This document shows, piece after piece, positions 1 to 64,000 of a stretch of 64,000 nucleotides of DNA. The translations under genes were made by a program, and so were the position numbers. The notes beneath the pieces were generated by a model. The model saw only the letters and a list, made by a program, of their open reading frames with translations, made no database searches and had not been told where the DNA came from. Each line of letters opens with the position of its first letter. Position 1 is the stretch's first letter. Location: positions 32,676,001 through 32,740,000 of the forward strand of contig OZ249436.1 of the NCBI GenBank assembly GCA_965235115.1, in the 5' to 3' direction. Origin of the DNA: Laetmonice hystrix (Eukaryota).

Positions 1-575
1 GCCAAATGAAAATGGTGTGCTGATATTTTAAGAGGAAAACTTCCCTCAGCATAGACATAAATATAAAAAGACAATGGTTGCACCTATACATGCATGTGTA
101 AAAATACAATATTTATGATATTATTAGTTCGTGCAGTGTGAAAGATATATTGAAAAACTATATGGCCGTCTTACCCTTGATAGCTTATCAGATAAGCATC
201 AAAAAGTACAAACATGGCCGTGAAAATTTACAAAACACTATATTATATCTGCCATGTAGATCATCAGCCATTGAATAAAAATAGACTTCTGCCTTTCTGT
301 AGCTAAATTCATTCAACAAGACCGACACATGGCACTGTGTATAAGAAATGCTTAATATGGATAAAATGTGGAATCTGTAGGTGTGCGGCAGTCTGAATTA
401 GATTTGATGTAAATTGTGTGCCAAGACCGTTTGAGCTTCAAATGTGCCAATTCCGTAAAAGGCTATTAAATGCAACATTCCTTTTATATAGGTTTCTTTC
501 TCTCACGTTTTATGTCATTCTACACTTTCCAGCACTTCTACACTTTCTAGCTGATTTTACGCAATTTTCTATATT

Positions 576-754
576 CAGGGCCGTTATATGGCATGGGGGG
601 GGGGGGCTAGGGGGCTTAAGCCCCCCCCCCCCCAATATTTTCAGTGTTGCCTAATAATTATCCTACTATACCAGGGAGCACCTTGGATCTGTTCGTCGAG
701 CCCCCTCAATAATTCAATAGCCCCCTCAATAATTTGATGGAAATTATGGGCCTG
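576..754. mobile_element. Degenerate MITE with CAGG...CCTG termini and 5-bp target duplication
   Basis: ATATT|CAGGGCCGTTA ... TTATGGGCCTG|ATATT, with internal poly-G/poly-C and repeated AGCCCCCTCAATAATT. Confidence 0.65.
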
Positions 755-985
755 ATATTTGACAGTGACTTTTGGATATGTAATATTAATAACCATTATT
801 CCTAATAAACTGAATGTTGCATGGTGGTTGAAGACATGGTCTCCTTTCCCTGCCTGGTACCTGTATTATCAAAGTAGAAATAAACACTTGTGGTATATTT
901 AAGTCCCATCCTTTCCTGAAGAGACCGTGCTTCAACTGCTCACCACTTCCCCCATGTGACTCAAGAGGTCGAGTCTCACACTCAC

Positions 986-3900
986 CATGTCAGGGTGCAT
1001 GTATTCCTCCAGGTAGGTCTTGCATAACTTCCGATCCCAGTCATCTGTGATGTGACCTCCATACATGATCTCGCCAAACAGGTAACGTAGATCTTCCCAC
1101 GGTACCTATATTGACAACAAATGAATTCACATACAATACTCAGCATTCACACGTTTATGGTAGAAAATGAAATTATCTAAATTTCTTAGTATGGTACTGG
1201 TACATTTGAGGCAATGTATAATGTATTCTGTTGAAGAAAAGAGAGGGAAGATCAAGGAAAACTTGTGAGAAAATAAAATATTGGTGACCAACATTGCTTG
1301 CATATAATGTACCTTGGCATTAGCTTCAAGATAGTTGTAGAGTACATTCATCGAGATGGTCAGATCTCCAGTGTTGAAAGGATAGCTTCGGTTCCAGCCC
1401 TGGGGGCCAAACTTTCTCCTCTCTGACACCACAGCGTGGAAGTAGCACAGTGCAAACAGGATGCTCTTAAATTCTGTCTCACGGGCGCACATTTCCATCG
1501 TATTCTGTGAAAAGAGTAAAATATAAATAACGTCAAGAGTGACCTGTTTGCCAAGACTTTGGGTACCTCCTACGAAATAACGTTTTTAATCTATGAAAAC
1601 CTCTCAAGGAAGCTACTGCCACATTGATATAACATTGGTTTCACTCTTGATTGCATCCTAAAGAAATGTTTGCACCGACCTGGTTGAAGTTGTCAAGGGC
1701 CTTGTGAAGGTTGGCAAACATGCCAGTGGGTGGCTCGTTAGTGATCTTGATGGATGACTCAAGGATGCCCTGTGGGATGATGTGTGCGTCCCGGGTACCA
1801 GCAGGCTCAGCACTGATGTACACACGGTACGAATCATGCCCGTCCAGGCTGTACTGTTCCAGCTTCTTCTCCAGAGTGCCAAGCCACTTAGCCACCAAGT
1901 GGATGTTCTGAGTTACAAAAACATTTTTTCTTCACATATGTTGGCATAACGTCATGACATATTCTTTTGCGTTTGAATGGAAAGTATGAAATCTTTTACT
2001 CGAGCTCTAACATCTGGAAGGATGGATGTTTTAGTTGTAGGATCAGATAACTGACCTGTAGGATGACCCAGTGTCCTTCCTTAGCAGAAAGGTCCATGGC
2101 CTGCTCAGCCACGATCTCTTGACCCTGGCCCAAAGAGATGTTGTGGAAGTTGTTGCTGTCCATGGTGAAGCCGAGCTTCCTGCCCATGGCTTCAACGTCC
2201 TTGAGGGGATCCACACCAGGTGAGAGGATGAAGAAGATTGGTGTTCCTGGTCCCGATTCTTCGTAAGACTTGGAAAACTCAACTGCACGATTCTCTGTGT
2301 ATTTGCTTCCCATTTTCTCCTCAACAAAGTTCCTGAGTAGAACAAATACACTTGTTTGGTATGAGTTCATCTTGTAAAGCTATTTCTGATAGGGCCTGAT
2401 TGAGTAGGTCTGTCTTGATGAGACACGAGGAATGATTGCCTAAACCTATTTCCATGGCAAAGATATACGACCAGTAATTAGACTGGTACGATACAATGGA
2501 ATGACTCGAGGGACTCTATGAAAAGAAATTTATTACCAAACAATAAAAACCTTGTTGTTAGCTTTCACATTACTTACTTGATTGCATAGGACATACGATC
2601 TGGGCGGAGGGCTCTCATCATGCAAAGCTTTTGCAGTGAGGTCTTGTTCTTCCATTCCTGAGGGAACTTTTCTTTCTCTGGGCACTCGCTCTCAACAAAC
2701 TTCTTCCAACGTTTTGCTGAGCCCTCTATATCACGGTCAAGATTGCGGAAGTCATCCATATTTGATAGGGCCTATTGGTAGGAAAAGAAAATGCAGATTA
2801 TGAATATCTTCTCGATACTTGGTTGCTCACTTGACAATATAATGTATACACGCTGTCACTGGTAGAGTGTGTGGAAAGCTTTTTGACAATTGGCGTACCT
2901 TGATTCCTCCCCAGCCAATGTTGTTGAGGAAGTCCACTGGGCTAGTAACATTGGGTGTGACTGGGAAACGCAGGAGGAAGTCCAACTCCACTGGGTTGAT
3001 ATCCTTGGCCATCAGTAGGATCTGGTGACAAAGCCAGTGAGAGGCTAACATTTGACAACAAAATACCATATTCTTGTCTTTGAAAACTAACCTTACACTT
3101 TTATGTTTGTGTCTTAAACATCTGCAATGACAGTTAAAATGTTAGCAGTGTCATAAAATATGATTGGATCATGAGAAATTTTGTTTGATATACCATACCT
3201 GGAAGGCCATCTGAGCAGTGAAGGTGAGCTTGTCTCTTTCAAAGAGACCTCTGGTGGTGTAGATGAACACTGAGTAACTAATACAGTCAATCAGGTTAAA
3301 GACACGCTGTTTCACCTCTTCAGCTGGTTCAGCCTTCTCAATAGCTTTCTCAAACACAACGCTGAATGCCTGCGAATAAATATGAGGGGAACATTAAATA
3401 TTTGCATCACAATCATGAATTCCCTTTTTCCAGCAAAGTGAGATCTAATTACTACCACAGCCAAAGGTAATACATAAGTGTAGTTAAAATCCACCATATC
3501 CCTGCTTTTGAAACTGTGAGCTGGAGATTGGTCTTATTTAATACAAATCACATCACATAGTATAATTCTTTTTACCCATGAGATGATTCAGAATTAAGCA
3601 TCAAATTTGGTTAGGCTAAATATAACATCTCCATCCCCCTGCCAGAACACATACCTTGAGTGAGAACTGATACATGAGGCTGATCTTGTTCAAGTCATTA
3701 AGGATGAAGTAGAGGAGGGATGCACGCGCTGCAGCAGGCCTGTACAATTCACGTGCTTCATTGATTTTCACTTCAGTGATCTTGGCTTCCTTCACCTTGA
3801 CCTCAATCTCCATGGCTGTGCGCTTTGTGTTCTCCAGGTTCTCCACCAACTCATAGTCGCCCAGGAAGTTCCCTTCAGCTGCTGACAGACGCGCCAGCAG

Positions 3901-6900
3901 AGAGTCCTCCAGTCCTTTCAGAGTTACGGTGAATTCGTTCTGTTGGCGGGTCAGGTCCGATTTCAGTTTCTCCAGGTCAGGTCTTTCCTTGCTGACGACA
4001 GCAGCCAGAAGCTGGTCCTCCAAACCATCCCGGGTAACAGTGAAGTTGATGAGGGTGGTCTGGGCCTGCATTTCTGGTTTGTAGTGAGGGTTGGCCAGCT
4101 TTGTGTGGAGGATGAGGCGGAATTCTTGGTTATACTCAACCTCTTTGTCACCCAGTTTTATTGCACGTCCCTTTTTGATGGTGTTGCGTCCAAGAAGAGG
4201 ATCAAGCACAGGATCTAGGGATTCCTCAATGTTTTCTATAAGTACGACGTCTCCCATGGAAACGGCACGCTCTATGACGTCCAGGTAACCCCTGCTTCCA
4301 AGACGCACTACAACTAGTGCCTCGCCATACTTGGTTTTGATCCACTTTACACCCTGGAGCTGGGGGTCTATCATGAGCGGCCATCGTTCAGATGCAGTCA
4401 GTATGGTGGCATTCTCTGTTGACATACGGTCACTAGGCAGACCTTCGTTGTTCCACTGGGCCACCTGTGCAGGGTCAGTGAGCAAAGTCAGGGGGTCAAG
4501 GCCTTCAGTGATTGGAACAGGTACTTTGAGGTTACCCAGGTATGGTAGCCAATATTTTTCCATCAGGTCCAGTCGGTACTGCTTGGTGAAGCAGCCAACA
4601 TAGGATATGAAGGCTGTGGTCAGAAGGACATCCCCCGGTAGGGTTTTCTCTTGTTCCTTGAAGTCCTTCACTGCCTCTGCCCAACGTACATTTTCTGAGG
4701 CCAGACCTCCAACCAAACGATTGGCCAGCTCGATCGTCTTACCTGTCATCTCAGCCTCCTGTTGGCAGCGAAGCTTCTCGTTTGTGGCTTTCTCAAACTC
4801 TGCAGTTAGCTTTCCAAGAGCCTCTTCAAGTGAGGAGATCTTAGCCTGGATGACACGGAGTTTATCTTGGGCTGCTTGGAGCTGTTGGTTGGCCGTCTCT
4901 AGAGCCAGACGCTTGGGCTCGACATCACAAAACACTGTAAAGAACATCATGATGTTCCGGGCCCAGGCACAGAGTCCGGCAGCTGCTGCTGACTTGGCCT
5001 TGATGAAGTCGTAGTCAAATTCGGGGTTGTCAATGTAGGGCTGCACAGCTTTCTGCACTGCATCCGGAATATTCTCCTTGTCATAGTTGATCAGCTGATT
5101 CAGGAAGTCATCTACCTGCAATATCGAATCAACATTGTCAAAGCGTGGACAGTGAAAATTATCCCATGCATTTCAAACATGATAGGACTAAAAGTAAACA
5201 AATTTATAATAATTTAATACCACATTCTTAAAATCTCATATTTTGCTGCTTGTTGATAGCAACAATCTCTTGAAAGGTATTTTGACAAGCCCAGGCATTG
5301 CCATAGGCATAGTAGGCCTACTCCCAGCCAAACAGATTAGCCTTTAAAAGGAAACGTCATATATACTTGATACAGAACTGGAAACACATATAAACTTTGG
5401 AAATAGAGTACATGTAGATCATTTGGCTTGGATTTTCGAAGGATTCATATTCTAACCAAGAAAGGCGTATGAAACTATTAACCCAATTAAATATCTTCAA
5501 TGGTGTTCCAGATGGGATGTGCAACCCAAAGTAACTTTTAAATCAGAAGTGATTAAATTTGAAATCTAAAGCTACATAAAAGGAAAGAAAGTCTGTTGGA
5601 TGGTTCGATACAAGGTCTGATTTTACTTATACTGCAACTTTTCACAGGCTTGTTACCATGTAAATAAATACATGTGCAATTCCTGAGAGGCTTATATCTT
5701 GAGAATTGCCATGTTCACAAGTGAATATTGTTTACTATTTACCCATTTTTGTGCAGCTACACCTGAATAATGGTACCATGTCTAAATCTAGAACTTATTC
5801 TGTGATTGTTACTACATTTTGTTGTGAATTCAGGAAAAAAAAACGGAGAGTCTAACTGCCTAAGTTTAGGTTGAAAACTATGTTTTCATCTCTGTGTTAT
5901 ATATAAAGGAGAGAGAGAAGTTAGTCCAGTACAAATGAACGGACGTTGACATGATTCCTCACTTTACAACAAATACGACAAATGTAAGAATGTCATCATG
6001 CAATTGATGCTGACAACATACTTCACTTCATAAGGGTACATACACTGGCTTCGTCCTTACAGAAATGAAAGGTCGAATGGAAATTCAAATTAAAATTTCT
6101 TTCAGATGAGATCAGAGTCAACATAAGCCGACACAGTGACTGTTCACAAAAATCGACCTCTATTCACCTTACCACAAGTGAGGAGAGTAAGAGATCAAGG
6201 CATCAAGCAACAGCAGAGATCTGTCAAAATTCATCCTTTGCACAGAAAGCTCAAGATCATATTTAGATACATGGGGAAAACCTGTTTTTTTTTCCCTGCA
6301 TGTTTGTATTGATAAGCTTTTCTACTGTGATCTGTGTATGCTAATATAGATACTTTCTACAGCTATATCCTTATCTCTTAGGCAAGCATAATCAACTCTA
6401 TCTTTGATCTTTGACTATGCCATGCAAAGCCTGATTTCTGAGGGTTTTTTTTACTTGGTATGGAATCCAATAACAGGCGTACCTTTCCCATCATGACTTT
6501 GGCTGCTTTCCAGGAGCGATCTTTAGGAATCTTCCCAGCCTTGTTTGATAGCAGCACCATGACAGCTGCCGTCACATTAACTACAGCTGCTGGAGGTGAG
6601 CCGAAGGACTTCAGCTCTGTCAGGTTATTCTGTAACAAAACGTAATCATTCAAGGATCTTTGCATACGTAGAAGATTGTGACTGGCAACCTGTTTAGATC
6701 CTCAATACCTTTTGATTCTTGCTTTAAGTCAGAAAACAATCTGTCACAATCTGGAAGTTCTAGAGTCAGGAGTTTATCAGTATGGAGGTCTACAAAAAAA
6801 GATTTTAGTGTCACGATACAATACCTTGTTCAGTGTGTTCAAGGCATCCTGCGCAGCCTGCAGGGCAGGCTCAGCCTTGGCCAGGTCCGACTCACAGTCC

Positions 6901-9900
6901 GCCGCCTTCTTGGACACCTCCTCGTTAATCACCTGCACTTTCTTCTCTTCCTCATCAGCAATTGCTTTCTCCTTGGACACTTTCTCAGTCTCCACCCCAA
7001 CCACTTGAATTAGCTTGTTGGCCTCTTCATTCTTCTGGGCCAGCTCAACCTCTTGTGCAGCAAGTTTCGCTTTCATGTCATCCACCTATTGAATTATATT
7101 TTGGAAACTTAAGTACTGATATTTATTCAATCTAAGAAGGGAAAGGTACCTGGTCAATTTTCGGTTGACCTTACTACAAAACAAATACACCACAAGTATG
7201 TGTCAGCCCCTATAAGATCTCTTGGATGACGTGCACAACTGAACAGTGTGACAATTCAGTAGATATCAGGATTTGTCTGACCAGTATGCCCACCTGCTGT
7301 GCTGTGCTCTTTAACTTTTCTAGACCGTTTTCAAGACGCAACATCTTTTGTAGCAGCTCCGCATGTTTGTTACCAAGCAGACTTTGATAGAGCTTGATCT
7401 GTTCCAAGAAACTTTTGGGTGTTGTGTAGTTGTAGCGGCGGTCATTCCTCAGGTACTGGGCACTCATTTCATTGACAGACTTGTGGACGTTGGCCATAAA
7501 CTGAGAGATTGAATCCTTCATGTCAGCCTGAAAGAATAAAATACAGTCATAAAAATTTGAACTTAAAAAAAAAGATATTTCCTGTCTGCTTATAACAATG
7601 AAGTCAGTGGTGATGGCATGGACATTAACATAACGACTGCAGATATATTAGCAGTCTCCAACTTTCATATTTGTCAGGCTACATGATACTTACAGGAAGT
7701 AGATCACTGTCTTCAAGGAAACGTCTGCTGACAGACACCAGCGCCTCCTCTGGCCACTCATGGAACCAATCAATGCTTGTGCAGTTTACCACTGCTGGGA
7801 ACTTTCGACTTCTGATACGAAGCGTATTCCCAACCGGAGAGAAGCACAGCACCACCTGTGAACAAGAGTTTATGTTGACTGGTCCATGTATCTGCTAGTT
7901 AACTGAATGCCAAATGTAGGCAGTATTATTATCTTAAAGAAATAGCTATAACTGAGTAATCCTTCAGGACATTCTAATTCTAAACGGAACTCTGCTCACT
8001 CCAGTTTTGAGGTCCATGTTACACTCTGAGTGTACGAGTTAGAGAGGCGGTGGTACAATGTAATCCAGTTCTTACCTTTAGTTGCCTCCTCACACGGTCA
8101 ATGAAGAACTTCCAGCAATTTTCACGCGTGTCCTGCATTCCAACCCCCTTTACTTCATTGCGGACACCATTTATGATGTTTTCCAATTCGTCGTCGGGGA
8201 AGAGATCTGGAATCTCTCCCGACGCCAGCAGATCATTGATCAGCACTAGGAACTTCTCATCAGAGACTTGAGCATCAGTCATCAAGAAGACCGTTCCAAT
8301 GTTTTTCCACCCAGCTTTAATGTACAGGCCTCCAAGATCAAGCTTGAGATCTGCAATGCTGTAACCTTTCCGTAACGTCACCTACAGAAGTAAAACAATC
8401 ACAGCATTCATGAAACCAGGAAAAAAGTTGCTGCAACAGGTAGGCCTACAGCTAGCTAATTTGCAATTTGCAAGTTCATGACAGTAAAGCCACATCACTT
8501 CATTTTGCTATCTAACGGATAGATCCACATGGCTCATCGACTTGCACAATTAATTAAAGCAAGATGATGAAGTTTGAGAAAGGTATCATTGCCTGACCTG
8601 GAAGACCTCGAGGCTGCTGATGAAGGCGGCCAGCCGAGACAAGCTCTGCTTTCCAGAACCTCCAACGCCCACCAAGAGAGCATTGCCACGTGGAGCCTCA
8701 AGGATACGGTTAATACGGAGCACATGCTGAATAGCATCTTCAAAGAGAACCAAATTCATGGCAGCATTGATCTCGTTGTAATTTTCCAGTGCCTCCACTA
8801 GGATCTTGTTGATGTCTTCAAAATTAAGGATTGGCATGTATTTGGGCTCTCCTATACCCTGAGCAAAGTGGCAGAACAGCATGGGCGTATGGAACAGCAC
8901 ATTTTCATCCATTTCCTGCAATGTAAATGATGACATAAAATCAGCACTCATGGTAAAGATCTGGAAGATATTCCTGTTACCGTTTTACGATAGACTACAA
9001 ATGGACTTACTAAGTTACAATTGTTTCAAGAAAGCTCACGAAATCACGAAAGTTTTGTGTGTGTGTGTGGTTAATGGAGAGTTACACTTCTCCGCCCCCT
9101 AATTATCTGCAATTACTGGTATGGCCAATACACTGGTCTAGTACTGGTGTTAAGGTTAGACTGCTATAAATATAATGCGCTCTGAACTCTAGTGAAAACT
9201 AGAAAAAGAATTGAACCAAGATGTTCTAGAGTATATTTTTGTCATTGAAATTTCTTTCAGGTGTTGCACTTGGCAGTGTTTGTGATGAACTGTGACTTGG
9301 TTAATAATACATCTACTATATTACGTGCAAACCATTACTGGTAAATGTTTTCCTGGCTTGTAAGACACTTGTACAAATGACTTTGCTTTTTAATTGGAAA
9401 TTTCTTGAAAAATACTTTATGGCATGTTTTAACCAATGTCTGCTGCAAAGGTTAAAATTGCCATAAATGTACTATTACTAGTATTTAGTGACCAATGATA
9501 CATTATGTGAAACTTTCGTACCTATCTTTTTCTACTCTAAACATGTGAAACTGAAAAGTCCTAAATTTTCTATTGTGCTTTATTGATAGATATTTTTAAA
9601 CCACCTTCTACTCCACATTTTATTGACATAAAAGAGAAACAACAAAGGAAGAAATGTCATCTTCAATAGCCTGCTGACATGACACAAAACTTATATCCTT
9701 ATCAGCATGAGAAGATTATGAGAACCTTATTAAAAATCACTGTATAGACTGTTTGCATTATTGTGCACCAAGTTCTCATCTGGCCTTAATAAAACACTTT
9801 CTTGGATAGGAAAGTTGAAATTATTTGTGATCTTTTAAATGTCAACAATACCTCAAAGCTTTTCTTGACGACATCCTTGATGATCTTGTCAAACATCTCA

Positions 9901-12900
9901 AAATCTTTCTCATCAGTCAGTTTGTCACGGTAGACCCTTGCTGCCTCATGCATCCACAACCGAACTAGATCTGGTGGGGTCTTACAAGTATCGGAAACGG
10001 CGAACAGCATTCCCTTCAAACAAAACATATGGTACATCTTATTCCATATCTGCCAATACTGGAAAACCAGAAAGCTGAACACTATCCGCGAAGGGTCCAG
10101 CAGGCTTCCCTGGCCCCTGGCCAGGGGCAGCGCCCTGGTGGGAGTACAGGGGGCAGAGCCCCCATGAGCTTCTGGGTTTTGGGCATTTTTGTTGCTAGGG
10201 AAAGGCTGCTTGTTGACATTATTTGATATGTATATAATATTGCGATCTGAAAATTCGAAAATCGGAATGTTCATATTTGTTGCTATCTAATATGGAATCA
10301 CGAAAATCCGAAAGGTGCGATTAAATTGGAACGGTTGGCAGGTATGTTATTCTGGCACAGCAAAATCATTCCATCCCAATTAGGTATATGCATTGCAGCA
10401 CTAACTGTCTTTTCTTTTTCATAATCTGTGCAGGCACACTTTTAGGAATTAAATGAATGATTTCCACTGTTACCATATGTATCAGAGTGCCAGAAATATG
10501 TCACCTGGAAGATGTTGGACAAATCTCGCAGGTTGAAGACGTAGTGGAACTTGACAGCAGTAGGCAGGAAGTTGTGGGTGACCTTGGTGTGCATGTTGAG
10601 GGCACACTGGATGACAGGCAGCGATAGTTTCTGGACGGCTGCCCCAAAGTTGTTCATGGCCATATGTTGTGAGAGAATGCTGTTATAGATGGTGGTCAGG
10701 GCATCGAGCCCAGGGAAGCTGAGGGCAAACACCGAGAAGTGCCGCTGCAGACGGGGGTTGATGGTGAAACTTCCTGCCGTTGGGTTCATGCAGGAGACGT
10801 ACTGGGTGTTGTGGATGTCCTTCAGGGAAAGCTTTGTACGGTCATACCAATGGCTGTAGTCTAAATGCTGCCGGATGAGGGTGTGTGGCTGCACTGTGAA
10901 GTACTGGTCCACCTCGGGCATGTTCATGTCATCTATGAAGTATATCAGGCGTTTTGTGCCAGGAGGGCCATAGTTGCGGCCAGCCTTCTTCTCCAGTGGC
11001 TTTTCCAGGACACGCTGCAACATCTCTGAGGTGGTGTAGAAGTTGAAGGGGACATTGCCGATCAGGAATTCTTCCTCCAGACTGTTTAGTTTGTCGTTCA
11101 TCAGAACAGTTTTACCTGTACCAGCATTACCAACCAACATGACTGGACGTCGGCGGTCGATGAGGAGATCCATGAAGAAACGAACCCTGGTGGTTTCTGC
11201 TGTGTGTACAAGTGCAGCCTGAAATAAAAAGCTCAAATGATAACACATTAAAAGGCAGTCAAAAGTAATCATTTTTTGGAAAAAGTCATGCATGTGAGAT
11301 GAAGTGATATTACCCAAATAATATGTGCATTACACATGTGTTAAAACCCTTTTAGTTTAGATCATTAAGGTACGTTCAGAAAGACACGTGTCGTTAAGGA
11401 AAAATGTGGAAGATTCATTCCACACACCTGCAGTGGAATCTCTGAATCCAACTCAAACTTTGCCACTTTCTTGGTCCACGGTTCAAACTTCTTTGTCTCT
11501 GGGTCAATGTAGTAGTCAAACACGGTGCCTGCTCCGGGAAACTTTATTGTCTTGAACTCTGTTACCCACCATTTGGTGAACTCCACACGGTGGTCAACGA
11601 GCTGAAAGCAGATGTTTTGATGTTCTTTTAAGTGAATCTCTTCAAAATCTTTTCAAAAATATATGTCGAAAACAATAATTTGTAGACTGCTCCTTTCTAT
11701 GCTTCTATCTTGACATTCACTTACTGAAAGTTACATCTCAGCTAAATGAGAAACCGATGAGATTTTACCTGATCCTGGAAGAGGCAACCGCCAAAGGCCC
11801 AGACAATACAGAAGACAAAGTATAACTCGTAGAGCTCCTTAGGGCAATCAGGGGGCGTGTTCTCGGGGGTGAGCATACACTCCAGAAGGTAGCACAACAT
11901 CTGCAGGTGGGAGATGTCTGCAATGGGCGTGATCTTCTTGAAGCGCATCTTCATGGTCTCCAGGCACATTGGAACATACTTGTCGAAGAGGATGATGAGG
12001 TTGGCACGCTCAGACTGGACCTCACGTGTGTCAATCCAGCTGCTGATGTACGGGTTCCAACCCAGATCTGCCGGGTTGATGTAGAGGATGCCAGCACGGG
12101 ACACAGTGGCTGGTGTGGCCGTTTTCAAGTGGCTAATCTCAAACAGCAGCCGCATGGATGGCGTCAACGGGATGCGCTCGTTACTGGCCAACGTCAAAAC
12201 CTGTCGGAGGGTCGGGGGGAAGACGTTAGAGAGGCATAGGTAAAGGCCTATCATGTATTAGGTTCATTTAATGAAGTTTCAAGTTATGTAAATTTCATGC
12301 AGTAACTGGCAAGCTTCAAAGTATTATGGAGCTTTCTAAATATACACTGTACTAAAATCAAGTTGAACTTGTAGGTTTTACATGTTTTAGTTTCCTGCTG
12401 TCACTCTGTCTTCCTTTTGTTCTGATCTATCATTCTCACTGAATGCGTTTTACATGTCAAATTACGATGTTCAGACAGGTGCTTTCTTTTGCTTGCGTGC
12501 GCGGTTATTCACGCTACTCGATCGGAATTTGGGCGCGCGATGGTGCGTGAGCGAGATCGCGTGCATCTCACTGCAAGCACTGATACTTCACCTTGTTGTC
12601 GTCCATGACAGTGTTGAGGGACTCGATCCACATGGGATCAATGTCACCATCCAGAACGATCCACTTGGGACTGTCTGAGCTCAGGTTGGCAAGGTCACGC
12701 ATGATTACAGAGAATAAGCCTGCAAGTACATTAAACAAACTTCTTTGAATACTGGCTATTAATTACTCTGTCTCTAGAATAGTGCATACATACTTCTATT
12801 GCCTAGAACTGGCAGGTGTATTAATGTTGTATTGGATCAGAATGAAGGCCCAACTTTTCTTCTTTTTTTTTCATCAGATGCAAACTCATTCTTTGAAACT

Positions 12901-15900
12901 AAATTTCACCCATATATCTATGTAGTTGACACTAGAGCATAGTGTTAGTGTGCTTTATCTGCCTGGAGTGATTCTTGGATGATGTGCACATGATGAAATC
13001 TGCTAATCGAAAATAAATCTTATTGGAACACTCTACTGACCGTCTTTCCATTCACGGGTGGATGGATTGATGACACCAAACAATTCATCATTGGTTACAG
13101 CTTTGGGGTTGAGATCCTGAGCAATAGGTTTCCTTTTCAAGTTTTGGTTGGCCTTGAAGAGCGACTTCCACACCATGGATTTTCCAGTGCCTGCGTTACC
13201 CACGATGAAGACAGAGTGACGCACCTCAAACAACTCCTGGAGCTGCACGATCTGTGGGATGGACAGGGCAGAAATAAGAGAAATCCTAGGGGTGCACGCA
13301 TGCTCATGCAGACTGTGTTAGGCCCTATAACATGTTATACCATAGAAAATGCTATAAAATGCTATAGATGATACTGAACTGCTCATGTGTTTAATTTTCG
13401 TTCAACATGACTGGTTGTGTATTCGGCTCTATAACGTGCCTGCATCATACAATCAATGCTTTAAATGCTCATGGGTTGCATTATTTTTGTTTTTATTGAA
13501 ATCATGTGCCACAAAATGTTGACTGGCTGTGTATTAGGCCCTGTAACATGTCACACCATGTAAAATGCTATAATATGCTAAGATGCCATGGATTGTAATT
13601 TTCTTTACTTTCAACAGAAATCACATGCCACAATATGCTGAGGCAATCTAACATGCACTGCACTGAACTCATATATATGGGCCAGTGAGAGCATCAAATA
13701 ATTTCTGTAGTGCTTTTTGGGAGTTATTTAGAAAACAAACGTTCCATAACATGCATCATAAATAACTCTGTCTTTCCAGTGATTAGACATTTACATGTCA
13801 TAAAACAGATGTATAACCTATAATATATACACTGTGGTATATATATATAGATATATACATATGTAGTTAAATGCAAGAGGGTGTGATGTTTTGGCCTCTC
13901 CTGAATACTGCTGCACAAAGTGGCAGAGTCTTCAGAAGTTCTACCCGACCCTGTCATCGGGCATGTGGTGTGCCGCATGCATACCTTGAGAACAAAGGCA
14001 TCCTCAGCCTGGAGGTGCAGGTCAGAGACGGCCTGTTTGATTTGTTTCTCAAACTCTGGGTCGCGCTTACGCGGCACATCAAGGGCTGGGAAGAGATCAC
14101 CTATCAGACCCATGAATATAGGCAAGTCATCCGTCACAATCTTGGGGATGTTGAAATCACGTAAAGCTCTCATCAACACCTGTAAAGAAAAACAAACAGT
14201 TTTATTACAAATTACTATTGCGAATAGTTCCACACAGAATTTTAGGTCTATAAAGATCATGTCAAGAGAGCTAATTAGGCACTACTTATGAGACTGATTT
14301 CAAACTTTAAAGCTGGCCAGAACATTCTGCATTCTTACCTGGTCTTCAGGGCGGCCTGGGTCGCTTCTCTTGAGTGCCCCTGCCACGACCAGCACTGACT
14401 TGATGGCACGCAGGCCCCAATCGTAGTGGTCCTGCTTGGACAGCAGCTCCTTACACAGAGAGTAGAGCGTGATGAACTTGCGGGCCAGAAGACGGGCATC
14501 TAAGAAGCCCTCAGCGACCAACATGATCTCACAGATCAACTCAAAGTCAGGCACCACCATAGCACATGGCCTGAAGTCAAAAAGACACAAACATACCAGT
14601 AAATGAAATGTGCAGTTTTTCCCATCTTCAGTAAAGAATTGATAGAAATGCAATTACCTCTTACCTGTTTTTCCCTACTCTGGTCGAGCTTTGGGACACC
14701 CTGCACATTTAAATATTAGTAGAAACTAACACATTGATGGAATGGATGGCATTCCTTTCATTTCATACCAGATTTCTGTACCTGAATAGGGCCTTGAGAT
14801 TTTCCGGCAGTTCTGTGCGACCAGCATAGCCTGGGTTCATTGTAATGAAGATACCAACAGTTGGAACCATCTTAATGATCTCCCCGAGGAAGTTGAAGAT
14901 CTTCTTCTTTTCCCGAATGGCATCCTGGATGCTCTTTACTTGGACAGCCACCACGGACAACACCTCAACTGAGATCCGATTGAACTCGTCAAAGCAGCCC
15001 CAGGCTCCCGACTGTGCCAGACCCTTGTAGATGTTACCAATTGACTATAATAAGATGAACAAATACAGTGGAATTAGTACCATTTGCCGATTGTATAAAA
15101 CAATGCTAAAATTTGCAGTGACTGCCACACAAGTATCATACTCATAGCCTAGAATTAAATATTCTAAGACACAGTCTGGACCATATGGATGTATAAAGTT
15201 CATGTCGATTTAGATAGCTGCCATAGTTTTCTCACCTTGTAATCCATTTGCTCGGAGCAGTTGAATACATAGACCATGATGCCAAGTGCACGCCCCAAGT
15301 CCTTGGTTGTTTCTGTCTTTCCAGTCCCGGCAGGACCAGCAGGAGCCCCACTCATCACCAAGTGGAGGGACTGGGTCAGAGTGATGTAACAACTACAAGG
15401 ACATGCCAGGTTAGTGTGCAGTTTCCTTACAGATCTTAGCTAATTTTGCATTAGCACTTCACATCGATCTGTGTTTACGTGTATCATCATTTCAGCTTCT
15501 ACTCTTTGTTTACTCTTCAGCTCAACAGATTTAATCTCTAAGATTAATTTACCCTTTGATTTATATATTATCCTCACATACATTTTCGAGTGCAGTAAAA
15601 ATATTTATTACAAAGTTTTGAGATGTTAAGGTAACAGGTACTGACCGATCAGTTAGTGGGGTGATGACAAGACGTGGTGTGTTACCCAGATACTCATGGG
15701 AGTATGTGAACTGAGCATCACAGATGTTAGCAAAGCAGTCTCTCTGTGCCTCATCCCAACGGTGTCGGAGCTGTGAGAGCCATGCAAAGCTTTGAGAACT
15801 TTCCACCTTGGACGAGATGAGTTTGGCAACAACATCACGAGCATGCACGTCAATGGTACAGATTGTCATGATCTTCTGACGATCTCCAGGGGTCAATTTG

Positions 15901-18900
15901 CCAATCAACATGTTGATCAGCTGGTTCAATTGCTGGACCTAAAATGTAAAAGATACACCATCAGATTAAGGCATGACTTTAATGCAATTCAGATTGAGTA
16001 ACTACGCTACAGAAAAGAATTACCAGTGACTCTTTCATTCTACACTCGTTTTCTCGATGGAAAATAAATGCATCTTTCCCTGAACAAAAACTGCTCTATC
16101 AACCTAATTAAATATGGCTACTTCAATTAAAGCATTTTCTTTTTCTCAGGTAGTTCTCACAAAGACCTGGATTTCTTGTCCCAGTGCTGAAGCGGAAATC
16201 TCCACCTGGAATGAGCAGCAAGTCTTAGATGGCAGTCTCTTCGACTTTTAGGTAAGTAAAAAAACAAACCTGTTTCTTGTTATAATCCTTGAGTGCGTTT
16301 TCATAACCTTCCTCAAGTCGGCCGAAGGCAATGTTAACCTCAGTGGTCCACCAGATCTGGGTGCCACAGAGGGCGACCTGAGCTGGGTAATCGAAGAGCC
16401 ACTGATCTCGGGGTTTTTCTTCATAACCAATAACAGCTTCGCACATCTCGTGCAGGATTGTGGCCCGCATCTCATTAAGTAGACGGTTTAGCCAGGACTC
16501 GACCTGAGGCCAACAAATCGGGTTTTAGATATTTTTCATAATTTAAATAGAATACATAGTACAACACCAGCATTGACAAAACATAATGTGCTGCCTAGTT
16601 TCTGACAGTAGACCTACAGTCCTACCACCCCAAGTATGGTATTCATGATATTTGATATGTATCCAGAATACATTAATACTTAGATTAATACCAGACTTGT
16701 ACACTCCAATAATTTTTTTTTCTTCCCAAATTCCTATTTACCTGACCACTGCAGTCGCATTCAGCTGACAGAGGCACTTCCTCACCATCCTTGGCAAACA
16801 TTGTAATTGCTGTCTTCGTGTTGTTTCCTTCATCGTCTTGGGTAAATTTCAGATCAGCCATGCTATCAAACAGCTTGGTCAAATGACGAGCCACCTAAAA
16901 AAGGAAGCAGAACCTATTAATCTTTCTGTAATTATGTGCAATTTGATACCTGTTGATGGGCTATGCCTAGCAATCCCTTGAAAATAAATATGCAATGGAA
17001 AAAAGAAGCAAACATCAGAACTGTGTTTGATCCCACAACTAAGGGCTGTCTATAACCATGAAAACCATGAAATTCCTAACATGTAAGTCTGAAAGAAAAA
17101 TTGTGATATTAAGCATATGTAAAACTGGTTGTAACCAGATTAAAGAAAGAATCCCTTGTTGCATCTATTTTCAACTAAAACCGTTTCTTGATTTCAAGTA
17201 TTTAGTACCACATAACATCATAGTGATGGCTACCGGTAGATCACAAGCACAACATGTACAATATTTTCAGTGTCCATGGCCTAGAAGCAATCTGACAAAT
17301 CTTTAACTTCACTGTGAAGAGAACAACACCTTTTACGTCAGTGAATATTTTTTTCATTTACACACTCATCACCATGCTTCACAGACAAAGATGTGCCTTC
17401 TTAAACACCTAACATCATCCCATGCATAGTGAACACATAAATTTAGGTTGCAGTATGCTCAATTTGAATGTTAAGCCTTATGTTAAGGTAATATTTTTCA
17501 TAACTTTTTTAGAGACCAACAAGTCATAAAAGTGGTTAAATGGACATCAGCACAATTTTGGGCAAGGTAGTCCTGGCTTATGAAAATTCAAAGACTTTGC
17601 AAAGAGGCTGTTGCATGTAATCAAAACAGAAAGGAAGAAAAAACTTTAGTTTAATTTTAGATGATCACCAAATTGTTCCTCAGTGGTACATTGGTGAAAA
17701 TCATTAAAAACTGATAAATGATTGGCATGCAATGATGCACAACAATAAGCTCAGTCTTAGAGCTCGAGTTACCACACAGACTGACACTGAATGAATTTAC
17801 TCCTCTCCTCCACTGAAGTGCCCATCCATATACTTACAAACTTCTTCACTTGGTCATTCTTTTCAATATTATAATTAGATAGCATCAGTAAAGATGAGAA
17901 GATCACGGAAAATAATTCATCATAGAACCAATTCTCCCGTGATGACACATGTTACAGTGTTTCAAAATTAGAGTATAATGAATGTCAAATGTTCTAAGTA
18001 TAATCAGGGTTATTGTTTACCTGCAAAACTGGTCTCAGTATGATCATCATATACAGAATTCTCAAGACCCCTCTGGGTTGCAATATTCAGCAGCAATTAC
18101 ACTATTCCTGTACAGCTTGTGACAAATGGCTAGATTATTACCTAGTCAACTTTTTAACTTTAGCAAAGGCTCATAAACATACATACTGTAGTTGGATTAT
18201 TGCCATTGGAGAGAATGTCAAGCAGATCAGCAGAAGAAACAAAATAGAAGCGTGGGAAGGCAAGCCGTTTGGTCTCCAGGTACTCGGCGAGGGCCTTCTC
18301 ACACAGGGCAAGGTCAGTCTGTAGGGTCTCAAGACGTTCGTACAGCCTTGGCTTGTTGGTTGCCTCTACAACGTTTGTTGTCTTCTCAATGTCCGAGATC
18401 AGCTCCTGCAGATATCATATGCATTTACATTTTTATTAATTCTGTAACACTGTTATACTATACAGCACCTATATATTTAATTTCCTTTGTGCTGAAACGA
18501 TAAGAAAACAATCCAAATGAAAGAAGCTACAACATACTTTGAAATCTGTATCAATTCCATCAAAGCGCTTTGAATCTTCAGGCAGCTGTGTGCGGATATC
18601 TTCTGAGCCAATGAAAATACTCTCAAGGTGAGACCAGGTGCGTTGGACCTCAAACCAGATGGTGATCACCTGGTCTGCTGTCGAAAGTTTCTTCTGCCAG
18701 GAGGTCACTTCCTCGAGGAAGTGGGCAATAAATTTGGAGGTCAACATGTTTTGGAGTTGTACCTAGAAGATTGCAAGATTAAAAAATTAGTTTGCCATTC
18801 ATTAGTAAGATAGAGGCAATCTATTTATTTCTGCTACTACTAGTGTCATCTTTACAGCACATTATCAAAATTATATCCTTATGTTCATTTCTAGGGAAAT

Positions 18901-21900
18901 ATCAATGGTAAAACACAGATTTATTAAATCTAATTTCTTTTTCCAAACCTGATTGTCCTCCAAGGTCTCAATGAGTTCCTCACTCGCTTTGAGAAGCGTC
19001 ACTTTTGTACGGGGATGTTTTTCATGTTCAAACTCCATGGTGGACCAAGTGACATCAAGTTCCTTTAGAACTTTCTCCATACTCATTTCCTTGACGGCCT
19101 TGTCGACAATATTTCGTACTTCATCTTCAAAGTTGTGCAGGTTAAGAGAAAGTAGGTCGGCAAGTGTGGTGTTTTCGTCCATTGTGAACTTGACCTGTTC
19201 AGGATTAATGTGCAACAGTGTTGATTTCAACTGCTGAATGTGGTACAGCTCAGTTATAACATTTTCTAAAGGCAAAATCTTCAGTGAATAGTTGCTGCAA
19301 CAGTGCACACATTTGCTTTATACTATAAATTATAGTCAGTCATGTAAGTTTATTTACAATTTGCATTCACAGGACAAAGTTATGCCAAAATATGAAACGA
19401 CATGTATAACTGTGGTGATCCAGTGTTTGTGAAATTGACATTAAAAAGCTTCTTACAATCTAAAGAGTTTTTTTCAAGTATCGTACTAGTTAGTATCTTT
19501 TTCATAGAAACCCAAACTGAAAAGTATGCCTTTACATAGGGAGATTCTTTTAACTAAAAACTAAAATCATCCTTTATCATTGTGCGACTCCATAACCTCC
19601 AAAAACATGCAAGACCAGCTCACTCTAAATTTGGTAGTTCCAAGTATCCTTTAACTTAAGAAAATCTCAAAACTGCTGAGTATACATAGCATAGACACTA
19701 AGACCACTTGAGACAGAATGTCTTTTTTTATCATTCATGTCAAAAATTTGTTGCATGCTTTACTATCAGCAGTCACAGATTTTACATACTTCAGTGGGCA
19801 TGCCCTAGTCTAATGAAGAATGCATTTGGTATCTTAATTGATACAATACAGTTAAAAGCACAGCTGTAGTTTATTTGTATTCCCGTATAGCTCAATCAAA
19901 TTTCGTTATTGCACGTCAGTCCGCCATCACCAACAATTCTATTTTAAAATATTGAAGGCAGGTGATCTCTTTCTCAGTTACAACTGATAGACTTTGAAAC
20001 ATATTCATGTAGGCTTTATTCAGTGCCGGCCTTGTGAAATAAGCACGGGAGCAGTAAATAGCTCCCGTATGTCATGTCAGGGGAGCTGAAGGGGAGTGAT
20101 ACCTTTTGTGAGACAACTTGGCCATGGGGTGGATGACCCCCCCCCCCCCTCCCCCACCCAGACTTGAAAATGAGGGAGGAAAATCATACCTTGGGAAGTT
20201 AAGCCTCCAGTGAAAGTTATTTACCCATGTCCTCCTGTCTATTGGCAGTGTTTGTTCTAAATAATATTATTCAATAATGTGAAGATTTGTGTGGGGCTAG
20301 AAATATTTGTGCTGTGGTTAGTATGTATTAGAATGTAAACTAGTTTGTAAACCCCTCCATGAAAGCTTGGTTTTGGTGAAATTATTTTAATCTTGATGCA
20401 GAAACAATTCTCAGCATCAAGCTTTCGAATTGATCTTAGCTTCTGCCAATCAGAAGTCTTGAACAGAAACTGATCCACATCTTGGATTAAACTTTTTCAA
20501 CCAGGTGGTATACAGTGATGTGTAGAGTCACAAACAATGATGTTTGTTCTAAGGACAGTAATCTGCTCACAGCATGATCTGTTTAAGCTGCCCCGTCACT
20601 CACAGAGCTTGCCTAGGGTACATGCAACGGCGTAGGAACGTAAGTGGGGAGGGCACATCTCAGGTGCGGAACCAGCACTGCACGAAAAGGGGGCCCTCAA
20701 GCGCCAAGGCGCGACGTGACAACGTGGGTGACAACGTCAGCCATAAGGAAGTAACTATAGTGACGAGTTTAAGTTCTAACACCTTGAAATGGGATACTAA
20801 AATAGAAGAACTCTTGTTAGTGATACACTAAACATTACTGCAGTTACAACTGCTGCTACGACGACAATATTCAGTTTTACGTGTGTGATTGTCATGGTCA
20901 CATGTACAGGTATTGGCAGTACAACATACAGAGCTCTCTGTGTAACATTCACGAATGCTAAATCTGAAAGGTTCCTTGGACTTGGATAAGAGTTCCAGGA
21001 CATATTTAAACAGAAGAGCTATAAAAGTGAGTTACAACAAAGTTCAAAACAAGTTCAAAGGTAGTTTATGGTGAATTCTACTACACATCTCTAATTATAA
21101 ATCCTACAATTTAGGCTTACAATCCCCCCCATTGATATTTCGTCAATATAGTCTAAAAATACTGTAATGTCCACAACACTAAAGATGACAATAGAGTGTG
21201 TTTCTTGGCCTTCCAGGAATAAAGCAGTGGTCAGAACAATGTTGCCATGTCCTTATTACAACAACTGTGTAGTGATGTGTTCATGTTCAACAATGGTGTT
21301 CTGGTGTCACATCTTCATTCAAAATTATCACACCAAGAGCAAAAGTTATTAATCTATTTCATTCACCTTTTTTAATGAATGATGATAGGATAAAATAAGA
21401 ATTTCCAGATTTAAAAAGATATAATAATAAAATTATTAGCTTTTTCTCAAGATGTGACACTAGTGAATGTAGTCCGAGACATTTATGTGTTTGTCTTGCT
21501 GAATAGGAGGGGAGAAATTCACCTTCATCAGTGTACAAAATGTTACCTTTTCCATCAACCATTCGGGCGCCTATTTTGTTTAAATATGCAATATATGTTA
21601 AAATGTACATAACCCAAGTCTACTCTACTTCTGAACTTTTTTTTCCAAACAAGATAATGTTGGTCCTCAATCTCTAGGGTAACTGGAGTGTTTTTAGCTC
21701 CAGTCAGATTATCATTAGGAAGTGATCAATGCTTCATGGCTTGTCACTTTCAGTGGGTCATTTTATGAACAGTACAGGCTAGCAGCTCCAGGCAATATTA
21801 TGGCATCTTGATATCAAAACTGATGGATCAAATCTTAAAGCAAGCATTCACAGACTACAATAATCTATTGGAAGTAACAAAATTAGACTTACCCCTGTTG

Positions 21901-24900
21901 CTTGCATAAGTTGGTGCCAATGGCGGTCACGGATTGCTGGATTTTGGAGCTCTCCTACTGCCCTCAGAGAAGTAAGCATGTTTTTGACAGTACTCTCTAC
22001 CCCAGTGTACGTGTCCCATGCTCTCATCTCTTTATCTAAAGTCCGAATGTCCTTAGCAAACTTCTTACAGTCCATGTCCATCTGCTCTACGTTGATGTCA
22101 GACCAGGCCGTCTTCTCCCAGTCCTCAATACAAGAATTTACGATGTTGCAGTAATCCCACAATGTTTTGAGAAGACCAATCTCTCTGCGGCATGTCTTAA
22201 GCTGCTTGAAATCTGGCACGTTCACTTCAAACAGACTGGCTGAATCGAGCAGGGCCTGCATCTCTCTCTCCATCTTGGTAATTTGTTGATGATTCTGTGC
22301 GAGCACAGGCACAAAAGAAAAGAGTTAAACAACCACAAAATTAACACAATGAATGCAGCTGAATCACTGAATCAGTATCTGTATGATCTTTATTCAAATT
22401 TCCTGTGTCTGGTTCTGTTGGAGCTATACCTACCTCATCAAGATGACTGTATGGGTTTTCACAACTGTATTTGAAGGGCTTGATTGTTCTAAACCGCTCC
22501 CTGAATTCAAACTGCCGCACGTCAAAGTTGGCCGATTTCTTACGAATATTCGCAACTTCATTGGCATGAAGCGGAGCAACCTGTTGCTTGACTGTGATTC
22601 CAATCTTCTTTGTATTGTTCCATTGTTCTGGCAACTCCTGTGTAACAAATTATTTGCCATATATTGTGTAACTGAATTGCATTTAAAGCATGCCAAATCA
22701 ATTACCAATAAAAAAAAGATTTTATATAAAAGTTCAAGCAATATATCTAAAAAAAACTCATTTTTTAGAGCACAAAAAAATCATCAGGGAAAATGGCCAC
22801 AAATGAAAGAACTTGATGAATTCTCTTGGGAACATCCAAATTTCTTCAACCTAGTTGAAACTTTGGAAGTCTATACAATGGTGGGAACTCGTCAACAACT
22901 TGCCTGTAGTTGCATATGGACCTCCTCCGGCATTTCCTGGTCATAAGTTTTCAGGAGCTCGATGGTTTGTTTGAGGGGTTCAAACATTTCATCAGTGGCA
23001 GCTTGCCTATCTTTGACAGCCATGAGGTGACCCATCACCTCGACTAGTCCCTCATAGTCTCCCTCCTCTACTGGGTTCATCAGGCCAGAGTCGGCACTCT
23101 TGATGAATTCAGCCAGGTTGTTCAGGCTGAAGCATTAAAAACAAGTTCAGCCATACGTTCTAGTGGTATTAGAAACTAAAGTACAGATGCGTGGAGGGGG
23201 AAAGGGTAACAGTAACGGTATCACATCGCAGTTTGCGACCCAATTTCACCCCTTTGCGATTCAAAAACAGTATCTGCTTCGCAATGAATTGCTATTCAAA
23301 TCCCTTCTGAGTAGCAGTCACTGCGAATCAATTCTTCCGAAGTAAATTATCCCCTGTAAAGTACATCTCTAGAATTAAACCTTCAGGGACCAGTAAGTGT
23401 GTATTGTGATGAAAGTATTACATTATATTCAGCAACATCCCAGGGTACCAGGATAATGTTTTTTTTGTTTTTTTATATTTTTTTTTTATTGAACATCTTT
23501 ACCCAGGATTACCCACTCGGCTAGGTGCCGTGTGTGGGGGCTGGATTCCTGCATACTGTTGACAATCTGTTGTGGTTTCTTTGTACATGTATTATTATAA
23601 AATACCTGTTTGTGACGTGGTCAATGAGATGTTGTTTGAACATGAAGCTCCAGCGCTTGATGATGTTGAGAAGTGCATGTTTGAATGGCCGAGCATCAAC
23701 ACGGAACCAGCCCTCGAACAGCTCAGTACCCTTCAGTAACTCCACCTCTGTGTAGATCTTTTCATATGTGTCGACCTGCTCCTTGAACTGGTCAAGTGTT
23801 GGCGGGCATTCGGGAACGCCATCTTCAGCATGAGCCTCGATTTCTTCAGTTGTAAGCACGTGGTTGTAGATTAGGAACTGCCGCATGAACTCGTTTCGGT
23901 CATCAACCCACAAGTATGAGTACTGGTCAAATGAGTTGCGGTATTCACACGCCTTGTTCATGACGTTTTGTACGCGGTCCATGAGGTCCTGCCTCATGTC
24001 TGACAACTCCTCCATATCTTCAAGATCAGCCTAGCATATAATAAGAAAAAATAAATAAATAAGCAGAAATAAAAAATACAACAGCTGAACCTCTCATATT
24101 TTGCAGAAAGAATAAAATAGCATGTCATATCAAAATGATAGGGCACAAACTCAGAAGTTTTGTGTGCAGTGAATCAATCTCCAGACCACATTAGTTTTTT
24201 TTAACGATATGTACCACACCATATATGTAACACTGCTAGCCTCTCACTTACTCTATAGATCTATGGAAAAGAATATGATGCTACTTTTAAAGTTAACTTA
24301 AGGAATGTAATTTTAGGGGACTAAATACTGAACCTTCCATCATATTACAATAGTCACTGACCTGATAGTGTTCTTGCCCACTGTGTGCAGCCAAGCGGTT
24401 GATCTTTGAGGCCTGCTTATAGACGTCTCCAACAAGACCATCAATGAGATCATAGAAACCGTCAGCCACTCCGTAGTCTAGAGACGGGTTAAAAACCATG
24501 TCTGGCACCTGCAGCTCCAGATGGGCCTCAAACAGTGCATCGAGGACATCCTTGGTTTCGGTATTCTCCAGCAGGAACTTGAGACTGCAGTGGATGGTGT
24601 TGAAGAAGCCATCAACAACCATCTCATCTATGTAATCAACATATGCTTTCCAAGTGTCTGTATCTGCTGAGGCTTTGAAGAGTCCCAGATTCTCCTGAAA
24701 GTGAAACCCAGTCGATATTAACATGACTTGAAAAAGACAGTCGGAATCATCAATTGTCTTGAGGAACACAACTCATTTTTCGAAATTAAGAGTTGGTTTA
24801 AACAGTTTTCATAAATTTTTCAAGAACTTAATTTCAGGATGTACTTGAAGATGTGGTAGTCTACCAAAATAAAATATGAATTATGGCTTATAGTTTGGAC

Positions 24901-27900
24901 CCTAACTTAAAATGTGAATTCTCACTTTTTGTCAAGAGGAAGGAAACATGCTTACCTGAAGAAGTGTATGAATCTTGTCGCCTTTGGCACCGATATCCGT
25001 ATACCTCTTCTTGAGTCTGTCTGGACGATCTTCTAGGTTCAACATTGGTTCACTTTTGCCCTCTTTTCGCTCGAACAGCGGAATCTTGCTCCATGTGGAC
25101 ATGATCTTCTGTATCTGTTCAACATTATCTTTGGCTTTCTGTACCCGGTTTTCTAGGTCATGCACTTTGTCTCTCGTCTCCTGGATGTAGTCCCAGAGGC
25201 TGTCGCTATTCCAGTTTAGGTCCTTCTCTGCCTTGAGGATTTGGACATCAATTTCTTCTAACTGGCCCTCGATGAGAGGGAACTCCACTTCCAGTATAGT
25301 CTCCCGCACCTTGTTGTACCACTGGATGGTCAGGTCGAGGTTAGCGACATACTGTCGGAAGGTCTCATTCCTGGAGTAGATGTTTCCTGCACTGACTGGG
25401 ATCGTTTCAGCCCCACGTTGTTCCAAGTAATGAACTTCACGGAGAACAGCAACGAGCTGAAGTAGGAACAGGAGACATTGATCAATACAAATGGCCAAGT
25501 CAATGCTGAATACACGTTAACTTACAACTTTAACGATAGATTACCTTGTGGTGCATTCAGTTAAAGCACTGAGAAGCTTTTTATAGATCTGGCGATGCTA
25601 TATTAATGCTATGACATACCTGACCCAATGCAATAGTTTTCCATTTCACATTTTAGAAAATACTATTTATTGGTCTTTTTAAAGACGTACACATTTTTTC
25701 CTAACAACCATTTAGTTCAGTTAATATTGTTCCTAACCTGAGGATCAAAGTTCAGGCTAATGAGCTTTGTTTCATCGTTGCGGGTGATTAGGGCCTGAGC
25801 AAGGTTGAAGGAGCATGCCTCATCTACACCTGCTGTCCATTCATCAAACACTTGTTTCTCAAACCTGGAGGAAAAATATCACAAACTTGTCTTGATCTTT
25901 CCTAACTTTAAAATGGCTTTAAATATGGTTGTTTGCACAAACTTTAATTTTTTACCAAGAGCTACTATTTATAACCCATTGTTAACAACATTTTGTTCCA
26001 GGAAGTCACAGATTCCTAGAAGATTCTGGGTTTTCTCTGTAGAAATATAGTTGGCCTATCCAGAATTTGAATAACCATACTTACTGACTCAGAAGTTGCA
26101 ACATTTTTTCATAATGGTCAAACACATCCTTTGCTTCTTGTGATTCCATGCAGCTACAAGAAAATAATGTTGAAAAAAATAATAAATCAGGCGCTCCAGT
26201 CTAGTTTTGAAATAGGTCTTGGAACCAATAACCAGTCTGCACAAAATTTGAAGGGATTCTCAATGTTTTTTTGCTCATTAAATTTATTGATATGTGCAAT
26301 TTGTGTATAAAATCTTCCTTTTTTCTGTACCCTTGTCCCAAATTTACCCCCATGAAAAAGCCAGTGTTTAAAATTGTGCGATTGCGAGTCTTGAAAATTC
26401 TGTCTAAATGCCAAATGTAAACAAGATACTGAGGTTGGCTGGTACTTACGGGTGCTCAATGTGTTTGAAGCTGTCCATTGACTGTGAAATACGTTCCCTC
26501 AGTTCCTGAGCCCACCTTAGGCTGCCCGACACTTTTGCCATATTCTTGTGGATAGGCATTTTGCCCGTCTCATTTTTAATGGCCATGTGCCTGTCATAGA
26601 TAGCCTTTGCCATGTTCAGCTCCTCATCCATCATTGTCACAATGCAGGGATAGTTTTTATCAAAATCAGCCTTAAGCATGGGTCGATCCAGCAGAGATCC
26701 AAAGATGTCAACCAACTGCAAGAGCCATAAAAACATGTGAATAATAAAGTTGCTCAAAGACTGGCCAAAACTGACATAGGAAAGCTTTTGTTTTTGACTC
26801 AAGCTCTACACAATGGTAGATTTCTGTATTAAATCAGAAGCAAACTAGAAAAATCCTCCTGAAGAAATTGTTACTAAATAAAGGTTCAAAGAGGTAGAGT
26901 ATCCTGCCAGTACTACTAGAAATAATGATTTCTTCTTCTTTTTTTTACATTGAAGACGATACATATTTGTCCCACGAAATCAATTCTCTTTACGGAATTA
27001 TTAGCATTTCTCTTAATTATTAATACTAAAAAATTCTTACTTAATTAATTACAATGCAGTACCTTAAACTTTATACACAATCCATACATTTCTATGGTCA
27101 CATACCTTGAAGATTGCTTCAGTACCAGAACAATCATCAAAGCCTTGGCAAACAATGGTGGCCAATCTTTTGTCGAGATCTGCAATGACTGCCTTAAACT
27201 CGTTATAATCCGTCAAGAAGGCTGGATCCTGAGGGTCCAGTGAGTCATATGTACGCTCTGTGAACAGCTTGTAGTGCTCACTGAATTCTTCCCAGATCTG
27301 GACAACTTGTGAACTCAGCATCTTTCCTTTGATGCCACCAAATTCTATCTTCTCTAACTTCATGAACTCCAAAGCCACATCCATCAGTTCCTAGAAAAAT
27401 AAAATTAAATACAATGAAAGCGATAGACAGAAACTGTTATTGAAAGTGAAAGTATCCCACTTGATCATTTTGATGGCCATTTTTACAAATTTGCTAAATT
27501 TATCACCTTACCAGTCTGATTTGCTGAATATGTGCAACATTATGTTACCTTCAAAGCTCATCTACTTAACTAAAAAAAGCCTTGACTAGATACGCTAACA
27601 ATGACTAAGCTTGGTACTGCATACTCTGGCTAGAAACAGGTATTTGGATGTAACACCTTTTATTAAGAAAGTCTGATAACAGATTCTGCAGATGTTCTGC
27701 AGATAAAACTGTAGAATAAAATAACTTACATGAACTGTCTCAACTCTTTCCATGAATTTGTCAAAACGGTGGAAAACAAGTTCAGGAGCAAACTCCCACT
27801 CTTTCACTTCTTGGCCTGCCTCGAAGTAGTCTTTGATTTTAGCTCGATGTTCCTCATATGTTGAGCGGAAGGATTTGAGGACTTTCAACGCAATTTTAAC

Positions 27901-30792
27901 TTTATCAATAGATTCTTCAATCTCTCCTTTAAACAAATCAGCAGGCTCGAGGAAAGTGCGACACTGAAAAAAAAAAGTGGCACCTTTGTACAGAAGTAGA
28001 ATGCCATTTAGAGCTTAGCACTAATCAATATAAATTTCATTAAGAGTTCCATATCATTTGTCCCTGATAAATTCTGCATAAAGGTTATAACTAACTTAGA
28101 ATAAAATTTTCTTGGATTTTGTTTAATTCACTTGTTATTCAGATTGTCAAATGATATTTGGTCATTAAGAAATAATTAAATTCCTCAAAATGATGGCAAC
28201 TTGAGTGTTATAAAGGAGGCAGCAGCCTCAGATTTATATGTAAGACATGCTCCAACTGAAACATTCATGATGGTAACCAGTTCCCAAGAGATTTACTGTA
28301 AAGGCAAACTCTTGGATGCCTACCAGCTCAATCAGAAGATTGCATGTCTCCTGAAGCAATACAATGATCCGCCCAGGAGTGTTGTAGTACTTGGACTTGG
28401 CCCATACCAGGCACATGACATGCATCAGTGGAGGTAGAAACTTTTCCATAGTGTCAAAATCAGCCTGCTCCAGATCTTCAAAGTGATTCTTCAAAGGTTT
28501 GAGGTGAAGGTTTATGTCCTGAGCCTCAGTCAGTGCTGCAAATGTCCACATTAAAAAAATGTTAAGTACATGCACAGAGACACTGGAAAAGTGTAAAGCA
28601 GAAATAAAAGGTAACTTCAGGATAACAGTTCTCTGGAAGATTGAATATTATTAGTGCAACAAATTATAATACTTTTTCATCATGTTTTTTTGGTACAGAA
28701 TATATTTGAGCTGGAAATTCGAACTTTGGCATTTCTTGCTTGATCATAAAAATTAAAACTGATGTTATTTGAGGCTAACCTGACACAACATCCCTGAAAA
28801 TGGTCTTGAAAGCCGGGAAGTAAGAGGACTGAGTCTTCTCCAGCAGCTCGGCCATTTTGCGCACTTTGGGGTCCCGTAGCTGTTCATAGATGCAGTCCAA
28901 ATTTTGGGCCTTTGCCTTCCAGAACTCCACCTCAACCAAAGGAGTTGGATTGAGGCCTTCAAGGAGTGGTTGTGCTGAGTCCTTCTTGAGAACATCACGA
29001 ATCTGATGAGTCCAGTCAATGATGACCGACTCGATGGCATGTACTAAAGCACGGTCATAGCTCTCTGGCCTGTAAAACAATTTTGGTTTTACATTAAAAA
29101 ATATATAATAATGTTGGTTGGTACCAACACTGAATGCACTTGTGCCAAGTTGAGGTTCTATAAGCAAAATTTCCAAAGAAAAATTTGTCAATACATTTTA
29201 TACAGTAATAAATTTTAGCTGACAACATCCAAATATTTCAGATATGTTGCAGGTAACTTACTTTCCCACTGATGCTACCTGTTCCACTTTCTCTGTACCC
29301 ACAGGCAGTGGCAGTAATGTTTTGCCCTTCACCTGGCCAGCCACCACATAGACACTTGATTTCAAGTTGTGGACATGACGAAGTACATCTTGTGAGACAA
29401 CATGTGGCCACTGTTCATGATTCTTCTCATTTGATAAGAGAGGTACCAGCACCTTTAAACACCAAAGAAACACCATCACAATGATACACAATGATAATCA
29501 AATCCACATAAGAATCTGTTGCCTCCACCAGAACATCTTCTTGTCAGCGCTGGAACTTCACACATGCCTGGTGGCCATTTTTATTCAGGGTGCCTTAAAA
29601 ATGCCTAAATCAATATGCCGTGGTGGCTTGTAGAAAATTCTGACCCAAATTACAGCTCTTTTTGTAAAGTTACTGGCCTGTAATGTGTAGAAAAAGACCC
29701 AATAGACTTATTCTTGGGAGGGCTACTGAAGCCAGTTGAAACGAGTGCAGTGATTCTGAACATTCTGACTTCCACAGGAGCTGCATTGACTCATTTGGTG
29801 GATGCATTGACCATCACTAATAATATAATATTAATCAGGTCATAATTTTATCATTTATTGGATAGGAATTTGAATTAAATCATATGAAATAAGGCACCGA
29901 GTGACACCCTTTTAAGTTGTATAGGCCTATTTAGCCGGCATTTGGGAGGGTCCTGTGGCCATTACTAGGCTGAGGCCTGAGCTTCAATTCTAGTCTATTG
30001 GTGCATTGCCTACGGATAATGGGCCGCTAGATTTACCCGCTTTCCTTTTAAACGAGCGAGATCGGGCCTGTGCTCTATCGCGCTCGCTTTTTTGGGACCT
30101 AGCATTTGTGGTTTGGGGGACTATGTCTATGAGTGACTCTCAGTATGACGGAGAGTGTAAATAGCTCCCCATCATAAATCAATGAGAGCTATCAACAGTA
30201 CAAATTACAGATGTGAAAGCCTGCTGCTAAATAGCAGACTATCTAATTAACGCCTAATTTAACACCCAATTTGAGACAAAAATAAAACTTTGTTTGGATT
30301 TGTTTAATTAAATTAGTCAAACTAAGATATAAAGTAGAATCTCATTTAGTAGGCCTATAAAATATTAATATAACACAGTTAGTATTACTAGTGACTACGG
30401 CACTGTTGGAACTGTCGGGTAAAACGTACCTCATCAACAAACGCTGACAACTGGTCCATTGGCGAGTATGACAGATCCCCATAAAGGAGAACATTTCTTA
30501 GGACGGCATCTTTCCCTATGTTTTCTCTGCCTTTTTTGATGAAGTAACAGGCCTTGCTTTTCAGTTGTGTAGGCCAGTCGTATGACACAGCCAAATTCCC
30601 TGTCTGATTTGATGTCACTAAAAGATTCGGATGCTCTGGCTTGTCGAAAAATTCCAGGAACAGTGCCTTATTTTCGTCCACATTATACAACTTCATCCAC
30701 TTGTCCGGCTTCATTTTCATTGTTTTTAGAACATAATCCGCAATGAACTCCACCCGGGAGTCATTGAGCTCGAGGTCGGCTGCGAGAGACAT
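986..30792 (-). CDS. DNAH9/11/17-like: Axonemal outer-arm dynein heavy chain, beta type (co-orthologue of vertebrate DNAH9/11/17); 45 coding exons in the window, 3' end beyond the left edge
   Basis: Exons with phase-consistent splice sites, 5' to 3': 30792-30430, 29452-29262, 29069-28780, 28535-28324, 27963-27730, 27390-27106, 26715-26450, 26153-26085, 25864-25738, 25456-24956, 24694-24362, 24030-23606, 23126-22904, 22637-22434, 22294-21893, 19194-18949, 18762-18538, 18405-18187, 16894-16742, 16503-16270, 15938-15646, 15392-15236, 15044-14782, 14570-14339, 14179-13985, 13251-13041, 12719-12592, 12200-11769, 11601-11428, 11218-10505, 10013-9852, 8915-8598, 8381-8076, 7855-7694, 7527-7294, 7085-6825, 6629-6483, 5115-3655, 3369-3199, 3021-2899, 2771-2578, 2332-2056, 1907-1680, 1504-1313, 1105-986. 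Four P-loops are present ([32 protein letters not shown]), plus the linker FPRFYFVS motif, [18 protein letters not shown], stalk coiled coil, AAA5 and AAA6 (SLGQGQ, ITNEPP). The long N-terminal tail fits the outer-arm class. Confidence 0.96.
10045..10346. mobile_element. MITE with CATACCTGCCAA-type termini and 6-bp target duplication (hAT6-like), in a dynein intron
   Basis: TTATTC|CATATCTGCCAA ... TTGGCAGGTATG|TTATTC. A related terminus CATACCTGCCAAC occurs at 52488. Confidence 0.75.
13311..13590. repeat. Degenerate intronic tandem repeat, about 100-110-bp period, about 3 units
   Basis: A GACT(GG)..TGTGT(A)TTAGGCCCT.TAACATG-like motif recurs near 13311, 13410 and 13521. Confidence 0.6.
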
Positions 30793-31074
30793 TTTGATCT
30801 TCGGAGTTTATCTTCCACTTCTTGAGTTTCCAATTTACAAAACCACGGTGCCTTTGCTTGGACTCATTTAACACGCATTGAGTCTTCTATTCTTCATATA
30901 TATATATATTCAGCTCCTTACCACCTCGGCACACCGTACAAGCACCTTTGACAGCAATCATTCAGTGACACTGTTATACACCGTCTTAGAATGTTTAGTT
31001 GTCATGAGTTGCTACGGACGACGTTCATAGCAACGCCTCGTTTTGGAAACCGTCGTTCGTTCATTTATCAGAAG
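30793..31074. promoter_or_regulatory. Putative bidirectional promoter (dynein / PGS1) with RFX X-box-like sites
   Basis: 282 bp lie between the divergent ATGs. Inverted half-sites GTTGCTA (31008-31014) and TAGCAAC (31028-31034) resemble RFX X-boxes typical of ciliary genes. AAGATGGCG (YY1-like) overlaps the PGS1 start. Confidence 0.65.
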
Positions 31075-34000
31075 ATGGCGCTCCCGCTTGAGGCGCAAGT
31101 GACAGTTTGTCGTAGAGTCAACGTGCTTGGAATGTTTTTCTGGTTTACTTGTTGGAAACGGTAAGCACTATATAAGCCAACGAGAATATTTAGTGTTGCC
31201 CGTAAATTACCGAGCAGTCATCCAAAGAGACAAACTGCAAACAGACATGTGAGCGCTTCAGTTCCCTATTATCGCTCAGCACATGCAGGCAATCATTCGG
31301 GATTCCCTCGGCCTCGGACATTTGACCGTAATGACGTCATTTACTTTCGAGTAGAAATGACCGAGGCCAGAGGGATTCCTGTCCATGCCCACTCAAACAA
31401 GCCAAAGTCTAACTGATACGAACGATTCGAGTACCGTGAGTACGCCTACGCTACGGTGGGGCGGGAGGGGGGCGTTGAATAGAAAAAAATGAGTGTTGTA
31501 CCATTGGCATTGCCGCATTGGCATTGCATTAGGCTAGCAATGGTAACATTAAAGCGATTAGGTAATATACTAGTCTAACCCAAAGAATTCTGCCTTCCTT
31601 AGCCTTAGCCTTAAGTTAGTTGTCACCGGTCACTGTGTAGTGTATGTATTAGACTCATGGACTATGGAATGTCGAAATTATTAAAGGAAATTGTACATTA
31701 TTTAGAGATGCAGCTTCTAGGGCCCATATATTGAGATTTTGTCTTATTCATACCAGTACCAGCAGGTATTTAACCATTTGTCAAAGGGCATATTATACAG
31801 GGGCATATACTCAGGGATGTGTGGGTGGGCGGGCCCGCCTGGCACCGATTTTAGCTGCCCAGCACAAAACTAAAACAGTTCAAGTGCCGCCCAAAAGGAA
31901 TTTTTATTAGGCCTATCATCTGATAAGTGTGTGAACATATTAACTTCTCATACGGTTTCTCTCATACCTTCTCTTGTTCATTCATACCAACCCACACCTC
32001 TTGCCAACTGAAACTCTTGTGCCTTTGCCTTGGGTGCTGGCCCCAAACTACCGCCCGGCACTCAATTTGTTCTGGGCACATCCCTGTATACTGTATACAT
32101 GCATTCTTGGTACGGTAGTGGTATTCGTGGGGATAAACTGCTTTGTCACGCATCAGTGATATCTCCTGTAACAATTAGGATAGAACATGATGAAAGGCAT
32201 CTGTATATGAGTCATAGCTACTGCGGTTGTGTTGAAAGCAGGGCATCTAAATGTAAACAGTATGTGTAACCTGGATTGTTGGTGTGTTTCAGTGGGAGAG
32301 GAAGGAGCAGTTGGCAGCCATTAGCTGGGATGAGTAGTGGGCAGTCTGACTCTGAGCCATGGAAACACTTCTCCTGGATGGCACAGTTTGTACCTGTGTT
32401 TGGTGTGAGAGGGGGCCAGGTGGAGGTCCTCACAAGCCCAACCCAGTTCTATCAGACCCTAAAGGTACTTTGTTTTATTATAAAATGTTAAACTTGGGAT
32501 ATGGATTTTTGGATCCACCTCAGACTGCCCTCCCACTAAGAAATGTCTAGCTAAAGCCCTGGAACACACTTGAAATTTACGACTTCGAGTTTAGTCGTGG
32601 CCCACCACCTGTGAATATCCTCCAGTGCCTATGTGTTTTAATGGTCTTTTGTAATAGGGAGCTCCATAACCTATTTATAGCTCAAGAGGGATTATCCCCA
32701 TTTTGTGGGCAGATTGGTCTTTGTGGTTGGGGGCATCCTCCAGGAAACCACCAGGTGGCATTATTTCCAAACACTAAGCCATTGTGCCACCTGGTGGTTT
32801 CCGTCGAAGACGGGTGCTTGGGATACTACCAATGCACTTAAACTAAAGTCCTCACAAATTATACATTTGATCTGGTGGACCATTCAGGTGAAACCACAAA
32901 AAGTACAGCTCAGGTGACCCCATTGTGATGTCGCTATTTGAACTAAATGCTGATTAAATTACCATCCACAAGGACAGGATAGGTACTTTGCTAGTATTAT
33001 ATAAATAAGGACTTGATTCGTGAGACGCTAGTGAGTTCCTATTGCTTTAAAAATTATCTTGAACCTGTTTTTATAATGATTGAAACTAGGTCCAAAAGCC
33101 AGTGTAACCTGGTTATTTTATGTTTATGTGGGGAGTGGTCCTTAGATTCTGATTCAGATTTTCAAAGGGGTCCATACCCCCAGTAACGTTGATTTAAATC
33201 TTGATGAAAGGATCAGGTACTCCCTTCAATAACCCTTCAATATTTATAGATTTCACTTAGCAGGCACTAAAAGATTTAAAGTGTTCATTTGCAATACTTC
33301 ACTGGTCTATATGCTGATCTATTTTTTAGGATGAAGCTTGCAAAGCTAAAAGAAGAATAGTTTTATCATCTTTGTACCTTGGAACTGGGAAGTTGGAAAA
33401 AGATCTGGTAAGACACAAAGAAACTATCAAAATGAACATATTATCGAAATAATCGAATCACAGATTTTGTTGCACAGATTAGCTTGAAGTTACCAATAGA
33501 ACCTAAAACAGGCTACCAACATGGAAAAATGTAAATGAGTCACTAAGTACTCTATAGTTAATTGCCACTTCGCATAATGTTAAAATACGAAATACTTTCA
33601 GGTGGAATGTCTGTATGCTGCTTCCAGGGATGTTCCAAACCTGGACATACAGATTCTCCTTGACTACACCAGGGGCTCGAGGGGAGGCGAGACATCATCA
33701 AGGACCATGTTATTACCTCTGCTCAGAGACTTTGCACCAAATGTTAGGGTAGCTCTCTACCACACACCAGATCTGAGAGGGATCTGGAAACATTGGCTTC
33801 CCGAACGTTACAACGAAACTGTCGGCTTGCAGCACATGAAAGTCTATCTGTTCGATGATAACCTCATCATAAGTGGGTATGTATGAGGGAGGGGGCACAT
33901 GGTTTTTAATATATTAATTGTAAGGAAATCTTACTCAAAACACTTGCTTTTTCCAAAAAAAAGATAACATTTGATGTCAGTGTGGGCCAGTGGTTTTCTT

Positions 34001-37000
34001 TGTGATGTTTTACAGGTAGCCTTTAAAATTGATGTTCAGTAAATGTTTTGAATTTCTGATTCTTTCAATTCTACATACCCGGTATTCACCTTGCCCCTAA
34101 CAGACCTTAGCTCTGAGTACTTGTACTCTACCTGCACTCTGTTACTAAATTTGAACTGGGGGTTGTAGCACCAAAGGCAAGGTGTGCAGTCAAAGTGCTA
34201 ACAGTGAGTCATAAAGTTTATACAAGAATGTTTTAAAACCTTTTGATTGTCTTAGCCTAAACTGACAAAAAAACAAACAAAACCTTTGATGCATTTCAGG
34301 ATTGTGAAAAACAGTTCACTCTCCAATGACAAGGCATGCTGCCAAATCTATTTATATACAACATGTTAGACATGAGCAGTCATCTGTGTGGTTTGTTAAT
34401 TCTTTGAACTAAGCGTTGTGGCAACTGAGCCAAGGTCATTAGTCAACTCTCAAGGCCCTAAAAAGTTGATCTGGGAATGTTCAAACACCTTGACTGTACA
34501 TCCTTCTCCCCAGTGCTCATGGTTACTGAGACCCACTGGTTGGACCTGGCAGAGTTACCAGTGACTACTTCTGGATGAGTGGGTTTGGAATCTCGCCTAG
34601 GTGAAGTATCAAGAGAAGCCGTAGTGAGGATTACATGGGTTCAAGCAGCTTTTGCTAACTTCTGAAAGCAGGCTTGTCTTAACACACTCCACTTAAGAGG
34701 ATTAGTGCACAAATGGCAGGGGGAACAGTCTGGATCATTACTAGAGATTGTGATTCATGACTCACAAAACCTTTCAGCTATGTAATCCCAAGAAATCCCT
34801 TCGAAGGCATTATTGTATGAAATTTGGTATGTATTTGCACTGTGACTTGATTAAGCTTTCTTTTAAATACATTGTAGAAATGCAGGGATATACATTGTAT
34901 TTATTTTTTTCAAAAAAGGACAGATAGACACTCGGGGATCCACCCTGGCGCTGGTTTTATTGATCTAAACTCACAGAAATGTCATCTTCGATAACTGCAA
35001 ATGTTCATTTTGGTAGTCGGCAAAAGGAACTGCCCAGTGGTGCAGCTGTCAGAGTTTGTAAAAGTCTTCAGGCAGCCACTCTCCTGCTATATAAAGGCTG
35101 CCAAGATAAGGCTATTGCCAATACTGCTGCCGAGAGATCAATATAAAAAATTAGGATAGGATAAGTTTCAAGGTAGCACATTTACTTTTTTCTTTTTATA
35201 AAGTACCATTCTTTCTGGTATACGTGACTGTATATCACTAAAAGCTCTACTCTTTGGTATCAAATATCACTTGACTACTATGCCCATAAGTTTTAACAGA
35301 GAAAGTCTGTACATAGGACCTGTATACATTTGGTTATTTTGTACCTCCAGGGCCAACCTCAGTGATTCTTACTTCACAAACCGGCAGGACCGTTACATTC
35401 TCCTGCGGAACTGTCGACCCATTGCAGATTTCTTCTCCAACCTGGTCCACACAGTGTCTGCCTTCTCCTTCCAGCTGAAGTCGGACAACACAGAAACTCT
35501 TGATGAAGGTCAAGATGTACACCCTTATGAAGGTAGGCATGATCAAAATTTACCTGTATACAAAGTTCAGCCCCACGGGTGCCTTTCTTCCCTACCATGT
35601 CCATTTAAAAATGACTGGATACAACCATACCTCCTCTTGGGACTTGGTAAGTTTTTAATCCTAGACAATCAACAACAAGGCCAGGTGGTAAGAGGGATGT
35701 AAAACAACAGGTTAATCTATGGATAGACCAAAAGTATTTGAGATGTACATGTAGTCATGACTGTTTATGGTCCTCGCCTTTCAGACAGCGATGGTGGTAC
35801 TCGGTTCAGAGAGGCTGCCAGGAACAAGGTTAAAGCTGCCCTTGATCCGCTAAGATGGACCGAAGTAAACAAGGAGAACGGCAGGCAGCCGTTAGCAGAT
35901 TGTGATGAGGACGGTAACCTTAGAGACTGTACTGATGGTAGTAAGGGGTCGGAGGATGAGGCTGTAGACACCTGGGTGTGCCCCATGGTCCAGATGATGC
36001 CATTAAACATTGACGTTGACCATCAGTTAACCGAGATGTTTCTCTGTAAGGCACCGACGGGATCCCGAATTCACCTGGCCTCAGGGTACTTTAATTTGAC
36101 AGAGAACTACCAAGATGTCATTGTGAACCGATCATCAGCTGTCTACGACATCCTCACTGCTGCGCCCGAGGCAAGGCTCTACTGGTTTATCGTACCAGCA
36201 TTTTCTTTTTTCAATTGCCTTTTTTCAAACCACTGTCTGAGCTTTTGTAACTTAGTGTTATCGTACCATTTGTCATGATGGGTTGGAGGAGCAGAAAAGG
36301 GAATGAAAGTTTAAGGCCGTCAGTTTTTTTTGTGGTAAATTAAGATACACAAATCACTTGCACATTGTAATTTGTTCACCTAAAGCACAAAATTAGCTGT
36401 TAATTGCTGTGTATATATCTAGACGTGTTGTTCAGGTATACTATCTCGGTACATGGCTTTGCACAAGCTGCAACTCTGTGTGCAAATAAAGCTTTCCTTG
36501 TACTGTCAGGATATATGAGTTCGTGGTAACTACAGTACATGACATCATATTTAACTTTTGCAGGCGAACGGTTTTTATAATGCAAGGGGAATTGCTGGCT
36601 CTATACCAGATGCCTACACCTACATAGCCAAGCAGTTCTTCAACACTGTCTGCACCAAGTGCCAACAAGAACGAATCACACTTAGAGAGTATACCCGCAC
36701 TGACTGGACCTTCCACGGCAAGGGGCTGTGGTGCTACTTGCCCGGAGAATCCAAGCCCTGCCTGACACTAGTTGGCTCCCCAAACTTTGGTAAATAATGT
36801 TATTTATACATGGATGGTATTTTTGTCAATGTAGGCTGCCTTTATATTAAAAAAGATTAAAGGCACATAGAATTTAATCAAAATGTGTGCAGGCTTATAG
36901 GGTTAAATATTTAGGAAATCGTACATATAAATATAGATGATAGTAAGAATGAGAATGTTACATTTAACATACCTAATAATAAAGCCATATATAATTTGTC

Positions 37001-37554
37001 AATAAGATTATGGGGTTTTTAAGCAACTTTGTTTTACTTGTTTAAAATAACAGGTGCCAAGAGATTTGAATGAAGCTTGAAGTAAGTCTGATTTAATACA
37101 GGTTCACGCTCCGTAAACCGAGACCTTGAAGCCCAGATTGCCATCATCACTAAAAACAAGCCGTTGCAAGAACAACTCCAAAAGGTAGCTCTTTGTTTTA
37201 ATTAAAAATCATCTCTCAGATAACACCATTTAATGGAAAAAAAAATTCATAAGATATCTTTGATGTCGTGAAGTTCATCGTGAGACCATTTGTAAAATGT
37301 GTTTGAGACATCAAAGTGGATTGAGGACGAGTTCCTTAACATTGTCCTTAACATTGTCAATCAAGCCAAGCCGGCAAGTGCAAGTAATATCCCGGTACAC
37401 AAATGGCGTTATGACTTTTTTTTATCTGATTCAGGAGCAGTTCCAGCTGTACTCACGAGCCACAGAGGTGACTGTGGAAACCTTCGACAAACCAGAGCGC
37501 CACGTCCCACTCTGGGTCACATTCGTCACTAAGCTAATTAAACCATTCCTCTGA
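31075..37554 (+). CDS. PGS1: CDP-diacylglycerol--glycerol-3-phosphate 3-phosphatidyltransferase, mitochondrial (phosphatidylglycerophosphate synthase), about 535 aa, 9 exons
   Basis: Exons 31075-31160, 32293-32464, 33330-33407, 33602-33876, 35351-35532, 35785-36170, 36564-36789, 37102-37184, 37435-37554 join in frame (1608 nt). Motifs match PGS1: SLYLGTG, LLDYTRGSRG, NETVGLQHMKVYLFD, SGANLSDSYFTNRQDRY, LASGYFN, WTFHGKGLW, GSPNFG.RSV.RDLEAQ. Exon 1 is inferred from the ATG context, a GTAAG donor and phase, so it is less certain. Confidence 0.95.
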
Positions 37555-38452
37555 CACCGGCGTTGCCACTGTATATAGAGGTGTATATAGGATGTATTTA
37601 ATACAAGGAGATTATGTTAATACTAACAGCGTATTCCATGTATGTTTAGTGATAGCCTTGCTAGTCATGGTCTCCAAGTTATCGCTTCAGTCTCACCCCA
37701 CCATGGTGGAAAGGTTAGTGCTCCAGTGATTTTGATAGAGTTTATACATCCATGAATAGCTTGCCATAAAGGGATTAAAACAACATGGGCGAGAGAGTGA
37801 ATCATTTTATCAAGGAAAATAGAAGATTTTAACAAAATTGCTGATATATAAATTCAAAAGCTGTTAGCATCAAAGTTGCAAGAACTAATTTTAAATTAAA
37901 GTATAAGAATGATTTTAAACATTACAGAGTATTGCTTTCAAGAACGAAAGTGGAATGTTTAATATGTGAATTTTATTGTGGCACAAATGACATGTACATT
38001 ACCAGTCTGATACATCTCCTCTGGGGGTGACCATATTAATGTCTAATTGGCTATAAGCCAAGTTTGACCTCATAACTTTCAGTATAATATAAAAATTTTT
38101 ACAAGTATAAAGTGTAAACATTCCCTACAATAGGTTTTGATTTGTTCTCATTTCCCTCACTCCCCCCCCCCCGTTCCGGAGTTATTTTTTTTGTGTGTTC
38201 ACCTTTATACCTTATAACATCCTGAATAACAAATAGTAGTCGACAATAGTCGATTGAATGAAACTGATCCCTGATAAGAACTGCAGCAGAAAAATAGAAG
38301 TCCAAAAGTGACTTTCATTACCATTTACAACCATTTTTCACAACTGTACATGTGCACACAAGTTTCCCCACAGCTTTTCTCCGTGTTCCGTCCTTGCAAC
38401 AATAAGTCAAACTACCGGTACAGCCTGGGACAAAGTCGCAATATAGATGGCG

Positions 38453-41400
38453 CTACACGTCAAGCTTGATCTCTGCAGCTCCTGCTGACGGTTTGCTGGT
38501 GTAGAACGTTGCCGTTCCACCATACTTTGACTGAAACATAAATTCAAAGGATAACGTTATTGTTTGAGGTTAGATCAGTGGGGCTCCACGATTACTTAAG
38601 GGGTTTTTCAAAGCTACAACCAGATATTACTTGCACATAGAATTGAATCCTAATTTATTATTTTTAAATCACAGCTGCATTGAGTTGATGTAAATTTTAC
38701 AGTTTAAAAGCACCCTTCAAGACTTCTGGAGGCTTTTGTTTGAATAACATATTAACACAGTTAATATCGTTTCCAAGTGAAAGACATCCAGACTGCTGGC
38801 CAACACACATCAATTCCTTTACCACCTCCTTAGAACATACGTCCTACCTTCATTTTTTCCTTTGCATTTTCGACTGCATCAGAACGTACCAAGGTAACGG
38901 TACACCCACCAAAACCTCCTCCAGTCATGCGAGATCCAAAAACACCATCCACTTCAAGTGCAGCTGCCACCAACGTGTCAAGTTCTGGGCAGGACACCTC
39001 AAAGTCGTCTCTAAGTGAGTTATGACTTGCAACCATCAGCTTTCCGAAGGTGGCATAGTCTTCAGACTGAAGGGCAGCGGCAGCATCTTCACATCTTTTA
39101 TTCTCTGTTATGACGTGACGAGCACGGCAATATGCTAAGTCCTCTAGGACACTTTTCTTAGCTGTAAACATAGGGAAGCTAATTTCAGTAATAAATTCAA
39201 AAAGACAATCTTTCTTATCACCACCAAAATTTGGATCAATTATAATGAATCCATGATACTCTCAAACTTTTTATCAAAATGTACTATACTGGAGTATATC
39301 TTTCTATGGTGACGGGTGAGAAGAGAATTGTCACGATTTCTACATATTCTATTACAGGAACACATCGCCAAAATCCAAACTGCATTAGATTTCTTTTTTT
39401 TAATTATGACTTACTCTCCCAGAATACTGATCACCTTGCTATTTCAATACCTGTATCATTAGAAGCAACTCGGTGTATATCTAAACTCAAGTAGAGGTTA
39501 AGTCTGTATGAAGAATGTCTTCTTGCAAGATCATCAAGAGTGACAACTTTTATATTGGCATTACAAAGACGCCCTCACCATCAAGTTCTTCCATTGTTGC
39601 TTCACGAAGTGACTTTTTGCCAAGTTTGGCAGCTGTCTCATGGCAGTGTGTTCGTCGCTGAGGATACTCGCTTCCAGTCAGTTCATGGCGCACATTGGAG
39701 TTTGTGATGAGAATGACAACAGAAGGGTCCTGGAGAGGCACTGGTTTGCCTTCCATTGACCTGAAGGACATGAGTGGGATTCCGTGAAAGAATTGACTCA
39801 GTTGGTGAACTTATTCCACGGACTAGGTATACTAGGGAAACTTCCACAGGTAACTCTTACGTAAAATAATCATTAGATTTAGGGCAGGGGAACTTAAATA
39901 TGTTTGATCCTACCTGCAGTCTAATAGCAGGGCATGTCCCGTTTGACCCATGACAGATATAAACTGGTCCATGATTCCACACGGCATACCAGCATGAGTA
40001 TGCTCAGCTTTCTGACAAGCTAGGGCTTTCTCCTTCTGGTTGATCTGTCCAAAATCCCCATTCAGTGCCTCTATGAAAGAGTATGTAGCCACTTCCAGAG
40101 CTGCAGAACTTGAGAGACCCCCACCAAGGGGCACTGCAGAACTGATAACTGCATCAAATGATGGTACTTCTCCTGAAAACAAAACATGATTATCGTATCA
40201 GTACAGTGTTTCATAAGGTAAGGTATTAAATAAATGACAATTTTAACTTTGAAGGGGATTTTCCTTTTCAGTCAATCTTTTCAGCCTATTTTAGAACAGT
40301 GACCACCAGATGTCCCTTTCATCAGGCTCACATGCCCCTTTGGCATTGCCATGTGTTGGGGCATATAAATACTGAAAAATTATGATAGTCACCAGTCATC
40401 TTAATTCAAGCACATGTACCACTATGACTGTAGACTCATACTGCAGAAATACTGTATGGATATCAAATAGTGGAATTGATGCACATTTTCCTTTTCAGTC
40501 CTTATAGGGCCCCCTGGTGCCGAGTAGGGAAATTAAAGTCTCAGTCCATGAATGCTGCACTCTGAATTTTGAGATGAAACTGGTGTGGGTAAAAAAAAAA
40601 TATTAGGAAAACCCCCCAGTACATATTATCAACCAATGGTCAACCATTCATTTCAATTGAGGATTTATTAAAACTATTAAATGTATGGCAATTTATGTAA
40701 TTATTAGAGAATACTTTAAACAGAATAAATACACAGTAGAATCTTTACAAAGCAGATATCTAACAGACCCATGCAGTGACAAGCCATGGGTGACTGTTTT
40801 TACCTTTAAAGTGCACAAGGACACCTTTCACATAATTTGCCCAAGCAGGTTTGCCTGGCTCCAATGGTTTGGCCTCTGAGTGGAGGGGGAACTCCACATA
40901 TGTTGGACTATCTGCTCCCTCTGCCATAGTCATCAGACGACATATGCCTAATTCATTCTTGTTTCCAACAATAACAGTGGTCATGGACAGGGCCTGAAAA
41001 GATGTCAAACAACAAAGATTACCTCGGTGGTACGCTCCTGGTTTCCCCCCCCCTCCCCCCGGGCATATTTTTCTTAATGGGATATTTGTATCCCCCCTCT
41101 TCAGTCCTGATTCTGTTGTAACCATGGGACATTGCTAACCCTTTTAAAGCAGCAACTCCATCAATGCCATCTTAGTAAAATTGTCCCCTGAGTTTCTCCT
41201 ACCATCGCTACTATCCTCTATGTGGATACAATAGGGTGCAGGGCCGTAGCCTGGCCCAAATACGTGGGGGGGGGGGGGGGTAGTAGGCCTGCCACGTGTA
41301 GGGCATCATTGCGCTGGTCAAGCTGGCCCGGGGTGTGGGTTTAAAAAAACAAATAAAAATGGGAATCCCAGGGGGGCCAGCTGCCCCCTGCCCCCCCCCC

Positions 41401-42629
41401 CCCCCAGGCTATGACCCTGGGGTGTATGTAAATTGTTGACTTGACATTGAAATACCCGGTACACTACTCCACCAGATTATTGGCCCTCAGCTACTCAGCT
41501 ACAAGTACATAAATGAAGCTTAATTAAAGCACTTCTATCCATAAGTTTGAGTAAGCTGATCTTCAATCTTCAACTAATAAAATGGAAAAAGCTAATAAGA
41601 TACAGATTCGTACATATATAAATTTTACCTGTAGCCCATACTACTGGTAACTCATGTCTCCACTGATGATTTGTTGGAGGAGATACTTGGCCATTGTTAA
41701 CTTAAAAAAAAAATGTTGCCATGAAAAAACATTCTGTTGGCAGAGAGCTCTTCAACCTTCCAGAGATGCTTTTGAAAAAAGAAATCTGAGGATAGACGAT
41801 AGCCTCACCAGTGGGCCACTACACTTCCCCAGGCTTTACAAAGTTCTGATACCTGGCACTTCACTCACCTATTTACCACACTTCCTCCCTTATCTAACAA
41901 CAGATCCAAGGTATAAAATGAAAAAAATCATGGCTGGTACTTACTGCAGGGAGTTGATATAGACTTCACTGGTACAGTGATATGACATTTAAGTATAAAA
42001 CAAGTAGTTTTAAGTATTTCCTCAAGACTTTTATACATCTTAAAATTCCCTGGTTGTCCTCTACTTGGTATTCTGCAATTGCCAGAAGATTAAGGCACCT
42101 CAATGTGTTTAATAAGTCTGAGGGGATGTCATAAAATCATAGGTTGAAGTTCTGATAAAGTTTGCTTCACATGTTTTATCATAATATCTTGCCAGGTTAC
42201 CTAACAGTGTCAATCGGTTACTATGTATACAGTCACTTCAACTTTGGCTAGGTAAAGTAATATTTACTACTAAAATTTTGTTCCAATTAAATTCAGCCAG
42301 TTGTCTGTCTTACTAAGGTCTGGTTATTAAGGGGCGGACCATTTGATACCTGGGGGGCATGGTTTTTCTTCATGTAAAATCATGAGCAAACTTTTTTTTT
42401 GGCCCCAAGCCGAAAAAATCATAGCCCCCCCCCCCCCCAATATCAAATGGTCTACCCCTAACACATTTTGCCCCAGAACTAAAAAATAGATTTGCCAAAA
42501 AAGCAATACTATTAGCTTACAAATAACAGGAGATGGTTGTATTTTATAGGTCTAAGGGGCCTATGTGTAAAATTAATTAAAATAGATTTCCCCAAAAATA
42601 CCCAGGTTGATAGTGATTTGCCAACAGAG

Positions 42630-42660
<31 letters not shown>

Positions 42661-43253
42661 GCCTACACATTTATTTCAGCCAATATAAAATTTGCCAAAA
42701 ATGCAATAGTAGTACTAATAAAAAAAAACACTAACACTGTACAGGCTATAGCTTACAGTTACAGTACACACAAAAAGTTAGATGAATTTTTAAAAAGGCT
42801 TAGGCCCTAAATAGATTTTTTTAAATTTATAATTTAAATAGCCGGGTTTCCGGTTTTAATACAGATTTGCCAACACAGAATAGAGGATCTACCGACACTG
42901 GCTACAGACCCCCCCCCCCCCCCCCCAAAAAAAAGTGTCTGTAGACACATTTATTTCAGCCAAGCTAGGCCTACATCCCTCGCCCCTGGTGATCGGGCCG
43001 ACTGGACGGCCACGTGGGCAGGGGGGCAGGGGGTGTGTCCCGGACGTTGCCCATCCCACCCACCGATGCCGCCACGCTACACACCATCAATGCTCACCAT
43101 CGGGAAGACGAACCCCTCATTATAGTCGGTGTGTTCTCCTATCAAATTTACACGACCAGGCGCAGATGCGGCGAATTTTGGTGTAGCGTTAAACTTCTTT
43201 TTGAAAGCGTCCACACAAAACTGCAGAAGACTATCGCCGGTTTTGAGAGCCAT
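38453..43253 (-). CDS. GALK1: Galactokinase (GHMP kinase family), 392 aa, 6 exons
   Basis: Exons 43253-43098, 40993-40804, 40172-39914, 39760-39579, 39161-38848, 38530-38453 join in frame (1179 nt, TAG stop). Motifs: [64 protein letters not shown]. Confidence 0.96.
41239..41419. mobile_element. MITE with CAGGG...CCCTG termini and 5-bp target duplication (hAT5-like)
   Basis: GGGTG|CAGGGCCGTAGCCTGG ... CCAGGCTATGACCCTG|GGGTG, with internal poly-G and poly-C runs. Confidence 0.8.
42331..42458. mobile_element. Short Harbinger-type MITE with TAA target duplication, in GALK1 intron 1
   Basis: TAA|GGGGCGGACCATTTGATA ... TATCAAATGGTCTACCCC|TAA. Confidence 0.8.
42485..42963. repeat. Degenerate local duplication with poly-C/poly-A blocks in GALK1 intron 1
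   Basis: GATTTGCCAACA.AGAAT ... (C)n(A)nGTG.CT...ACACATTTATTTCAGCCAA occurs at about 42615-42683 and again at about 42864-42963. Confidence 0.6.
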
Positions 43254-43665
43254 CGTTGATGATGATGTGCAATGTATAAAATCATAAAATTCCAGACGAT
43301 TGTGGCGCCATCTGTCGATAGAGGCGGCTTAAAACTACATCAGCGATTGATATCGTAAAAACGAGAATCTATCTGCTTAAGACCTAATTATGGCCTAATA
43401 TAAATAACATGAGGACTATAAAGTGGAATACCCTCTGCCGATCCTACTAAACTTACAATATTAACCAGAATATTAACGTGTTTCTTTTTACGACTTACCG
43501 ATTTCCGGCACTTCCGATTCAAGACCAAAACAAAATGTTGACTTGTGGGTTGTGAGCGACTAAACTCTAAACTTAGTGACCGTCAAAAATGAAACGTAAC
43601 GAGGACCTTATCACGTTAACTATTTGTATAATTAACAGGTAGCTCGTGATATATACTTTGGAAGG
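43254..43665. promoter_or_regulatory. Putative bidirectional promoter (GALK1 / RUN-domain gene) with tandem ETS-like sites
   Basis: 412 bp lie between the divergent ATGs. TTTCCGGCACTTCCG at about 43502-43516 gives two CGGAA cores on the minus strand. Confidence 0.55.
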
Positions 43666-46600
43666 ATGTCTGTTTCGGACCCGTTGATTAAACGTTTGAA
43701 AGGTAAGGTAAAACGCGTCAGTAACCAGCTAGGGGAACTAGCCAGTTAGGGGGAATTTCCACATATAGGGAGATTTCTCCCTATCAAGAGACTCAACAGA
43801 TCTGCCCAACTATTCCATTTAGGAAGTCTCCTGATCGGGAGAATTCCCTGTACAGGGAGAAAATCTCCCAATCAGGAGAAAATCTCTCAATCAGGAGAAT
43901 TCTTTTTTGACAATGGGAATGATGCTCTTCAAGGTCATTTTGATTTCAGACGAACTGTCCATCAAGCCCACAGTCATGCAGGGATCGTTTGGCGGTGAAA
44001 CTGTTTACTAGGCTTCTTTAAGTTACGAGATCATATACATCGTCAGGAAATGTCTAAAAGAACAAGATCATCGTGCACAATCCAGGAACGGTGTGAAACA
44101 GGACAGTTTAAGAGAATTTGCTCATCTATTATTCATGATGAATCTACAAACACTGGATTGGTAAATGTAAAGAAGGGGAAAAAACTAAAGAAATCCACCT
44201 ACAAAAAACTATTAGAAAATGGTATAATGAAGGAATGGTCTGTCTTCATTTGCCAGGCCTGTATTAAAAAGGTTGAAACAGGTAGCGGAGAAGGGAATCT
44301 CAATTCTGATCAAAGTGTCGAAATTGGTTCCACTTCCAGTGTTGAAGTGACTGATTCTCCCATGTCTACCGAGGAAGTTGATGACGGAGAACTGGAAGAA
44401 CAATGTGCTAAAGTTGGAGCAGCTCTTGCTGGCATGATTAGCAAAGATGTTGCTGCCTTGTTTAAGGATAGAAATAGGTGCAACGTTGAATGTTTGACGG
44501 ACTACAGTCCAAAGGTTTGGTTAAATCAGAGGCCAAAGGAACTGGTTAAACTTTTGCAGGCTTTATGTGGGAAAGGAAACAGTGACAAAAACGACTTTCT
44601 CATAGCAAAACTGATAGAACAGATTTACGGTATCAGGAATTCTAGACTAGTTTTGCCATTATCATTCAGAGAAAATTTGTTGGTCTATTCACTTTCTGGC
44701 AGCAAGACCCTTGTGGACTACATGGGTTCAGTGTCCCCAGCTGGGTCACATAAATACCTGTACCAATGGCTTGAAGCACAGGCAACCCAAGAAATCGAGT
44801 TCCCAACTGGTTTAGTGAGATCAGTTTTTGACAATGAACAAATCATTGGAAAAACACACAGTGTGAAAGCTGACAACAGGGTGCCACAGAGCATTATTAC
44901 AAGTCATGCATACCTCATTATTGACCCAAGCAATACGATGCAGAATGATGACAGTCTTTCACCACAGCACTGGCTATTCCTGCCCTTTTCTGTAGAGCAA
45001 AAGAGAAAGATTCTTCATTCTCTTGATGGAAATTCTGATTTTTTCAGACACACACGAGATATGTTCATTAATGCACGTTTACAGGAAGTTTGTGAAGAAA
45101 ATTCAGAAAAGTCTGACTACATTGATGAAATCCTTAGGCGGGAACAGCATGTGACCACTGTGAAGTACTGTGTTGAATGTGGTGCTGAAAATGATTACAG
45201 CTATCGGCTCTGTACCAATTGCCGAGGGCAGCTACGAAGGCAAAATCCTGAATACGATGATCTCTTACTTGAAAAAAAACCCAACAAAACATTTGCTGCA
45301 TTTCAGGACCATTGAAACACAGTCAAACAATACAAAGGTTATGGCTGGGGAACCCGATTTCTTGAATCCTAACAGCTATAACAATATAATCACTATCCTT
45401 CACAATATACTAGTATTTCATGTTCAGCAGGGGTCAACTCTTGAGCCTGTAGGCCTATCTCTACACCACTGCTACTACTACTCTCAGTACTCTGCACTAG
45501 AGAGTATAGAGTTAAGACATCTGGCTCATCTGCTTCAGATGGTTCGATTTGACCTCCGTTGCTCAGATCGTTCAACAGGCGTATCGCCAAAGCAGATTCT
45601 GGTTCCAATTCCATACTCTTTATCAGTCACCTGTAATCATAAATGTACAATAAAATTTTCTGTAGAACCATGATAATTCACTGCTGGACATTCAGCACTG
45701 GACATGGAAGATCCACAAATGTGGATAGGATGGAGTTGAGCTTTTACTTAGTGCGCATCTTGTTGGGGGGGGGGGGGGGGGGGTGTGCAAGACAAGGACT
45801 GCCCGAAAAAATGTTCTGGCAAAATTTTTTCCCAAGCCCCCAAAATAAATAATAAATAAACTTTTACTTTACCAACTGCTTGATTTTTACCTCAGGAAAT
45901 GCCCCAAAATATCAATTTGGGGGCCCCCTGCCTCTTACCGCTATGAGTGTAAAGCCCGCCGTACACTGTCACGACTTTGCCCAACTCCCGACTCCCGACT
46001 CCCGACTGACCACCGTACACTCTCCCGATTATCTGCTCCCGACCCATGCAGAGTGGGCGGCCATAGATCGGCACCGTAGTTGGGAGGTCATCCAGTTCAA
46101 CCCCCACTTGAATGCCCAGAAAGTGTTATTATAATCTTTCTAGCCTAGGTGATAATAGTGTGAAGACTAACTGCTCGACCTGTTTAGCTTTCATTGTCAC
46201 TTGTGACATCATAATAGTTAACTACGTATTTTGATACATAATATTACAATGTTTCACTGACAAAAAGGCTGTGGCGTCATAATGAGGACGTGCGGCAGAG
46301 CCGTGAAGAGAAGGCTTAGATCTAACGTAGACTGCACTATTTTGCTGTCTAGCTCTCGTTTTATCAACAGATGCATTAAAATACTATAGACACCGAAACT
46401 TCAAAGGTCAGTAGATATTCTCTGAAAATTATAGCATTATAATATCTGTGTAAACATCATTATAGGCCCCTGATCCTACACAGCTTCGATTGGCGCCTGG
46501 CTGTCTATTGTGATATTTAACGTCATTATCAAAGTTTTGGGAACTTTTAAATTTCCAAACAAAGCTCGCTGCATTCATAACTGAAAGGAGTCTCGCTAAA

Positions 46601-49600
46601 AGAAAGACATCTATGGAAACCTTACGATGTGGGGAAAAATTCTGGGTACTTTTTTGTATAGGTCGTCGCGACAGATTTTGCATGGCAAGACCTGCAAGGT
46701 AGAGAAGTCACGCGTTTTCAGGTTTTTTGTACGTTTTTGATGATTTTCGAATGGCCGTATGAAAAAGAATCCTTAAATCTATTTATTAAATTTTATACTG
46801 GACAAAAGCCACATATCTCTAGTTTCCTTTGCAATAATTTCAATCTGAATTGATTCATTGTTATTACCACCGCGAGCGTGTTTTGAAGAACCCAAGGTTG
46901 GAAAATCTAAGCTCAGTCGGCCGTAATCGGGAACCACGCTCGGCTCCCGATTCGTTTTTCGAATCGGCTACGATTTGCTCCAACTGCAGTCGGGAGCTGT
47001 CGGGAGCAGTCGGGAACCATGGTTACCGACTCGAGTTGGGCAAAATCGGGAAAGTGTACGGCGGGCTTAACCTCCTCACCACCTATTTGGAAAGGCATTG
47101 AAGAGAAATCCTTAAAATTCCTGGAGAAATTCACCAAAAACAAAATATAGCTAAGCCTACCCAACATGTACAGCCTACCCATGTTAAAGGGTCTACCTGA
47201 TAAGCAGCCAGTAGCGTTTTTTGCATATTAAAATTCTCATCATGTTCCTGGCCATGTTCCAGAACATCACACTGCTCAGGGACAACAAAAAATAACAATG
47301 AAAACATACGAGTCTGTTATTTACTGCTATAAATAACTGCAATAAATTTAATTAATTATAAATCCAAGCTTTATAACCTTCTAGAATGCAATGGGTTAAA
47401 ATAATCAAGGGCTGCCAACATCATGTCACTCCCAGCGCTGTGACAAGGCCATACTAACATAGGCCAAGCCGAGTTAGGTCTAGAGACTGCTCGATGCATG
47501 CGCCATCTTCAGGTGGAATGGGCCTGTGATTTAAATACACGTTGGCTTGTTTGTGATCGTCAGTGGAGGGCTCTGATCGTCATATTAGGCATCTTTGGAC
47601 TGTTTACATGTAGATCTGAGTGACACATTGCAACTGCAACGCAAGTGCAAGGCGGTCAGACTTCTGTGCTGTGGTGTGACTGTGCCTGTGGTAACATGAA
47701 TGAATGTCAATGTGTGCTCGCATTAGCTTTGTATAGATCCAGATCAGGCCAAGGCCAAGGGCTAACGTCAGTGCTAGGCCGGTAATGCCTGGCTATATAG
47801 TATATAGTATGTGCTGACGACCCCCCCCCCCCCCCCGCCTAAGCTAAGCCTAAGGCCAATGTTGTGGCAATCAATGGGGGGGGGGGGGGGATTCTGTATT
47901 GGCAGTTGGCACATGACATGGCTCAGACCTGCCAAATCTTTTTACCTACCAAGTGGGAGAATCTCCCACCTGAGGTAATCCCAAGCGGGAGATAATTCGC
48001 GGTGAAACGGTACCAGTGATCAAACATCTTATAAATACAAGTATTGATGGGGATCAGGGTTAGAAATTAGGCCCAAAAATCTGAGCCATCCGGGCTCCCA
48101 GAATTTGAAATCTGGGAGCCCGGCAAGAAATCTAGGGGCCCGGAATTTTACGACTAGTGAACAGGTGGGAAAACTTGGAAAAATTATGAAAACCTGCACT
48201 GCCTTGACGATATACTGCATTGGTACATTAGTAGATACAACTTGGCTGACAGCCGCAGTTAAAGTTGCACACTGACACAGGACAAATACCACACATATAC
48301 ATACATATAAAATTAATAATGCAGTGGAGTGAAATATAATGAAAAACTGGCAGGTAAGAAATCAGGGCATGCAAAAGTTTAAGTCATCCATGCAGAGTAT
48401 GACATTTCAATGCTGTGTTACACCGTCCAGTTATGAGTTGTAAAAGTGGATGGGTTTTATTAAAGTCATCTAAAATGATAAATTTATGTTTATGTTTCAG
48501 GGTTCATAAAAACATTGCGGACAGAACCTGACCTGATCAAGGACACTCACCCTGCTGTGCAGCCCTTCTGTGAAGTTCTTGAGCTCATCTTTAGAAAAGG
48601 CCTGAAGCGTAGGTTTCAGTTTAGTCAGTGAGATAAAGCCTTCAATACCGGTAATAGGAGGGTCTGTTTGTTTTTGTAGTTTTATCCACCAATATCGGAG
48701 GATAAACCTGAACATCGCTTTCCAAAAATAATCATGCATTTTGATGTTGAATGTAAAAGGTTTTGAAAGACAACCTACTGGTATAAAACATCTTTGGTTA
48801 AAAGTCTTGCAACATGCTTGCCTCTGAATACCAGTACTTACCAGAGTCAGAGATATCTGTAAAAACCCACTTTCCCTCACATAGAACATTTGCCCAGAAT
48901 CATTTTATGGATTCAGTGTTTCATGGAGGGTTTTTTGTGTAATGGGTGTAATTTTTGCCACCCCACCCCCAAAATACAGGATTATTATGTCTACCAGTTC
49001 ATTTAACTTTAATAACTTCCCAGGACATTAAAAATGTAGAGATGCTTCACCTCTTTCCCTACAGAAACATCCACATTGTTTGGACGAAGTAAAAAGGACT
49101 TTTGGAATTGGATAGAGGCTGTGTGTGACAACAATAACAACAATAATGAGCGGTAAGAAATTTTTTTAAGTTTTTGACCCAATTTTAAAGTGATTGCTTT
49201 TTCATTTTTTAGAGAAAGCGCTAGAATTGAGTAAATTAAAACATAAAGATATGAAATTTGTTCTGTTTCTCTTCTTTCTTTTTTTGTGTGTTTACATTTG
49301 TACAGTCAAACCTGGATAATCCGACATTGGACAATCTGACAAACTGAAGATCCGACAAGAATTAGCATGAAACCAACTGATTACAGTACATTTTGCTTGA
49401 CATATTGAACTTCAGACCCCAACACCTAATTCCCATGACCAAACATGCTAATCTGACTGTCAAAACACTCACTAATCCGACACTGACAATGACAGCTCTG
49501 ACAATGGTTATCACTCAACTGTTGAATTAACATGCAAGTCACACCTCCCGCCCCACAGTCATACCTCTCACCCCACCGTCACTCCTGCCCCACAGTCATT

Positions 49601-52600
49601 ACCTCTCACCCCACCATTGCACCTCCCGCCCCACAGTCATACCTCCCACCCCACCATCGCACCTCCCGCCCCACAGTCATTACCTCTCACCCCACCATCG
49701 CACCTCCCGCCCCACAGTCATTACCTCTCACCCCACCATTGCACCTCCCGCCCCACAGTCATACCTCCCACCCCACCATTGCACCTCCCGCCCCACAGTC
49801 ATACCTCCCACCCCACCGTCGCACCTCCCGCCCCACAGTCATACCTCCCACCCCACCGTCGCACCTCCCGCCCCACAGTCATACCTCCCACCCCACCGTC
49901 GCACCTCCCGCCCCACAGTCATACCTCCCACCCCACCGTCGCACCTCCCGCCCCACAGTCATACCTCCCACCCCACCGTCGCACCTCCCGCCCCACAGTC
50001 ATACCTCCCACCCCACTGTCGCACCTCCCGCCCCACAGTCATACCTCCCACCCCACCGTCGCACCTCCCGCCCAACAGTCATACCTCCCACCCCACCGTC
50101 GCACCTCCCGCCCCAGTCATACCTCCCACCCCACCGTTGCACCTCCCGGCCCACAGTCATACCTCCCACCCCACCGTCGCACCTCCCGCCCCACAGTCAT
50201 ACCTCCCACCCCACCGTTGCACCTCCCGCCCCACAATCATACCTCCCACCCCACCGTCGCACCTCCCGGCCCACAGTCATACCTCCCACCCCACCGTCAC
50301 ACCTCCCGCCCCACAGTCATACCTCCCACCCCACCGTCGCACCTCCCGCCCCACAGTCATACCTCCCACCCCACCGTCGCACCTCCCGCCCCACAGTCAT
50401 ACCTCCCACCCCACCGTCGCACCTCCCGCCCCACAGTCATACCTCCCACCCCACCGTCGCACCTCCCGCCCCACAGTCATACCTCCCACCCCACCATCGC
50501 ACCTCCCGCCCCACAGTCATACCTCCCACCCCACTGTCGCACCTCCCGCCCAACAATCATACCTCCCACCCCACCGTCGCACCTCCCGCCCCACAGTCAT
50601 ACCTCCCACCCCACTGTCGCACCTCCCGCCCAACAATCATACCTCCCACCCCACCGTCGCACCTCCTGCCCCACAGTCATACCTCCCACCCCACCGTCGC
50701 ACCTCCCGCCCCACAATCATACCTCCCACCCCACCGTTGCACCTCCCGGCCCACAGTCATACCTCCCACCCCACCGTCGCACCTCCCGCCCCACAATCAT
50801 ACCTCCCACCCCACCGTTGCACCTCCCGCCCCACAATCATACCTCCCACCCCACCGTCGCACCTCCCGGCCCACAGTCATACCTCCCACCCCACCGTCAC
50901 ACCTCCCGCCCCACAGTCATACCTCCCACCCCACCGTCGCACCTCCCGCCCCACAGTCATACCTCCCACCCCACCATCGCACCTCCCGCCCCACAGTCAT
51001 ACCTCCCACCCCACTGTCGCACCTCCCGCCCCACAGTCATACCTCCCACCCCACCGTCGCACCTCCCGCCCCACAGTCATACCTCCCACCCCACCGTTGC
51101 ACCTCCCGGCCCACAGTCATACCTCCCACCCCACCGTCACACCTCCCGCCCCACAGTCATACCTCCCACCCCACCGTCGCACCTCCCGCCCCACAGTCAT
51201 ACCTCCCACCCCACCGTCGCACCTCCCGCCCCACAGTCATACCTCCCACCCCACCGTCGCACCTCCCGCCCCACAGTCATACCTCCCACCCCACCGTCGC
51301 ACCTCCCGCCCCACAGTCATACCTCCCACCCCACCATCGCACCTCCCGCCCCACAGTCATACCTCCCACCCCACTGTCGCACCTCCCGCCCAACAATCAT
51401 ACCTCCCACCCCACCGTCGCACCTCCCGCCCCACAGTCATACCTCCCACCCCACTGTCGCACCTCCCGCCCAACAATCATACCTCCCACCCCACCGTCGC
51501 ACCTCCTGCCCCACAGTCATACCTCCCACCCCACCGTCGCACCTCCCGCCCCACAATCATACCTCCCACCCCACCGTTGCACCTCCCGGCCCACAGTCAT
51601 ACCTCCCACCCCACCGTCGCACCTCCCGCCCCACAATCATACCTCCCACCCCACCGTTGCACCTCCCGCCCCACAATCATACCTCCCACCCCACCGTCGC
51701 ACCTCCCGGCCCACAGTCATACCTCCCACCCCACCGTCACACCTCCCGCCCCACAGTCATACCTCCCACCCCACCGTCGCACCTCCCGCCCCACAGTCAT
51801 ACCTCCCACCCCACCGTCGCACCTCCCGCCCCACAGTCATACCTCCCACCCCACCGTCGCACCTCCCGCCCCACACTCATACCTCCCACCCCACCGTCGC
51901 ACCTCCCGCCCCACAGTCATACCTCCCACCCCACCGTCGCACCTCCCGCCCCACAGTCATACCTCCCACCCCACCGTCACACCTCCCGCCCCACAGTCAT
52001 ACCTCCCACCCCACCATCGCACCTCCTGCCCCACACTCATACCTCCCACCCCACTGTCGCACCTCCCGCCCCACAGTCATACCTCCCACCCCACCGTCGC
52101 ACCTCCCGCCCCACAGTCATACCTCCCACCCCACCATCGCACCTCCTGCCCCACAGTCAACATGCACTTTTAACACGTGTGCCTCATATTAAAAAAGTCA
52201 GGCCCCGACTGAAAGAACACTCTCATTCTGTTTTAATGCTCAGAACATGAGTAAAGTAGACTGAGCTTAATTAGCTCAATAGCCTGGGCATTTCACGGCT
52301 TTCCATGGTGTGACCTGCAGTCATGTCTGCCAAACAAATGAGACACTACCTTTTAGAAGCCATCAAGTTTATTGTCCAGGTTTGACTGTATAAGGAGGTG
52401 TGTTGTAGTCTAAGGCAACTTGGCTGACAAGGTTGTTGCCATGTCTCTTAGATAGTATCTCTCCTTGTTGTACTTCTGCTAATACCACATACCTGCCAAC
52501 CCTTCTGCATTCTGTGGAATCTAAATGGGGTATTCTGCACCCCACACTCAGAATATTACGGAACTACAAAATTTAGAGAACAATTGTACATTCACTCCAA

Positions 52601-55600
52601 ATCAATTTCTCACTAAGGCCAAGTTACATTTTTGGCAGTTCAGATCATTTGTGGGTGCTGCCATGTTTGTTTGTGGCACAAGGTTACCAGTAAATCAGAG
52701 CTTGACTATATAGGCCTACATGTCAGTCAAGGAGAGAGCGAAAGACAGGAACACAGACAAATATATATGGGGGGGGGGGGGGGTCCGATATATGTTATCT
52801 AGAGAAAATGCCAAAAAAAAACATATTTGCAAGTAGGATAGCAGGTTTATGGAAATATATTTTTTGTTTCAGAATCAATCCTATTTTCTCCATGGCAGTC
52901 TATACAGTCAGGTCTTCCAATAACGTATGTATAAAATGCCCTATTTTGTACTAGTCACAAGCAGAAGTCACAACCTTTGAGACATCTGCATGTAGCAATA
53001 TTGCTTGGCTCAGCTTAGAAATCCTAGAAATGTACTGCGATCTGGTGGCAGATTTTAGTATCACACACTGGAGGTCGGGTTGATAGGTCCAGTTGATTGT
53101 TCATTGGGAATGCTCATGAATCATAAAGTCTAGGCTTTCAAAAGACTAGGAATATTGAGATGCCTAAGAATCTGGTAGTACAGATATACTTTTTTAGCAG
53201 CTCATAGCAGGGAAGGCACTCCCCATAAAATGGGGATTGTTCAACAAGGCTGAAGTCAAAGAAATGCTCCATATTTCTCTTTTACTTGTAACTCCAAAGA
53301 AAGATCATTTTATGAGAAATTATGTGAATGATGAGTACCAGTAATACAGAAAAAATGCTCCTGGAAATGACCCGCCATCCCATTGTTAAACGTTGCTCTC
53401 CAAATTGATATGATACTTTCATTGTGTACGGCCCTTGTATATCTTATATGACACAAAGTCTGTTGACTTCCTAAAAGCCTTTTCTTGGCAGGAACCCCCC
53501 TTTAAAGATGTGGGTACCTCCTAAGTCCATAAAAAATTGTATGATGCCATGGTGCCAATATCGAGGTGGTCTTGTTCACATTAATAGGTGTACTTGCATC
53601 TACAAGATGCTGTACAAACACCTGCAGTAAAAGCAAATGTCTAGAATTTTTTGTTAGGAATAGGCATCCTCTCTGCTTCAAAAGTCCTTGTCTTGCCTAA
53701 AATGGACACAATTTTTCGACTGACATTGCTCTTATATGATAGTGTAAAGAGGTCCGAAATAAATATTCCTACCCTGGAAATAGCGTTGATTGGTCTGCAA
53801 TCAAGCCACAGGGAGCCCCCAAAGTGAATTTTGGTGTACACCGAAGACCGTACAGTAGAGGGGGCATGGCCCCAAGTGACCCCGTTGGAAGTTATGTCTT
53901 ATTCTTCCAATGGGGTATATTAGACGCATGCACAATGGGGATTTCCAGTAAAATCCGCAAGGCGGCAGCACTGTGCAGATTGGTCCTTGCTGGAGTACGT
54001 TAGCACAAGTTTAGATAGGACGGACGAAATGTGCTGTAGGATGACCTAACCTTATCATTACTAAATAATATTAACTCATATGGACAGAAGGGAATGCAAA
54101 AAGTCTAAAAATTGTCATACCTTTTTAGAACAAATGTCGGTATGTCAACCAGGCACAGATTAGCAGATATCAGCCTATCTAATTCTATGCTAAAATGTCT
54201 CCTCCTGAACCGCGTGCACAGTGCTGCCGCCATGCGGAAAAGGCGGCGACAAGGTTCCCCATAGAGCCCCTTCAATAGTAACAACAAATTAAGTTATATA
54301 TAGTGAATCCATTTTTATTGATGGAACAGGTGTGGTCAAATCAGGGAAGGGGCCGGCACTTCATCAGGGTGGCCCTTCAAAGGAAAACACTTTGTGTTCC
54401 AATAGAGATGTTAATGAAGAATGCCAGACTGATGGAGGTCAGTATACACCACTTGTGAAATGATATGTCAGTTTGAATAAGTTATATTTTACAGTATTGA
54501 TGGCAAACAACACATACAACCTACCAGTGATAGGGATGGACAGTACCATGCAATCTATGACGAAAACTAACTCTATTTGTTATACATGCTTGCCTTTCTC
54601 ACCTGTATTCAGAGACTGACAGTCATGTGGCTTAAAAAAATTATTCTTTAGTTGATTAACAAGAGTGATTCTAAGTGTTTTTTAATTACAGAGTTGGTAC
54701 AACCCCAGCATATCAATCATAGGAGATGAGATCCTCTGTGGTGAGCTTCCAAATACATTCTAGGAATCCGTTAAACTTGATAATTACCATTGCATAGACT
54801 TGCCAAAAGTAAAGTGCATCAATATAATTAAAGCACAGGAAACTTGTATGATGGCATGTTTATACCCGTGAAAGGCCCTTGCAAAAAAAAAACATTGCTA
54901 CAAAACACCTTTGATTGTTAAATTCTCTCAAAAAACATTTACAAGTAAACATAATATTTTTTCCAGAAATCTTGATGTCGCTCCTATTTGAAACTACAGA
55001 AATCAACTTCCAATTAAATGTTGATGTAAGTATGGGACAGTGGTAGCCACACTTTCTCCGTGTTGAAATAACAAAGTTCAGGACCAATCTTATAGCTTTG
55101 GGTCCAAAACACATCATGTTGTTACATGACTCGATCTGAACATACTGTTATACTACAGTCTGACAGTCATACTACAGTAAGACTACAGTCTTATGTACCG
55201 GGGTAGGTGGTCCTACATGATGTAAGTAGAAAATGTGGTACACGGTAACACAAAATTGTTCATATGATAGACATGGAGAACCCGTTCTATAATGGAAAGT
55301 TCTCCTAATCTCTTCTACACCCGTTAGATAGTTTTGGGAGGTTCAAATGTTATTCTTGCATCAAAATGCATGCATTTTTCAGTTTAGTGATCAGGGAAGG
55401 CAATCAGTTTCCAGGACAAATTTTAAGGGTCTTATTTAGTTTAATGCATATATGGTTTACTTTTCAGAATTGTTCCTTTCTTGACCAAACATGGACCATT
55501 CCGGTGAGTTTAAAGGGAACAAAAGATCATTCCGGTCACTTTACTAACCCTGGATGTAGAAATTTATATTTGCTTAGTAGGATTCATGGAGGATACTTTA

Positions 55601-58600
55601 AAGAGATGAAGGTCAATGAATTGGACTGAAAATTATATCTAGCAAAACATCATATAAATATCCGTAGCTGTTCAGGGAGAAACATTTACCGCATCTTGTT
55701 ACACAGAATTCAACACAACAAATTGATTTGCTTTTGGAAGTGTCACATTCACTTTCCTATTATTAGGCAAGGGGTGCTGAATATTGATGTATTTGGATTT
55801 CAGATGTACAGGCATTATGAGTTTGTCCCGTGCAAAGACCTGGGTGTCCACATACAGTACGTAATATGAGCTTATCAGTGAAGTCTATTTTAACGCAGCT
55901 GATTAAAATGTTATCTCGACTAGAAGCCTATGCACCAACAGAAACATAGGGAATTGGAATTATATCACCGTCTTCAACCCAACATCTCCTGTAGGATTGA
56001 AAAATATATTGCCAGTAATTTAAAACAAAGCCTCGAAAGAGATTGTCCCATTTTAGCATAAGAATAGTGGTAAAAATTGTCCAAATTTGATATCTGGACG
56101 TCAAGATAATAAAATTGGTGGTTTCAGAATATGAGTTTTCTTAATCAGGTTTGATGTACAGCTCAAAGCCTGTTGTTTCTTTATCAGGACTGTTGGTGGC
56201 CGGACCATCATTGCATCTGTACAGCCAGGCAGTGTCGCAGAGGAAGATGTGAGTGTACCCCGGACCGTAAAATCTCTGATTGAAGTCGCACCTTTAATAG
56301 AAGTCGCACCCCCGTTTTTGGAATCTTTACTTTTCCCCCATCGATTTAGTTAAAATCTCTAGTAGAAGTCGCAGGTAGACTTTTAACATTTGACCCAAAT
56401 GGACGGTCTGTTAATTTGTTAATAAAATATATTTGTCCCTGAAAGTACTGCTAATGTTAATAAAATATTCATCCGACGAGTTATTTACCATGACCCAATC
56501 CCTATTTTAATGATCAGTATAGCTTAAGCAAAGTCCATAATTCATAAGACTCGACACCAGTGGGAGGGAAGCACGTGGTCTCTGTAGTGGTGCCACCTGG
56601 TGTTTTCTAAGATAACTATTCTCACGAGCTCAGCCAAAATCTCTAACAGAAGTCGCACCCCTACTTTTGGCCTTCTCTTCAGAGTATTTCCAAACTGAAT
56701 CTCTAATAAAAGTCGCGACTTCTATTAGAGATTTTACGGAATTGGAATACATGTACTTGCATCAGGGTCAGCAAATCAAGTGACCAAGTCAATCAAAAAA
56801 TCAGTCTGGGCAATTACAACAATACCTTTGTAGTAGGCCAATCTGGTATAGACCTATACATAGGTATAGGTATTGGCAGGATTGCAGTGAATGGTCTAAA
56901 CCAAAGTTGGAGGATTTTGGATCCTGACACTGCAAATGCAATATAGACCACTGGCTCACATCAAATTCAGGCTATCGCCATCTTGGTGGTCTAAGGATTT
57001 GGAGTAACTAGTTGAATAATAATATTAGTGGACTAAAACTTAGTTTTATTCTGTTTATTTGTGGGCCTACCATTTTTCAGGCGATTTTTTTCTTGTATGT
57101 CTTCTTGGAGATTTGGCAACAAGGCCTGCAACTTCAGAGTCCCCCGAGCCTCGATCACAACGTTCAGAGCCATTTCCTGTTGTGGTTCATTGCATAAAAT
57201 TATTCATTTCATTCTTATTCATAACATTGTTGATGATGACTTGGTAAAAAATTGTGGCATGTTATTGGACAACTGCTGTTCAAATTTCAGTTTGTTTTCC
57301 ATTATTTGCACCTAGAAATATGTAATGACACTGGGCCTTGCCTGCGTATGACATGGTAGGCATTGGAATGATGCAGCATGCAGCTGAACTTATTCATTGG
57401 AAATCGATTTCTGGCAACACCAGAAATGTGGTGTTTGGGAGACACCAGCCTTTTTTTAATCGATGGAGCAGTCAGTTCAGTTGCAGGTCCATCACTTCAA
57501 AATTTGGTGTGATGATACGGCAGATGTGAAATTGTATCAAACTTTTGATGTTTATTTAATAAAATGCAGACTCATAACAAATGACTTGAGTACAACAGAG
57601 GTCATGATGTGTCGGTCAAACCTGGATATTCATTGCCATATTTATGTACATGTACATGATTCTGTACTGAAAATGCTTTTGAGAACTCATGCCATCATTC
57701 ACTCTCACAGTTTCAAGGTTATAGCATTAAATTATCGGCTCAGAGTTGACACCTTTCCAAATTTTTTGGTGTCAGTTAAAAATTTGTATTTATATACAGT
57801 TTCAGTGTAAGGCACCTTAATATATGCATGTTTTCCTTTGTAGGGAAAAATTGGTGCTGGAGATGTACTTGATGAATTATGCAGAGAGCCTCTAAGAGGA
57901 GCAAAGAAGAACAAAGTATGTTCATCTCTTTGTTTCATATTGACTTCTGTACTTGCACAGTTCACAAGATCTTTTTTCGTAAAAAGAAAAGTTCTTGTGA
58001 TTTATACTGCAACAGGCAATTGCTAAGATTAACACAGGGTTTAACAAATCTTCCCCCTACCAGTATTATCTTGAGTGCAGCTAAAACTTCTGTGTGTTCA
58101 GGCAAATGCCCCAATATATGGCACTATTTGGATTGTCGACCCGTTGATCTATGCTGTTATGGTATGCTTTAAATATAAAAATCTGTAGAATGTATAACTG
58201 CTGAAATATAAAGAAGTTTTCTCACCCCAGCATTGAATAGTAATTATTATATGTAACTCATTCTTTATTATCTCAATTATTTCATATACTGGTGGTTTTC
58301 ACAAAGTTTCCTTTTAATTCCAGATATATAATATATTGAAGCAAAACCAGGGTTTTCCAGTAGATGTAAGAGTAGTAAAGGTGAGACCATCTTTAATATG
58401 TCAATATTAGAAATCATCCAATGTATTAGTCTAGTGAGAGTAGAACAAGTCGTATACTAATTTCAACTTCTAGATTTTGTAGAGTTATCATGATGTGTGG
58501 CCTACGTGCTCTGTTGAAAACTTTACTTAGTTAATCCCATCGTAACATTTGAGAAGCTCATTGATCTAAATGACACCCACTGTTTGCAGTGCCACTTGGA

Positions 58601-61600
58601 GGATGGGTCAATGTTCCGGCCGATAGGAGAATTACTGCGGAGACTTGGCTCCGATGTCGCTTCCCTTCAGCAAGTGTTGGACGAGGAAGAAAGTCGCCGC
58701 CAAGGGTCTGGTCGCATCCCACCCCATGCCCAGCTTCCGGAGGACGAGTATGAAGAATTACCTGTACACAACGCTGAGGACAGGTAGGCCAACAGTCCAT
58801 CCTGCTAACTTCAGTTTTTTTTTCAAGGCAGCTGCTAACAGCAGCTTGTATGTGATGGCATGTTCTCTCTCACTTGGTTGTTGACAGAATGTCATGAGAT
58901 CAACTGTGTACATACTTCATGTATATTTATGAGCCCCACTCATACCTGGATCAAAATTTCGTAGAAATTGTTAACGTGGTCCAGGTGCCTTAAAGTTTGA
59001 TAACGTTTGGTAATGTTTGGTAATTGGATAGTTTTCAGACGGTAAATCATGATGTCAGTGATGCAGTAATATTTGTTATTAAAATGGATGCAATAACTGC
59101 TGGACTGATGAAGTTCTTTTGTCATCAAATTATATTGAAATTTACTCCAGATTATTTATGATCTGAGTGTTCATCAGGCAAGTTCAAATATCCTTGACTC
59201 TTTAAACAACACCAGTAATTACGTTTTTTTTATATTTTAGGGCCCAATATTTAGTGCAATGTATAGGAAAGATGGACATTGGCCAGGTGAGTTGTCATCG
59301 TGTGAGATTAAAGCCCCAGTCCCACCAAAGCCGATTGTACGATGTTTAATGCCGTTCTATCAAGATCTGAAATTTAGTTTACCGTAAGTCGTGATGAATC
59401 GTGATAAAATCATGACAACCCGAAGAGCTAGCTACGAATCTATCATGTTCTATCCCGACATCGGCCCGACCTTCCCGACAGCGCAACGACTAAAGCAACG
59501 TTCACTGCCGACCTATGCAGATTGAGCTTCGACCTCCCCGATCCCGGCCCGATGTATGGCGACCTATACCAAGATTGACAAACGATGTAGCAACGTTCTA
59601 TGCCGTGCCCCAGCCGAGCTACGACCTGTCCCGATGACATCAGGTCTAGATCAGGGCTAAAGCCCCAGTCCCACTAAAGCCGAATTAGCTACGACGTGTC
59701 ACGATCTGATAAATCGTGTAGAATCTGGAAAGGTCCTAACTCGGTCGTACAGTAGTCTTGATAGATAGATCCTCATAGGTCGGGATAGGCCACGATTGCA
59801 CCCCGACAATTTTAAACTGTTCAAAACAATCGGCATTGGTCGGGAAAAAGCTCAAATCGGGGATATACCGGAGGTCAAACGTTGCTCAGTCGGGAATAGT
59901 CGGGGGACAATCGGGATAGTTCGTTGTTCAGTCCTGGTTGATCGTAGGACAATCGCCAGACATTTCCTAGATCTAGCCCTGACGTCATCGGGACAGGTCG
60001 TAGCTCGGCTGGGGCTCAGACGGCATAGAACGTTGCTACATCGTTGGTGAAACATCGGGTCGGGTTCTTGATAGGACGTAGCTCAATCTGCATAGGTCGG
60101 CAGAGAACGTTGCTAAGTTGTTTCTCGGTCGGGAAGGTCGGGAGGATGTCGAGATAGAACATGATAGCACGCAGCGTGATCGTTGAGAGATCTTTGGAAA
60201 ACCGTTGCCCAGTCGCCGTTGAACGTGACAATCCGTAGCTAGGTCTTCGGGTTGTCATTATTTCATCACGATTCATCACGACTTAAAATAAATTTTAGAT
60301 CTTGATAGAACGGCATGGAACGTAGTACAATCGGCTTTGGTGGGAGTGGGGCTTAATTTTCTGGCAATTGTCCTACGATAAACCAGGACTGAACAACGAA
60401 CTATCCCGATTGTTCCCCGACTATATTCCCGACTGAGCAACGTTTGACCTACGATATAGCCCCGATCTGAGCTTTTTCCCGACCAATGCCGATTGTTTTG
60501 AACAGTTCAAAATTGTCGCGACCTATGAGGATCTATCAAGACTACTCTACGACCGAGTTAGGACCTTTCCCGATTCTACACGATTTATCAGATAGTGACA
60601 CGTCGTAGCTAATTCGGCTTTGGTGGGACTGGGGCTTAACATTGCTTTATATCTACTATTTACGTACATTTTGAAATAATCGTTTTTGACATTTCTGTAC
60701 TATGATGCCAGCTTAATAATTCTTATTTTAGCGACTCAGATTTATGAAATCTTTGTGCCACATAGAAATCTCCAAGGTACCAGTAGTTTACACAATCCAA
60801 TTGCCAGTGGGATTTTAATTTTATGCTGTCAAAATAATTTCTGAACTCAGGTATTACAGGTATAAAGAGGTATTACTCCCTAATGGTGTTGGACATGGCT
60901 GACTGACAGAGTTCAGCAGGAGAAGGGCCTGTGCTGCCACATAGAATTGATGACTCTACTCTGCTCAAATTTCATTTGTCCAGGATGGAGGAGTTCACAA
61001 AGTGGAGGGTGCAGTTCACCACCAGATGGCCGTAACCAAGGACGCCACTCCTACGGTAAGGTCAATTAGGCCATTCATGTTTCCTTAATACCGTTGACAC
61101 ACCAAAAACGGTTTTGTTCAATGCGCTTCGAACCGCATTGAATCCACATATGGATGTGGTTTGGGTTCAATGCGATTCAACCGTGTTTGGTGTGTCGCGA
61201 ACCGTATCAATGCAAATTGAAGCCCTTTGAAGTGCATTGGAGCGTCGGTGTGTCAATGGTATTATACAAGTTGTACCCAATAGGAAAGCTATCATTACTT
61301 ATCCTTATTTGCTTCAAAATAATCCATGAAAAACATAAAGAGAGAAGCATACTCAGGCTTGAACTCCATCACCCGTTCTTGGTTGTTTTCTTTCAACTTT
61401 GGTACGAGGTGTGGCTAAGAATGTAAGCTTTTTTATGGAATGAAGTGTCATAGGCACTCCCTGTGTTAATGCAAACAGATGAGAAAGAGGTGGAATAGAT
61501 GCAGAAATTTCCTCTTGACATCGAGAAAGGACTGATGAGTCCCATGGTTTTAGCGATTTAAAATATATGGGCGGGAAACTATGCACGTGTTATATTATTT

Positions 61601-61762
61601 GCTCCATATGATTGAGGCGTTCACTTCGCACATAACATAAGCACTATTGACGCATGATTTGGAGTTGAACTCTGGCTTACCTTCTAAGTTCTATGGTTTC
61701 AGTGGGTGTTATTTGAGCTGGGAGAAACTGATGTTCTCGTCACCGACAGGAAAACAAATAAG
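43666..61762 (+). CDS. Uncharacterised RUN + PDZ + PTB/PID-like domain protein; 16 coding exons (384 codons) traced, C-terminus not found in the window
   Basis: Exons 43666-43702, 48501-48608, 49065-49152, 52873-52924, 54330-54437, 54692-54740, 54967-55025, 55468-55503, 55804-55856, 56188-56248, 57844-57915, 58324-58380, 58590-58783, 59241-59286, 60984-61055, 61703-61762 are all GT-AG and phase-compatible with no stop. RUN hallmarks: FCEVLELIFRKGLK, KDFWNWI, GRGRHFIRVALQRK, WY..S. PDZ-like: KDLGVHI...IIASVQPGSVAEEDGKIGAGDVLDEL. PTB-like start: YLVQCIGKMDIG...VLFELGETDVLVTD. Confidence 0.85.
44050..45410 (+). pseudogene. Intronless, frameshifted and truncated transposase-like ORF nested in intron 1 of the RUN-domain gene
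   Basis: 421-codon ORF 44050-45315 with an N-terminal Cys cluster, an SVFDNEQ motif and a CVEC...CTNC zinc ribbon. Protein-like sequence (GEPDFLNPNSYNNIITILHNI) continues in the +1 frame after an A8 run at 45272-45279 and ends near 45410. The transposon origin is inferred, not verified. Confidence 0.55.
45953..47067. mobile_element. PIF/Harbinger-type non-autonomous element with TAA target duplication
   Basis: TAA|AGCCCGCCGTACACT...TTTGCCCAACTC at the left and GAGTTGGGCAAAA...AGTGTACGGCGGGCT|TAA at the right. Subterminal CTCCCGA/TCGGGAG repeats are present. Confidence 0.85.
49303..52388. mobile_element. TA-flanked MITE (Tc1/mariner-pogo type termini) interrupted by the minisatellite
   Basis: TA|CAGTCAAACCTGGATAAT at the left and ATTGTCCAGGTTTGACTG|TA at the right form an 18-bp inverted repeat with one mismatch. 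Size without the array is about 456 bp. Confidence 0.8.
49537..52158. repeat. Minisatellite of about 65 copies of a 40-bp unit (GCACCTCCCGCCCCACAGTCATACCTCCCACCCCACCGTC) made of two related 20-bp subunits
   Basis: Direct reading of the tandem array. It has a strong C-rich/G-rich strand asymmetry and explains the three spurious Pro/His/Thr-rich ORFs. Confidence 0.99.
56265..56739. mobile_element. MITE with CCGTA...TACGG termini (Tc1/mariner-pogo type)
   Basis: CCGTAAAATCTCTGATTGAAGTCGC ... GCGACTTCTATTAGAGATTTTACGG inverted repeat and repeated internal GAAGTCGCAC motifs. The flanking TA duplication is not intact. Confidence 0.75.
59312..60636. mobile_element. PIF/Harbinger-type MITE, outer copy, split by a nested copy of the same family
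   Basis: TAA|AGCCCCAGTCCCACCAAAGCCGA ... TCGGCTTTGGTGGGACTGGGGCT|TAA, a perfect 23-bp terminal inverted repeat. Confidence 0.9.
59661..60353. mobile_element. PIF/Harbinger-type MITE, inner copy, opposite orientation
   Basis: TAA|AGCCCCAGTCCCACTAAAGCCGA ... TCGGCTTTGGTGGGAGTGGGGCT|TAA. The internal sequence is the reverse complement of the outer copy. Confidence 0.9.
61088..61262. mobile_element. Short MITE of about 175 bp
   Basis: ATACCGTTGACACACC ... GGTGTGTCAATGGTAT inverted repeat (one mismatch), with TA on both flanks. Confidence 0.75.
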
Positions 61763-64000
61763 GTACGTAGAATCACTGTAACTTTGTTGTTGTCAGGTTG
61801 CTGCCACGGTTGGTTGCTGTATAGCGTGTGCACAGTGCCTGTGGTATCGCTGCAGCAAATACGGAAACTAATTGGTTTTCATCCCAAGAAGCCCATCAGG
61901 AAACAGACGCGATGTATTTGATTATTATGGTAACTGCTAGTGGCTAAATGAGGTTTATCAGAGAATGCCTGCCAGTTCCTGCCACAAGTCTATCAACAGG
62001 TCACACCCTGTCATTAACTAGTTGATTGCCATGCATAGCTCAAATCATGCAGGTAAGCTACCAGTAAGTTAGCAGGAAATATGATACAAAAACTGTTACC
62101 ACGGTATATCTTTTAAAGCAGTAGTACAAACCGCTTATTGAACTTGTTGACTACAAGGGCGACACCCTGATATATGCAAAGGGATGTCGTTGTTTATGGT
62201 AACTGGTTCGTACACTCCTTGAAAACCTTGAAAAGTGCTTGAATTTTGACATTTCCCAATCTCTCGGAAGTCCCAAGCAGTGTGACCTTCAGTGAGACCT
62301 AGTACCCGACGAGGTGGCTCGCCCAAAATGGACCACCTAATCTGGACCCCGAAATGAAATTGTCAAGGGACCAGCCCAGTTGGGTCTGATAGTCCAGCCC
62401 CTGGAGTATGTGGTCCAGCCGTCCACTAGTCCCAATCTCTCGGAAGTCCCGAGCAGGGCAGCCTACAGTGATACCTATTACTGCACAAGGTCTGCGATTG
62501 AATCTGCAACCAGTAAGCAGTAGCTAACTTCACACTGCTAACAATATCACTAAAAACCGAGTGAAGGCAAAGAAGATATTGGCAATTAGGCATTGAAAAG
62601 AATAAATAAAACGGTAATTTAAACATAAATATAAACAGATTTTGGTGAGTGTGGCTCGTTAATAAACAATGTAAAGTAAAAAGTAGAGAAGAAGTGCCAC
62701 TGATTATTGGAAAATGAATGTGTTTTAGAGGAATGTTTTTTGTACAGTTATTAAAGATCATGTACAATTTTTAATTTAACATGCCAACAGGCAATCATGC
62801 AATGGTTTTTGTGTAAGTGTGTGGTCGTATGTTCGTGATGCTGAATAGAGAAGTTTCCTTAAACAATTCAACCATCAGCCTACCTTTCTTGATATTTTTG
62901 AAAACTTATGTAAAATGTGTCAAAAAATGAAGCTTGTGCTCTGTGCTTTTCAGGCCCCATCGCCAATTGGCCAATCACAGTGGCTTTTCCCATGTCCCAT
63001 TAAGTTTTAAATTAGTGAATTTAAATTAGCGATTTATCATCAATATTTTTGAAAGTTTATTCCAGGGTTGTCAGTGAATTCCCACACGGGTACGATTTAG
63101 TAGATTCAAGAGGGATGACGGGGCACCTTTCCTTCTCTCAGACATTCCCTATCGTATTTCAGATCATGAGGAGTTTCATGTCTGCTATCGGCCTAGGGAC
63201 ATGGAAGTGTCTGCTATCAAGTGTCGGCTATCTGTCTTTTACTCACACACACCTGAGTCAGTGTCTGTGCTAGGACGACCTTATGTAATGATACCAGTAT
63301 TTCCAGGGTCTGTGAAGTGTCTGACGGTGTAAAAGCAGATAAACCTTCACCATAACAGAGTGCGTTGGGGTGACACTAAAAGTAGCAAAAGCGCTGACCA
63401 TTGACAAATCATGAATACGTACGGAGCAGACAAATTAGAAATGACAACTTAAATCGTAATATTGGGACGTTTGCGCTTTGAAACGTGACCAGACTTCATA
63501 GGCCGACTTACTGAGGGCTGATGGATAGTATATAGATCGACTTCAGCCACCGTGAAGAACAAGCTGTCTGTAATAATTAGGCTACGGTTTGCCAGAGCCA
63601 GCTTTTAATGTCCCACAACAGGGCACTGACTCGTTTCTGTCATTTGAACCATGAAACTAAATACATGTGTGGTAGCCCGTGCATGGGGACTTATTACAAA
63701 TATGGACACATGGTTTGGGAGTCGGCACGCTTGAAGGATATACCAAAAGGACCTTCGAACTGTCTTAGTCGCGGCCATTTTAGGTACACAGTACACAATG
63801 TACTTGTTAATATAAAAAGTTATCTTGATTTATTTCATACCAGTGGCATGATCTTTTTACAGAGCACTATTGCAGTGAATTCTGAAACCATCAAAGTGGA
63901 TAATAACACGCTTTGATAATAACATCTTTGGCTTTGTAGCTTTTTACTTATTTATTTTTAATGGAATTTATGTCACATGAACATCGCTAAAAGTTTTTTT

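Follow-up and report, generated by a model that had tools for sequence, protein, structure and literature searches.

The 40-bp minisatellite described here is very probably cargo of a larger dispersed element. It lies in the window, a 64,000-nucleotide stretch of Laetmonice hystrix DNA (contig OZ249436.1) whose numbering is used throughout. The proposed mobile unit and its parts are summarized in Table 1. The element is probably of the Helentron type (HINE/DINE-1-like), an assignment made with less assurance; a 13-bp inverted repeat 4 nt and 51 nt from its ends and a T-rich site give it a HINE-like layout.

Table 1 Features of the proposed mobile unit and its host (window coordinates).
Feature	Position	Strand	Remark
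Left TA of host MITE	49301..49302		
Host TA-flanked MITE, left part	49303..49528	+	left TIR from 49303; 241 bp in total without the insert
Host right TIR, inner part, severed by the insert	49516..49528	+	
ATT at left junction	49526..49528		repeated at 52371-52373; 4 bp (ATTA) in second haplotype
Proposed mobile unit, non-coding, HINE/Helentron-like, 2.84 kb	49529..52370	+	about 3 bp of uncertainty at the ends
Left AACATGCA, first 8 bases of proposed element	49529..49536	+	
5' subTIR overlapping 8-mer and first unit	49533..49545	+	12/13 to reverse complement of 52307-52319
Minisatellite	49537..52158	+	40-bp unit of two 20-mers; indel variants mostly at left end
Higher-order duplication within array	50259..51815	+	717 identical bases, offset 840
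Right AACATGCA, inside proposed element	52159..52166	+	
Variable spacer	52159..52273	+	115 nt at this locus; one sister contig has 71 other letters
Multi-copy block joined to array ends in other contigs	52274..52320	+	bin depth 12-21 times single-locus depth
3' subTIR	52307..52319	+	overlapped by short stem 52311-52323
3' tail ending in TTT	52321..52370	+	common to one sister contig
Host right TIR, outer part, and right TA (52389-52390)	52371..52390	+	19/20 to left end

The host is an older TA-flanked MITE of 241 bp, whose right TIR is divided in two by the insert. The outer part of this TIR matches the left end at 20/20 positions if 52374 is read with the base of the second haplotype. On the inner side, 49520-49528 agreed with the reverse complement of 49318-49326 at 7/9 positions, both mismatches being transitions, and this fit was equalled by 0.11% of window positions; leaving out the shared ATT, the fit was 4/6 (3.2%), and in situ it was 0/6. 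This apparent continuation of the host TIR to the left of 49529 was found post hoc and is tied by one other scanned site; taken alone, it would be a modest indication. The site is T-rich, with TT at 49527-49528 and TTT at 52368-52370, and the ATT/ATTA at both junctions fits either a T/T insertion with junction ambiguity or a 3-4-bp duplication. The segment 52167-52370, which had been taken for the right half of the host MITE, is most likely part of the array-bearing element.

The minisatellite itself was confirmed by TRF as a real 40-bp array (2,622 bp, 65.6 copies, 95% matches). Its unit is a dimer of two 20-mers, 16/20 alike, and the minus strand is G-rich, with 253 runs of at least three G. 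Both array ends read AGTC in the same direction; the original prediction that the array begins and ends in the same phase is correct in the 20-bp register but not in the 40-bp register, because the array start precedes one half-unit and the array end precedes the other half. It was also right that the array has no coding sequence of its own, as three long plus-strand frames are merely the stop-free unit. When 17 chosen ORFs from this region were compared with Pfam, nothing exceeded a curated cut-off, and a PDB search with a nearby exon gave no match. The flanks had been described as unlike the unit, and apart from the subterminal inverted repeat that spans the left 8-mer/array edge this holds, no flank segment being among the best local alignments. 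Derivation of the unit from the host MITE TIR (11/12 match) was rejected, because neither host TIR was among the unit's best alignments in the window, and stitching of the whole unit from local templates was not supported by local alignments.

Contrary to the prediction of no terminal inverted repeats, a 13-bp inverted repeat with 52307-52319 (12/13) is formed by the first 9 bases of the array together with the 4 bases that precede them in the left 8-mer. This was the sole other match in 64 kb at one mismatch or fewer, where 0.13 were expected, and 0/100 shuffles gave as many as 2 matches. Haplotype 2 has one further change in the 3' subTIR, at 52312. The spacing of 4 nt on the 5' side and 51 nt on the 3' side depends on element ends defined by the split host TIR and by the stop of a sister contig at 52370, the 5' end coming from a single locus. 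The stem at 52311-52323 has 4 bp here and 6 bp with the letters of the sister contig. In the 3' tail, a weak stem of 5 bp with a 12-nt loop lies at 52324-52345, and the 3' hairpin energy (52321-52373) was a weak -2.0 kcal/mol. At the other end, no 5' IR stem-loop with the subTIR was predicted in 49526-49580 (0.0 kcal/mol).

Related copies were found in contigs from 3/3 runs, all of one sample, possibly the window's own source; depths given for contigs are whole-contig means and not copy numbers. In a high-depth contig (501, 241.5, and 503.8 in the three runs; 7-14 times single-locus), 21-22 letters of the array end (52158), matched at a threshold of 80% likeness, are joined to 52274 onward. 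A second contig (depth 50, 38, and 57) has 48-61 array-like letters, 71 other letters, and then 52271-52370 at 89/100, and it ends at the very position at which the outer TIR of the host starts. By hand arithmetic, approximately 193, 63, and 227 of extra depth at 52305 was not covered by those two contigs. The block 52274-52320 is present in at least two other contigs, this multi-copy evidence covering the right end of the element only. Because the array end is linked to the block elsewhere and one contig matches up to 52370, the mobile unit appears to extend about 210 bp past the 8-mer. The high-depth contig, whose identity was inferred from depth sums, appears to diverge at 52320 into at least 255 unlike letters; most copies therefore may not end like the 52370 tail here.

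Unit variants also point to arrays elsewhere, as 6/7 motifs tested in the contigs occur 0 times in the window array. The array depth was 73-285 times that of a single locus, a value not taken as copy number because it is inconsistent between runs and overcounts. In 1/3 runs, one contig has 87 letters before the matched piece and 253 after it, indicating that other array contexts exist. It continues into the 8-mer and 13 further bases, with 8 differences in 84 letters, mostly unlisted, and this run-on is weakly indicative of an 8-mer internal to the family. The foreign unit variants, together with array ends tied to the same downstream block, support the prediction of a dispersed, mobile sequence. 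No empty allele was seen, both haplotypes of the one sample appearing to share 52137-52311. Neither another copy's 5' end nor an autonomous partner was observed. Self-BLAST of the 64-kb window found no second copy of the unit, the host MITE, or the block 52274-52320, and metagenome scans with this block and with the unit gave 0 matches each.

The layout was compared with published accounts of Helentron-type elements. In mite HINEs, subTIRs of 12-15 bp lie at a distance of 2-4 nt from the 5' terminus and of 38-60 nt from the 3' terminus; T-rich sites, tandem repeats in some, the lack of a 5' IR, and an unmodified target are also described (PMC4067079). The present element resembles HINE-Mo/DINE-1 in its 13-bp subTIR (12/13, within the 11-17 bp of HINE/HLE2), its asymmetric 4/51-nt spacing (within 2-4/38-60 nt), its T-rich target, and its tandem repeats; it is also interspersed, multi-copy, and non-coding, as seen at its right end. 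It differs from the described elements in its weak 3' palindrome, in the 3-4 bases repeated at the junctions, in the 8-bp direct repeat bracketing the array, and in an array that starts inside the 5' subTIR. This last feature, a start inside the subTIR and not between modules, counts against the HINE reading. According to Thomas, Vadnagara and Pritham (2014; PMC4067079), HINE families share subTIRs and their subfamilies differ in the last 60 bp; a difference of this kind could account for the other tail seen in the high-depth contig.

The Cg_HINE elements of the Pacific oyster have dispersed arrays between modules, subTIRs mostly with one mismatch, and a TT preference (PMC7492417). The dispersed array, the single subTIR mismatch, and the variable segment beside the array recall them (PMC7492417, Vojvoda Zeljko et al. 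2020), whereas their monomers, chosen in the range of 100-500 bp, number on average at most about 5 to an array, with 29.3 in the longest, compared with 65.6 x 40 bp here. Their variable segment lies 5' of the array and the spacer here 3', and the 5' IR and microsatellite given for Cg_HINE were not found (PMC7492417); at the element's 5' end, neither a microsatellite nor a separate IR of the DINE-1/Cg_HINE subtype was present. The HLE2 elements described with HELIANO, such as Xenopus HelenXT233, have inverted repeats of 12-16 nt, a 3' stem-loop, and T-T insertion, and in one HLE2 family the left end is present twice, as a direct repeat (PMC11417382). This double left end is a precedent for a recurring 5' terminus, although only 8 bases recur here.

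In the Helentron-type reading, a Rep/helicase made elsewhere would recognise the subterminal repeats, single-strand rolling-circle transfer would copy the element into T-rich targets, and whatever lies between the repeats, including the array, would be carried along. The first unit holds 9/13 subTIR bases, from which we infer that the unit arose out of the 5' end of the element itself; the array may have grown from 20-mers to 40-mer dimers, followed by duplication of an 840-bp block in place. A distinctly unlikely extension is that the left end and the satellite were born together in one fold-back copying event at this 5' end. Such an event would have duplicated the first 8 bases and created the 5' subTIR by inverted copying of the 3' block, leaving behind a 20-bp seed that holds most of the subTIR. 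The array would then be an amplified transposase-recognition end, G-rich, made by and spread with the element, and its length would possibly tune mobility.

The 13-bp inverted repeat could instead be the TIR of a cut-and-paste element (MITE/foldback type) with an internal array, a 3-4-bp duplication ATT/ATTA, and a 50-nt tail carried along, which we consider unlikely. The direct repeat of 3 bp (4 bp in haplotype 2) at the junctions and the end of the high-depth match near 52320, where the inverted repeat ends, agree with this explanation. There is also a precedent in Tetris, a non-autonomous DNA element of foldback type with internal tandem repeats (PMC4079207; PMC7492417). On the other hand, the inverted repeat is not terminal, the second contig has the tail in common up to 52370, no duplication surrounds 49533 and 52319, and the ends 49529 and 52370 are not mutual inverted repeats. 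In contrast to Tetris, the element here has no long foldback arms, and its array is on one side only.

The array is directly flanked by an exact pair of AACATGCA, which bears out the predicted 8-bp direct repeat; the A that opens the right copy is also compatible with the array unit. Among 200,000 random position pairs with a slack of ±3, an 8-bp direct repeat occurred in 0.10% and a 7-bp repeat in 0.35%. The pair had been read as the mark of a staggered cut of 8 bp at which the array was inserted in one piece. As the main event this was not supported, because array ends in other contigs go together with 52274-52320, with shared sequence reaching 52370, and because the right TIR of the host MITE is split at 49528/52371 and not at the 8-mers. 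The pair is probably not a scar of array insertion. Under the Helentron-type reading it would then be an internal direct repeat, in which the element's first 8 bases recur after the array; the repeat (about 1e-3 by chance) is not accounted for by that reading. The duplication may date from the origin of the seed in the family founder.

It seems very unlikely that a free minisatellite or seed entered an earlier 212-bp insert (52159-52370), at a point 8 bp inside it, through TPRT or reinsertion of a circle and thereby gained an 8-bp TSD. The exact repeat at both array edges, the unit variants found elsewhere, and the other array context of the 1/3-run contig agree with such an event, but at least two other contigs, which differ in their spacers, also have array ends joined to the downstream block 52274-52320, the subTIR straddles the supposed TSD-array junction, and the run of the 1/3-run contig into the 8-mer and 13 bases fits, weakly, a family-internal 8-mer. 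Target-primed reverse transcription in particular found no support: an outer TSD and an RNA-derived head are missing, no poly-A tail was seen in the sequence, and Rfam and tRNA searches gave no match. A repeat inserted in this way (SINE, SVA-like, LINE tail) was also rejected because multi-copy sequence passes the right 8-mer.

There is likewise a low probability of birth by repair, in which a 3' end at the left 8-mer folded onto TGCA (52316-52319), copied 9 bases in reverse, gained letters, and re-annealed 8 bases upstream. This one event would yield the 8-bp duplication, the inverted repeat, and a seed, after which the seed expanded and the segment spread. Both repeats would be accounted for in a single step, and short fold-back inverted insertions are described at yeast breaks (PMC11724301). 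TGCA is self-complementary and present in both repeats. Against this, 11/20 half-unit bases lack a local template, the spacers of other copies differ and the 8-mer was not demonstrated in them, and dispersal is not explained by the event itself, so that a carrier is needed anyway.

DIRS-type elements show trinucleotide identity at their junctions, and the ATT identity here and the at least 255 further letters past the block in the high-depth contig agree with a non-autonomous tyrosine-recombinase element (DIRS/Crypton-like) or a 5'-truncated minus-strand retroelement with the array as its tail; either is highly improbable, as LTR-like or split repeats, a coding remnant, and an RNA family are absent and the array-to-block spacer varies among copies. 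hAT-type MITEs have an 8-bp TSD with TIRs directly inside. Such an origin was rejected, as the 25 longest of 65 inverted repeats listed included no pair at 49537/52158 and the two AGTC ends have the same direction.

If the proposed reading is true, the element would add to the examples of tandem arrays spread by rolling-circle elements, the array in this case being a long G-rich 40-bp minisatellite. It would also warn against taking every short direct repeat at the edges of an array for an insertion scar. Array capture and array generation by carriers are two scenarios discussed for Cg_HINE (PMC7492417), and if the unit did arise from the subterminal repeat of the element that carries it, this would bear on the choice between them.

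Two TA-flanked inverted repeats enclose the array and define a host MITE; they were alike at 19 of 20 bases, and the outer right repeat became a full match (20/20) with haplotype 2. Inward extension of the match in place failed at all six bases, and the match picked up to the left of the left 8-mer, where 49520-49528 agreed with the reverse complement of 49318-49326 at 7 of 9 positions, both mismatches being transitions. This agreement was equalled by 0.11% of window positions (3.2% without the shared ATT), and the weighted 13-base score of the continuation was tied by one other scanned site. On the right, the sequence shared with a second contig ended at 52370, directly before the outer part of the host repeat, and removal of 49529-52373 restored a MITE of 241 bp. 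Therefore, we concluded that the insert spans about 49529-52370.

The original prediction held that the array had no terminal inverted repeats of its own. However, a pair of 13-bp subterminal inverted repeats (subTIRs) was identified in the insert, matching at 12 of 13 bases with no other match in the 64 kb; 0.13 matches were expected, and none of 100 shuffles gave two. Four nucleotides separate the 5' copy from the 5' end of the insert, which follows TT, and 51 separate the 3' copy from the 3' end (TTT). PMC7492417 assigns the 13 largest clusters of dispersed arrays in the Pacific oyster to non-autonomous Helentrons (HINEs), whose subTIRs often differ by one mismatch. The insert resembles HINEs in its subTIRs, their spacing, its dispersal and its lack of coding sequence, and it likely belongs to them and probably acts like one. 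For the 3' palindrome of HINEs, the insert offers weak stems, one of 5 bp around a 12-nt loop and one of 4 bp overlapping the repeat, extended to 6 bp with the letters of a sister contig; for their lack of a target-site duplication (TSD), it has ATT at both junctions (ATTA in haplotype 2), which would fit either insertion between T and T or a duplication of 3-4 bp. The 5' inverted repeat and microsatellite of DINE-1-type elements were absent, no 5' hairpin was predicted, no Rfam family was found at E <= 1 in 49200-52500, and the window contained no tRNA. A cut-and-paste element that duplicated 3-4 bp is an unlikely alternative; most likely, the insert is a non-autonomous Helentron-type element.

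The array measured 2,622 bp by direct parsing, and TRF reported a single 40-bp array for the locus (49538-52159, 65.6 copies, 95% matches). Two 20-mers, sharing 16 of 20 bases, make up its dimeric unit, and the majority of indel variants lie at the left end. From 50259, 717 identical bases are repeated at offset 840, reflecting either recent growth of the array in place or an artefact of assembly. As predicted, copies of AACATGCA flank the array directly, and the array is non-coding, its long plus-strand frames being merely the stop-free unit. The "same phase" proposed for both ends holds in the 20-bp register only; in the 40-bp register, the start precedes one half and the end the other. An 8-bp repeat occurred in 0.10% of 200,000 random position pairs with ±3 bases of slack (7-bp, 0.35%); chance is improbable for any single given array, but this feature was selected from many windows of the genome. 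The 8-mers had been read as the TSD of a free mobile minisatellite. The subTIR crosses this supposed TSD-array junction, and a later insertion there would not be expected to yield a subTIR straddling it; we regard that reading as improbable.

Contigs of three runs from one sample were aligned to 52095-52760 (64 array letters and the right flank); the results concern the pieces and loose ends listed, and depth is a whole-contig mean, not a copy number. The single locus had depths of about 48, 15-18 and 65-71. Two haplotypes differed at 6 sites within 63 bases (52312-52374), a high local heterozygosity; no empty allele was present in this single sample, both haplotypes appearing to have the right end of the array. 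In all three runs, a contig of depth 501, 241.5 and 503.8 joined 21-22 array-end letters (to 52158) to 52274 onward, and its match stopped near 52320 (depth sums at 52317 and 52319). A loose end of at least 255 unlike letters was listed there, which we infer to belong to this contig; inspection of the loose end by eye shows a perfect palindrome of 10 bp at 17 nt past 52320. The second contig consisted of 48-61 array-like letters, 71 others, 52271-52370 at 89/100 and 147 unlike letters; its depth was close to that of the single locus in two runs and twice as high in the third. Extra depth at 52305 (about 193, 63 and 227 by hand arithmetic) points to further short matches. Seven motifs of unit variants from loose ends and between-joint letters were tested; six were absent from the window array, and the seventh was its own left-end variant. 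In one run, array-like letters of one contig continued across the 8-mer to 52179; the 84 letters contain 8 differences, most of them not itemized, and give a weak indication that the right 8-mer lies within the family's own sequence. Within the window, neither unit nor flanks had a second copy. An origin by fold-back repair is as improbable as the free minisatellite, and one through recombinase or retro elements is very improbable.

The window is animal DNA containing spliced genes. The array locus would lie in the intron after the exon at 48501-48608, whose RUN identity was unconfirmed in Pfam and PDB searches.

Features of the window in order of position
Feature	Positions	Strand	Observation
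Dynein exons	1127-30807	-	many; translations taken as axonemal dynein heavy chain
Unit-like match	31401-31500	-	closest outside array, 17/19 bases; probably chance
Synthase-like piece	35742-36278	+	presumably phosphatidylglycerophosphate synthase, by translation
Galactokinase-like exons	38830-41134	-	presumed from translation
Open frame	43999-45315	+	438 codons; weak zinc-ribbon matches near end (DUF7577, E 2.7e-4, below cut-off); possibly transposon-derived
Apparent spliced exon	48501-48608	+	RUN-domain-like by translation
Host MITE repeats	49301-49320, 52371-52390		TA-flanked
8-mer copies	49529-49536, 52159-52166		border the array
subTIRs	49533-49545, 52307-52319		inverted
Array	49537-52158		40-bp unit
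Stem	52262-52278		6 bp; left arm in variable spacer, right arm = start of shared block; may mark a template switch
High-copy repeat end	52488-52522		depth up to 30,907 in X1 (>600x single locus); many loose ends, both sides
Second multi-copy piece	52648-52738		depth about 600-990 at 52647-52669
G run	~52768-52783		adjoins second multi-copy piece
Inverted-repeat structure	59311-60637		1.3 kb; arms 79-87% alike; foldback- or MITE-like

Here, we propose a model of the Helentron-type element drawn from family knowledge. A Rep/helicase supplied in trans would recognize the subTIRs, the element would be transferred as a single strand into T-rich sites, and the cargo between its ends would travel along; PMC11417382 describes insertion of the HLE2 group between T and T. 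The unit contains 9 of the 13 bases of the subTIR, which makes it probable that the array arose out of the 5' end of the element itself. The 8-mer pair would then be internal to the element and may have originated as a duplication in the founder, through a switch of template back onto the 5' terminus, or by chance. HelenXT233, for which the same paper reports two left ends in direct repeat, offers a precedent for a recurring 5' terminus. Of the predicted dispersed mobile minisatellite, the dispersal stands, given the other contigs, whereas the boundaries of the first reading were probably wrong and would shift from the 8-mers to those of the insert; the minisatellite is real, dispersed and probably moved by a carrier of an already known kind.
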